From: Octopus vulgaris
Taxonomy: Eukaryota
NCBI GenBank assembly: GCA_951406725.2
Contig: OX597824.1
Location: forward strand, 10,788,001-10,852,000
Length of the DNA: 64,000 bases
Reading direction: 5' to 3'
In this document: one piece after another, positions 1-64,000 of the stretch
Numbering within the stretch: position 1 is the stretch's first letter
How the letters are laid out: each line of letters opens with the position of its first letter
Translations under genes and position numbers: made by a program
Notes under the pieces: generated by a model
Told to the model about the DNA's origin: nothing
The model's database searches: none
Seen by the model: only the letters and a program-made list of their open reading frames with translations

Positions 1-17
1 TCTCCCTCTTAGCAAGC

Positions 18-18
18 A

Positions 19-56
<38 letters not shown>

Positions 57-473
57 CCTCTGATGGGACCATTCTTCAATACAGGGACTTCCAGCTGCCT
101 CAGCATACAGAAACCAGTAAAGGTATATGGCAGTGATACAGGACACACAGACACTCACACACACATAAACACACACATACACACACTCACACACATACAC
201 ACACACATACAAACACTCATATACCCACACACTCTCACCCACACACACACACACACATAAACACTCATATACACGCACACTCACACACGCACACACACTT
301 ACACACACACACACACAAACATACAATCACACACACAAACGCATATACATATACACGCGCACACGCACACACGCACACACACAAACACACACACACATAC
401 GCGCGCACTCACACACACACACACTCACACACAAATACACACATACACGTGCGCACGCACACACACACACACA
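18..473. repeat. Degenerate (CA)n microsatellite region
   Basis: Pure and interrupted CA runs. Confidence 0.95.
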
Positions 474-769
474 GTTCAACGAACGAGAGAGGCAGTTGGC
501 AGTGTTTTGGCTTTTAAAAATTTTTTTCGTCGATTTATAAACGCTTCACTGAACAGCAGACATTTATCCTTTGAGACAATAGCAACGATTTCTCCCGCCG
601 AGAATCTTCCGCTTAAGAAACACCCCCACCCCCACCCCCATCACCACCACAAGTGCAGCAATAATCTTTCCAAAATGCATCACTGTCATGACCACTACCA
701 CCCCACCTCCCACCCATCCACCCTACACCTACTTTTTTCTCTCCAAGGCAATTCTACATAAACATACCT

Positions 770-1087
770 CCACCACCACCGCCACCGATACCAAACCATC
801 GTCACCACCCTTAACAATCTTTTTTTCGAGAGATTTTTATATAAACTAATCGACATCACCCTCACCATCATCATCATCATCATCATCATCATCACCAACA
901 CCAACATCACCACCACTACCATCGCCGACCCTGACAACAACAACAACAACGACAACAGTAACAATCTTTCTAAGAGGTTCTTACACAAATGCATCACCGC
1001 CACCGCCGCCACCACCTACAATTATTGCAACAACTTCTCCAAGGCAACATATCACTACTCCCATGACTGCTGCAACAGCAACAACAA
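770..1087. repeat. Compound trinucleotide low-complexity region (CAC/CAT/CAA)
   Basis: Runs of CAC, CAT and CAA triplets. Confidence 0.85.
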
Positions 1088-1272
1088 GTGGAGGCGCAAT
1101 GGCCCAGTGGTTAGGGCAGCGGATTCGCGGTCGTAAGAACGCGGTTTCGATTCCCAGACCGGGCATTGTGTTTATTGAGCAAAAAATGCCTAAGCTCCAC
1201 GAGCCTCCCGTGGGGTGGGGGTTGGGGTGGACCCCGCTGTACTCTTTCACCACAACTTTCTCTCACTCTTTC
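1088..1272 (+). mobile_element. tRNA-derived SINE family C, 5' part
   Basis: GTGGAGGCGCAATGGCCCAGTGGTTAGG (A box) ... GGTTTCGATTCC (B box); same head at 15377 and 18413 and reversed at 9834 and 30061. Confidence 0.85.
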
Positions 1273-2092
1273 TTCCTACTTCTGCCACAAAGCAGAGGAA
1301 CCATGGTGTAACCCACTATGGTGTGGTAAACTTTCAGACCCTAGTCTAGATTGCGAATCCTCTGTACCCCAGGATGGTTCAGCTCTCCACCCGTTAAAAA
1401 GCCACCGTTTACGGAATGTGGATAACAACGTAGCTTTCGCGCCCGTACAACCGCCAGTCTATCGCGTGTGGTGGAAGGATCTTCAAGTTGACGCACGCAT
1501 TCTCTTAGTAGCTTAGAGTAGGCTCGAATTAGAGATTATTCTTTTGTGGCTAATCGCGTGAGTCCTGATTGGAAGAGGAATAAGACAACAGCAACAACAA
1601 TAGCATCTATGAAGCGTCTTCATAAACACGCCACCACTATCACTGTCACTGCTACAACTTCTAGAGGCTTCTACATAGACACAACAACACCACTACTATC
1701 ACCATCACGACAGCAACAGCAACAACAACTAGCAGACATTCCATCTTAAACCTTCCTTAATACCTTTCACCAGGAATTTCTGATCAATTCCGTAGTTGTC
1801 TGAAATTGAAACCCTGTCACCATCACTACGGTGCAGGCACGGCTGTTTGATGAAGAAGCTCGCTTTGCAACCACATGATCGCGGATTCAGTCCCACTGCA
1901 CAGCATCTGGGCCGCCCAATGCCTTGCAAGTGTGAATTTCGTAGACGAAATTGTATGGTAGCCCGTCATACATAGATACATACATGCATACGTACGTATG
2001 TATGTTTTCTTTCTCCTTTTAATTCAGAATAGATTTTGACCGGCCACCTGCTTAATAGCAAAGTTGTGAATGAAAGTACAGTGTGCTGGTCA

Positions 2093-2320
2093 TTATCCCT
2101 TAAATCTTAAAAAGGTATTGCAGATTTTTACAGTCCCAGACAGCGTGATCATTTGCAGTGTAGGAATTAGGGATTTGCGTTCTCTTCCCAAGAACCCAAG
2201 TTCAGCAATACTTTGCTCTAGACGAGTTGGTATATACCTTGTTGCTCCAATGATAATAGGTATGAAGCTGAAAGTGCTTAATAATGGAAGGCAAGGTTTA
2301 TGATATCGGAGGAATATCAT
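2093..2320 (-). pseudogene. 3' end of a restriction-like-endonuclease non-LTR retrotransposon (R4/Dong-like)
   Basis: Translation FIPIIIGATRYIP..L..LGF..LI..LQ..LSGTVKICNTFL* resembles the C-terminal PIxIGAxGxIP...LQ...GT..I motif of RLE-clade ORFs. Confidence 0.65.
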
Positions 2321-2565
2321 CTACTTCCATCATCTTCTTGTTCTTTATGTAGTTCAGGCTTCCGGCAGGCGAAGAGAAAAGACTGCAGGTACAACTGCTA
2401 TTTACAACTGGTTTATTTACAGGAAAGGTGAAGTGTGCTGCTCTCAGCTACCATCTTAAGCTCCGTTAGTGGGGGCGCATTGCCTCTGGAGATAGGCAGG
2501 CAGAAAACCACAGCCAGTGGTGTTGTTCAGCCAGTGCGGCTGTGTTGTGGCGCCGAAGAAGAGGA

Positions 2566-3026
2566 ACGTAGCGGCAGGCGAAATACCGCTAAGCATTTCG
2601 CCCAGCGTGCTAACGATTTTTATTTCTTTATTGCCCAGAAGGGGCTAAACATAGAGGGGACAAACAAGGACAGACAAACGGGTTAAGTCGATTATATCGA
2701 CTCCAGTGCGTAACTGGTACTTATTTAATCGACCCCAAAAGGATGAAAGGCAAAGTCGACCTCGGCGGAATTTGAACTCAGAACTTAACGGCAGATGAAA
2801 TACCTATTTCTTTACTACCCACAAGGGGCTAAACACAGAGAGGACAAACAAGGACAGACAAACGGATTAAGTCGATTATATCGACCCCAGTGCGTAACTG
2901 GTACTTATTTAATCGACCCCAAAAGGATGAAAGGCAAAGTCACCTCGGCGGAATTTGAACTCAGAATGTAGTGGCAGATGAAATACCGCTAAGCATTTTG
3001 CCCGGTGTGCTAACGGTTCTGCCAGC
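2566..3026 (-). mobile_element. SINE family B, tandem partial copies
   Basis: Two consecutive copies of the reverse complement of GAGTTCAAATTCCGCCGAGGTCGACTTTGCCTTTCATCCTTTTGGGGTCGAT...AAGAAATA. Confidence 0.9.
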
Positions 3027-3214
3027 TGCCTGTTGTTACTCTTCTTTCTTTTCATAGTCGTCATCATCATCATCAGCAGCAGCAGCAGTAGCAGCATCAT
3101 CGTCATCGTCATTCAGTTCCCTTTAGTTCAGTGTTCCTTCTGTTTTGAATTGCAACAAATGTTTGTAGTTGGGAGTTGATGATATCATTGCTTTTTGTTT
3201 TGTAGTGTGTGCGT

Positions 3215-3245
<31 letters not shown>

Positions 3246-3286
3246 CGTGTGCGTGTGCGTGTGTGTTTGCTTTGCGGTTTCAAAGC

Positions 3287-3317
<31 letters not shown>

Positions 3318-3693
3318 TTCAATGAAATAGATTGACATGAGTTTCCTTTGGTCCACATTCCATTGGATGATTAAATAAATACACAGAAATAACCTCAAGA
3401 TTACGTCGTCGTTGTCGTCGTCGTCGTCGTCGTCGTCGTTGTTGTTGTTGTTGGTGGTGGTGGTGGTGGTGGTGATGTTGCTTCTCTCCACCCATCCCCT
3501 CAGCCCCGTTGCTGAGTGTGGGTGTGTGCCTGCGACTGGTTTTGAGATATTGATTCAAAAATGAGGAAATAAATACAGAGAGAGATTTATTTGTGAAGCA
3601 GCAAACTCGTAAGATTGTGTTTTTACTTAGCTTTTTTTCTTTCTTTCTTTTTTATGAATGATCAATAATATGTAGAAAAAAATAACATGCAAT

Positions 3694-4275
3694 AGGCTGC
3701 GGGCATGGCTTGTGTGGTTAAGAGACTCGCTTTGCAACCACGTGGTGTCGGGTTCGATCCCACTGCGCAGCTCCTTGGGCAAGCGTCTTCTACTATAATA
3801 CCAATATATATTTCTTTACTACCCACAAGGGGCTAAACACAGAGGGGACAAACAAGGACAGACAAAGGGATTTAGTCGATTACATCAACCCCAGTGCGTA
3901 AATGGTACTTAATTTATCGACCCCGAAAGGATGAAAGGCAAAGTCGACCTCGGCAGAATTTGAACTCAGAACGTCACGACAGACGAAATACGGCTACGCA
4001 TTTCGCCCGGCATGCTAACGTTTCTGCCAGATCGCCGCCTTTGTACGTGTTGTTTTTCTGCCTGTCCCCTTAGTATCACTTGGCAACCGGTGTGGGTTTG
4101 TTTATATCATCTGTAAACAAGCTGTTTCGAAAAAGAGGCCAATAGAATACGAATAGGGTCAAATTTTAAAAGAAATAATTACTGGTGGAGGGGGGCGAGT
4201 TTCTCAACTAAAACTCTTTATGGTGGTGCCCCAGTATGGCCGCAGTCCGAAGACTGAGACAAGTCGAAGATAAAA
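3694..4275 (+). mobile_element. Diverged SINE family A copy interrupted by family B SINE
   Basis: Head GGCTTGTGTGGTTAAG...GGTTCGATCCC...CTTGGGCAAG at 3694-3797; tail ...GCCGCAGTC...GACTGAGACAAGT resumes after 4040. Confidence 0.75.
3810..4040 (-). mobile_element. SINE family B, full length
   Basis: Reverse complement reads GGCGGCGATCTGGCAGAAACGTTAGC...GAGTTCAAATTC...GTAGTAAAGAAATA. Confidence 0.9.
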
Positions 4276-4534
4276 CATGATTGATATTATACAGAAAGAA
4301 TAAGTTGTACAGTTCCGCTTCTCACTCATTCTATTGTCCATGGAACATTGAAACGTCTTAAACTCTGTCTCCACCGATTTGTTTTATTCTTGACTGAAAC
4401 TTTGTTCAAGAAAATCTGATCTGATACGCAAATCATCCTTCCCGAACAACTTTCAGAACCAATAGAATGGAGGAGAGGGCTTAATGTGGTCGGGAGCATG
4501 CAAGAAATAGCAGACAAACTGAAAGAAGCCCGTC

Positions 4535-4535
<1 letters not shown>

Positions 4536-4584
<49 letters not shown>
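4536..4584. repeat. (TA)n microsatellite
   Basis: Pure TA run following SINE-A internal motif GAAAGAAGCCCGTCG. Confidence 0.95.
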
Positions 4585-4586
<2 letters not shown>

Positions 4587-4844
4587 TAAATTTTCTCGAG
4601 AACATTCCTTTCTTAGTAGTAAGACCATGGGGGGGGGGTCGACTTCTAGCATGATGGATGTCCACTTAATGGTCATCCCTCTTATATGTATGTAATATAA
4701 TTTTTCTGAATCTTCAGATTTTTCTATATGCTAGACCGTTGGTTTTTAATTGATGCTAATCAAATTAATATTCAATTTTCACAACGTTCTTTATCTAACC
4801 CTATAGAGTTGTTCACTTTGATTTCTTGACCGTGGCATATTTAT

Positions 4845-5082
4845 TGTAACTCATCAGTAACTTGGCTGTAACGCATTGATTGTGACATGTTGGTTGTGTC
4901 TTGTTGACTGCGACTTGTTGATGTTACACGTTGATTATAACACGCCTGTGACTCGTTGGCTTGGTTGTAACTTGACTGTAACGTGTTGTGACTTGGCTGT
5001 GACGTAATGACTGATTTATGGACTGTAACTAGTCTGTAACTTACATGTGATTTGTCGGTTGTAACTTGTTGACTGTCACTTG
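4845..5082. repeat. Degenerate short-period repeat (TGTAAC/TGTGAC/GACTTG motifs)
   Basis: Many recurrences of GTAAC/GTGAC separated by TTGG/TTG spacers. Confidence 0.6.
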
Positions 5083-5873
5083 TCCCCACTGAACTATTCA
5101 ATGCCAAGCAACAACAATAACAACAACACCATCCTTCAGCATACAAACTGTGTACTTTATACCACTATTTTAGCAAGTAAGGTCAAACAGTAGATGGCAG
5201 AATCAGTAGATCGATTGAATTTAGCTATCCGCCCCCCTTTGAGCTCTGAGTCCAAATCCTGCAGGGATTGACTTCTCTGCTTTATCAGATGACAGCATAA
5301 GTACTAGTCAAGTACTAAAATGCAATCTAATGGATTATAATCTCCTAAACCCACAGTAGTTGAAACCTGGAATATAAAGTCCTTTCTTGATCTTGGTTAA
5401 TTCGGAATCTTAAAGAGTAATTCCTTGAATGCTCTTCAATGTATAATATCTGTCAATAATGGCGGAAACCTTGGCAAACAGACCGAAAATGATGGGATTT
5501 AGCTTTAAAACTATTAAGTATTCAACGAAATGACCCCTAAGTACAATTTAATATTTTAATTTTGAAATTTAATCAAGTGCTTTGCGTTGACTTAGCATTT
5601 TATCCTAATTAATTCTCCTGAGTAATGTTGCACTATATGATACCAACGCAAATAAAACATTTATACGTCTATATTCTATGATATTTAAAAGTTAGTTTAG
5701 AGAAGAAACAAATAAATTCTATCTTGTAATCTGCATGGTAAGCAATAGTTATGTTATTATTGGTAACCACATGTTTCCAAGTTCAGTCACACTATAGCCT
5801 CGGATCGACCAAAGCCTTGTGAGTGGATTTGGTAGACGGAAACCGAAAGAAGCCCGTCGTATACTCTCTCTTT

Positions 5874-6271
5874 TTTACTCTTTTACTTGTTTCAGTCATT
5901 TGACTGCGGCCATGCTGGAGCACCGCCTTTAGTCGAGCAAATCGACCCCAGGATTTATTCTCTGTAAGCCCAATACTTATTCTATCGGTCTCTTTGACTG
6001 AACCGCTAAGTTACGGGGACGTAAACACATCAGCACCGGTTGTCAAGCGATGTTGGGGGACAAACTCAGACACACAAACATACACACACACACACATACA
6101 TACACATATATATGACGGGCTTCTTTCAGTTTCTGTCTACCAAATCCACTCACAAGGCTTTGGTCGGCCCGAGGCTATAGTAGAAGACACTTGCCCAAGG
6201 TGCCATGCAGTGGGACTGAACCCGGAACCATGTGTTTGGTAAGCAAGCTACTTACCACGCAGCCATTCCTG
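5874..6271 (-). mobile_element. SINE family A, full length, nested in a plus-strand family A copy
   Basis: Complete reverse copy; outer copy head at ~5745-5862 and tail at ~6330-6540. Confidence 0.9.
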
Positions 6272-6689
6272 TGTCTATACACACACACACACACACACAC
6301 ATGTATGTATGTATATATGTATGTATGTATTTGTGTGACTGTGTTTGTCTCCACCACCATCACTTACAACCTATGCTGGTGGGTTTACGTACCCGTAACT
6401 TAGCAGTTCTGCAAAAGAGACCGATAGAATAAGTACTGGGCTTACAAAGAATAAGTCCTGTGGTCAATTTGTTCGACTAAAGGCGGTGCTCCAGCATAGC
6501 CACAGTCACATGGCTGAAACAAGTAAAAGAATAAAAGAATATTTGATACAAAGAGAATTAAAAATTTCATACTTTACTGATGCTGTTGTAATAAAGCCAA
6601 ATTACGACCAAGAAAATATTGTGGATGTGAGTTCCAATTACAATCACGACAAAGTGTAGTCTTTTATATTACGATTTGTTTATAAATAA

Positions 6690-6984
6690 CTAGCAGTATC
6701 GCCCGGCGTTGCTCGGGTTTGTAAGGGAAATAACTATATAAGCATTTTTAGAGAGTTATAGCCAAAAAATAGCAAAAAAATGCATTAAAAATGGAAAAAA
6801 AATTCAGGTAAATTATTTTTAAAATCGTAGACTCATCGTAGACGCGCGCTAATACCCAGAAGGGCTCGATATGAATCACGACTATAAGATACCCGCTTTT
6901 GGTTACACTGCACCGCAAAATGTGGGAGTAGTTAGGAATCTAAATCGTAGGAGACAGACACACAACTTTAGTTTTATATATAGA
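6690..6984 (-). mobile_element. Non-autonomous Helitron
   Basis: Minus strand: A|TCTATATATAAAA start, subterminal hairpin CCCGAGCAACGCCGGG, CTAG|T end, no TSD. Confidence 0.8.
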
Positions 6985-7330
6985 TATTCTGTTGTGTCTG
7001 GGGAGAGTCATTTTCTTTTTGTGCCTTATAATTTAACACACTCACTGGTAAAATTTCCACTTATTTCTTATTTTTATTTTCCTAAAATTTTCGTTGCATC
7101 TTGCAACCTTTTCAATAGAGAGTCAAGACTATTGAAGTCAAGACTATTGAAAAGGTTGCAAGACGCAACGAAAATTTTAGGAAAATAAAAATAAGAAAAA
7201 GTGGAAATTTTACTGGTGAGTGTGTTACATTACAAGGCACAAAAAGAAAATTACTCTCCCCAGACACAACAGAATATGCTTCAACACACGAACTCATATA
7301 AAGAATCTTGCAAACCAAATCCCAAAACGA
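6985..7330. mobile_element. Penelope-like pseudo-LTR fragment in inverted (fold-back) arrangement
   Basis: Arms ~6985-7118 and ~7144-7278 are reverse complements; another family copy at ~27617-27806. Confidence 0.65.
7144..7180 (+). ncRNA. Candidate type I minimal hammerhead ribozyme, U3:A8 core variant
   Basis: CTA-TTGAAAA-G-GTTGC(AAGAC)GCAAC-GAA-AATT-T-TAG; mirror copy on minus strand at 7082-7118. Confidence 0.6.
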
Positions 7331-7781
7331 AATATTATAAATTATAATTTAATCACTAATGCTATGGAAAAAGGGTACGTTCCACAGACATATTTTGATC
7401 TAATTTGATCTAATTATAAGATTCATTCCAATCAAATTAATTCCATTATATCTGCAGAAAATTCCTGACCTTATAGGAAGAAAGAGCTCGTTAGTATTGT
7501 GAAAATCCTGACGGTTTATAACCTCTGCAATCACATCTATACACTATAATGAAGCAAGTTATCTATTAATTCGTTGGAAATATGTAACTTTTACTGCCCG
7601 CACTTGACTAAGACATTTAAGGTTCACATCAATTTCTGAATGTTAATTTCTTATCCATCTCTAAACAAAAAATAGCAAAAACGTTTATAAATACTTTATA
7701 AAGAGCAAAATGAGTTAGAATAAAGAAATAGATGTGCCAGCTTTCTAACAAAAAAAGTAAAGATTGTCAAAATATAATAAT

Positions 7782-8012
7782 TATTTCTTTACTGCCCACA
7801 AGGGGCTAAACACAGAGGGGACAAACAAGGACAGACAAACGGATTAAGTCGATTACATCGACCCCAGTGCGTAACCGGTACTTAATTTATCGACCCCGAA
7901 AGGATGAAAGGCAAAGTCGACCTCGGCGGAATTTGAACTCAGAACGTAACGGTAGACGAAATACGGCTAAGCATTTCGCTCGGCGTGCTAACGTTTCTGC
8001 CAGCTCGCCGCC
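7782..8012 (-). mobile_element. SINE family B, full length
   Basis: Same family as 3810-4040. Confidence 0.9.
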
Positions 8013-8489
8013 TTTTATAATAATGGCGCAAAATGAGCAGCTGTCAAAGTTTACCATATTTTACTACAAATTTTATACTTGACGACCTAATACAAATCTT
8101 TTCCTGTAATTTTCCAGGTGTAATAACTTAAGAATACTAATATGCATGCGCCTGCATTTTTCATTGTAATAATATACATGCACGCACGTGTGTGTGCGCG
8201 CACTCGCGAGTAGTCTTAGCTCTGATGATTAAAGACGGTGGTAAAACATCTTCTTCTTGTCTTCAGCGAACAGAACAATAATTGGGAAATATCTAAAAGC
8301 TCTGCATCGGGAAAACTCGTTCTTCATCGGAGATGCACCATTATTCTTTGGCTACTCAAAGAATTTTGAAAGTAAATCGATATACATACATACATACATA
8401 CATGCATATATACATACATATGCACATATATATATATACACATACATACACACATATACATATATATATATATATATTATTATTATTAT

Positions 8490-8708
8490 ATGTAGAAAAA
8501 TACAAACTGGGACAAGAACGCAAAACACTTAGAAGACGATACAAAAAAACACGGAGGGGACATTCGAAGCCCTCAATCTTCAGTCAAGAACCGGATCATC
8601 CTCGCAATTTCGGCTGATTAATCTTGAGATCGCTCCGATCCGGCCAGCCCCCAGGAAAACTAAGCTACGAGCATTAGATTTCTTGGAAGAAGGATCGAAT
8701 GTATACGA
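8490..8708 (-). repeat. Unclassified interspersed repeat between TA tracts
   Basis: Reverse-complement match to 24045-24180 (CTCAAGATTAATCAGCCGAAATT...TTCTTGACTGAAGA). Confidence 0.75.
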
Positions 8709-9274
8709 ATATATATATATACACTCGGCCCCAATAGTTTTTTTTTTTTTTGTTTTTTTTTAACATGGAAAGATTCCTGTCGCCGAGATCTATCATATAA
8801 GCTAAAATGAAATATCCATTTTTTTAATTAAATATTTGGACTCAAAGTCGATTACATGCGTTATTCTCCCGTTTGAGATCTCACGTGTTTGACTCAAACT
8901 TTTTTTTTCCTACCGAACCAATTTTAAAATTATCTAGCACGAAATGTAAATTATAACGTGACCAATCTAAAAATGTAAAATGTAAATACCATCTAATTTG
9001 GTTAAGACCTGAATTAGTAACAAAGCCTAGAAGTTGTCGCGAGTAAATGTTTGATTTTAAGAATATTGTTCACACGCCACCGTGTGTGAATGATAATCAA
9101 ATGTTGATCTTCTGAATAAGAAGAATTTTCATGTCACATCCATGTAACCAACACATTTTTTTACTTCATTTCTCTGAATGAATTTACACAAATTTCTCCA
9201 ATTTTGACCTAAATCATGTCACCTGTTTTATTCGTTTCTTTCATATTATGACCTTTGACTCCCGTCCTCCCTCC

Positions 9275-9329
<55 letters not shown>

Positions 9330-9460
9330 ACCTTTACTTGTCACTCAACTTCCTACTTTCACAATGGATCGCTTGTCCGTCCTCTCTTCTTCCCCTTATC
9401 CTCTCTCAACCTCCGATCCATCACTTCCTACTTTTTGGATATATTTTATATCTTTCTTAT

Positions 9461-9835
9461 GTGGAAGCACTCCGTCGGTTACGACGACGAGGGTTCCGGT
9501 TGATCCGAATCAACGGAACAGCCTGCTCGTGAAATTAACGTGCAAGTGGCTGACACGTGTACCCTTAACGCAGTTCTCGGGGATATTCAGCGTGACACAG
9601 AGAGTGACAAGGCCGGCCCTTTTAAATACAGGTACAACAGAAACAGGAAGTAAGAGTGAGAGAAAGTTGTGGTGAAAGAGTACAGCAGGGATCACCACCA
9701 TCCCCTGCCGGAGCCTCGTGGAGCTTTTAGGTGTTTTCGCTCAATAAACACTCACAACGCCCGGTCTGGGAATCGAAACCGCGATCCTATGACCGCGAGT
9801 CCGCTGCCCTAACCACTGGGCCATTGCGCCTCCAC
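9461..9835 (-). mobile_element. SINE family C, full length
   Basis: Reverse complement of the 15377-15759 element. Confidence 0.9.
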
Positions 9836-9883
9836 ATCTTTCTTATACCGCCCCACTCACCCTTATCTCTTTAACTCATGGAT

Positions 9884-10294
9884 TACTCTTTTACTCTTTT
9901 ACTTGTTTCAGTCATTTGACTGCGGCCATGCTGGAGCACCGCCTTTAGTCGAGCAAATCGACCCCGGGACTTATTCTTTGTAAGCGCAGTACTTATTCTA
10001 TCGGTCTCTTTTGCCGAACCGCTAAGTGACAGGGACGTAAACACACCAGCATCGGTTGTCAAGCAATGCTAGGAGGACAAACACAGACACACAAACACAC
10101 ACACATACATATATATACATATACATATATACGACGGGCTTCTTTCAGTTTCCGTCTACCAAATCCACTCACAAGGCATTGGTCGGCCCGGGGCTATAGC
10201 AGAAGACACATGCCCAAGATGCCACGCAGTGGGACTGAACCCGGAACCATGTGGTTCGTAAACAAGCTACTTACCACACAGCCACTCCTGCGCC
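9884..10294 (-). mobile_element. SINE family A, full length
   Basis: tRNA-like head, internal microsatellite and GTAAAAGA-type repeated tail. Confidence 0.9.
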
Positions 10295-10363
10295 TGTTTA
10301 TTTTTATTTTTTTTTCGTTAACTTACTCTAAAATCTCCATATAGTTCCAATACTGGAACGTGT

Positions 10364-10762
10364 GGATCTTTTCTGTTTGAACGGCAGTTTTTTCTAGCAG
10401 TGTCATATGAAATTGTTACCCATAATTATGACCCTAGTATCGATCTATTGCATTTCAATCTATTTTAGGGTTAGGGTTAGGGATGGGGGGAAGGGTATCT
10501 TTTTTTCTTCACAAATGTAAATAAACCCAATCTGTTTCATACGGCACAGAATGTTGTTTACCTCAATGGATGTCAGTGATTGGTTGAAATTGCAGAAATC
10601 GAAGAAAAAACAACAACAAATATCTTACAAACTATAGAATTTTCTCAATAAAGCCAAGAGAAAAAGATGTTTTATAAACACATTCTACCAGTATACGAAG
10701 TTTAAAATTTTTTAGTTACCTAGAAATTATGTTAAAAACTGCCGTTCAAACCGAAAAGATCC
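10364..10762. mobile_element. MITE with 8-bp TSD and GG-starting TIRs (Merlin-like)
   Basis: TIRs GGATCTTTTCTGTTTGAACGGCAGTTTTT / AAAAACTGCCGTTCAAACCGAAAAGATCC; GAACGTGT duplicated at 10356-10363 and 10763-10770. Confidence 0.85.
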
Positions 10763-10800
10763 GAACGTGTTTAACAGTTCTCTTCGTTTTTCCCGAGAAT

Positions 10801-10801
<1 letters not shown>

Positions 10802-10860
<59 letters not shown>
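10802..10860. repeat. (AGAT)n microsatellite
   Basis: Pure tetranucleotide run. Confidence 0.95.
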
Positions 10861-11477
10861 GAGGGGACAAATTACAAGGTATAAGTACATTGAGGTAATT
10901 TTGCATAGATAGTTGTTGAAAATCACATTTGTTTTGAAAATCATTTGTTTTCTAGGAATTAATAATACAAACGTTACAAACATGTGCAATTACGTAATTT
11001 TAGCCAATAGGAAACTTCCATTCCCTGCATACAAGAAGTCGCACAAGTGCGTCTGTATGGGAACGGACACCACATAGACGAAACTTTTACGTGGTTTCTC
11101 GACCTACTAGAAACAGCCGCCAAATCTTCCTTAAACCACTTCATAACAGTTTAGAAAAACAAAAACACGAAACATTGTTCCACAATATCATATATTCCTC
11201 ACTTTAGGGACAGGCCCATGTGTTTTCCACTTGTTGAGTATTATTAATAATATTAGAACTAAAGTCAATTCCCACGGATGTAAGCTTTTATCGGACTGAT
11301 GACCATTAAAGCACTTTCTGGACACCGAAGATCAATATTAAATTTTATCTTATGATAAAACTGTAATTCCAACTACATGGTTCCGGATTCAGTCTCACTT
11401 CGCGGTACTTTGAACAAGTGCCTTCTACTATAGACCCAGGCTGACCAAAGCCTTGTTAGTGGATTTGGTAGACGGAA

Positions 11478-11543
<66 letters not shown>

Positions 11544-11799
11544 TATGTTTATCCCCCACCATCACTTGGCAACTGGAGTTGGTGTGTTTATCTCCCCGTA
11601 ACTTAGCAGTTTGGCAAAAGAGACCGATAAAATAAATGCCAGGCTTTTAAAAAAAAGTACTTGGTGCGATTCATTCGACTAAAAATTCTTCAAGGCGGTG
11701 CCTCCAGAATGGCCGCAGTCTAATGACTGAAACAAATAAAAGAGTAAACGAGTAAAAGTTTAGTGGTGGAGAAAGAATACCACCATCACCACCACCACC

Positions 11800-11833
<34 letters not shown>

Positions 11834-12153
11834 CTACATTCTATACCAAGTCTTTCTCCGCCACCACCGCCACGTTATTTTAAACTTTGCTTGCAATTTG
11901 TGTCGAGCCGATTACCTCGCAGTATTTCTTTCCCGCTTCTTTGCCTTCAAAGTCCAATCCCGCCCTTGGCTTGTTTAGGTGACACTCTTCATCTGCTGCT
12001 TGGTTTAGCACCGTAAATAAAATAAACGTAAAATAATATTCGGCAGTACTCGACTAAATACGGCAATAAAACGGATCTGAGAGACTGTTCCTTTTTTGAT
12101 AATGAAAGTTGAGTTGATTGCAAAAAGTTGAATCACACATGGTTTTTGTGTTA

Positions 12154-13603
12154 AGAGTACAAACTATCTTTCTTATGATAAAACTGTAATCCCAATTACA
12201 CGGTTATTTAGAGTACAACTACCTTTCTTATGATAAAACTGTAATCCCAATTACACGGTTATTTAGAGTACAACTACCTTTCTTATGATGGAACTGTAAT
12301 CCCAATTACACGGTTATTTAGAGTACAACTACCTTTCTTATGATGGAACTGTAATCCCAACTACACGGTTTTTAGAGTACAGCTACCTTTCTTATGATGG
12401 AACTGTAATCCCAATTACACGGTTATTTAGAGTACAACTACCTTTCTTATGATGGAACTGTAATCCCAATTACACGGTTATTTAGAGTACAACTACCTTT
12501 CTTATGATAAAACTGTAATCCCAATTACACGGTTATTTAGAGTACAACTACCTTTCCTATGATAAAACTGTAATCCCAACTACACGGTTATTTAGAGTAC
12601 AACTACCTTTCTTATGATGGAACTGTAATCCCAATTACACGGTTATTTAGAGTACAACTACCTTTCCTATGATAAAACTGTAATCCCAACTACACGGTTA
12701 TTTAGAGTACAACTACCTTTCTTATGATGGAACTGTAATCCCAATTACACGGTTATTTAGAGTACAACTACCTTTCCTATGATAAAACTGTAATCCCAAT
12801 TACACGGTTATTTAGAGTACAACTACCTTTCCTATGATAAAACTGTAATCCCAACTACACGGTTATTTAGAGTGCAACTACCTTTCTTATGATGGAACTG
12901 TAATCCCAATTACACGGTTATTTAGAGTACAACTACCTTTCCTATGATAAAACTGTAATCCCAATTACACGGTTATTGAGAGTACAACTACCTTTCTTAT
13001 GATGGAACTGTAATCCCAACTACACGGTTTTTAGAGTACAACTACCTTTCTTATGATAAAACTGTAATCCCAATTACACGGTTATTGAGAGTACAACTAC
13101 CTTTCTTATGATAAAACTGTAATCCCAACTACACGGTTATTTAGAGTACAACTACCTTTCTTATGATAAAACTGTAATCCCAATTACACGGTTATTTAGA
13201 GTACAACTACCTTTCTTATGATGGAACTGTAATCCCAATTACACGGTTATTGAGAGTACAACTACCTTTCTTATGATGGAACTGTAATCCCAACTACACG
13301 GTTTTTAGAGTACAACTACCTTTCTTATGATAAAACTGTAATCCCAATTACACGGTTATTGGGGGTACAACTACCTTTCTTATGATGGAACTGTAATCCC
13401 AATTACACGGTTATTTAGAGTACAACTACCTTTCTTATGATAAAACTGTAATCCCAATTACACGGTTATTTAGAGTACAACTACCTTTCTTATGATGGAA
13501 CTGTAATCCCAATTATACGGTTATTTAGAGTACAACTACCTTTCTTATGATGGAACTGTAATCCCAACTACACGGTTTTTAGAGTACAGCTACCTTTCTT
13601 ATG
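12154..13603. repeat. 55-bp minisatellite, ~26 copies
   Basis: Unit AACTACCTTTCTTATGATAAAACTGTAATCCCAATTACACGGTTATTTAGAGTAC with AA/GG, T/C and short-deletion variants. Confidence 0.97.
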
Positions 13604-14014
13604 CATATGTATACTGAGTTCGAATAAGCGGTCTATAAGTATCGCTATGCTTAACCGAATGCACGTACACACATATCGTTAAGCATAATAAGGGAAAGAA
13701 ATGGGAAGAGAGACTACGTGCTTGTGTGGGAGTCGATTTAATTAACAAAATCAGTTACCTTCCTTTGTCTTTTCCTCTCCATTATTCTACAATGCAGTGC
13801 ACCCACTGACATTGATCCATGACGTCATTTACTCTGTCAATGTCTCTCCTTGGCTTAATTTTTAATTGTTTATAAACTCTGCGGTTCTCAGTTTGTCATT
13901 TAAATTATTGTGAGTTCATTATTTCATATTCACAAATTTGAAAAATATTTTCAGTTGAGAATTTCCTCTCTGAAACTTAAGAGTAAGTTAACGAAAAAAA
14001 AAAAATAAATAAAC

Positions 14015-14177
14015 AGGCGTAGGAGTGGCTGTGTGGTAAGTAGCTTGCTAACCAACCACATGGTTCCGGGTTCAGTCCTACTGCGTGGCATCTTGGGCAA
14101 GTGTCTTCTACTATAGCCCCGGGCCGACCAATGCCTTGTGAGTGGATTTGGTAGACGGAAACTGAAAGAAGCCTGTC

Positions 14178-14239
<62 letters not shown>

Positions 14240-14304
14240 TTGTGTGTCCCCCTAGCATTGCTTGACAACCGATGCTGGTGTGTTTACGTCCCCGTCACTT
14301 AGCG
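14015..14304 (+). mobile_element. SINE family A, 3'-truncated (duplicate at ~17119-17402)
   Basis: AGGCGTAGGAGTGGCTGTGTGGTAAG head and internal (TA)n. Confidence 0.9.
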
Positions 14305-15376
14305 TAAAATTTGTGTCTGTTCATATAGTCTATATACCTATCCGTCTGTATATTGATCTGTTTACTTACATATCTATATGCTTACATACAGAAATAAAAA
14401 TAAATAAATAAAAGATTATATAAAAAAAGGTGCATACAGACACACTCACACCCACATACATACATTTATCTACCTAACAGTCCACTAACTATTCTACTTT
14501 ACCTGTGTGAGTTGTGGGTATGGAGGTATGTTATTTATTGTGTATATTTCCTATTTAGTATTGGGAAGGTTTCATTTATAAGGACGTACTCCCGTATTTG
14601 TATGAGTGTTGGGTCTTTTGGGTGCTTGGATAAGATGCGGATGTCAAGTTGACCCAAGTTACCTCCATGGTGGTAACATGTCAAAGACCACCATGTATAT
14701 ATACACGACGGGTTTCTTTCATTTTCCGTCTGCCAAATCCACTCACAAGGCTTAGGTCAGCCCGGAATCATATGGTTGGTTAGCAAGCTACATACCACAC
14801 AGCCATAAAGTTAAACTTCATAGAGATTAAAAATTCATGAAATTATCTTTGAAAGCTTTTGCCCAAAGAACGTTTAAGAAATTTCATCTTAGCCAAGACC
14901 TTGTTTAGGCCAAATTCCTCCAACAATTGTCTATTCTGTTTTTCTTTCTTTCCATGGTGAGGTTCTTTTTTCTCGATAATTTTATCTTTTTTACTTTTAG
15001 ATTTCTTTTTCTTTTTCATTTTATTCTTTCTGTAAAAATATGTTAGTAATAAAATGTATTACCTTTTTAAAAAATAATTTTCCACCTAGAGTCCCTTAAC
15101 TCCCTGCAGATAGCAGCCCCCCCCCGACCTTAGAAAATATGCAATCATGCATATTCGTAAAAAATTATGCTCGACTAAAGGTGGTGCTCCAGCATGGCCG
15201 CAGTCAAATGACTGAAACAAGTAAAAGAGTAAAGAGTAATATAGAATATAACACAAAAGTAACAACCCCTCTGACCCTATTTATCACGAAACCCCTTGTT
15301 ATTTCTCACAGAACCCTAACGATCTCTCCTGAACCTCGAAGAGGACCTTTGGTTGGGAAGCGGTGATCCAGAGATA

Positions 15377-15759
15377 GTGGAGGCGCAATGGCCCAGTGGT
15401 TAGGGCAGCGGACTCGCGGTCGTAGGATCGCGGTTTCGATTCCCAGACCGGGCGTTGTGAGTGTTTATTGAGCGAAAACACCTAAAGCTTCACAAGGCTC
15501 CGGCAGGGGATGGTGGTGAACCCTGCTGTACTCTTTCACCACAACTTTCTCTCACTCTTACTTCCTGTTTCTGTTGTACCTGTATTTCAAGGGGCCGGCC
15601 TTGTCACTCTCTGTGTCACGCTGAATCTCCCCGAGAACTACGTTAAGGGTACACGTGTCTGTGGAGTGCTCAGCCACTTACACGTTAATTTCACGAGCAG
15701 GCTGTTCCGTTGATCGGATCAACCGGAACCCTCATCGTCGTAACCGACGGAGTGCTTCC
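15377..15759 (+). mobile_element. SINE family C, full length (duplicate at 18413-18797)
   Basis: A/B boxes, ends ...GTAACCGACGGAGTGCTTCC. Confidence 0.9.
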
Positions 15760-15762
15760 TCC

Positions 15763-16110
15763 TCTACTATAGCCTCAGGCTGACCAAAGCCTTGTTAGTG
15801 GATTTGGTAGACGGAAACTGTGTGTGTGCGCGCGCGCGCGCGCGTGTGTGTGTCTATGTTTATCTCCCACCATCACTTGGCAACTGGAGTTGGTGTGCTT
15901 ATCTCCCTGTAACTTAGCAGTTTGGCAAAAGAGACCGATAAAATAAATGCCAGGCTTTTTAAAAAAAGTACTTGGTGCGATTCATTCGACTAAAAATTCT
16001 TCAAGGCGGTGCCTCCAGAATGGCCGCAGTCTAATGACTGAAACAAATAAAAGAGTAAACGAGTAAAAGTTTAGTGGTGGAGAAAGAATACCACCATCAC
16101 CACCACCACC

Positions 16111-16144
<34 letters not shown>

Positions 16145-17281
16145 CTACATTCTATACCAAGTCTTTCTCCGCCACCACCGCCACGTTATTTTAAACTTTG
16201 CTTGCAATTTGTGTCGAGCCGATTACCTCGCAGTATTTCTTTCCCGCTTCTTTGCCTTCAAAGTCCAATCCCGCCCTTGGCTTGTTTAGGTGACACTCTT
16301 CATCTGCTGCTTGGTTTAGCACCGTAAATAAAATAAACGTAAAATAATATTCGGCAGTACTCGACTAAATACGGCAATAAAACGGATCTGAGAGACTGTT
16401 CCTTTTTTGATAATGAAAGTTGAGTTGATTGCAAAAAGTTGAATCACACATGGTTTTTGTGTTAAGAGTACAAACTATCTTTCTTATGATAAAACTGTAA
16501 TCCCAATTACACGGTTATTTAGAGTACAACTACCTTTCTTATGATAAAACTGTAATCCCAATTACACGGTTATTTAGAGTACAACTACCTTTCTTATGAT
16601 GGAACTGTAATCCCAACTACACGGTTTTTAGAGTACAGCTACCTTTCTTATGATGGAACTGTAATCCCAATTACACGGTTATTTAGAGTACAACTACCTT
16701 TCTTATGCATATGTATACTGAGTTCGAATAAGCGGTTTATAAGTATCGCTATGCTTAACCGAATGCACGTACACACATATCGTTAAGCATAATAAGGGAA
16801 AGAAATGGGAAGGGAGACTACGTGCTTGTGTGGGAGTCGATTTAATTAACAAAATCAGTTACCTTCCTTTGTCTTTTCCTCTCCATTATTCTACAATGCA
16901 GTGCACCCACTGACATTGATCCATGACGTCATTTACTCTGTCAATGTCTCTCCTTGGCTTAATTTTTTAATTGTTTATAAACTCTGCGGTTCTCAGTTTG
17001 TCATTTAAATTATTGTGAGTTCATTATTTCATATTCACAAATTTGAAAAATATTTTCAGTTGAGAATTTCCTCTCTGAAACTTAAGAGTAAGTTAACGAA
17101 AAAAAAAAATAAATAAACAGGCGTAGGAGTGGCTGTGTGGTAAGTAGCTTGCTAACCAACCACATGGTTCCGGGTTCAGTCCTACTGCGTGGCATCTTGG
17201 GCAAGTGTCTTCTGCTATAGCCCCGGGCCGACCAATGCCTTGTGAGTGGATTTGGTAGACGGAAACTGAAAGAAGCCTGTC

Positions 17282-17337
<56 letters not shown>

Positions 17338-18797
17338 TTGTGTGTGTCCCTAGCATTGCTTGACAACCGATGCTGGTGTGTTTACGTCCCCGTCACTTAG
17401 CGTAAAATTTGTGTCTGTTCATATAGTCTATATACCTATCCGTCTGTATATTGATCTGTTTACTTACATATCTATATGCTTACATACAGAAATAAAAATA
17501 AATAAATAAAAAATTACATAAAAAAGGTGCATACAGACACACTCACACCCACATACATACATTTATCTACCTAACAGTCCACTAACTATTCTACTTTACC
17601 TGTGTGAGTTGTGGGTATGGAGGTATGTTATTTATTGTGTATATTTCCTATTTAGTATTGGGAAGGTTTCATTTATAAGGACGTACTCCCGTATTTGTAT
17701 GAGTGTTGGGTCTTTTGGGTGCTTGGATAAGATGCGGATGTCAAGTTGACCCAAGTTACCTCCATGGTGGTAACATGTCAAAGACCACCATGTATATATA
17801 CACGACGGGTTTCTTTCATTTTCCGTCTGCCAAATCCACTCACAAGGCTTAGGTCAGCCCGGAATCACATGGTTGGTTAGCAAGCTACTTACCACACAGC
17901 CATAAAGTTAAATTTCATAGAGATTAAAAATTCATGAAATTATCTTTGAAAGCTTTTGCCCAAAGAACGTTTAAGAAATTTCATCTCAGCCAAGACCTTG
18001 TTTAGGCCAAATTCCTCCAACAATTATCTATTTTGTTTTTCTTTCTTTCCAAGGTGAGGTTCTTTTTTCTCGATAATTTTATCTTTTTTACTTTTAGATT
18101 TCTTTTTCTTTTTCATTTTATTCTTTCTGTAAAAATATGTTAGTAATAAAATGTATTACCTTTTTAAAAAATAATTTTCCACCTAGTGTCCCTTAACTCC
18201 CTGCAGATAGCAGCCCCCCCCACCCCACCGACCTTAGAAAATATGCAATCATGCATATTCGTAAAAAAATATGAATATAGAATATGACACAAAAGTAACA
18301 ACCCCTCTGACCCTATTTATCACGAAACCCCTTGTGATTTCTCACAGAACCCTAACGATCTCTCCTGAACCTCGAAGAGGACCTTTGGTTGGGAAGCGGT
18401 GATCCAGAGATAGTGGAGGCGCAATGACCCAGTGGTTAGGGCAGCGGACTCGCGGTCGTAGGATCGCGGTTTCGATTCCCAGACCGGGCGTTGTGAGTGT
18501 TTATTGAGCGAAAACACCTAAAGCTTCACAAGGCTCCTGCAGGGGATGGTGGTGAACCCTGCTGTACTCTTTCACCACAACTTTCTCTCACTCTTTCTTC
18601 CTGTTTCTTTTGTACCTGTATTTCAAAGGGCCGGCCTTGTCACATTCTGTGTGTCACGCTGAATCTCCTCGAGAACTACGTTAAGGGTACACGTGTCTGT
18701 GGAGTGCTCAGCCACTTGCACGTTAATATCACGAGCAGGCTGTTCCGTTGATCGTATCAGCTGGGACCCTCATCGTCGTAACCGACGGAGTGCTCCT
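15763..18797 (+). repeat. Tandem segmental duplication, copy 2
   Basis: Matches 11424-15759 but has only ~4 minisatellite units (16465-16706). Confidence 0.95.
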
Positions 18798-19407
18798 AAA
18801 AAAGATCCAGAGATAATATTTTCACTCAGTTATGAATCTCAATCAGATTTTCTTTTTCGTTCAACGCATATTAAATCATTTGCAATTTTACCTGTGCTAA
18901 TTTTGGAAACCGCTTGTTTTTCCATAATCCCAACAACCAGCTGATAAATACATGTTCAGCTGTTTTCTATTGACGTGATTTACAGAAAATATTAACAGCC
19001 CGTGAGAGGATGTCTCCCTTGTAAATCAAGTTTGGCTGCGAAATTTATGCTGCTTCTCAGACAGTAATTGCTGTGGACCCAATGTCCTGACATACCTAGC
19101 ATTCACACTCACCGACACGTGATGCTATTCATATTAACCCTTTGATACCAATTCACATGACAACCTCTCCTTCTGTTATAGAGAAATGTCAAATTTTAAA
19201 GTGCTCATATTAAAATACAGTAAGTCATAAATAAAACGATTGTTGCATCATCATTTTTTAAATAGCTGTGTGTGTCTTTATCTACGCACCTATGCATGTA
19301 TATGAGTTTGTGTGGGGGTGGGGCGCGAACAGGAGCAGGATTCACACACACATGCACACGCACGCACGCGCGCACACACACACACATACACACTTTTGCA
19401 TGTTGGT

Positions 19408-19704
19408 GAAAATCACATTTGTTTTCTAGGAATTAATAATATAAACGTTACAAACATGTGCAATTACGTAATTTTAGCCAATAGGAAACTTCCATTCCCT
19501 GCATACAAGAAGTCGCACAAGTGCGTCTGTATGGGAACGGACACCACATAGACGAAACTTTTACGTGGTTTCTCGACCTACTAGAAACAGCCGCCAAATC
19601 TTCCTTAAACCACTTCATAACAGTTTAGAAAAACAAAAACACGAAACATTGTTCCACAGTATCATATATTTCCTCACTTTAGGGACAGGCCCATGTGTTT
19701 TCCA
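19408..19704 (+). repeat. Direct repeat of ~10918-11230
   Basis: Near-identical TTTGTTTTCTAGGAATTAATAAT...GTGTTTTCCAC. Confidence 0.9.
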
Positions 19705-20559
19705 CACCAAATGAGATGTAGACATTAAAAAACACAAGAGTATAATGAAATTGAAATAAATTCGTGCTGAATGTGTAAAGTTGGTTAAGCGGTGTGAGGG
19801 TAATAACTCGATTTTGTACTGTATTTCTAACGAAATACGCACACAAATAAATGAATAAATAAATGAAGTTCGTAGCTTGGTGGTTAAGGTATTCAGCTCA
19901 CAATTATAACTTCATTGGTTCGATTTCTGGACTGGGTGATGCGTTGTATCTTTGCGCAAATATAATTGCACATAATTATATTCTTACGCGTGCACATTCC
20001 ACACACACGCATATATTTATAATGTACACACACATACACACACATTTAATTATCTGTATACATTTACACGCAAATGTAAATGTGTATAAAACAAACCTAA
20101 GTGGGAAAGGAGGGAATATGCATTTTTTGTGTGTGGTACATCTTGTGCGTGGTAGTTAAAACCCCACTGCAGTCATGATTGGCCACGGGGATGCACCTAC
20201 AAAAGCTCCCCTCTAAGGCACAAGTCCTGGAAAGGTTGTTTATGCTCCAGTTCACTCATCTGTAGAAATGAGTTATGACCTTTGCCTTTCCCTTAAATAA
20301 CATCGTTGGGGTGGAGAGGGGAGGCTAGTATGTAAGGGCAACTGCTGGCCTTCCATAAACAACCTAGCGCAAACTTCTGCCTCGGAGGTGCAATCCCGTG
20401 GTCATTCATGACCAAAGGAGGTCTTTACCTTTTACATTGTTGTTACCCATTCAGATTTACAATTGAGGCTAAGTTCGTATTCTCGTATATTGACTGAGTC
20501 AGTGACTTGTCAATGTATCGTATTATAGGGATGTGTAGATATCTGTACTGAGTCTATGC

Positions 20560-21300
20560 TTTTCTAGTGCGTCTTGCTTAAAGAAGAAATTCAAGTAGCT
20601 TCCTGTTCAATACGGTTGATCTATTGCTCACTGAATCGTTCGCCAGTGCTAAGAATAGTCTCTCCTATGCCAGTCCCAACGAGGTCAGCAGATATTCCAT
20701 CGAGGCACTTTATATAGTATAATGTATTTCTAGCCTTAGAATAGTTCTTCAGTTCCAACACGTGGTCTCAAATCAAGTCACCAGACAAACTCAACTTCGA
20801 AACTTATACATACATCTATTTTACATACACACAACTTTGTTCAGTACGAATTCGAATAATACAAAATCGACGTAGTACGAATTTATATTTTGGTGCAAAA
20901 ATTGAAATCCGATCTTTCATATCATTCAATGATTCAATAACTCATTGATCAGTTTGGTTTTGACTATTTTGGGCGATAACATTTTGCAGTTACATACGAC
21001 TTTTAAGCAGTTACACGTGTGTAACAAATATGAATTGGAAATAAAATAACAGAAAAAGATAAATGAACATCTGTGATTGTGGGTGAGGGTGCAAACAGCC
21101 CAAAGAAACAGAAGTAAAGTCAAGACAGAAAGGAAATGTCTTGTACGTATGGAGGGTTGTAATCAAAAGTGCATAAGGAAGTGTTTTCAGAATAGGTGTG
21201 TTATTGTGTTCGACTTTTCTTAATGTTTTTATGTCAATCGATTTTGCAGGTTTAATATACACCATATTTTATTTTAAATCTTTTTCATTGTATACCACCC
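20560..21300 (-). pseudogene. Degenerate Penelope-like element ORF end (RT C-terminus/linker and GIY-YIG endonuclease)
   Basis: Minus-strand KPAKSIDIKTLRK...LPY (~21180-21255) and SKARNTLYYIKC...GIGETILSTGERFSEQ (~20624-20740), resembling the NxIYxIxC...YIGET...ERFxEH motif. Confidence 0.55.
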
Positions 21301-21349
21301 GTAACTATCAAATCACATGTAAATTTAAACACAGCTGGACGCTTACTTA

Positions 21350-21638
21350 TTTATATGTATACACATATGTATATATGCATATGTATGCGCGCATTGTGTG
21401 GGTACGTACATGTATGTGTATATGCATATGTGTGTATATATTTGTTTGTATATATATGCATGTATATATATATATATTTATATATATATGTGTGTGTGTG
21501 TGTGTGTATGTGTGTGTGTGTGTATATATGTGTGTGTGTATATGTGTGTGTGTGTGTATATATATATATATGTGTGTGTGTGTATATATATATATGTGTG
21601 TGTGTGTGTATATATGTGTGTGTATATGTGTGTATATA

Positions 21639-21671
<33 letters not shown>

Positions 21672-21787
21672 ATGTGTGTGCGTGTGTGTATATATATATG
21701 TGTGTGTGTGTGTGTATGTATGTATATGTATATTATGTATGCGTGTGTATGTGCCTATGTGTGTGTATGTATATATATAATATATAT
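21350..21787. repeat. Compound (TG)n/(TA)n microsatellite
   Basis: Alternating TG and TA runs. Confidence 0.95.
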
Positions 21788-22820
21788 TCAATCCTTATGA
21801 TACATTGCTTTATATGGTATGTATTTCACTATATTAATTATCCTCGTACAGAGAGAAGGTTTCCTATACTTTTTCACTTATATTTCAAATATCCATTAGC
21901 CACATCAGTTTTAGTTCGTACACAACTAGACTCAACACTACCTAAGCATGTTATTATATTTCAGCTTTCATAATCATTTTATGAATATTCGAATGAGTCA
22001 TGTGACACGGACTCTATATAGTCTTCTGTTACAACATAATATTCTTCTGATACTATCTTTCTGATAGTATTATTTGAGTTTATTTTGTGAGATAGTTTAT
22101 AACGTAAAATATTATAGAATAGGTAGTGAAAAGGTTTTTTTACTTTTTTTCTTTATATACTATTGAATTTAATAATAAGTACTTTGTTTATTTTATCCAT
22201 GAGTGAAATATTAGTTCTAGACATAAATTAATTTACTTATATAATAAGTTTTAATTATTTGTGAGGATATTGTTGAAATATATACAAAATACTATTGCAG
22301 GGTTGTGGTTGCAACGTTGTTGATATAAGATATATTATAAGTCTATACATGTTTTGTATAGAGTTCAGTACATAGTTAGTATCGGATCAAATTAGATGTT
22401 TATTTAATTAAGAAATTAATATATAATTTATTTAATTAATTAATATAGATTAAATTATAGTAATTTAGCTTAACTTGAGTATATGATGTATTTTAAGTAT
22501 TTTCATTTTAATTCATTGGACTCTTATATTTTTCCAATAAAGATATACTATAGTTTGTTTAGATTATTCTCAAAGCTAAAATATATCTTCACAGATAAAA
22601 TACATATTTCTATCTATTTGCTCTATTTTTGTTTACCTTAGGTTTCTAACGTGATAAATGTATTATAAACACCTGGTCCTACTTTTAAAGTTTCAAATTT
22701 AATTTACAGAGTTTCTTCTATGAAAAAAATCATGTTCTTATTTCTTTAAAAAATATTGTTTAATTGTTTGAAAATTTATTAAAAATATGTATTTACATAA
22801 CAATTATTGTTATTATTGTT

Positions 22821-22926
22821 GACCTGAGGAGTGACTATACTTTTAAATTGAATTGTTTTTGGATCGATTAAATTTAAATTTAATTGTAATTCGAATTGAA
22901 ATTATAACCACGAAACGTACGTAGTC
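22821..22926 (+). ncRNA. Candidate type I hammerhead ribozyme with long stem II
   Basis: GAC-CTGAGGA-GTG...CAC-GAA-ACGTACGT-A-GTC; intact canonical core, GUA triplet. Confidence 0.65.
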
Positions 22927-23167
22927 TTTTTATTTATTATATACTATTTATTATTATGTACTTTTAGTGATCTAGATAAATGTTTTATCATATATATTAT
23001 TTTTTCTATATGATATGTTTTATGACTATCATTATTTGAATTAAATAATAGTGGTTTTCTCTAATTTATATATATATATTATATATTTCTATTGTGAAAG
23101 TTGATTTGATACTAAATTTAATTTTTCCCTGTAAGTTTGGAGTTATACTCCCTAATATTATTATTAT

Positions 23168-24609
<1,442 letters not shown>

Positions 24610-24613
24610 CTAT

Positions 24614-24959
24614 AATTGCAGCGTGGAAGGTGTTTGTAAGCCATTTAAGAAACACACAAAAGCCGTTCGATTCGCTTCAATATTTAAGTTTAATTTGTCA
24701 AAATATTTTCGTCGCTTTAAGACCGTGACCTGTTCACTGACAAAAATCCGTGCTGCATCTCGGATTTTTGTCAGTGAACAGGTCGCGGTCTTAAAGCGAC
24801 GAAAATATTTTGACAAATGAAACTTAAATATTGAAGCGAATCGAACGGCTTTTGTGTGTTTCTTAAATGGCTTACAAACAACTTCCACGCTGCAATTGTT
24901 TTCGTTTCAGCACACGATCTCAGATCAAATCACTTGCTATGCAAGTACATCTCCGTAAT
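24614..24959. mobile_element. Penelope-like pseudo-LTR with inverted 5' copy (137-bp arms)
   Basis: Arms 24614-24750 and 24761-24897 with a 10-nt loop; family copy at ~57740-57981. Confidence 0.7.
24767..24817 (+). ncRNA. Candidate type I minimal hammerhead ribozyme, G3:C8 core variant
   Basis: TTTGTCA-GTGAACA-G-GTCGC(GGTCTTAAA)GCGAC-GAA-AATATT-T-TGACAAA; mirror at 24694-24744 on minus strand. Confidence 0.65.
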
Positions 24960-24973
24960 ATATATATATATAA

Positions 24974-25065
<92 letters not shown>

Positions 25066-25246
25066 GTATATAAAAGGTTAGCTGAGTTAGATGTTAAAAT
25101 ACCCGTCTAAAGGATAGAAGCACCCGTGATATACTACCGGTATATTGCCTATGTTTAAACTTGGGTATATGCATGCAAGCATATTATGCTCATAAATTAT
25201 AGGTAAAGACAAGGCTAAACAGGAATTTTTCAATCAAAATTTAAAG

Positions 25247-26018
25247 GAAACAGAAAATGGAGATATATTGGTGAACAACAATTGACTTACATCAAATATT
25301 ATTTATTAATTCAATACAAATAGACTGCATCCCGTCTAACAGCTGTTTCTGCTTCCAATATTGTATGGTATTGGCTTTGATTTGATAAAGATTATTATAT
25401 TTAGTAATAAGACCGATCAATAACAAAGATGCAATAAGATTTTAGATTAATCATAATAATTTATAATAATTATGTTTGTAGTACTAATCAATAATACTAT
25501 CATAATAGCATTTTATTATGATAAATATTATTAATAACTACTACTAACATAATTATTATAAATTATTATTATTAATCTAAAACCTAATTGTATTTTCACT
25601 CCTCCGACTAAAACCTATTGGTGTATCCCACTATTATTTTTTTAATTATTATTTACCCATCCTATCCATCCCGTACGAAGGATTAATCCACCAATTACAA
25701 TTTTAAGTTTAGTCATTTACTTAACGTCCCAAAGAGATACACAAGCAAAATGGTATGATTCCAACCATATTCAACTTTTCCCCCGTTCTTCTCTATTTCC
25801 TTCTTCTTAATGTATTCTTCACTCTGATGAAGTTCCATGTTTCAGATCGGTCTCATTACTAAATATGATAAATATTTTTAGCATATCAATGGCAATACCA
25901 TTCAACATCGGAAGCAGAAACAGCTGTTAGACGGGATGCAATCTATTTGTATTGAATTAATAAATGATAATTGATGTAAGTCAATTGTTGTTCATCAATA
26001 TTTCTCCGTTTTCTGTTT
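25247..26018. mobile_element. Diverged inverted repeat (Penelope-like pseudo-LTR pair)
   Basis: Arms ~25247-25418 and ~25845-26018; hammerhead-like core CTGATGA...GAAACAGCTGTT at 25822-25930. Confidence 0.6.
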
Positions 26019-26216
26019 TCTTTCTTTACACCCACACACACACATGCGCGCGCGCGTGTGTGTGTGTGTGTGTGTGTGCAACATTTGGTATAATTATAAA
26101 CAGGACAAATTTTAGCCATTTCTCCGGAGACTGAAAAATAAATGATGAACAACCTTAATCGATTTTCGAACCTGGGTTCTCATCAGAGGATCCTACACAT
26201 ATATACATATATATTT

Positions 26217-26250
<34 letters not shown>

Positions 26251-26484
26251 GTAAACATATATATAGACGTATATATACATATACGTAAACATATATATAT
26301 AGACATATATATACATATAAATACACATATATATGTACATATATATACATATACATACACATATATATGTACATATATATACATATACATACACATATAT
26401 ATGTACATATATATACATATACATACACATATATGTACATATATATACATATACATACACATATATGTACATATATATACATTC

Positions 26485-26523
<39 letters not shown>

Positions 26524-26527
<4 letters not shown>

Positions 26528-27487
26528 ATACAATTTTTGTCTGGTTCCTAAAGAAACGTGCGGTCTTGCATTATCATGTTGGAAAACAACACCCTTCCTG
26601 TTGGCCAATTCTGGACGTTTCCCTTGAATTGCTGTTTTTAACTCGTCCAGTTGCGTGCAATATTTCTCAGAATTTATTGTCTGGTTACTTGGGAGAATCT
26701 CATAGTACAGAATTCCTTTCCAATCCCACCATACACAAAGCAAGACTTTTATAGGGTGAAGACTCGCTTTTGAGGTGGCCAAGGATAGCTCATGTCGCTT
26801 ACTCCAGGATCGCATTCTCTGAACATTTCGGTAGATAATCCATTTCTCTCATCACCTGTCACAATTTCCTTTAAAAAAGACGCGCTTTCATTCTGTTTTT
26901 AAAGCGAATCACAGATGGAAATGCGATCCAAAATGTTCTTCTCACTCAATTCATTTGGTAATCAAACATTGTAGCGATTTGTGTACCCAAGCTTTACCAG
27001 GTGCTCATGAACGACGGATTTTGATAGGTTGAGGCTTTCTGACAATTCTCAGGTTGTGCAGAGAGGGTTATTCTCAATTAATGACTTAGTTTGGTCATCA
27101 TCTGTAGTGGATGGTCTGCCTGATCGCTGTTTATCAATAAGGCTACAATCTCCAGCTCGGAACCTTGCGAACCACTTCCGTACAGTTCTTTCGGATAAAG
27201 AAACATCACCGTAAACTGCGCGTATTTCTTTGGTTGCTTGTGAGGAATTTTCCCCTTTACGGAAAAAGAAAAGCATCAAGTGCCGAAAATGAACTTTCTT
27301 ATATTCCATTTTAAAGGGTTACAGAATTAACACAGGTTATAGGAACATAAACCTTCTTCCACGAAAAGATAGCTTAAACTGTGCTCTAAATGGAAGTGTA
27401 GTCAAATCCTATTTTATGGACTCAACCATGTTCTAAAATAAGTCGAAAGATAAGCTACTATAAATCAGCACGGACTTTCCGGACAAC

Positions 27488-27491
<4 letters not shown>
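26524..27491 (-). pseudogene. mariner transposon, 3'-truncated and frameshifted
   Basis: 5' TIR TA|TTGGGTTGTCCGGAAAG; ATG at 27309 MEYKKVHFRHLMLFFF...WFARF...RSGRP; downstream [15 protein letters not shown] and FQHDNARPH; no 3' TIR. Confidence 0.92.
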
Positions 27492-27569
<78 letters not shown>

Positions 27570-27616
27570 AATGTGTATAGTTAAATATGTGTGTGTATAT
27601 ATATATATATAAATAT

Positions 27617-27806
27617 ATTTCGTTTCGTGATTTGGTTTGCAAGACTCTTTACTCGAGTCGTGTGTTGAAGCATATTTTCTTGTGTTCTGGGGAGGGTCAT
27701 TCTCTTTTTGTATCTAATTATTTAACACACTCACCGGTTCAGTTTCCACTCATTTCTTTATTTTTTTCTAAAACTTTCGTTGCGTCTTGCAACCTTTTCA
27801 ATAGTC
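27617..27806 (-). mobile_element. Penelope-like pseudo-LTR fragment with U3:A8 hammerhead copy
   Basis: Same family as 6985-7330; hammerhead fold at 27768-27804. Confidence 0.6.
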
Positions 27807-28249
27807 GTCGACTCTGTCCGTTATTTACACTGCGTTCCTTTTTGTTGTTTGTGCGTATGCGTGTACGCACGTACACGTATGTATGTGTGTGTGTGTGTGT
27901 GTGTGCATCTATGTGTGTGTATATGCATATATATATGTATGCATGTGTGTACGTTTATATGTATGTATTCTGCATATTCATGTTTGTGTGGTCGTGTTTG
28001 TTTTTATGCCTGTGTGTGTGTGTGTGTGTGTGTACCTTTGGCTTCTTGTGTGTGGGTTTTTATGACTACGTACGTGCGTCTGTTATGTATGGATGTGTGT
28101 CTTCATATGTGCCTTTGTGTGAAATGTGCGTGTGTGTTTGGCCATGTGTTTCAGTGTCTTCATATGTGTTTGTATGTGCGCTTGTCTATTCCTATTACCA
28201 ATGTACCTATCTATCTGTAAGTCTGTTTACATTCATATCCATTTACCTC

Positions 28250-28283
<34 letters not shown>

Positions 28284-28409
28284 CACGCACGCACATACAT
28301 TAATATTCTAGTTAAGACCAACTCTAGTAACGGTAATACAGAAACCAAGAGAAATAGAGATCATGGCGCATGTATGTGTGTGAGTGTCTTTCCGCGTTAG
28401 GTATCACCC

Positions 28410-28798
28410 TTTTACCCTTTTACTTGTTTCAGTCATTTGACTGCGGCCATGCTGGAGCACCGCCTTTAATCGAGCAACTCGACCCCGGGACTTATTCTTT
28501 TGTAAGCCCAGTACTTATTCTATCGGTCTCTTTTGCCGAACCGCTAAGTAACGGGGACGTAAACACACCAGCATCAGTTGTCAAGCAATGCTAGGGGGAC
28601 AAACACACACATATATATATATATATATATACATATATACGACAGGCTTCTTTCAGTTTCCGTCTACCAAATCCACTCACAAGGCTTTGGTCGGCCCGAG
28701 GCTATAGTAGAAGACACTTGCCCAAGGTGCCACGCAGTGGGACTGAACCCGGAACCATGTGGTTGGTTAGCAAGCTACTTACCACACAGCCACTCCTG
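28410..28798 (-). mobile_element. SINE family A, full length
   Basis: Family consensus in reverse. Confidence 0.9.
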
Positions 28799-29764
28799 TG
28801 TGTCAATACGAAATTTTATTTTCATTTTTATAACAATATAACGTTTCATAGACATAATCTTTCTATTGTCAGCAGGGCTTTTCATTCCACAACGACAAGA
28901 TCACATTTTGTATATGACTGTGTAACTGTCTGTGAGTGATGTGTGTAAGTGTATGAGTGTGTATATGTCTCATACTGTGTTAGGTACGTTATTAAAAACA
29001 CACACATCTACACATACATATGTAACGGTACGTTATTAAACACACACACACACACACACACACGCACATCTACACATATATATACAAATGTGACGACTGA
29101 CATGCGTGAATATATGTCTGTGTGTGTCTATCTTGCTATAGTCTCTGTTTATTTCATCATGTTCCTATCTGTTGAAGAGCGTAGGCTCGAAACGTTTTGT
29201 ATGTGGTATGAGAGAATTTTACTTACGCAATTTAATTTTAATTCTAAATTAATACGTTGTCAAACCGGCAAAAGCTACTGCAATAAATTATTCTATGCAG
29301 TATTATTTCCGGTAATCTAGCGTGCCAAAACGAGGCCTTTTGAAAAATAACCACAAGTGCAATAGGTAGAACAGCATACATATTCGACTCGTGCGGACGT
29401 CTGGTGTGTAGTTCTGCAAATTATATTTGTATGGACGATCATACTGAAGATCTACAGACAAATTGCGTGAGTAAAATTACGTAATGTTAATAGTGAAACA
29501 TTGTTTATGATTAATCTATATTTTTGTTACTTTTCATTTGTCTTGCTTCAAAATTTTCCCCGAAAATTTTTCAAAACATCAGATTGTTTAATTTACGAGT
29601 AATTCACTTTATAAACCAAAAATGAAAGCAATCTGAGCAAAATTAAGTGGGGCCCATTTTGTGAATGAAAAAGACTAGCTCCATATGTAAGTGTGAATAT
29701 ACATTCATATACATATATGTACAGACAGATACTTACATATACATACACTTATATACACACATAT

Positions 29765-30061
29765 GTATTTTTTATGTGCCCTTTTCAAGCCTAGCCAGGC
29801 TCATGGGCCCAGTTTCCTGGTTTCTGTAGTGTATGTGTTCCCCCCAGCTGGACGGGACGCCAGTCCATCACAGCGTTACTCAAGAAACAGGAAGAGAAAG
29901 TTGAGTACAACAGGGGTCGCCACCCCAACCCCCTGCTGGAGCCTCATGGAGCTTTAGGTGTTTTTGTTCAATAAACACACACAACGCCTGGTCTGGGAAT
30001 CAAAACCGTGATCCTCCGACCGCGAGTCCGCTGCCCCAACCACTGGGCCATTGCGCCTCCA
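29765..30061 (-). mobile_element. SINE with family C head and a different 3' body
   Basis: Head matches 15377; the 3' part differs. Confidence 0.75.
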
Positions 30062-30214
30062 CACACACACACATGTATGTATGTATGCGTATATGTATAT
30101 ATATATATATCAATAATAAAAGGGTAAAATCAATTAATTATTAATTAATTTCACCAAGTAGTGTTCAGTATGTAAAAGGACCATTCAAGGTATATTCAAA
30201 ATATTACGTTATAT

Positions 30215-30340
30215 AATTAGGGCTCAGTAAAATAATTTACTTTACCACATACAGAAACTTAGAAATAGCAGCCAAAAGGTTTTTGGCTGCTATTTCTAAA
30301 AGTTTCAGTATGCGGTAAATTATTTTACTGAGCCCTAATT
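30215..30340. repeat. Fold-back palindrome
   Basis: AATTAGGGCTCAGTAAAATAATTTAC...GCAGCCAAAA / TTTTGGCTGC...GTAAATTATTTTACTGAGCCCTAATT. Confidence 0.85.
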
Positions 30341-30356
30341 TTATATATATATATAG

Positions 30357-30577
30357 GGCCGATGCCAGACCCGTCTGGCACCTGTGCAGGTGGCACGTAA
30401 AAAGCACCCACTACACTCGCGGAGTGGTTGGCATTAGGAAGGGCATCCAGCTGTAGAAACACTGCCAGATCAGACTGGAGCCTGGAGCAGCCTCCTGGCT
30501 CCCCAGACCCCGGTCGAACCGTCCAACCCGTGCTAGCGCGGAAAACGGACGTTAAACGACGATGATGATGATGATGA
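30357..30577 (+). mobile_element. Retroposon 3' part, family D, (GAT)n tail
   Basis: GGTTGGCATTAGGAAGGGCATCCAGCTGTAGAAA...GGACGTTAAACGACGATGATG; other copies at 39061, 48397 and 63764. Confidence 0.8.
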
Positions 30578-30983
30578 TACACACACACATATTGCGCACC
30601 TGTCATATATGTACACACCACACCCACAATATAAGAATGCACTTTGATCCGAAGAGGCCCACCTTAATGTAATCAACAACAGGTATTGCGTAACTTTTCC
30701 CATCGACTCATTTCCATGCAGCAACATTCAAGGCGGAGTGGCATCAAAACAATTGAAACAAGTAAATAAATCTGCACCATGGGCGGACAGGTACTATGCA
30801 CACTCCACCCGTTTTCGCTGGGGGGGGGGGGGGTTTGGTTGTTTTTTTATTTTATTTTATGCAGATTCCGATTGTGATGAAAAAAATTTTAAGTAGGCTT
30901 TACCAAATATGTGTGTGTATATATATATAGAAACATATAGATATATATAGATATAGATAATGGGAAGGTTTACGAAAATAGAC

Positions 30984-31142
30984 CAGGAGTGGCTGTGTGG
31001 TAAGTAGCTTGCTAACCAGCCACATGGTTCCGGGTTCAGTCCCACTGCGTGGCATCTTGGGCAAGTGTCTTCTACTATAGCCCCGGGCCAACCAATGCCT
31101 TGTGAGTGGATTTGGTAGACGGAAACTGAAAGAAGCCTGTCG

Positions 31143-31179
<37 letters not shown>

Positions 31180-31370
31180 CTGTGTTTGTTCCCCTAGCAT
31201 TGCTTGACAACCGATGCTGGTGTGTTTACGTCCCCGTTACTTAGTGGTTCGGCAAACAAGACCGATAGAATAAGTACTGGGCTTACAAAGAATAAGTCCC
31301 AGGGTCGATTTGCTCGACTAAAGGCGGTGCTCCAGCATGGCCGCAGTCAAATGACTGAAACAAGTAAAAG
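30984..31370 (+). mobile_element. SINE family A, full length
   Basis: Family consensus. Confidence 0.9.
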
Positions 31371-31438
31371 ACGAAGGCAGGTGGAGTACAAACAAACAAA
31401 TGTATTAGTATGGCACTCAGGAATAGAAATAGAACAAG

Positions 31439-31476
31439 TCTTTTACGTTTCGAGTCTATGCTCTTCGTCAGAAAGA
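31439..31476 (-). ncRNA. Candidate type I minimal hammerhead ribozyme, canonical core
   Basis: Minus strand TCTTT-CTGACGA-A-GAG(CATAGA)CTC-GAA-ACGT-A-AAAGA; decayed relative on plus strand at 29169-29196. Confidence 0.75.
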
Positions 31477-31599
31477 TACATGGAAAGGAAACAAGGAGAG
31501 AAATAAATGCGTGTAGGAGCTAACGGTCTATCATATAGATAGATAGATATATGCGTGCATATATAAGCATATGCATTTGTATGTATATATGTCTGTGTG

Positions 31600-32473
31600 T
31601 ATAATATGTGTGATGGGTAAATTGTCGCCATTTTATATTTTTAGTTTTGCGCATGTGCATTGTTTGTTTTTAATTTTTTCAGCACAGTATCGTAGGTTAT
31701 GTTGGGCACCGTCTCTAAGAACAACAGCACCATGGCACAATTCACTCTGCCAGAAATTTGAAAACGACATTCTGTAACTGCTTAGCATTTGCCCCAGAAA
31801 CTCCAATGCAAACATTTCAGAGTGTCTGGGTGTCAATCTGAGGACATGTACCGAGAGTGATAAAAATCAAACATCCAGTCAACACCATGGTGTTTGGAAT
31901 GATCACTAGGGATGGTGATGTTATGCCTCCATTCATCTTCCCACACACCCTCACACTCAGCATGGGGGCCTACATCAAATGCTTGGAGGAGGTAGTGCTG
32001 CCCTGGGTCAAGAGGGTGGCTGCTGGAAGACCCCCCATGTCTGGCAACAGGACTCTGCACCATGCCACACAAGCAGGAGAACCCAGTCATGGCTGTCAGA
32101 CAATTTCTGCGACCACATCACCCCTAACATCTGGCCACCTAACTTCCCAGACTGCAACACCCTTCATTATTATGTGTGGGGCACAGTTGAGGAAGAAACT
32201 AACAAAACTCTTTGTAACACCAAAGTTGAACTGGAAGCAAGGATTATGGAAGCATTCACCAACTTAAACAAAGAGACCATACACAAGAGTTGCAGGAGAT
32301 TCTGAAGTCGTCCGGAGGCCATGGTTGAAGCCAATGGCAATTTTATTGAATAGATTTACTCTTTAGTATTTCAAGATATTTTTATGTAATTTTGGTAAAT
32401 ATATCTGTTAAAATTAGATGTTAGTGTTATTTTCAGTTTTGCATAATTTAGACAATTTATTCACTGCACCCTG
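31600..32473 (+). pseudogene. maT/DD37D-type Tc1/mariner transposon remnant
   Basis: HPVNTMVFGMIT...WQQDSAPCH...WPPNFPDCNTLHYYVWG; 37 residues lie between the second D and the third catalytic position (now H); right TIR ...CACTGCACCCTG|TA. Confidence 0.8.
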
Positions 32474-33159
32474 TATATGGTTTCTTTTCCAGTGAAGAGA
32501 ATCTACACCAGAGTTATGTACCTTGCCAAGAAGTTCCATATGACAGCATTTATCTGCATAAATTTTTTGACTACTTAAATGTTTAATCAGTAATAATTAT
32601 GTCATTAGCTCTGATCAATAACAGGACTTATTTTTATACTTCATTCCATTTATCCTACCTTCAGTGAAAGCCATTTAACTTATCAAACACAGCTGTTCCC
32701 TGGTTTCACACCTCAAAATCTTGCCAATACAGATCGTACAATGTGTGGACATGGTAATGAATCTCATAGTTTACTTTTTCTTCTTTGCCTTTCATCAGTT
32801 CTCTCTTATCTAGACACACCTAAGTTTCTGTTCAGAGAATCAAATCAAATAAATGTACACAGAGAAACAGAGAAATACTAATGATAATTTACCATGACAT
32901 GATAAAAGTTACTATAAATTTGTAAAGGCAAAAGCACACTTTGCAACCATGCAGTTTGGAGTTCAGTCCCACTGCACAGCCTCTTTGGTAGATAGAAATC
33001 GTGTGCAAGCCCTTTGTGTGTGTGTGTGTGTGTGTGTCTTTGTACCCCACTCCAATCCACCACTTAACAACCGGTGTTAGTTTGTTTACATCCCCATAAC
33101 TTAATGGTTCAGCAAAAGTGACTGATAGAATAAATACCAGACTTAGAAAAGTAAGTACT

Positions 33160-33546
33160 TGCATCCCCAAAGTCCATCCCCTCCTCACCGTGGTGGGGTG
33201 CTGGCAACGGGTAGTGTCAGAGCTATGCCACCGGGAACTTCGGTTCCTGATAGGGCCACCCAAGGCAGATTGGTCTGACACCGAGTGGTATTAGGGCCAC
33301 AACCCGGCAGACCTGGTGAAAATCCTCAGAGTGTCTGTTTCGGCAACCAGCGGCTTTTGGTCATTCTGTCCCTGCATCTGCGGACAATCTGCGACAAACA
33401 GGATGTCTCTACATGTGGGATTGTTGGGGACCGCTTGGGAAATTCATATTCCCACGAAACTTCTTCCACTGCCAGGGTTCGAGATGCCTCGATGGTGGTA
33501 GAAGAAGCCGACTCAACCCACCCAGGGTGAATGTCGCCACAAGTAC
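33160..33546 (+). mobile_element. Short internally deleted RTE-like retroelement with 11-bp TSD
   Basis: TSD AAGTAAGTACT at 33149-33159 and 33547-33557, inside a SINE-A tail; RTE-like 5' motif GAGCTATGCC...GATAGGGCCACCC; CAAGTA-type tail. Confidence 0.7.
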
Positions 33547-33732
33547 AAGTAAGTACTAGGGCCAGCTTGTTCAACTAAAAACACGGCATGACTACAGTTC
33601 AATGACCGAAACAAGACAAAAGAAAAGGGAACTCGTCTCCCCTCATGGCACACAACCTTACCTTATTTTACAAGCAAATTTACTTTGCTTAGGAAATCAA
33701 GACTCGCTAACAGCAGCAATGTTTGAATGCCA

Positions 33733-33947
33733 TGTGCAAGCCCTTTGTGTGTGTGTATGTGTGTCATTGTCCCCCACTCCAATCCACCACTTAACAACCA
33801 GTGTTAGTTTGTTTACATTCCCATAACTTAGTGGTTCAGCAAAAGTGACTGATAGAATAAAAACCAGACTTAGAAAAGTAAGTACTTGCATCCCCAAAGT
33901 CCATCCCCTCCTCACCGTGGTGGGGTGCTGGCAACGGGTAGTGTCAG
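33733..33947 (+). repeat. Local direct duplicate of ~33003-33220
   Basis: SINE tail plus the first ~60 nt of the RTE-like insert are repeated. Confidence 0.9.
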
Positions 33948-35521
33948 CACTACAACAAACACTTTATACAACAAACACAATCAAAATAAAAAACAATACA
34001 GACAAAAAAAAAAAAAAGAGACAAATTACTATTGAATAATGTATTTAGAAAAAATTATATAATTGATGTGTGACAGAAGCACCTTTTCACAACCAGAGTA
34101 TCCTTTGGGAGCTGATGTTTTGAAACTGGGTTTTACTTCACCAAAGGCCATAATTTATACAGAAAATGTCTATTTGGGATATTTACTGTTGTGTATTTAA
34201 ACTGTTTAATGTTTAGTCCTTGTTTCATAGTTGAACAAAAAGTCAAGAAATAATTTTCCTTTTTCTTTTACAAATGAGGTGGGTTTGTTCCTTTTTCTTC
34301 TCTGAATGAAAGCTAGGAAGAAGTGGAAGGGGTTGAAAACGATAAAATGGATGTGTGTTTGCGTGCGTGTATGTGTGTGTGTTTGTGTGTGTGTGTGGTC
34401 CCTGTTAAAAGGGTTTGAAAAAAAAATGGAAGATGGATGTGCATGGTGTCTGCTGTATTAAAATGAATAACTGCTTGTTATTTGTATAATAGCACCATTA
34501 TGAAAATGCGTTGTTTTGTTTACTGTAAGGGGTCAAGTAACTGGACCTTCAGTACGTTGTTGTTGTTGTTGTTAATGGGAAGAATGAAAGGCTAAGCTGA
34601 TTAACTGAAATTAAAAGTAAGGTAGAGAGAGTAGCAGGGAAGAAGATACTTCACAGCATTTTCTCCATTTTGCCACAAAAATCTTCCAGTAATGTCTCAA
34701 CTAAAATGTATTTAATATAAAAAAACGAAACTATACATATAAAAGTAACACACATAGTGTGTATTTTATATATATGTGTGTGTACATATATATATACACA
34801 CACATATATATGTGTGCATATACACACACATGTACATGTGTATGTATAAATAGAAATGTAAATAATTTGACAGCAATAAATACAAATGAAAATAAAGTTA
34901 TAGAAGAGTTACTGAACTCTACAAACAACAAACACTGAAATTGTAGAATTTCAGGGAAAAAATGTTAGAACTTTGGTGTCTCTTGTTTGAGTAAAAATCA
35001 CTGACAACAAAGAAATGAGTAAAAAATGGTTGTTTTAATTATTTACAAGGCAAATTTGATAAAATATTTGTTTCATTCAGTATTTCTTGTTCTTAAAGTG
35101 ACAAGAAAATATTTTGGAATGATAAAAATTTTTTTTCTATATTCTGTTTTTCTCTTTTTTCTTTTTGTGTGCATCTATGAAATTTTGATGTTAATTTCTT
35201 ATTAACAACTTTTCTAATGGATGGATAATTTAATCATTCTGTGGAATGTTTTATTATATTTAAATTGGTAATAATTATTATTAAATTTTCACATTTATGT
35301 TCTTTAGAGACATTCAATAAAGTTTGACAAAATACTTTACACTACACATCAAAACATTTTAATGAGGGTGAAATTCAATTTTAAAAAATGCGAAGGCTGA
35401 ACTGTGGGGTGTGTATGTGTGTATGTGTTTATGGTTGCAAATAAAACTGGAAAATGGAAGCCATATTGAACACAGAAGCAACCATGATATGTGGAAGCAA
35501 AATGCTTCACTACTGCCTCAT

Positions 35522-35953
35522 TCAGTGACTATTTTTGTAGATCACTATTTGCAAAAAAGACAGAAAAAAGTTTCTCAGCATCGTTTGTACTTCACTTGGA
35601 ACATTTCTGCCCAGCTTTTGCTCAATGAGATTGACTAAGGCAGCAGCCACCTCAGTCTGATCACTGCCCATTGTAATATCCGGTTCAGTAGGAGATGTAT
35701 TCACAGCCTTATCATCCATTGAAACAGCAGCTGTAGCTGTGGCTACATCAACAGAAGATGAAATAGCTTCTGTGCCAGGAAGAGGAGACTCTGGAAACAA
35801 AATTGGGGATGTACTGATATCTCTGGTAGAGAGTTTATTTCCGGGTGTCACAGACATCTTTGAAGTAAGTCCAGCCATTTTCTGTTCAGTTTCCTGGATG
35901 GCTTGACTCAACAATGCCAAGATCTCTTGGGAGCTTTGTTCTGGGTTTGACAT
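35522..35953 (-). CDS. Terminal coding exon of MAPKBP1/WDR62-like gene
   Basis: tgccag|ATG phase 0; MSNPEQSSQEILALLSQAIQETEQKM...ALVNLIEQKL...*. Family call rests on recalled resemblance to the C-terminal helices only. Confidence 0.75.
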   Translation of the reverse strand: MSNPEQSSQEILALLSQAIQETEQKMAGLTSKMSVTPGNKLSTRDISTSPILFPESPLPGTEAISSSVDVATATAAVSMDDKAVNTSPTEPDITMGSDQTEVAAALVNLIEQKLGRNVPSEVQTMLRNFFLSFLQIVIYKNSH

Positions 35954-36868
35954 CTGGCAAAATAAATACAATAGAATCAAAAGTTTAATATAAGTCAGAG
36001 CTATACAATAATTTGGTTTATTCTCAGTGATATAACACAAGGATATAACATGATCTAAGCTATATAATCTTCATAAAAAATAAGTTGGAGTTAACAGAAT
36101 CATATGGAAATTATACATCCTTTGTCCACCAGTATCTACAGTGTATGCCACCCATGGCAGCCCTTGGATTTGCTAGTCTCCCTCCTGATCCATGCGAGTC
36201 AAAAGAACAGGAATTGGAGAGGGTACTTGGCGGTGATATTCAAGAACATCTTGGATGGTGTGGTTCAATAGAGATCCTCCTGTATCAGGGATATCACATC
36301 ATTATCACCCCACTTTTTTTTTTATACAATTGTAAACTATGTATACTTTTGCTTTCACTTTTACTATATCCAGTATAAACCTTTTATTTTTTTTTATCAT
36401 TCCACTCTATGTAAAATCCCTACACTTTATGTCTCTACACTGACCCCCTCATCCATCACCCTGGTGGCATATAAAAGAAATTATTATTATTATTATTAGA
36501 GAGTACTGGTTTCTTTATATTTTAATCCATAAAAGTGCAAATGTACGATATAAGAATTTCAATGCGATGGGGGAGATAACTCTTCAATAAAACTTCGTCA
36601 TAAAGTCTGATTGTAAAGAATTGTCGTTCGGCCGGTTTCACTGAGTGGAACAGTTCAAAGGTATTCAAGTGATTACAATGGAAATAGAATTTTGAGGCCT
36701 TCATCAAAAAGAGGAATCAACCCCCTTGTACATCTAACAAAGAAATTGCTGTTGAAGATATCGTCTCTCCATCTACAAACTTTAATATTAAATAATAAAT
36801 TCAGAGTTAAAAGCAATAATGATAACATTTATGATGATGATGATGATGCCAACCATAATTTAACTGAC

Positions 36869-36948
36869 CTTTTCATACATCAATGACAATTTATCAACAT
36901 CCAGTTTCAAATCTTTTATGACATTCTTGCAAGCCTCCAGTTTATCAG
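36869..36948 (-). CDS. Internal exon, coiled-coil-like
   Basis: tttcag|...|gtcagt, phase 1 to 0; DKLEACKNVIKDLKLDVDKLSLMYEK. Confidence 0.8.
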
Positions 36949-37161
36949 CTGAAATTATAGAAATAAAAAAGTTACAGTAGGACCAAAATGTATGAGTGGT
37001 TACAAGATAGGAGATTGGGGTTCAAATCCCATTTCAGAAATATTTTTCTACCCTCCAAACCCCTTAAAAAAAAAGTTATAAACGACTGAACAAGTTATCT
37101 TGTCCCTTTGAATTTCCTTCGCCCCCATGAGTTATCACTGTATACCTTCCTATTTTAACTA

Positions 37162-37664
37162 CTGTAATCCTCGAGTATAATCCGCATTTTTTTTCCGCAA
37201 ATTTAAAGGTCAAAATCCCAAGTGCATACTATATACGAGGTTAAAAATGAAAATTATTTTCTAAGCAATGTCCGAGTCTCTATTTGCTCCAGCAATGTTT
37301 ATTCAGATGCATTTTGTGATGTCGAGTGCGAAAATACCTTAAGCTAAGCCTGAAAGCAATGCAGTCATAAAATAATCATCCATAATTTGCAGTAAGCAAC
37401 ATTTATTAAACGTTATTACTTTATATTTTCTGCAAACAAAATGCACAAAAAAGCTACACGTTTGCATTATGTCATATATACAATAATAATAAAGGACGTT
37501 ACCGTATGCATTTTTACAAACCAAGGATGTTATATAGACCTCCTTGACTCAAGTTAGAGAAGGGGTGTGTATTATACACAAGGTTTAGGCTTTTCAGAGG
37601 TACAGCTCCCCAAAAATTCCCTGAGTATCATACTTAAGGGCGGACTATACTCGAGGATTTACGG
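37162..37664. mobile_element. Tc1/mariner-superfamily (pogo/Tc2-like) MITE
   Basis: TA|CTGTAATCCTCGAGTATAATCCGC ... GCGGACTATACTCGAGGATTTACGG|TA. Confidence 0.85.
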
Positions 37665-39060
37665 TACCTAAATATGGAGCATTTTTTTTAATTAAGCATA
37701 GAAAGGGAGATTATTAAAATCAATCAACCAAATCTCCCTCAATTCACACACAGCCATCTTTAGAAAAAAAACTCAAAAAACTGAGAAGGTACATTTCTGG
37801 ATAATGTAGTCCAACATACACTGTGCCTGAAAAGAGAAGGAATGGTTATGGCTGACCTGAGGTTCTAAGACAACAAAATGTATAATGTTTCTGTAATTTA
37901 CAGTCAAAACTCTAGGACCCAAATCAGTGCAACCTCATTAAACATAACTGCTAATGACTGAGCTGTTGTTCTTTCTGTTTAGTCAGAGGTCAGTCAGGAT
38001 GAATAGATCTATGAGCAATGAGATTCCAGCTTTAATTATTCTGTATTCTCTCTTTCATACATCATATATAGAACCATATTATCCAGTGGTGGTTGTGGTA
38101 TGAAGCAGATGAGACTGTTGTTTCTAGTGGGTCCATGTAGCCATGTACAAACATCTACATGCTAGCATAAGGAAGGACATACAAAAGTACACTTGTTTTA
38201 ACAAACCCATTCAAAGCACCAGCATTTGCAAACTCATTCAACCCTGCAAGTATAGGTAATAAGTCAATGTTAAACAGAATAAAGGGGTTTTTACATCCCA
38301 TTTTTCTGTAATAGAACCAGGGCTAGAAATAGCCTGGAAGTTCAAATATTTGCCTGAATTGCTCATGAAAGTCTCCCCTCCTACACTGACCCTTCAACTA
38401 GAATGTAGGCTTTGTACTCTTTTCCTTTTTTAATCCCACCAGCTTGACTGTATCTAAGACTAGTGTACCATGCTGCAAGATCACACTGCAATAGCTTAAA
38501 TCAAATGATGTGGATAATATTGGTTGCAATAAAATTCTATTTTAAACAGTTACAATAAATATCTAATTGCTGTGCCACATTCTTAATTTTTTTAAAAATT
38601 AAGAAAATGATAAAAGAAGAATGTAAATTGAATAGGTTACTGGAATCAGGAGGTTTTGGTTTATTCAAGTAAACTTCTGTCTACAAATTAAGGAAAGATT
38701 TTTCCCCCTATTTCAATAAGGACACATGGATGCTATATTGATAACATTTCTCTAAGACAGCTTATAACTTACTCGTGGAACTTTCCAAATGTTAAATAAG
38801 TAATTATGGTTAATCCTCTTAATTGCATTATTGAACCTACAGACTCAGTCTTAATCTGGTGATTCAAGGAAGAAGAATTACAACAGAATGCATTTCACTT
38901 TCTGCATTCTTTTACCAAACAGAAAAAAACTTACAAGGTCACAAAACATCCACAATTTTATTGTGCCACTACAACCTATAGTAGAGAATTACATATCACA
39001 TTACAGTACTGAACACAATACCATATGAACATGGATGTTGACAAAGAAGTGTCTTGTTTC

Positions 39061-39268
39061 ATCATCATCATCATCATTTAACGTCCGCTTTCCATGCTAG
39101 CATGGGTTGGATGATTTGACTGAGGACTGGCGAACCAGATGGCTGCACCAGGCTCCAATCTTGATCTGGCAGAGTTTCTACAGCTGGGTGCCCTTCCTAA
39201 CGCCAACCACTCCGAGAGTGTAGTGGGTGCTTTTACGTGCCACCAGCACGAGGGCCAGTCAGGCGGTA
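39061..39268 (-). mobile_element. Retroposon family D 3' part
   Basis: Reverse of the 30357-30577 family. Confidence 0.8.
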
Positions 39269-39836
39269 TAATGCATAAGCAGTGACAAGATACAAACCAC
39301 CAACTTACAGCAATTTGCCTGGTCGTACCTTTCTCATGAACTAAATGCAGTATATATTTTAAAGAGTGATGTGTGTGTTCAACACATCATCATTTTACAT
39401 CCACTTTCCCATGATCACATGGATCAGATTTTCTCTGGCTGGATGCCCTTCCTGTTGCCAACCCTTACCTGTTTACAGGCAAAGTAATATTTCCCCTATT
39501 GCCAGGCATGTTTTTCATGGAAGACTGGAAACAACCTCACTTATATGACAGTGATGCTCATTTACAACCGTCACATGATGTACAAGACAAGGGTACACAC
39601 ACAGGCTTCTTTCAGTTTCTGTGTACCAAATCACACACAAGGCTTTGGTCAGTGAGAGGTGATAGCAGAAGACACTTGCTCAAGGTGTCATGCAGTGGGA
39701 CTGAACCCAAGGCCACATGGTTGGGAAGCAGGTCACACCTGTGCCATGATGATGATGATGTGTATGGGTCCAACATTCAATCTGTAACATACCTGAATTG
39801 AAGGTAGTAATTAAGTTCAGAATATTGAACATTGTC

Positions 39837-40160
39837 ATTATTTACATTCAACGGATATTTGTCCTCATCTTGTTTGTTGTTAACACAACGTCTCGGCTGA
39901 TATTATTATTATTATTATTGTTGTTCAGGTCACTGCTTGGTTAACTGGTTAAGAGCGCAGGCTACTAACCCCAAGATTCCGAGTTCGATTCCAAGCAGTG
40001 ACCTGAACAACAACAACATCGAAAAATACCTTAGGAATGAGAACCCAGGTTCAAAATTTCCTCAAGACACCTGAAAAAGGCTGGAAAGTATATCAGCCGA
40101 AACGTGTTAACAACAAACAAGATTAGGACAAATATCCATCAAATGTAAATAATGTAAATA
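39837..40160 (+). mobile_element. tRNA-headed element with hammerhead-bearing Penelope-like tail and inverted upstream fragment
   Basis: A/B boxes at ~39940-39992; hammerhead-like 40067-40107; 39837-39940 is an inverted, internally deleted copy. Confidence 0.6.
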
Positions 40161-40377
40161 ATTCCTCATCTCTTAAATATAGAACTGTATTGAACATTTT
40201 CACTGATAAATCACAGTAAGTTGTCATCTCTGAAACCATGTTGAATAAATGCAGATGCACACCGACAGAATAATACACTGAATAATTTGAAGGTTTTACA
40301 ACATTTGGGAAGAGAAATATTTGCAAGGAGTGGTGGATGAGAAATCCTAATATAAGGGATATTATGACACACAGACA

Positions 40378-40408
<31 letters not shown>

Positions 40409-40475
40409 GTGGCAAGTGGGGTGAATTAAATATATAACTGTGCAAGGATACACAAAGTTTGTGCATAGCACTTAC

Positions 40476-40505
40476 AAAGATCAGCATTCTGAAGTTGGTT
40501 TAAGA
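40476..40505 (-). CDS. Possible 30-nt microexon
   Basis: gctag|TCTTAAACCAACTTCAGAATGCTGATCTTT|gtaagt; symmetric phase 1, reads VLNQLQNADL. Confidence 0.4.
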
Positions 40506-40858
40506 CTAGCACAGCTATAATAATAATAATAATAACAATAGCAACAGTTAAATGAAAATAATGTGACAAATTTGAGCATAAAAGTCAACAACATAAATAA
40601 AGTTGAAGTAGACAACTGAAAGAATCAAACCATTCCATTAATCACCAACAACTTTATTGGCATAAAACATAAATCTATTCCTGCCACAAGTTTAATATCA
40701 AGACTAGCTTTGTTATATTTGGACAAACCATTTGAAATGGTGGGATATTTTCTGAACATCTTCATTTCAAGAATTTGAAAGTTAATCTCTGATACGATAA
40801 TTATTTATAAAGTTCTCATCATAGAAAACAAAAGGATTGTGCTAGAAATTGCATTTAA

Positions 40859-41287
40859 CCCTTTAGTATTTAAACCGGCCATATCCGGCCAAAATATTTA
40901 ATCTGTTTTATGTTCAAACTGACCAGATCCAGGCTCTCACACCTACCCTACAATGTTATTCTACATTAGGTAATTACACCATCAAGATCTTGAAGATATG
41001 AGATAATGCATGATTAATTCAAATCAATGGGAATCAATAAGCATTATGTTTGATAGAATAATCTGAACACTAAAGGGTTAAACTGGCCAAATCCGGCCCA
41101 ATATATTCTACATGTTTTAAATTCAAACTGGCGATATCAAGCCTCTCACTCCTAACCTACAATGCCGTTCTGAAAATAAACAATCACATCATTGAAACCT
41201 CAAAACTATAAGATAATGCATGATTAATTCAAAACAATTTGAGTGAAAAAGTATTACATTTAACAGAATAATCTGAACACTAAAGGG
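40859..41287. mobile_element. Two adjoining piggyBac-like MITEs
   Basis: TTAA|CCCTTTAGT...ACTAAAGGG|TTAA at 40859-41077, then a second copy lacking its left terminus, ending GGG|TTAA at 41287. Confidence 0.85.
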
Positions 41288-41573
41288 TTAAACAATTTGG
41301 GGAGTAGGCTTGTGAACAAGCCCTTAAACAAGAACATCTGGTTCCAATAATTAGATAACTGCTTCTGATATAGTGCAGTCAGATTCAGATATTATTAGAG
41401 TTTGTGTTATAAATATACCTAAGCAGGCTACAGCACGAGACTGATGATGATGGATTGTTATTAACCAGTCCTACTAATACACACCTCTCACTGTTTTATT
41501 GAATTGGAAGAAATACAGATTTCTATTTGATGACAAGTATTTGGTCAGCAGAGCAATAATCAATATAGTTTAA

Positions 41574-41779
41574 GTACTCTTTTACTTGTTTCAGTCATTT
41601 GACTGTGGCCATGCTGGAGCACCGCCTTTAGTCGAGCACATCGACCCCAGGACTTATTCTTTGGAAGCCTAGTACTTATTCTATCGGTCTCTTTTGCCGA
41701 ACCACTAAGTAATGGGGACATAAACACACCACCATCGGTTGTCAAGCAATGTTGTGGGGACAAACACAAACACATAAAA

Positions 41780-41826
<47 letters not shown>

Positions 41827-41989
41827 CGATGGGCTTCTTTCAGTTTCTGTCTACCAAATCCACTCACAAGGCTTTGGTCGGCCCGAGGCTATAGTAGAAG
41901 ACACTTGCCCAAGGTGCCACACTGAGAATGAACCCGGAACCATGAGGTTGGTAAGCAAGCTACTTACCACACAGCCACTCCTACGCCTA
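41574..41989 (-). mobile_element. SINE family A, full length, intronic
   Basis: Family consensus in reverse. Confidence 0.9.
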
Positions 41990-42170
41990 TTGTAATAATA
42001 ATAATAATAATAATATAGACAATAGCTACTTCATACAATAAAGCTACATGTTCGATTAGACAACAATTATATATTGGTTCTTTGATTTTGATATTACAGT
42101 TAAGACCAGTCTAGAGCACTCCACTTCAGATCATTTACAAAACAAGTTATAATTAAATATAAATAGTTAC

Positions 42171-42292
42171 CTTTCGATGGTATATCCCAAGACTGGGGAC
42201 TATTCTTTAAGGGCAACTGTAACTGAGGACTCTCTGATTTTGGAGACACAGGAACAGATTCCATTGGTGTTGTAAGGGCAACATTAGCAGGA
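42171..42292 (-). CDS. Internal exon
   Basis: aaag|...|gtaact, phase 2 to 1; SPANVALTTPMESVPVSPKSESPQLQLPLKNSPQSWDIPSK. Confidence 0.8.
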
Positions 42293-42348
42293 CTTTTATA
42301 TGGAAACAAGACAAAACATAAAAAAGGTTAGTGAAGAGAATAGATAAA

Positions 42349-42856
42349 TCTATATATATAAAACTCAACTTGTGTATCTGCGTGTGTATCTGTATGTGTG
42401 TCTGTGTGTTTAACTTCCCGGCACATCTCCTCCTAGCCAACAAATCCTAGAACCACCAAAAATGGGTCACTTAAAGTTTAGGCGAATGAAAATTGAACTG
42501 CGCTATTTCTGTTCCGAAATTCATCTCGCAAGTGCAAAAATCGATAATGTGTTTGTTTAGGCCTTATCCCATGCATTGAATAGTGAACTTTACTCAGTCT
42601 GCTGTTTGTCATGAACTGTGTTCACCATGTGTGCAAGCATGCGCAAATTGCATGAAAATAAAAAATAAAGATATAAAAACGAATCGCCGTAAACATTGTA
42701 GAAATTCAGCAAAGAAATGAATTTTTCGGGAATTGGCCTAGAGGGTTTTTCGTATTAATCGTTTGGACTTTGTGAACACATGCCAATTGTTTTCATAACA
42801 TTTTTAACGCTCTGAATTAAATGTGACCATTTTGCAAAGCCGGGCAATGCTGCTAG
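42349..42856 (+). mobile_element. Non-autonomous Helitron, intronic
   Basis: A|TCTATATATATAAAA start; ...GCAAAGCCGGGCAATGCTGCTAG|T end. Confidence 0.75.
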
Positions 42857-42921
42857 TTCATACATAAAATAGATATTTGTTGAAACTGTGCAATATATAT
42901 TTTTTTAAGCAGATGACTTAC

Positions 42922-44439
42922 CTACTGATGATATGACTGCTTGTTATAAGAGAGGCAGGGGAGTGAGATCTTGATTTGTCAGGCCGTTTGATTTCTTTCT
43001 CTGTGTCGCTATCAGAGCCATGAGAGGTACTAGAGCCTTCAACAGATCGTAACATGGGCGATGAATATTTCTCGAGAGACGGTCGCCGCGTTGTACTGGA
43101 ACTAGCATTAAACATGGCTACTTTGCTTTTGACACTAGGTAAAAGTTTGTTAGATTCAGATGATGACTCTGATCCACTAGATTTTCGAGAACTTAATGAG
43201 TTGGTCCATTTGGGGTCGCTATCCTTATGGATAGTAAGAGAAGACACTGATGGTGGAGTTTGATATTTTGATCCCAAACTGTTTGGTCCCATATTTGTCT
43301 GGAAAGATGGTGAAGTGGAAATTAATTTAGAAGGGCTGTCTCTTTCAGGTGGATCGTTGGGGCTTGGTGCAAGGTCTCCAAGAAATGATTTGGGTTTTAT
43401 TTCCCGATTTCGTAAACCTAATGCTATAGCTCTGGAAGATATAGCAGGATGTGAGGTCTGTCGGATCCAAGATGAAGACCTGGTGTTGAGGAACGGCGTT
43501 CAATAGAATCAGGCTTATTGGTCAGATTAGATGATCTAGAACTTTCTTGTAAATCTGATTCTTTACTTAAAGAATCTTCTGCAGCAGTAGAAGTTTTGTT
43601 GTGCTCAGGCATTTTGTAAGAATTTTTCCCAAGCACACCAGATTTACCCAAAAGGATATTTTTGGCTTGGTCTAACGTTAATTCAGGTTGAGGCCTACGA
43701 TTTCGATTAATTGGTCGTTTGCTGGTATCTTTCCGGTGTGAATTTAATGTAGTGGACAGAGGTGGTGGCATAAGATCAGCATCAGAAGAGTTTTTAATCC
43801 CTTTCTTAGTATCATCTGGTGCACAACCAATGGTTATTCGTCGTTTGGATGCTGCTGAAAGTGAAGGACTTTCCTTAGCTTCAGAAGAAAACCCATCATT
43901 GATGTTTCTGGCTGCTGTAGACTGGGCATCGCTAGATGTTCTGCTACTTTGAGAACCTTGATCATCAACTGTGTTAACTTCAGGCACACTGTGAGAAAGG
44001 GATAAGTCACATAAAATCTGGAGATTAGAAGGGGGCAGAGTCTCATCGTCGTCTATACATGTGAGGTTGGGAACGGACAAACATGGCACCATGTTATTAG
44101 AGAGTAAATTCTTTTTATATTTTTTCTTTTTAGGATCTTTCAAAGTTTTTGATACATCTTGGCCATCTTTGGAATATATAGACAACGATTTGTCTTTCTT
44201 GCTGAAAGAGGTTTCATATAAACTCTGCCGGTTCATTTTAGCCATGGAGCTCTTCGTTTGCTGGCTGTATGAGCTGCGAGTTTGAGAGGAAGACTTGCTT
44301 GGTTCACTGGTGGATATCGAGTAACGGTCAGCTTTATTTCTCTTGTTACCCATGGACAACCTGGACTTGAGTGACTTGCTGGTCGGTGATTGAGGTGTGT
44401 CTTCTTCACTTTCATCTATACGTAACTCAAAGAGACTCA
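42922..44439 (-). CDS. Large Ser-rich exon with one apparent frameshift near 43480
   Basis: Phase 1 acceptors at 44439 or 44415; ORF DESEEDTPQSP... switches frame to ...SSSWIRQTSHP...SHIIS; donor ag|gtaagt phase 2 fits the next exon. Confidence 0.85.
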
Positions 44440-44847
44440 CTAAAAAAATCAGAAATGTCACCAAATATATTACATTAAACTAAATGTTGCAAACAAAGAA
44501 AAATAAAATTAAAATGTTATCTTTGTTAAAATCATTTTTTGATAATTAATATAAATTCAAATTAGAAATTAAGTAACAAAAATCAGTTTTAACAAGTACA
44601 AATGTAATATATCTAAATTATAAAATGCTTCATTTACAACAATCACACAATGTCAAGCAGATACAAGCACATACAATAGGCTTCTTTCAGTTTCTATCTT
44701 GGTGTTCAAAAGGCTGAAGTAAATGACACTTGCCCAAGGTGCTACGCAGTGGGACTGAACCCAAAACCATGTGCTTTAGCTGTCAGTATCAATTGATGTG
44801 GAGAAACAAATCAAATTTATGCAAGACACACTACAATGTAGCCATTA

Positions 44848-45056
44848 GGTGGCGAGCAGGCAGAATCGTTAGCACGCCAGGCGAATTGCTTTGCGGTATT
44901 TCACGTCTTTACGTTCTGAGTTCAAATTCCGCCAAGGTCAACTTTGCCTTTCATCCTTTCAGGGTTGATAAATTAAGTACCAGTTGTGCACTGGAGTCAA
45001 CCTAATCGACTGCCCCCCACCCAAATTTCAGGCCTTGTGCCTAGGGTAGAAAAGAA
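44848..45056 (+). mobile_element. SINE family B variant
   Basis: GGTGGCGAGCAGGCAGAATCGTTAGC...GCCTTTCATCCTTTCAGGGTTGAT. Confidence 0.85.
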
Positions 45057-45499
45057 TATAGCTAGGAGAATTGTAACTAAATAAATTGCTATGATGTGTT
45101 GGTACTATGGAAACTTTTGGTCTCTATGCAAGATGTTTACAGTAATAAAAGAGTTGGGTCAAGCTCTTGTACAAGACCATCCTGTATCATTAATTAAACC
45201 ACCTTGCATTAATTGACCAAGCTGATAAATAAGTTTTATTGCCAAGTTTATTTATAATAAACAAACTCATATCCCTGACTGAATATAAAAGCTATTGAGT
45301 TTTAATTAACAGTCTTCGTTAAGGTCTTATACTAGCACTCAAAAACCAAGTTAGATCTAGTCAAATATTTAACATAAGGGGCTTGGGAAGAGATTTGTTT
45401 TCATGTTGGACACAAACCAAACAGGTGTAAAGATTTGGGAGGTAGCCATTATATCTCAGATAATCCAAAAAAACAAATGAGCCACAGAACCTAGCTTAA

Positions 45500-45712
45500 C
45501 CCTTTTGAGACCAACTCACTTCAAACTACCCTTGGTTCTCTGATAAAGACTTCTTGTCTTGAAAAGATCTAAATTAAAATTAAATCAAAATCTCAATTTA
45601 TGTTCCAAATGCCAGCTGAAGCTGACAGTCCATTTTGTTAAATTCTTCATAGTTTTCGAAATATATTAAAATAAAGGTAGTCTATTTCAACAGAAATATG
45701 GTAACAAAGGGG
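45500..45712. mobile_element. piggyBac-like MITE
   Basis: TTAA|CCCTTTTG...CAAAGGGG|TTAA. Confidence 0.7.
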
Positions 45713-47152
45713 TTAAGGATACAATCATTATCATCATGATTAAAGTCCACTTTTCTATGCTGGCATGGGTCGGACAGAATTTGAGCCAGTTTTACTACAG
45801 TCGGACGGTCATCCTGTCACCAGTCCTCACAAGTTTCCAGTTCCAAACCAAGCATTTACACACTGACACACAGACAGACACGTTTCTGAGCAGAACATTT
45901 TGTTTAAATCTACTGAAGAAGTTACTATAAAAATGAAGGAGATTGAATGAAGAAAAAAAAAAAAATTATAGAAATTACTGATGGTAAACTTTGGAAAAAT
46001 AAATGTTATTATCAGAATGAGATATAGGATTTTGTTGCGAACATAAACTTAAACTGCTCATTACATGTTACAGAGCTGCCGTTAATTTATTCTCAAGGAA
46101 GATAATAAATCTAAGTAAAGGTTTAAAAAACAATAATTTACTCCTCACAAATAGTTCAACGAATTCTGTTATTAAACAATCATAAATATTAAACATAATC
46201 GTAAACATGATTAGATAAACAAATATGCCTTTACATGTTATATACAAATATTGTACAACATACATATGCACAGGTATATACAAAGCTTATATAGAAAATG
46301 ATAAACTTTACAAGATAACATTTAAAAATACACTATTTGACAAGTACACGAAATATATATATATATATGAATGATGCATGTTTTTAAACAACTGAAAATA
46401 CAAAAAACATACATAAAAAACACCCCAAAACATGCCACCAATAAACATTGAGCAACCAGACTCCATGGAACAACAGTAAGCAACAGACTACAATGAAATT
46501 AGTATTAAAACTCCAACAGTTCCAGAGAAAAGCAAAACTTATTTTTGGGGCTTGCAGTTTATGGGTATCAAAATTAAAGATTGTTTGATGTAAGATTTTA
46601 AATGATGACATGATAATAAAGTGTGCATGGGTTTGTGTGCACACACACATATATATATATATTCAAAGAATTAGGTCATATTGAATATGAGAAATATAGC
46701 AAATATATGTTTATCATTGCCAACTTTTAGCTAAAAAAGAATTATTTTTTAAAAAATAACTTACAGAATACTTTCTGTTATAGCATAGAAAGATGCTCAC
46801 AAGACCAAAACAGAATGCTGGGTGTGTAACATAATTTGAAAATAGTTCTCTACGCAAAGTTTTTACATATCTTGTTTCATTGGTAAGCATCTCTGATGAA
46901 ACGGGATACAATTGCCATTACCTCAGGTACAGACTTTCACTCATATTGCATGCTCTCTCTCTCTCTCTCTCTCTATTTTGCATGGCTATGGAAGTATCTT
47001 ACAGATGTTTTTGTTTTATGAAAACTTCTAACATATGTTTTAGCTGTACGAGTGTGTGTATGAATGCATGAGTGTGTGTTTGTGTGTGAGACCATTGTAC
47101 ACACTAAAGTATATGATGGTCTCAAATGAGAAATACTATTTATTAGATCAGA

Positions 47153-47573
47153 AGTACTCTTTTACTCGTTTCAGTCATTTGACTGCGGCCATGCTGGAGC
47201 ACCGCCTTTAATCGAGCAACTCGACCCCAGGACTTATTCTTTGTAAGCCCAGTACTTATTCTATCGGTCTCTTTTGCTGAACTGCTAAGTGACGGGGACA
47301 AAAACACACCAGCATCAGTTGTCAAGCAATGCTAGGGGGACAAACACACACACAAATATACACGTACACACACACACACATATATATATACACACACACA
47401 CATATATACGACGGGCTTCTTTCAGTTTCCATCTACAAAATCCACTCACAAGGCTTTGGTCGGCCTGAAGCTATAGTAGAAGACACTTGCCCAAGGTGCC
47501 ACACAGTGGGACTGAACCCGGAACCATGTGGTTGGTAAGCAAGCTACTTACCACACGGCCACTCCCTGCACCT
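47153..47573 (-). mobile_element. SINE family A, full length, intronic
   Basis: Family consensus in reverse. Confidence 0.9.
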
Positions 47574-47930
47574 ACGTTTCTTCTTTACCTTTTTTTTTTC
47601 TTTTGTGGAGCATATTTCCACACAAGATTAGCCCCTGATATAGATATTTGATACTGCAGCCATCCATTAATATTTTCCCTTTAAATCCATTTTCAATTCC
47701 TCTTCTTAATACTTCCATTCTCTTAGCCTCCAGAGTATCTGCAGCTTGGGGTGCGCATCCTTCATCTAAACATCTGGATAGGTAATGGAAATGCTGAACA
47801 GGCAACAATGAGTCAGTCTTCAGTCTCCAACCTTATCAGTGAAATCCAGACAAAGCATTCCACTGCTGGACATGTGACATCTAGTTCAGACACATTACAA
47901 ATGCCCTGGTGACCATCCAGAGAGAATTAA

Positions 47931-48151
47931 CCCTTTTGTTACTGTATTTATTTTGAGATGCTCTGTGTTTCTTTCAATAACTTTAAATATAACAAAGAAT
48001 TTAGTAAAATAACTTAGTTATCATTAAGCTAGTGTTAGGAACATAAATTGTGACTAAGGTTTGGTGGAAGAATTTAGTTCAAAACTTGTGAAAACAAGAC
48101 ATTTGTACTACAGAGCCAGAGCCGGTTTCAGCTGGGTTGGTAACGAAAGGG
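47931..48151. mobile_element. piggyBac-like MITE
   Basis: TTAA|CCCTTTTGTTAC...GTAACGAAAGGG|TTGA. Confidence 0.7.
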
Positions 48152-48396
48152 TTGAGTCAGATTAAATGCTTATATGGTTTAAACATTGTTACCTTAAGCA
48201 AAGCATATTATTTTACTTTGCATAGTGACCTGATCAATAGCCGACGCCGACCATAACCAAGTATGAGAAGACTATTCTGCATCACCAGGTAGGTTATTTT
48301 TATCTTTTATCTTTTGCTGGTTTCAGACATAGGACTGCACCTATGCTGGGACACCACCTTGAAGGGTTCAGTTGAACAAATTGGCCCCAGTGCTCA

Positions 48397-48775
48397 ATCA
48401 TCATCATCGTTTAACGTCTGTTTCCATGCTAGCATGGGTTGGACGGTTCAACTGGGGTCTGGGAAGTCAGAAAGCTGCACAAGGCCCAGTCTGATCTGGC
48501 AATGTTTCTACGGCTGGATGCCCTTCCTAATGCCAACCACTCCGCGAGTGTAGTGGGTGCTTTTTACATGCCACCGGCACAGGTGCCAGACGAGGCTGGC
48601 AAATGGCTATGATCGGATGGTGCTTTTTACGTGCCACCGGCACAGAGGCCAGACAAGGCTGACAACGGCCACGATCGGATGGTGCTTATTACGTGCCACT
48701 GGCACGGAGGCCAGTTGGGGCAGCACTGACAACGACCACGTTCGGATGGCTATCTTACGTGCCACCGGCACTGCT
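48397..48775 (-). mobile_element. Retroposon family D with internal ~60-bp tandem units
   Basis: (CAT)n tail at left; four TTACRTGCCACYGGCAC-containing units. Confidence 0.8.
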
Positions 48776-50253
48776 ATCACAACTACAATTTCCATTGATG
48801 TTGATCAATTTCGATTTTGTTTTTTAAATCTGGAACTTATTCGATCGGTTTCTTTTGCTGAAGTGCTATGTCACAGAGACAACCAATACTGGTTACCAAG
48901 CAGCTGGAGGAGGGGGCCAAACACAAACACACACAGTTGTGTATGTTTGTTACTATGTACCACATCCTATGGATGGATGAACAAGGATAGTTCTTATAGA
49001 TTTGGATAACTAAAATTGCTAAGTTTTCAGCTGAATGATTCTTTTCAATGCTTACCTATAGGCATCACAAAGTCCAGGTACAAACTACATTCAGCAGAGT
49101 ATATTTAAGCAACAACAGACAATAGTTGTATCTAGGTCTCATCTTTACCCATGTAGAGTAATTTTCTTTGCTTCTGTGTGTGTGTGTGTGTGTGTGTTCA
49201 CGCGTGTGATTTGACTGCAAGTTGTCCCAAGTTTAATCAATATTTCAGAATATATTTTAAAACAATATTTTAAAATTCAAATAAATTCCAATAACAACTG
49301 TCAATAAGAATAAGGCGTTATGTGTCAAAGAGCATGAAACTGTGTGATGAAACAAAGACAAATGTAACAATGAAAAGCTGTAAAATGAAAAATATTCATG
49401 AAAAATATAGCCAATGTTAATAAATTTTAAGTTATTTTAGGGTTTTAGAAGTTACAGTGAAAAGAATAAAAATAAAAATATATTTAAAAGAGTTTTTTTT
49501 TTTTTTTAAATATCTAATGGGGAAGTGAGTTACAAAGCCATGCAGACTATTTCACCAAAGCTAAAGAATGATACCAGCAAAGCAAAGATGTAAGCTTAGG
49601 AACATGTGAATGTTTTTAATATAGTAAAAAATAATGAGTGAGGAATGGATCAGATTAAATAATTATGTTATTGATTGGTAGATTATTTAGGAAGAGTTTG
49701 TGTTGTGCTAAGCATTGATAACCATTGTGCTGGTGTGGTGTTGTGTGCAGTGTTGTGCAGATCAGTGTAACTAGCAAAAATGTCTGAGATATGTTTAGTT
49801 TCTTTGATGTTTTGAATATTACTGGTTCAGATTGACTTTTGGATTGTTATGAAGGCAGCTTCCTCATGGTTGAAGTTTACATACTTTTTTTCCTGTATGT
49901 ATTTGCAAGTGGTAGTTTCAAGCTAAATCTTATTAACCGAATAAGTCTATCCCTCCTCCTATATATAACATATTGCTAGAACAACTTTAGTTAAGAGAAT
50001 GAAAGACAGCAAGGAACAAAAACAAATATAGCAATTTAGTCGCTTTTTAAAGAAAAAAAAAAAAAAAAGGGTGGGGGTGGATTTAGTTTCGGCAAGAAAC
50101 AGAATTCATTAAACAAGTGATTCTATTCACCTATGAGAAAAACAATGTGTGCTCCAACAAAGAACAGTGTGACAGAATAGGGGGTAAGTTATGTTGTTAA
50201 TTGAGTCCGTTAGAGCGAGCGACCAGCATGCTGTTTGGATGAGACACCATTAC

Positions 50254-50589
50254 CCCTAGTTGATTTATTGTTCGTTGAGTTCTTAGTCCGACCACCAGAG
50301 GGTGCTGAAGCAGCAGTTGCAGGAGAAGAAGGGCAGGATGGAGACGTACTCCTTGGTGATGGAATACGGCTACGGGTAGTAGTGGAAGGAGCTGACTTTT
50401 TAAGTTTAGTGCAGCTGTTTTTACCATATTTGGAGAGAGGCTTTGGTGACGTGCTCCGTTTGACCGGGCTTTGCATGCGACCAGAGTGCTGAGCAGATAT
50501 ATCAGCAGGCGAGCTTTGGGTCAAATCCATTGTTGACCAACTTCGGCGAACAGGACGTGTAGGGGTTTGACACCCAGATCCAGGCTTTC
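50254..50589 (-). CDS. Internal Ser/Pro/Thr-rich exon
   Basis: tattag| acceptor phase 1; GKPGSGCQTPTRPVRRSWSTMDL...NKSTR; donor g|gtaatg phase 1. The ORF also continues to a stop at 50210. Confidence 0.75.
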
Positions 50590-51454
50590 CTAATAGCAGG
50601 TAAAATTGGCAACAACAGTGATCAGTGCTATACAAGGAAGGATTGATTAACAAATAAACAATAAAAGTAATGAAATAACTTATAATTCAAATCTTTCAGA
50701 GGAAGTGATTCCAAGATTTTCCACTTCCATTCTTCATAGACAGCTTCTTCCACATATTATATATATATAATAGGTAGGATCGACAGAAAAGGTACTCCTC
50801 CAACTGGAGGTAAATATCATTTAATATACGCAGCATTTAAATACAAGATACTATTAATTTCATGCTCTGGAAACACTTTAAATTGGCAGATTTATATATC
50901 CTGTTTTGTGCCTTCAAACAATCCTTCAGTCTCAAATACATAACATGGCAGGTCTTGTTCAAAAAGGCAAGAAAGGAAGCACAAGGAATGACACCAATTT
51001 ATTGTTTCCACAGCATGAAACTAATGGTAGCTAGTATTTAAAGATTGTGTATATTAAAATGATATATGTGTATATATAATAAAGTGGAAAACATTCAAGA
51101 TGGTTTTTACAAAATATGCTAGCTTTTCTAAAATTTCACTTTTTCCCCAATGAGATTTCCAGATAAATTATAAAGAGAAACAACAAAAGAATTACATTGA
51201 CATTATGATAATATAAACAAAAATATGTTCTCTATACATTCATGCAGATAAATTTTGGGTCTTCAGATAAAACTAGAAATAAAAAGTTTAGCTGAAAGAA
51301 AAAAAATCATTTAGGGTTGGTGGAAATACATAAAAAAAAATTTTTTTTTCAATTGCACAACTTCATGCAAAGTTGATTAGAGCAAAGTAGAACTTGGTAC
51401 AAGGACCTAGTTTCTTTTCCACAACAATACTGTTTGTAGTTCAATGGACATTAG

Positions 51455-52131
51455 ACATGTGAATTTCTTATTGAATTATATAAAAGTATCTGTGAATTAC
51501 TGGTTGCTGCTCCTGTATCATAAACCTTGAAGGAGCACTGCATCCTTCAAAACTTCCATGCTTCCTGAGATTCGCCAACACTACACCTGATTTTCTCCCC
51601 TCCATACACACGCAGGCATGTATCTGACTCATGCATTGTTCACTTTCCAGACATTTGTACATTACTGCATATACTTTGACAAGTTGTGGTGCACCTGAGC
51701 ACTGTATACAATAATTTCATTATTATTATTATTATTTTATATTTGCTAAAGCGTTTATATGTTATAACCAGAAATACATGATTGGGTGCAGCTGTTGGGA
51801 TGCTGGCTGACTGGACACAGAACCTGTTTTTGACAATACTTTTTGGCACAAGAAGCACACACACACACACACAAACATGTATACCTACAGAGAGAGGAGG
51901 GAGGGAGCTAAACATTACAATTTATTAATTGAAAACAACTTCAAAACTTCCATGCTTCCTGAGATTCGCCAACACTACACCTGATTTTCTCCCCTCCAAA
52001 CACACACAAGCATGCATCTGACTCATACACTGTTCACTCCCAGACATTTGTACATTACTGCATATACTTTATACGCACTTTTGACAAGTTGTGGTGCACC
52101 TGAGCATTGTATACAATAATTTCATTATTAT
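51455..52131 (+). mobile_element. Two 5'-truncated copies of a LINE-like 3' end with (ATT)n tail
   Basis: CTTCAAAACTTCCATGCTTCCTGAG...GGTGCACCTGAGCAYTGTATACAATAATTTCATTATT at ~51545-51735 and ~51939-52131. Confidence 0.7.
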
Positions 52132-52395
52132 AACTGATATAAACGTTTTCTCTCTTCTCATCCGCATAAAAAGAAATAATGCTCACACACATAAACAGAA
52201 AGAGAGAGGTGGGAAGAGACATCAAAAGATCTCATCCTAAATTAAGTCAGCATAGAATCATCAATACAAACAGGGTTCCAAAATGGCTGTACCAAAACAT
52301 CTCATCTCCATCTAGAATACACTGCCTGTCAACCCCTCAAGGTGGAGTAATACTGAATGCCATGCATCAGGATTTATCATGTTTCAAGTATATTT

Positions 52396-52714
52396 TACTC
52401 CTTACTCTTTTACTTGTTTCAGTCACTTGACTGTGGCCATGCTGGAGCAACGCCTTTCGTCAAGCAAATCGACCCTAGGACTTATTCGTTGTAAGCCCAG
52501 TACTTATTCTATCGGTCTCTTTTGCCGAACCACTAAGTTACAGGGACGTAAACACACCACCATCGGTTGTCAACCTTCTTTCAGTTTCCGTCTACCAAAT
52601 CCACTCACAAGGCTATAGTAGAAGACACTTGCCCAAGGTGCCATGCAGTGGGACTGAACTCGGAACCATGTGGTTCGTAAGCAAGCTACTTACCACACAG
52701 CCACTCCTATACCT
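52396..52714 (-). mobile_element. SINE family A with internal deletions
   Basis: Family consensus in reverse, lacking the central microsatellite. Confidence 0.85.
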
Positions 52715-53953
52715 ATAACAAATTTTTTTTATTTAATTTCATTAAACATACCTTCACATTCAAAAATGTCTGATAAACATGTCATGATCCATGTTTTGTT
52801 GAATTAAAATTTATCAGAAAGTCCAACGCTGTTTGCTAATTTGTAGCTATACACAGGCTGCATATACACAATCATCATCAAATCACAAAAGGGCCTGCAA
52901 CGATTTTTTTTTTCCCGATGAAACCAATATCCCTGAAACTATGGTGGGAGTTTGAAGCTCTTGTTTATAACTATGTAAACAAACTGCTTGCTGAATTATG
53001 CTTGTGTCTGCCAACTGATAAAAAAAATATCATCAGATGCAAAGTGAATAGCAACAATCAAAACAATGGCTGGCATATTTATTCTTAATAATATTCTGGC
53101 AGTTTCACTGTGGCATTTCAATGCATTTTCATGAAATCAAAGCTAGAATTTTCAAAAACATGCATGGTTCCCGAAGTGATTGCATCAATTACAAGGGAGA
53201 TAATCAGGTTTCCATAATACGAGGCAGGATTGCAGAGTTCAGTCTAAGCACTGGAAGAAGAATTCACGTATTGTATTGTGACACAGAAAAAACAACTTGA
53301 TGATATTAGAGGTTTCTTAGACCATCTAAGATCTCTGGCACTCTTCAATTTATTTCTCTATAACTTCTGGAGGAGTTACCTCATTCCTATATAATCTTAA
53401 CAAAAAACAAAAAAAATCAATTGATCTTTACCATTCTCTAAGCACTGACACAAACAGATGACACCCTAAATTTAGGTACTTCAGTACTCAGTATTGAATT
53501 CAAATTCTATATTCACCCCTGCAGAGTTAGATTGTAAGGACAGTCAGTTCATTAAATTTATACACACTACAATCTTTAACTTCTTCCTCCTTTTGTCAAG
53601 TCAAAGCGATTCTTATTTGCATTATTACAGAAAGTATTGGAATGCAACAATCTATTTTTATTCCAAGCACCACAAATAATACATCACCCCCACTCCTACA
53701 GATTTCAGTCATCATATTTAAAATCAAAGTATACGGTTTCCTAGATTTAGTTAAATGGAGTTTGTTTTTTAAACAGCCATGTGTTTAAATGTTATATATT
53801 ATAAAAAATGCTTTTCTTTCTTCAATCCTTCCTCCACATCTGATAGAAAAAGTGGCTTTTTTAACTTTTTTAAGAAGAAAACAAACAAAAAAAATTGAAG
53901 AAATTATAATCCAACAAAATATTCTGAAAGCCCAACAAAATGAAGGACATCAA

Positions 53954-54003
<50 letters not shown>

Positions 54004-55089
54004 CATACATATATATATACACACATATATATATATATAACACTACACAAAAGCTTACAATAGTTCATGCCAACAACATGAAGAAACTAGAGATACAACA
54101 CCAGAATCTGTTGATTGCACTTACAAATTGCCAATGGCCAGGAACTACCACTCAGTTCCAGTGGCAAGGTCACATCTAAAAACAGATTATTAAATCCCAA
54201 ATCATTAAAACTATTTATTACATTGTTACATAATAGGTTCTGGCTGAACATTAAGTATCTTATCAACATTCATCAATGCTCACAGGTTGAAATAAAATCT
54301 GAAAAGTAAGCTTAAAACAATAAAGGGACCATGGAGGATTATAGACTTAATTTAAGGGTTAGAGACTCACTATGACTGTTGAAATGACACATAAGTAATT
54401 CTTTAAAATGTCCTTTTGCTTAGTAAGTTATATTGGAAGATTGGTAGCATCGATGGACCATCAGACAAACTACATTGTGGTTTCCAGTTATGTCCCTTTA
54501 TGTTCTGACTTTAATTACTGCACAGGTCCACAATACCTTTCATCTTTCCAACATTGATAAAATAATGCCAGTACTGAGGTTAATACATTTGCCCATATGC
54601 TAGAATATGATGTCCTACCTTGACCACACTCCAATGACAAACTATTAAAGGAGAGAACAAAAAAATGAAGGGATAGTATCTGTGACCACTGCAAGCCATC
54701 CCAACCTATCAAAGTTGATACTCAGCCTGAACATCCTGCAGGGAAAATGCCAGTGAGGAGGTGATTGTGAGTTGTATACGAACATTTGCCAACTCCACTC
54801 AAAGTATCTAAGAACTGGGATATTTAATGCTAAAAATATTGGCTTCAAATCTTGGTACAGGGCCAACAATTTTGGGGAAATGGGTAAATTGATTACAATG
54901 ACCTCAGTGCTTAGCTGGTACTCAATTTAATCAACCTTGAAAGGATAAAAGGCAAAGTCAAACCTCAATGGAATTTGAACTCAGAACATAAAGATGGATG
55001 ACTTAATACAAGAATATTACTGCCATTTCAACTGCATTTACAATATTTCCTTTTTGTGTTAAAATCTGTATCAGTTCTTTGTACAGCAG

Positions 55090-55440
55090 TAAGCTGGCAG
55101 AATCATTAGCACATTGGAAAAAATGCTTAGTGGTATTTTTTCTGCAGCTACGTTCTGAGTTCAAATTCCACTGAGGTCGACTTTGCCTTTCATCCTTTTG
55201 GGGTCGATTAAATAAGTACCAGTTATGCACTGGGGTCGATATAATCAACTTAATCCGTTTGTCTGTCCTCTCTGTGTGTTTAGCCCCTTGTGGGTAGTAA
55301 AGAAATACGTATTTCTTCTGGTTCTTTACATTCTGAGTTCAAATCTTGCCATGGTCAACTTTGCCTTTCATCCTGTTGGGGATTGAAAACAAAAAAATAA
55401 AGTACCAGTCAAGTACTAGGGTCAATGTAATTGACTTGCC
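55090..55440 (+). mobile_element. SINE family B, tandem copies
   Basis: Two consecutive GAGTTCAAAT...GCCTTTCATCCT units; an inverted relative lies at ~54880-55000. Confidence 0.85.
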
Positions 55441-56315
55441 TTCACTCCTCAAAATAGCTGATCTTGAACCCTGCAATGGACGAGTATTCTATCCAGAGGG
55501 AATATTGTGATCACAGTTGCTTAAATGCCTTGGAAACTAGCTAATGGGCCTTGTAGGTTCTAGGGCTCAAGAAAAAAAAATGTTTGACTAGTTCTGACCC
55601 TGTCTCAAGGTTCACGGATCACCAAAGATATACCCACTTTAAAGTTTATTTCCATTAACATTTACACAATTGGGATCCTTCTTTATTCTGCAAACCAAAA
55701 ATTGTATTCTGTAAAATATTCTAATGTGACATTGATCATTTAGTAGAAAACATTGTCAAGAGGTTTCATAATTTAAATTTATTTGAAATTTCCCTTTTAA
55801 ACTTTGAAAAAAAAAACCCCAATTTATGCTGAAAAGAAATGCAGTTTAGTTTTATTATTCAATATTTAAACAGTAATTCTCTATAATGCCCAGCAATGCA
55901 TTCTACATACTTAATTATTCACAATATTAAAATATTATATAGGAAAAGAGCAATAGGTACTTCAAATGGACTTACATTATGTATCTCTTGCTTGTTGAAT
56001 GACCAAATTAGAAATATTGTTCAAATCCATTCAGTGGGTTTGTTCATTTTTCTTTTCATTTTAAATTAGTATTTATAATGACTAACATCATTTTCAATCA
56101 AATCTTAGTTATAACTATTTTTCACAATCGCATTTAACAATAACTTCACGTCTCTGACATTTAATCTTATATTCAACCTATTTCTAATCCCAGTCATTCC
56201 ATTTCTTGTTGTTCCTACCTAAATTCAACATACAATCGATTTTTATGACACCCTGTGCTTAACCTTATGTTTCAAAAAATTTTTTAAATAAAAAAAAAAA
56301 TCATAGAAAACTTAC

Positions 56316-56403
56316 CAATATTTTCTTGTCCACTTCGACTAGAACTTGATCCACTTGAGGTTCTCTCTCGATGGCTGTTTAAACGTTCAAATACTTCTTT
56401 ATC
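56316..56403 (-). CDS. Internal exon
   Basis: ttctag|...|gtaagt, phase 0 to 1; DKEVFERLNSHRERTSSGSSSSRSGQENI. Confidence 0.85.
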
Positions 56404-57209
56404 CTAGAATAGTTTCGAAAAGTAAAATGTATCAGAAATTTAAACAACAACAAACCATTTACCATATCTGGAAAAAAAATTAGTAATTAATGACCCTCAA
56501 AAATAATTACTGGAAACATATGAGTGGTACTATAGTTCCTCCCATTGTGAACTCTATATATATTCACTTCTAAGATATACAGAATTTAGATTTAGTACCG
56601 AACCATTCCTCCATAGAATGACACAGAATTTAGAGGAGACAAATCTAAGTATCCCCCCCCCCCCCCTAATATGACTTCTTTTAGTTAAGACAATACAATT
56701 ATATTGTACCAATGTGGCAATCTTAAACCAAATACAAGACAGAACTACTGTAGAAAAAAAGTCAAAGGTTATCTTTGGTGCTAAATGGCAATTGATTGGT
56801 ACTTAAAAATGATTACTGTAATGAATACACTAATTATAATCCATCAAAGGGAGAATAATAAATTTTGTCTATTTCTGTTCTACTTTCTTAAACGGTGGTA
56901 CAAATTTTCATATTCAATCTCTCTGAAGAAAACGGATCTTGGTATGTTTCAGCTGAAACTATCTATATATTGTGTTCATTGTATTAATAAGTGGCTGAGT
57001 ATTCCATAGATATGTGTGGTCTTAATATAATCCTCAGACAGAATCAGTGTGGTGCAGTATAACTAAATTGGACCTTTGAATTCTAGACACAATCCATCTC
57101 AATAAGCTTATGTACACTTTCTATCTACACAATCACAAGACTTAGACTGACCTGACACTATTGTAAATAACACCAACCCAAGATGCCACACCCACCACAA
57201 GGTCCAGTT

Positions 57210-57400
57210 TCTTGTTGCAGTGGGGTGGTTTGTCTGCTTCAATGGCCCAAGAGCTATGCCATAGAGTGCAAGCTCTTGGTAGGGCCTCTCATGCTGGACT
57301 GGTCAAAGGGTAGAGGCCAGACTAATATGGGCCACTTCCTCACAGAGATTAAAAAAAAAAAAAGGGTTTGCATAGAGCCAACACCCTTACCTGGAAAAAA
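57210..57400 (+). mobile_element. RTE-like 5' UTR fragment
   Basis: CAATGGCCCAAGAGCTATGCC...TTGGTAGGGCCTCTCATGCTGGACTGGTCAAAGGGTAGAGGCCAGAC. Confidence 0.55.
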
Positions 57401-57739
57401 AGCAAAGTTACTGAAGTATTGATGACAATTCAAAACCAACAAGACCTGGGAGAGGAAGGGGTTAATGCAGTGCAGTGAAACCCAAAAGAAAGTTGCAAAG
57501 CTAACTCCCCTTCTGACCACCAGGATGACTCAGAGTCAAGAACAGTGGCTTATGCTCCATATGGACCGTATCAAACCTGGAACTTTGTGATTGCAAAATG
57601 AACTTCTTTAGCATTGAGTAATGCTGTATGAATCTCTCTAGAATCTAAATAAAAAAATGTGACAAATATAGAAATACAGTGGAATGTTTTGTTTTTTATT
57701 TGCAACTATTGTTGATGGAAGATTTTTATTAAAACAATT

Positions 57740-57981
57740 GTTTATAAGCCATTTAAGAAACACAAAAACTGTTAGATTCACTTCAACATTTAAATTTCAT
57801 TTGTCAAAATATTTTCGCTGCTTTGAGACCACGTGTTCATTGACAAAATTTCATTGAAGTGAATCTAACGGTTTTTGTGCGTTTCTTAAATGGCTTATAA
57901 ACACCTTCCACGCTACAATTGTTTTTGTTCCAGCACACGATATCAGATCAGGTTACTTGCTATGCAAGTACATCTCTGTAA
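57740..57981. mobile_element. Second copy of the 24614-24959 fold-back family
   Basis: Same sequence with a different inversion point; decayed hammerhead fold on minus strand ~57800-57847. Confidence 0.75.
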
Positions 57982-58370
57982 TTTTATTAAAACATATTTC
58001 ATTAACAAACTATAGTTTAGAAGCAGCAAGCTGTCTTCAAAACCAACAGGTAATATTAGCCAATGAGGAAGCTTCTATACAGTTGCTTCATCTACTAGAA
58101 ACAGCAGTTAACAATCCCTTAAATGACACTATATTGCCTTCAAAAGAAACCTCCTTGGATAATAGAGTCTTAGGAACACAATATGGTGGTGGGAGTGGGG
58201 GAGATAGTATCATCATATTTGATGGTAGAGATCTACTCTATCAGGATTGATCTAAGGTAAACAACCTCCAACATATAAATTTCCAAGATGATGATGATGA
58301 TGGAGAGAAATCTAATATTTATATTTAGATGTGATTAGATGATTGGTGAGGTACTGAGATATATACATAC

Positions 58371-58490
58371 CCGAGTACGTTTAGGACTAAATTCATTAAA
58401 GTTGAGCTTCCCTGGAACAAAGTCAGACTTTCCAAATGGTTCTTTAGTAAGGATCTCTGGTGAAGGGGCTGACTCAGTTTTCCATCCCAA
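58371..58490 (-). CDS. Internal exon
   Basis: cctttag|...|gtatgt, phase 0 to 0; LGWKTESAPSPEILTKEPFGKSDFVPGKLNFNEFSPKRTR. Confidence 0.85.
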
Positions 58491-59796
58491 CTAAAGGAAG
58501 GAAGTAAACAAAGGTTTTTTAAATAATCTTTATTAGAGAAATAAGAATATAAAGTATTTAGCTAGTGTTAGGGACACTACAGTGTTAGAAAATATCTCAA
58601 AAGTGATTAAAGAATGAAGAGATATAATTTTTATGCTCAGCAGTGAAGAAGAACTTTTGACTCATTTTAGACGTACATAATTTCTATAAATTCCCTTCTA
58701 AGAAATTCTGAAAAAAAAATGCGTAGTTAAGTACTTGGTATTTAGCTTGCATTGTCTTGTTAGCTTTTACAATTTTCTTTTTTTGAATAGCAGCATTGAT
58801 ACAGAGTCTAATTTATGACAACATGAATATAGAGACTAACTTAGGACAGCAATAATATCATAATGGAGACTAACTTATAACAGCACTACAGTAAAGAAAA
58901 ATTTTACCAAAGTCAACCCAGTAAACAACAGGAGACTATATTTCAGAAATATAATGCTTAAAAGATAAACACAAAATATATTTCTGTTTTGTTTATTCAA
59001 TCATATTTTAAAGAAGAAAATAGTTTATACATTTTATTAAATTTAACCAATGAGAGACCATTGTTATATATTTCATTTGACTGTAAAACTGAAGCGAAGA
59101 AAATAATACAGAAACTAGTCTGAAGTTAAATAATTGCAATATTTAATTAACAAATGCATAAATGAAAGCGATATTAAAATGTCATGAGGAACATTCTATG
59201 TAAATAACATATGTAATATTAGTGTATATATGTAGTTTGATAGGCATAAACATTAATGTATGTATTTTAGTAGGTATGCCATTTAATTCATACTATGATT
59301 TCACATTAGTGTCTGAATGATGTTAACTTGCGTGAATTGAAGACCACTGAGTAATCATGTGAAACTATTGTATGAACATAATGGTAATTACTAAAATATG
59401 AATATAATCATTGTAAGTGGATATGACCAGGTACATGTGTATATAAATCTAGATATAAGATATATATATTCAACAACTAAGTACAGATATAGAGTTAAAT
59501 ATAAAAGTTTAATAAACAAAACATATAAACCAATGCTGAAGATGAAAATGGTAATATTATTAGATATAAAACAGGTATTAATAGTAACGAGGAACAGGTT
59601 AGCGGGAAGGTAACTGACAACATATAAATGATACAAAATACAACATTCACAGCAGCAAAGATATTCATAATTGATCAAAGACATCATAGATAATAAAAAT
59701 TAAATTAAATTGTTGATGCTAAACCAGGACATAATTTGCCAGCAGTTATAATGCTTCTTGTACATTATATAACGGAATATTCTGTTATCTCTTTAA

Positions 59797-60015
59797 CCCT
59801 TTAGTGTTTAAACTGGCCATATCCGGCCCAAATATTCTATGTTTTATATTCAAACTGGCCATATCTAGCCTCTCACACCTAACCTACATTGACATTCTAA
59901 AAATAAACAATCACATCATTGAAACCCCAAAGCTATAAGATAATGCTTGATTAATTCAAAACAATTTGAATAAAAAATATATTACATTTAACAGAGTAAT
60001 CTGAACACTAAAAAG
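59797..60015. mobile_element. piggyBac-like MITE
   Basis: TTAA-flanked; same family as 40859. Confidence 0.85.
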
Positions 60016-60103
60016 TTAAGTTACATTCATAGTTTAGTTTTATTAATAATATTTTCAAATACTATCAAAGTTTGCTGTTCATACTTTTGGATTAATAAAT
60101 TAA

Positions 60104-60319
60104 CCCTTTAGCATTGTAACTGGCCATATCTGGCCAAAATATTCTGTTTTATGTTCATACTGTCCAGATCTAGCCTCTCACACCTACCCAACAATATCAT
60201 TCTAAAAATTAATAGTTACATCATCAAAATTTCAAAGCTATGAGGCAACACATGACTGAATCAAAAGAAAGTGAATAAATAGGTATTACTTTTGACAGAA
60301 TAATGTGAATGCTAAAGGG
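60104..60319. mobile_element. piggyBac-like MITE
   Basis: TTAA|CCCTTTAGCATT...AATGCTAAAGGG|TTAA. Confidence 0.85.
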
Positions 60320-60937
60320 TTAAAGTACCTACCAAGTACCGGAGTTGATTTAATGAACTATACTGTCTCCCTAACTCAAAAGAAAAAAAATACAACAAAA
60401 TTTTTTTTTTCTTCAGCTCAAAAGAAATGTGCAGATAAAACTGATATAAATATTAGTAATAATCCTCAGACACCTTATCTTCTGCTGCAGTTTCTTGTAG
60501 TTTCTTTAAGCCAATTTTCAATACATAAGTTCGCTAATTTCTCTGGCTGGCACAACAAAACATTTCTCCTGCAATCTCATTACCTATGTAAACTGAAGTT
60601 TTCAACTCACTAGATTACATTACATATGTAAGACCTTATTATACCGGAATTTATAGTTTTAACAGCTAATCTAAAAAGGTTACTTGTAAAGAAACAATTA
60701 TTGTAAAGAAACAATTATTTTTTTATTTTATCTTAAAAACTACAATCCACCACTTACAAAAAAACAAGACATTTCTTTGTATAAGAGAGTAAAGGTTCTG
60801 CAGGAGACAAAAGGATTTTATGAACTTCAATCCACAAAAGTTTTCATTCTCTTTGAAGCAAAATGTTTGGAAAGAGCAGCCAAGTTTATGAGCTCCTAAA
60901 TTCCTTTGATAGCCACTTATATATAAGTATTATAGGT

Positions 60938-61268
60938 GGTGAAGGCGCATGGCTCAGTGGTCAGAGCTTTGAGCTTACGATCATAAGGTTGTGAGTTTGA
61001 TTCCCGGACTCGGCTGCGTGTTGTGTTCTTGAGCAAGACACTTCATTTTACGTTGCTCCAGTTAACTCAGCTGTAGAAATGCGTTGCAATATCACTGGTA
61101 CCAAGCTGTATCAGCCTTTGCCTTTCCCTTGGATAAGTGGTGTGGAGAGGGGAGGCTGGTATGCATGGGCAACTGCCGGCCTTCCACAAACAACCTTGCC
61201 CAGACTTGTGCCTCAGAGGGTAACTTTCTAGGTGCAATCCCATTGTCATTCATGACCAAAGGGAGTCT
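60938..61268 (+). mobile_element. tRNA-derived CORE-type SINE
   Basis: TGGCTCAGTGG A box, GAGTTTGATTCC B box, GTGTTCTTGAGCAAGACACTT...CAGCTGTAGAAATG; 3' part also at ~20243-20430. Confidence 0.75.
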
Positions 61269-62011
61269 CCTCAGGTTAATGAATACCTTGTATGTGTTCA
61301 TTAACCTATCAACACTAGTGCTGATCTTTAATCCACCTCTAAAAGAATCAGGCAATAAAAGTCAAAAATAATACAGCCATACTTGGCATCCAATTATTTA
61401 TATATCTACTTTTGTATTCCACTAAGATGTCTAATCCAGAAAATGATAAATTGTACAGTAAGCATGATTTTTTTATTCTTATGCAACCATCTACTCTTGT
61501 TAGCTTTCAACCTTCTACATTCAATCTTGTCGACCATGTTGCATACCACTAAATAGCAGGGAATATGCTTTATCCATTCTAACAGTTGCCATTGTTTCCA
61601 AATAATAGTCTACAGACACCAACTAGACACACAATTTTATCTTTCAACATGATAGACTAAGAACCTCACTTGGTTACTTACATTTTAAGCAATACTACAC
61701 ATGGTATTGCTCTGGATGTTGAACATGAAAGATGAGTATAAAACACCTCACCTACCAGTGAGTGGGGCCCTGAAATCAAGTCAATAAAACTGGCAGAATA
61801 CTGAAGAAGCAAATTAACCATTATAGCTACTTTCTTTGGATTTGTTGCTGAAATAACTCCAGACTATTTAGTCTGATCAAATGGTTGGCAGTAAGAAGGG
61901 GAGCAGCTCTTAAGAGCGGTTTCTATAGAGGTACGTACAATGTATGAGATATTCCCAGGTAGAAGAGACTCCTTCCGTAAGAATTAGTGAAACCTAGTAT
62001 CTACTACTTAC

Positions 62012-62077
62012 TACTTCCAAGTTCTTTTTTGTGTCAGAAGCAGCACGAGCCATGATATCTTTGCTTCTTTGCAAAGG
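62012..62077 (-). CDS. Most upstream exon identifiable in the window
   Basis: tctttacag|...|gtaagt, phase 0 to 0; PLQRSKDIMARAASDTKKNLEV. Confidence 0.7.
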
Positions 62078-62764
62078 CTGTAAAGAAGAACATGCAGTGT
62101 AAGAGGAGAACAAACATGCAAGTGTAGGAGGAACACAGGAGGAAAAAAAGGGTTAAAAAAAAGTTCATGAAATCGTTTTGTATTGCTAGTTTAAATTAAT
62201 GGGGTAATTAGTTCATGGGCAGGTGGGGGTAATTCGCCCACCTTTCAGTCAGTTCTTGACTCCCATTTCTTTAAGACGCTAATATGTTTGACCCCAACCA
62301 TCTCCATATGAATATAGTAAGGTGGTAAAAACCAAGAGACTTGCTCAAGAACAATATGTAACGGGATATGAACTCGCATCCATAAGGCTTATGCCTCAGC
62401 AACTGTGACTCTTACATTGAAGTGTCTGTATGTATGTATGTATGTGTGTGTCGCATTGAGTCGAAATAGGGGCAGCTGAAGAAGGGGAATGCTCCTTGTA
62501 TTGTTTGTCTTGTAATCTGTTTTTTCGTTGTTAAAAAAAAGTCCATTTCCTTGTTTGATTTTATGTTTTCGTTTCTCGTTGTGTTCTACGTTTATTTGTG
62601 GTGTCCTGTACTCATATATGCATGTATATATACATATAGATGTAGGTATGTACATATATGTATGTATGTATGCATATGTTTTATTTATTAAATTGTTATT
62701 ATATTTATTATATGATTGAACACTCGCGTTGTTTTTCTTCTTCTCCAAGTAAGTTTTATTTTTA

Positions 62765-62816
<52 letters not shown>

Positions 62817-62821
<5 letters not shown>

Positions 62822-63030
62822 AGTCAAAAATTATTGGCACTTTTGCCATAGCATATCTTTATTATAGTCACACTGCCTTTTGCGCATGCGTGCTTATAGT
62901 TGGTGCTATTGTGGTCACATGAGTGAAGTTTGATCTTGGTTGTGCCATTTTACTTTCTGGTTTTACAATGTAAGCATGGCCCCTCCACTAGCAATGTGCA
63001 CCAACGAAGAACGAAGAGCAGTGATCCAAG
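62817..63030 (+). mobile_element. 5' fragment of a mariner-like transposon
   Basis: TIR-like GAGAAGTCAAAAATTAT after a TA run; ATG at ~62977 gives MAPPLAMCTNEERRAVI, resembling mariner N-terminal EQRAVIxF. Confidence 0.55.
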
Positions 63031-63357
63031 AAATGGTAACGATGAACCAGTGTCTCACCAGACCCTAATGGCTGGTGGTCTATAACCTCTCACTAGTAAT
63101 TAAGGTCCCTGATAAGACAATGTAAAGCTAAGTGCTTTACGGATACAAAACCCTGAGTAATCCCATAGACCAGCCATAACTACCTTTATCTAAATACTCT
63201 ATAACTTAAAGTGTGCTTCTCTTTTGGATTTATGATTTACTGACAATATATATGACAAAGTACTATGCCAGTATATCAACTGCAAACATTGCATAACGGA
63301 TCACATGGCAACGTTTACATGCAATGGTGTTAAGAACAGAGTGATACTGAAATAAAA

Positions 63358-63594
63358 GGTGGCGAGCTGGCAGAAACATTAGCACGTTTACAAAATGCTT
63401 AGTGGTATCTCATCTGCTGCTACATTCTGAGTTCAAATTCTGCCGAGGTCAACTTTGCCTTTCATCCTTTCGGGGTCGATAAATTAAGTACCAGGTACCA
63501 GTTACGCACTGAGGTCGATGTAACCGACTTAATCCCTTTGTCTGTCCTTGCTTGTCCTCTGTGTGTTTAGCCCCTTGTGGGTAGTAAAGAAATA
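63358..63594 (+). mobile_element. SINE family B, full length
   Basis: Family consensus. Confidence 0.9.
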
Positions 63595-63702
63595 AGTACT
63601 GAAATAATTTCAACTAATAATAAAGATGCACTAAATTCATTATTCATCTTCTTACTTGTATGTATATGTGTGTGTGAGTATGTATATATATATATATGTA
63701 TA

Positions 63703-63739
<37 letters not shown>

Positions 63740-63763
63740 GTGTGTGTGCATATATATATATAT

Positions 63764-63976
63764 TTGCCAGCTCCGTCTGGCACCTGTGCGGGTGGCACGT
63801 AAAAAGCACCCACTACACTCACGGAGTGGTTGGCGTTAGGAAGGGCATCCAGCTGTAGAAACACTGCCAGATCAGACTGGGCCTGATGCAGCCTTCTGGC
63901 TTCACAGACCCCAGTTGAACCGTCCAACCCATGCTAGCATGGAAAGCGGACGCTAAATGATGATGATGATGATGAT
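63764..63976 (+). mobile_element. Retroposon family D 3' part
   Basis: Same as 30357-30577, (GAT)n tail. Confidence 0.8.
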
Positions 63977-64000
63977 AATATATATATATATATATAAAAC

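What the first reader, a model, noticed from the sequence alone, without database searches (positions are those of the whole stretch)
24694..24817. G3:C8 swapped-core hammerhead on both strands
A perfect 7-bp stem I (TTTGTCA/TGACAAA) and 5-bp stem II (GTCGC/GCGAC) frame the core GUGAACA and GAAA, with palindromic AATATT stem III. The only departure from consensus is the reciprocal C3G/G8C swap. The mirror copy has one stem II mismatch and the ~57800 copy is decayed.
Basis: partly seen in the sequence, partly recalled or inferred. Interest (0 to 1): 0.8.

Follow-up and report, generated by a model that had tools for sequence, protein, structure and literature searches.

The report
Swapped-core hammerhead in a Penelope retrotransposon
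The motif is a minimal hammerhead-ribozyme fold in the terminal repeat of a Penelope-like retrotransposon with thousands of copies, and its core base pair is naturally reversed (G3:C8) where two related families in the same genome keep C3:G8 or U3:A8; it likely cuts RNA only weakly, which is untested.

Summary
The motif sits in the pseudo-LTR of a C-terminal GIY-YIG Penelope-like element (PLE): 5,534 exact copies of a core 22-mer, linked to an RT-endonuclease ORF on the same strand, about 90 nt before the start codon. G3:C8 is the family's fixed state. Two related PLE families in this genome carry the same fold with C3:G8 and U3:A8, plus compensatory changes in stems I and II, so the swap is natural covariation, not chance (0 descriptor hits in 40 shuffled windows). 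Corrections: there is also an extra G between A9 and stem II and a U17 cut site, both usual in PLE minimal hammerheads. The mirror copy is the ordinary inverted PLE insertion product; read through, this locus folds into one long hairpin that abolishes the ribozyme. Copies come mostly from uncleaved RNA (5' ends cluster about 58 nt upstream of the cut site). Cleavage is untested; published C3G/G8C double mutants are partly active. I found no report of a natural G3:C8 hammerhead, but could not read Lunse 2017. Verdict: new variant of a known kind, interest 0.5.

The parts
24761..24959 (+). Tail-bearing sense copy of the PLE pseudo-LTR 3' part (starts at element position +11, ends in ORF codon ~31)
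24614..24760 (-). Inverted, tail-less copy; begins at the common 5' end (+1) and stops at the first 3' end point
   Evidence: 3' ends of 41 of 53 inverted copies at +144 to +150
24767..24817 (+). Minimal type I hammerhead fold, G3:C8 core; stem I 24767-73/24811-17; extra G 24781; stem II 24782-86/24796-800; palindromic AATATT 24804-09; predicted cut between 24810 and 24811
24694..24744 (-). Mirror hammerhead in the inverted arm, with an A-C mismatch in stem II (position 24726)
24867..24959 (+). First ~31 codons of the PLE ORF (MAYK...), continuous with the RT-endonuclease frame in L140
24898..24959 (+). One-sided 'tail' of about 60 nt between the two 3' end points of insertions
57737..57981 (.). 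Older copy of the same family: inverted arm with decayed hammerhead plus short tail-bearing arm, 13-bp target-site duplication

Best explanation
This is the minimal type I hammerhead motif in the pseudo-LTR of a Penelope-like retrotransposon, with the 3-8 core pair reversed to G3:C8 in the whole family, and it likely acts as a slow, conditional self-cleaver that would need a second copy or the element's protein. Shown: element identity, motif position about 90 nt before the ORF start, fixation of G3:C8, covariation with related families, and that inserted copies mostly span the uncut site. Inferred: transcription likely starts at +1 (about 58 nt upstream of the cut site); reverse transcription likely starts at two internal sites near the ORF start, which would give ~145-nt and ~200-nt cDNAs and so the hairpin-plus-tail insertion seen here; two RNAs would pair through the AATATT palindrome to complete stem III and cut after U17; C8 would still supply the 2'-OH general acid while G3 holds it in place. 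This genomic copy is a dead insertion whose read-through RNA folds as one long hairpin.
For: Linkage: 20 of 20 loci taken from the endonuclease search show EN-UTR-spacer-motif on one strand with G3:C8; L140 is repeat-ORF-repeat; RT motifs and GIY-YIG. PLE hallmarks: variable 9-15 bp target duplications, (TA)n targets, one-sided tail, inverted copy in 53 of 90. Covariation: unaided MAFFT aligns three families in register; the 3-8 pair is GC:2, CG:2, UA:2; stem II is 100% paired with 2 of 5 pairs changed on both sides; covariation 0.467 against at most 0.107 for slid controls (6 sequences from only 3 families). Sister family: 58% protein identity over RT-EN, C3:G8 in all its listed intact-type copies. 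Lineage variants (12% or more of 122 arms) fall at 0 of 42 stem/core positions against 11 of 70 other non-coding positions (P=0.006; 6 of 61, P=0.08, without loop II). Older ORF-linked copies L203-L206 also have G3:C8. Sense RNA from +1 forms both stems (stem II P~1.0, stem I 0.46-0.99 by length). Literature: extra nucleotide before stem II, palindromic stem III, low dimer activity (PMC4209133); C3G/G8C partly rescues a PLE hammerhead that needs protein (PMC11167929).
Against: No cleavage was measured. Only 2 of 90 tail-anchored copies start at the cut site and both have other causes (microhomology, internal deletion); junctions at +1 and +2 are as common as at the cut site in the first 100 of 314 listed (read by eye). 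C8-to-G is over-represented: 42 of the first 100 of 324 non-C8 copies (hand count) against C>G 7 of 1,622 elsewhere, so unpaired G3/G8 templates may have spread. The young intact sister carries C9 and U17 where older sister copies have A9 (and C17), which fits relaxed constraint. No copy of this family with two intact same-strand hammerheads around an ORF was seen in the loci examined. In the anole PLE, cleavage is not needed for insertion in vitro (PMC11167929).
Confidence: 0.62

Rival explanations
1. Same origin, but the motif is catalytically dead or irrelevant. The fold is kept as a structural element of the 5' leader (protein binding, translation or promoter overlap), and the 3-8 swap was fixed during relaxed selection.
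For: Templates were mostly uncleaved; G3/G8 excess; sister family drifted to C9/U17; PLE hammerhead mutants do not affect insertion in vitro; Naiads proliferate without canonical hammerheads.
Against: Two transversions ending on a Watson-Crick pair, three families with three different Watson-Crick pairs, and U4 G5 A6, G12 A13 A14 A15.1 invariant across families whose alignment over ~200 nt averages 54% column identity.
Confidence: 0.3
2. The two opposed hammerheads at this locus form a working two-strand unit (for example a retrozyme-like or ambisense RNA).
For: Both arms keep a near-complete motif.
Against: Whole-locus RNA is a -239 kcal/mol hairpin with hammerhead stems at probability 0; inverted arms vary in length and are absent in 37 of 90 insertions; inverted copies are a described PLE insertion product.
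Confidence: 0.04
3. A chance look-alike inside a palindromic miniature DNA transposon (MITE).
For: The 284-bp palindrome resembles a MITE; no Rfam hammerhead match.
Against: One-sided tail, variable-length target duplications, contiguity with an RT-GIY-YIG ORF, homologous canonical hammerheads in sister families, 0 hits in shuffles.
Confidence: 0.02

Closest known systems
Minimal type I hammerheads of metazoan Penelope-like elements (Cervera and De la Pena 2014, PMC4209133)
   Same: In the pLTR; one nucleotide between 9 and 10.1; G10.1-C11.1; palindromic stem III with no stable helix; U17 common; thousands of solo and inverted copies; U3-A8 covariant described.
   Different: Core is GUGAACA. 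All 56 representatives in their Figure S3 begin with C or U at position 3, though their descriptor required that. The extra nucleotide is G, outside their consensus H.
Poseidon element of Anolis carolinensis (Frangieh 2024, PMC11167929)
   Same: Hammerhead near the ORF start; two internal RT start sites defining the tail; AT-rich targets; uncleaved RNA as template; engineered C3G/G8C partly active.
   Different: There G3:C8 is a laboratory mutant; here it is the natural state. This element has the Cys-rich RT-EN linker that Poseidon lacks, a ~60-nt tail, and the motif lies wholly upstream of the ATG.
Neptune/Nematis clades of C-terminal EN+ PLEs (Craig 2021, PMC8557442)
   Same: RT then GIY-YIG, CX3CxxC linker, (TA)n targeting, inverted 5'-truncated copy, tail.
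   Different: Clade not placed by a tree here; 'Nematis-like' is recalled from the linker sequence, not from a call.
Natural core variants of hammerheads (Perreault 2011, PMC3088659)
   Same: Covariation at 3-8 seen in nature.
   Different: Section 8 reports only U3-A8 for that pair.

Membership tests
Hammerhead ribozyme, minimal type I (PLE) | Stems I and II flank the core, ends meet in stem I | tested here: met
Hammerhead ribozyme, minimal type I (PLE) | U4 G5 A6, A9, G12 A13 A14, A15.1-U16.1, H17, G10.1-C11.1 | tested here: met
Hammerhead ribozyme, minimal type I (PLE) | Watson-Crick pair between positions 3 and 8 | tested here: met
   G3:C8; covaries CG/UA/GC across three families
Hammerhead ribozyme, canonical consensus | Literal C3 and G8 (CUGANGA); Rfam model match | tested here: not met
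   GUGAACA; no hammerhead family among 18 matches. Lowers 'canonical', not 'works like'.
Hammerhead ribozyme, minimal type I (PLE) | Palindromic stem III allowing dimers; location in the pLTR on the ORF strand | tested here: met
   AATATT
Hammerhead ribozyme, minimal type I (PLE) | Site-specific self-cleavage after N17 | not testable with these tools
   Only assembled contigs were available; genomic junctions show no spike at the site
Penelope-like element, EN+ C-terminal | Single ORF with PLE-type RT (DKG-like motif, YVDD) and C-terminal GIY-YIG | tested here: met
   (Pfam found GIY-YIG only; RT motifs read from the sequence)
Penelope-like element, EN+ C-terminal | pLTR-ORF-pLTR, inverted truncated copy, one-sided tail, variable target duplication | tested here: met
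Nematis versus Neptune clade | Placement in an RT/EN tree with reference elements | not tested
   Linker motif fits either clade
MITE (DNA transposon) | Symmetric terminal inverted repeats with fixed-length target duplication | tested here: not met
   One-sided tail and 9-15 bp duplications

The most novel reading that the evidence does not exclude
First natural, active G3:C8 hammerhead. One PLE clade in one genome has sampled three of the four Watson-Crick pairs at 3-8, passing through unpaired intermediates (the G3/G8 excess may be its trace), because these elements select a weak ribozyme that spares the RT template. Searches built on CUGANGA would then have missed whole ribozyme families in retrotransposons scored as hammerhead-less.
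Probability: 0.33. Interest if true: 0.7.

Novelty: new variant of a known kind. Interest (0 to 1): 0.5.

Why it matters
The C3G/G8C swap is the standard laboratory proof of the hammerhead's core pair. A retrotransposon family with thousands of copies that has fixed it gives evolutionary confirmation, and a ready natural series (C:G, U:A, G:C in closely related elements) for asking what PLE hammerheads are for, an open question. It also shows that CUGANGA descriptors and Rfam models miss real members. The host system (hammerheads in PLE repeats) is known, so the step is a variant, not a new mechanism.

Tried and rejected
Rfam: whole-window scan showed only microsatellite-driven miRNA matches in the 150 of 203 rows displayed; the local scan gave no hammerhead. 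MITE reading dropped. L114/L115 looked like tandem elements but are host duplications without an ORF. PLE endonuclease fragments beside L004 and L087 belong to other families. A C3:G8 subfamily within this family: none; 16 copies differ at both 3 and 8, none has C3, 6 are A3/T8 as two transitions would give. 5' ends at the cut site: 37 pattern matches, 30 inspected; 13 are 7-nt microhomology joints, 5 are deletions or point changes, 12 are clean joints, with no spike over neighbouring positions. Sequencing runs: no RNA holder on record; 21 rows, 9 studies, contigs only, so no statement on expression, strand or ends. Metagenome scan: 2 relatives, both too short to include the repeat. Cap-derived G at -1: 34 of 53 arms ending at +1 have G where the element has C/T, but 28 of the 53 abut an inverted arm that can supply it, so only a hint. 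The dimer fold did not model the double hammerhead and is not used. Earlier scan findings: none returned. Papers not held: Lunse 2017, Przybilski and Hammann 2007, Martick and Scott 2006, Nelson and Uhlenbeck 2008.

Full report
Observation. The mirror copy has one stem II mismatch (24726) and the copy near 57,800 is decayed. A loose minimal-hammerhead descriptor gave 0 hits in 40 shuffled windows on both strands. Rfam gave no hammerhead match among 18 local hits.

What the repeat is. A 22-mer spanning the core has 5,534 exact matches in the 2.8-Gb genome (control 0) and a tail 20-mer has 6,448. Copies carry a ~60-nt tail on one side only and variable target duplications of 9-15 bp. A pair of opposed arms 2.5 kb apart enclosed a GIY-YIG frame. 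Searching with that DNA gave 426 candidates, 40 scored; the 20 loci I extended all read endonuclease, UTR, ~850-bp spacer, motif on one strand, all with G3:C8. L140 is a repeat-ORF-repeat copy whose frame starts inside the repeat, at window ATG 24867. [quoted passage not shown] These are the features described for PLE insertions (PMC8557442, passages). The longest open frame among 150 scored hits for this family is 1,025 aa and is cut at its 5' end; I saw no intact full-length copy. The sister family's protein is 98.9% identical to one a source labels Octopus vulgaris, so the host is probably an Octopus.

Is the swap real? The RT search returned a young sister family with intact 1,310-aa frames, 58% identical over RT-EN. 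Upstream of its start codon lies the same fold with C3:G8; its young copies have C at position 9 and U17, while the older copies L032, L151 and L033 have A9 and C17. A third family, present in this window at 7147 (+), 7115 (-) and 27801 (-), has U3:A8, and its tail translates to the same N-terminal peptide as the sister; its ORF was not traced further. MAFFT aligned six motifs from the three families with the core in register. The 3-8 pair is GC, CG and UA twice each, stem II is fully paired with two pairs changed on both sides, and the covariation score is 0.467 against at most 0.107 when partners are slid. This rests on three independent families only, and stem I of the U3:A8 rows is misaligned there. 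Within the family, among 122 arms from 82 of 90 tail-anchored loci (8 re-duplicated loci dropped), lineage-level variants occur at 0 of 42 stem/core positions and 11 of 70 other non-coding positions (P=0.006); five of the 11 are loop II columns that are not independent, and without them P=0.08. The commonest stem I change (8 of 104) keeps a G-U pair. Inserted copies decay alike in core (3.4%), 3' flank (2.2%) and ORF (2.9%), as dead copies should. Four older ORF-linked copies (L203-L206) also have G3:C8; none of 16 doubly changed copies has C3. Contigs from a run under a second organism label also show the swapped core. Since C3:G8 is the PLE consensus (PMC4209133 Figure S3, 56 motifs), G3:C8 is most simply the derived state (inference; no tree was built).

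How it likely works. In 90 tail-anchored insertions taken in order along one chromosome, 5' ends peak at +1 to +4 (20 copies; a further 11 at +16 are partly an alignment artefact), 74 span the cut site, 53 have an inverted copy, 3' ends are at +201 to +203 in 85, and 41 of the 53 inverted copies end at +144 to +150. This matches the two internal RT start sites that define the tail in the anole element, where uncleaved RNA is the main template and the hammerhead cuts only with protein (PMC11167929, first half of the text). I infer a start site at +1 and short cDNAs that produce the hairpin-plus-tail insertion in this window. The +1 site also follows a branch-point, pyrimidine tract and AG, so a splice acceptor, as in Drosophila Penelope, is not excluded. 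Sense RNA from +1 forms both stems; the full palindrome forms neither. Stem III cannot form in a monomer, so cutting would need a dimer through AATATT, as proposed for PLE motifs, whose activity is low even then (PMC4209133, parts 1-2 of 4 and supplement parts 1-2 of 3). G8C alone costs about 10^5-fold and C3G partly restores it (PMC8495972, passage); the double mutant partly rescues a PLE hammerhead. That position 8 acts through its 2'-OH is stated in PMC6155905 (passages).

Against. No cleavage data exist here. Genomic joints show no spike at the cut site. Of 324 copies with a base other than C8, the first 100 listed are 42 G, 41 T, 17 A (hand count), while C>G elsewhere is 7 of 1,622; G8 copies occur in several subfamilies, so a mutational hot spot and a spreading unpaired lineage both remain possible. 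The sister's drift to C9/U17 fits attenuation or relaxed constraint. I put homology to PLE hammerheads above 0.9 and residual cleavage near 0.6.

Novelty. Hammerheads in PLE repeats, the extra nucleotide, palindromic stem III and U3:A8 are published. Seven paper searches were run. Those aimed at G3:C8 returned only engineered mutants (PMC11167929; PMC8495972; PMC3884650, passages). Perreault 2011 (section 8 and passages) lists U3-A8 only. PMC6765202 (passages and part of section 11), PMC10085705 (passages) and bioRxiv 10.64898/2026.07.22.740005 (part 1 of 5) add none. Lunse 2017, which surveys PLE hammerhead variants, was not held, and its alignments may already contain such a case. Verdict: new variant of a known kind, interest 0.5.

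Noticed in passing
window 7075-7330 and 27601-27830 (-): Related PLE family with a U3:A8 minimal hammerhead; the 7.1-kb copy is again an inverted pair with a one-sided tail encoding the same N-terminal peptide as the sister family.
   Followed up: partly
window ~26150-26190 (-): Another minimal hammerhead candidate with a canonical C3:G8 core and a palindromic stem III; its element was not traced.
   Followed up: no
L189-L196: Young, probably active sister PLE: near-identical 1,310-aa frames with a long Asn/Ser-rich insert, full tandem repeats, hammerhead with C at position 9; older copies L032, L151, L033 have A9 and C17.
   Followed up: partly
L371-L400: Unexplained excess of C8-to-G among family copies (about 2% of copies, roughly five times the background C>G rate).
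   Followed up: partly
L076:1333-2122 (also L301, L302): A solo copy inserted head-to-head about 40 bp upstream of an intronless dCMP-deaminase-like ORF (name from my reading of the sequence), in a duplicated segment.
   Followed up: no
L008, L070, L386, L284, L114: Further minimal hammerhead families (C3:G8 and U3:A8) in flanking DNA, so this genome holds several PLE hammerhead types.
   Followed up: no
L293, L295, L332, L333, L336, L337, L339, L356: One insertion re-copied at least eight times inside another repeat.
   Followed up: no
window 12154-13603 and 16465-16707: 55-bp tandem array (26 copies) with a shorter duplicate; several SINE-like dispersed repeats elsewhere in the window.
   Followed up: no
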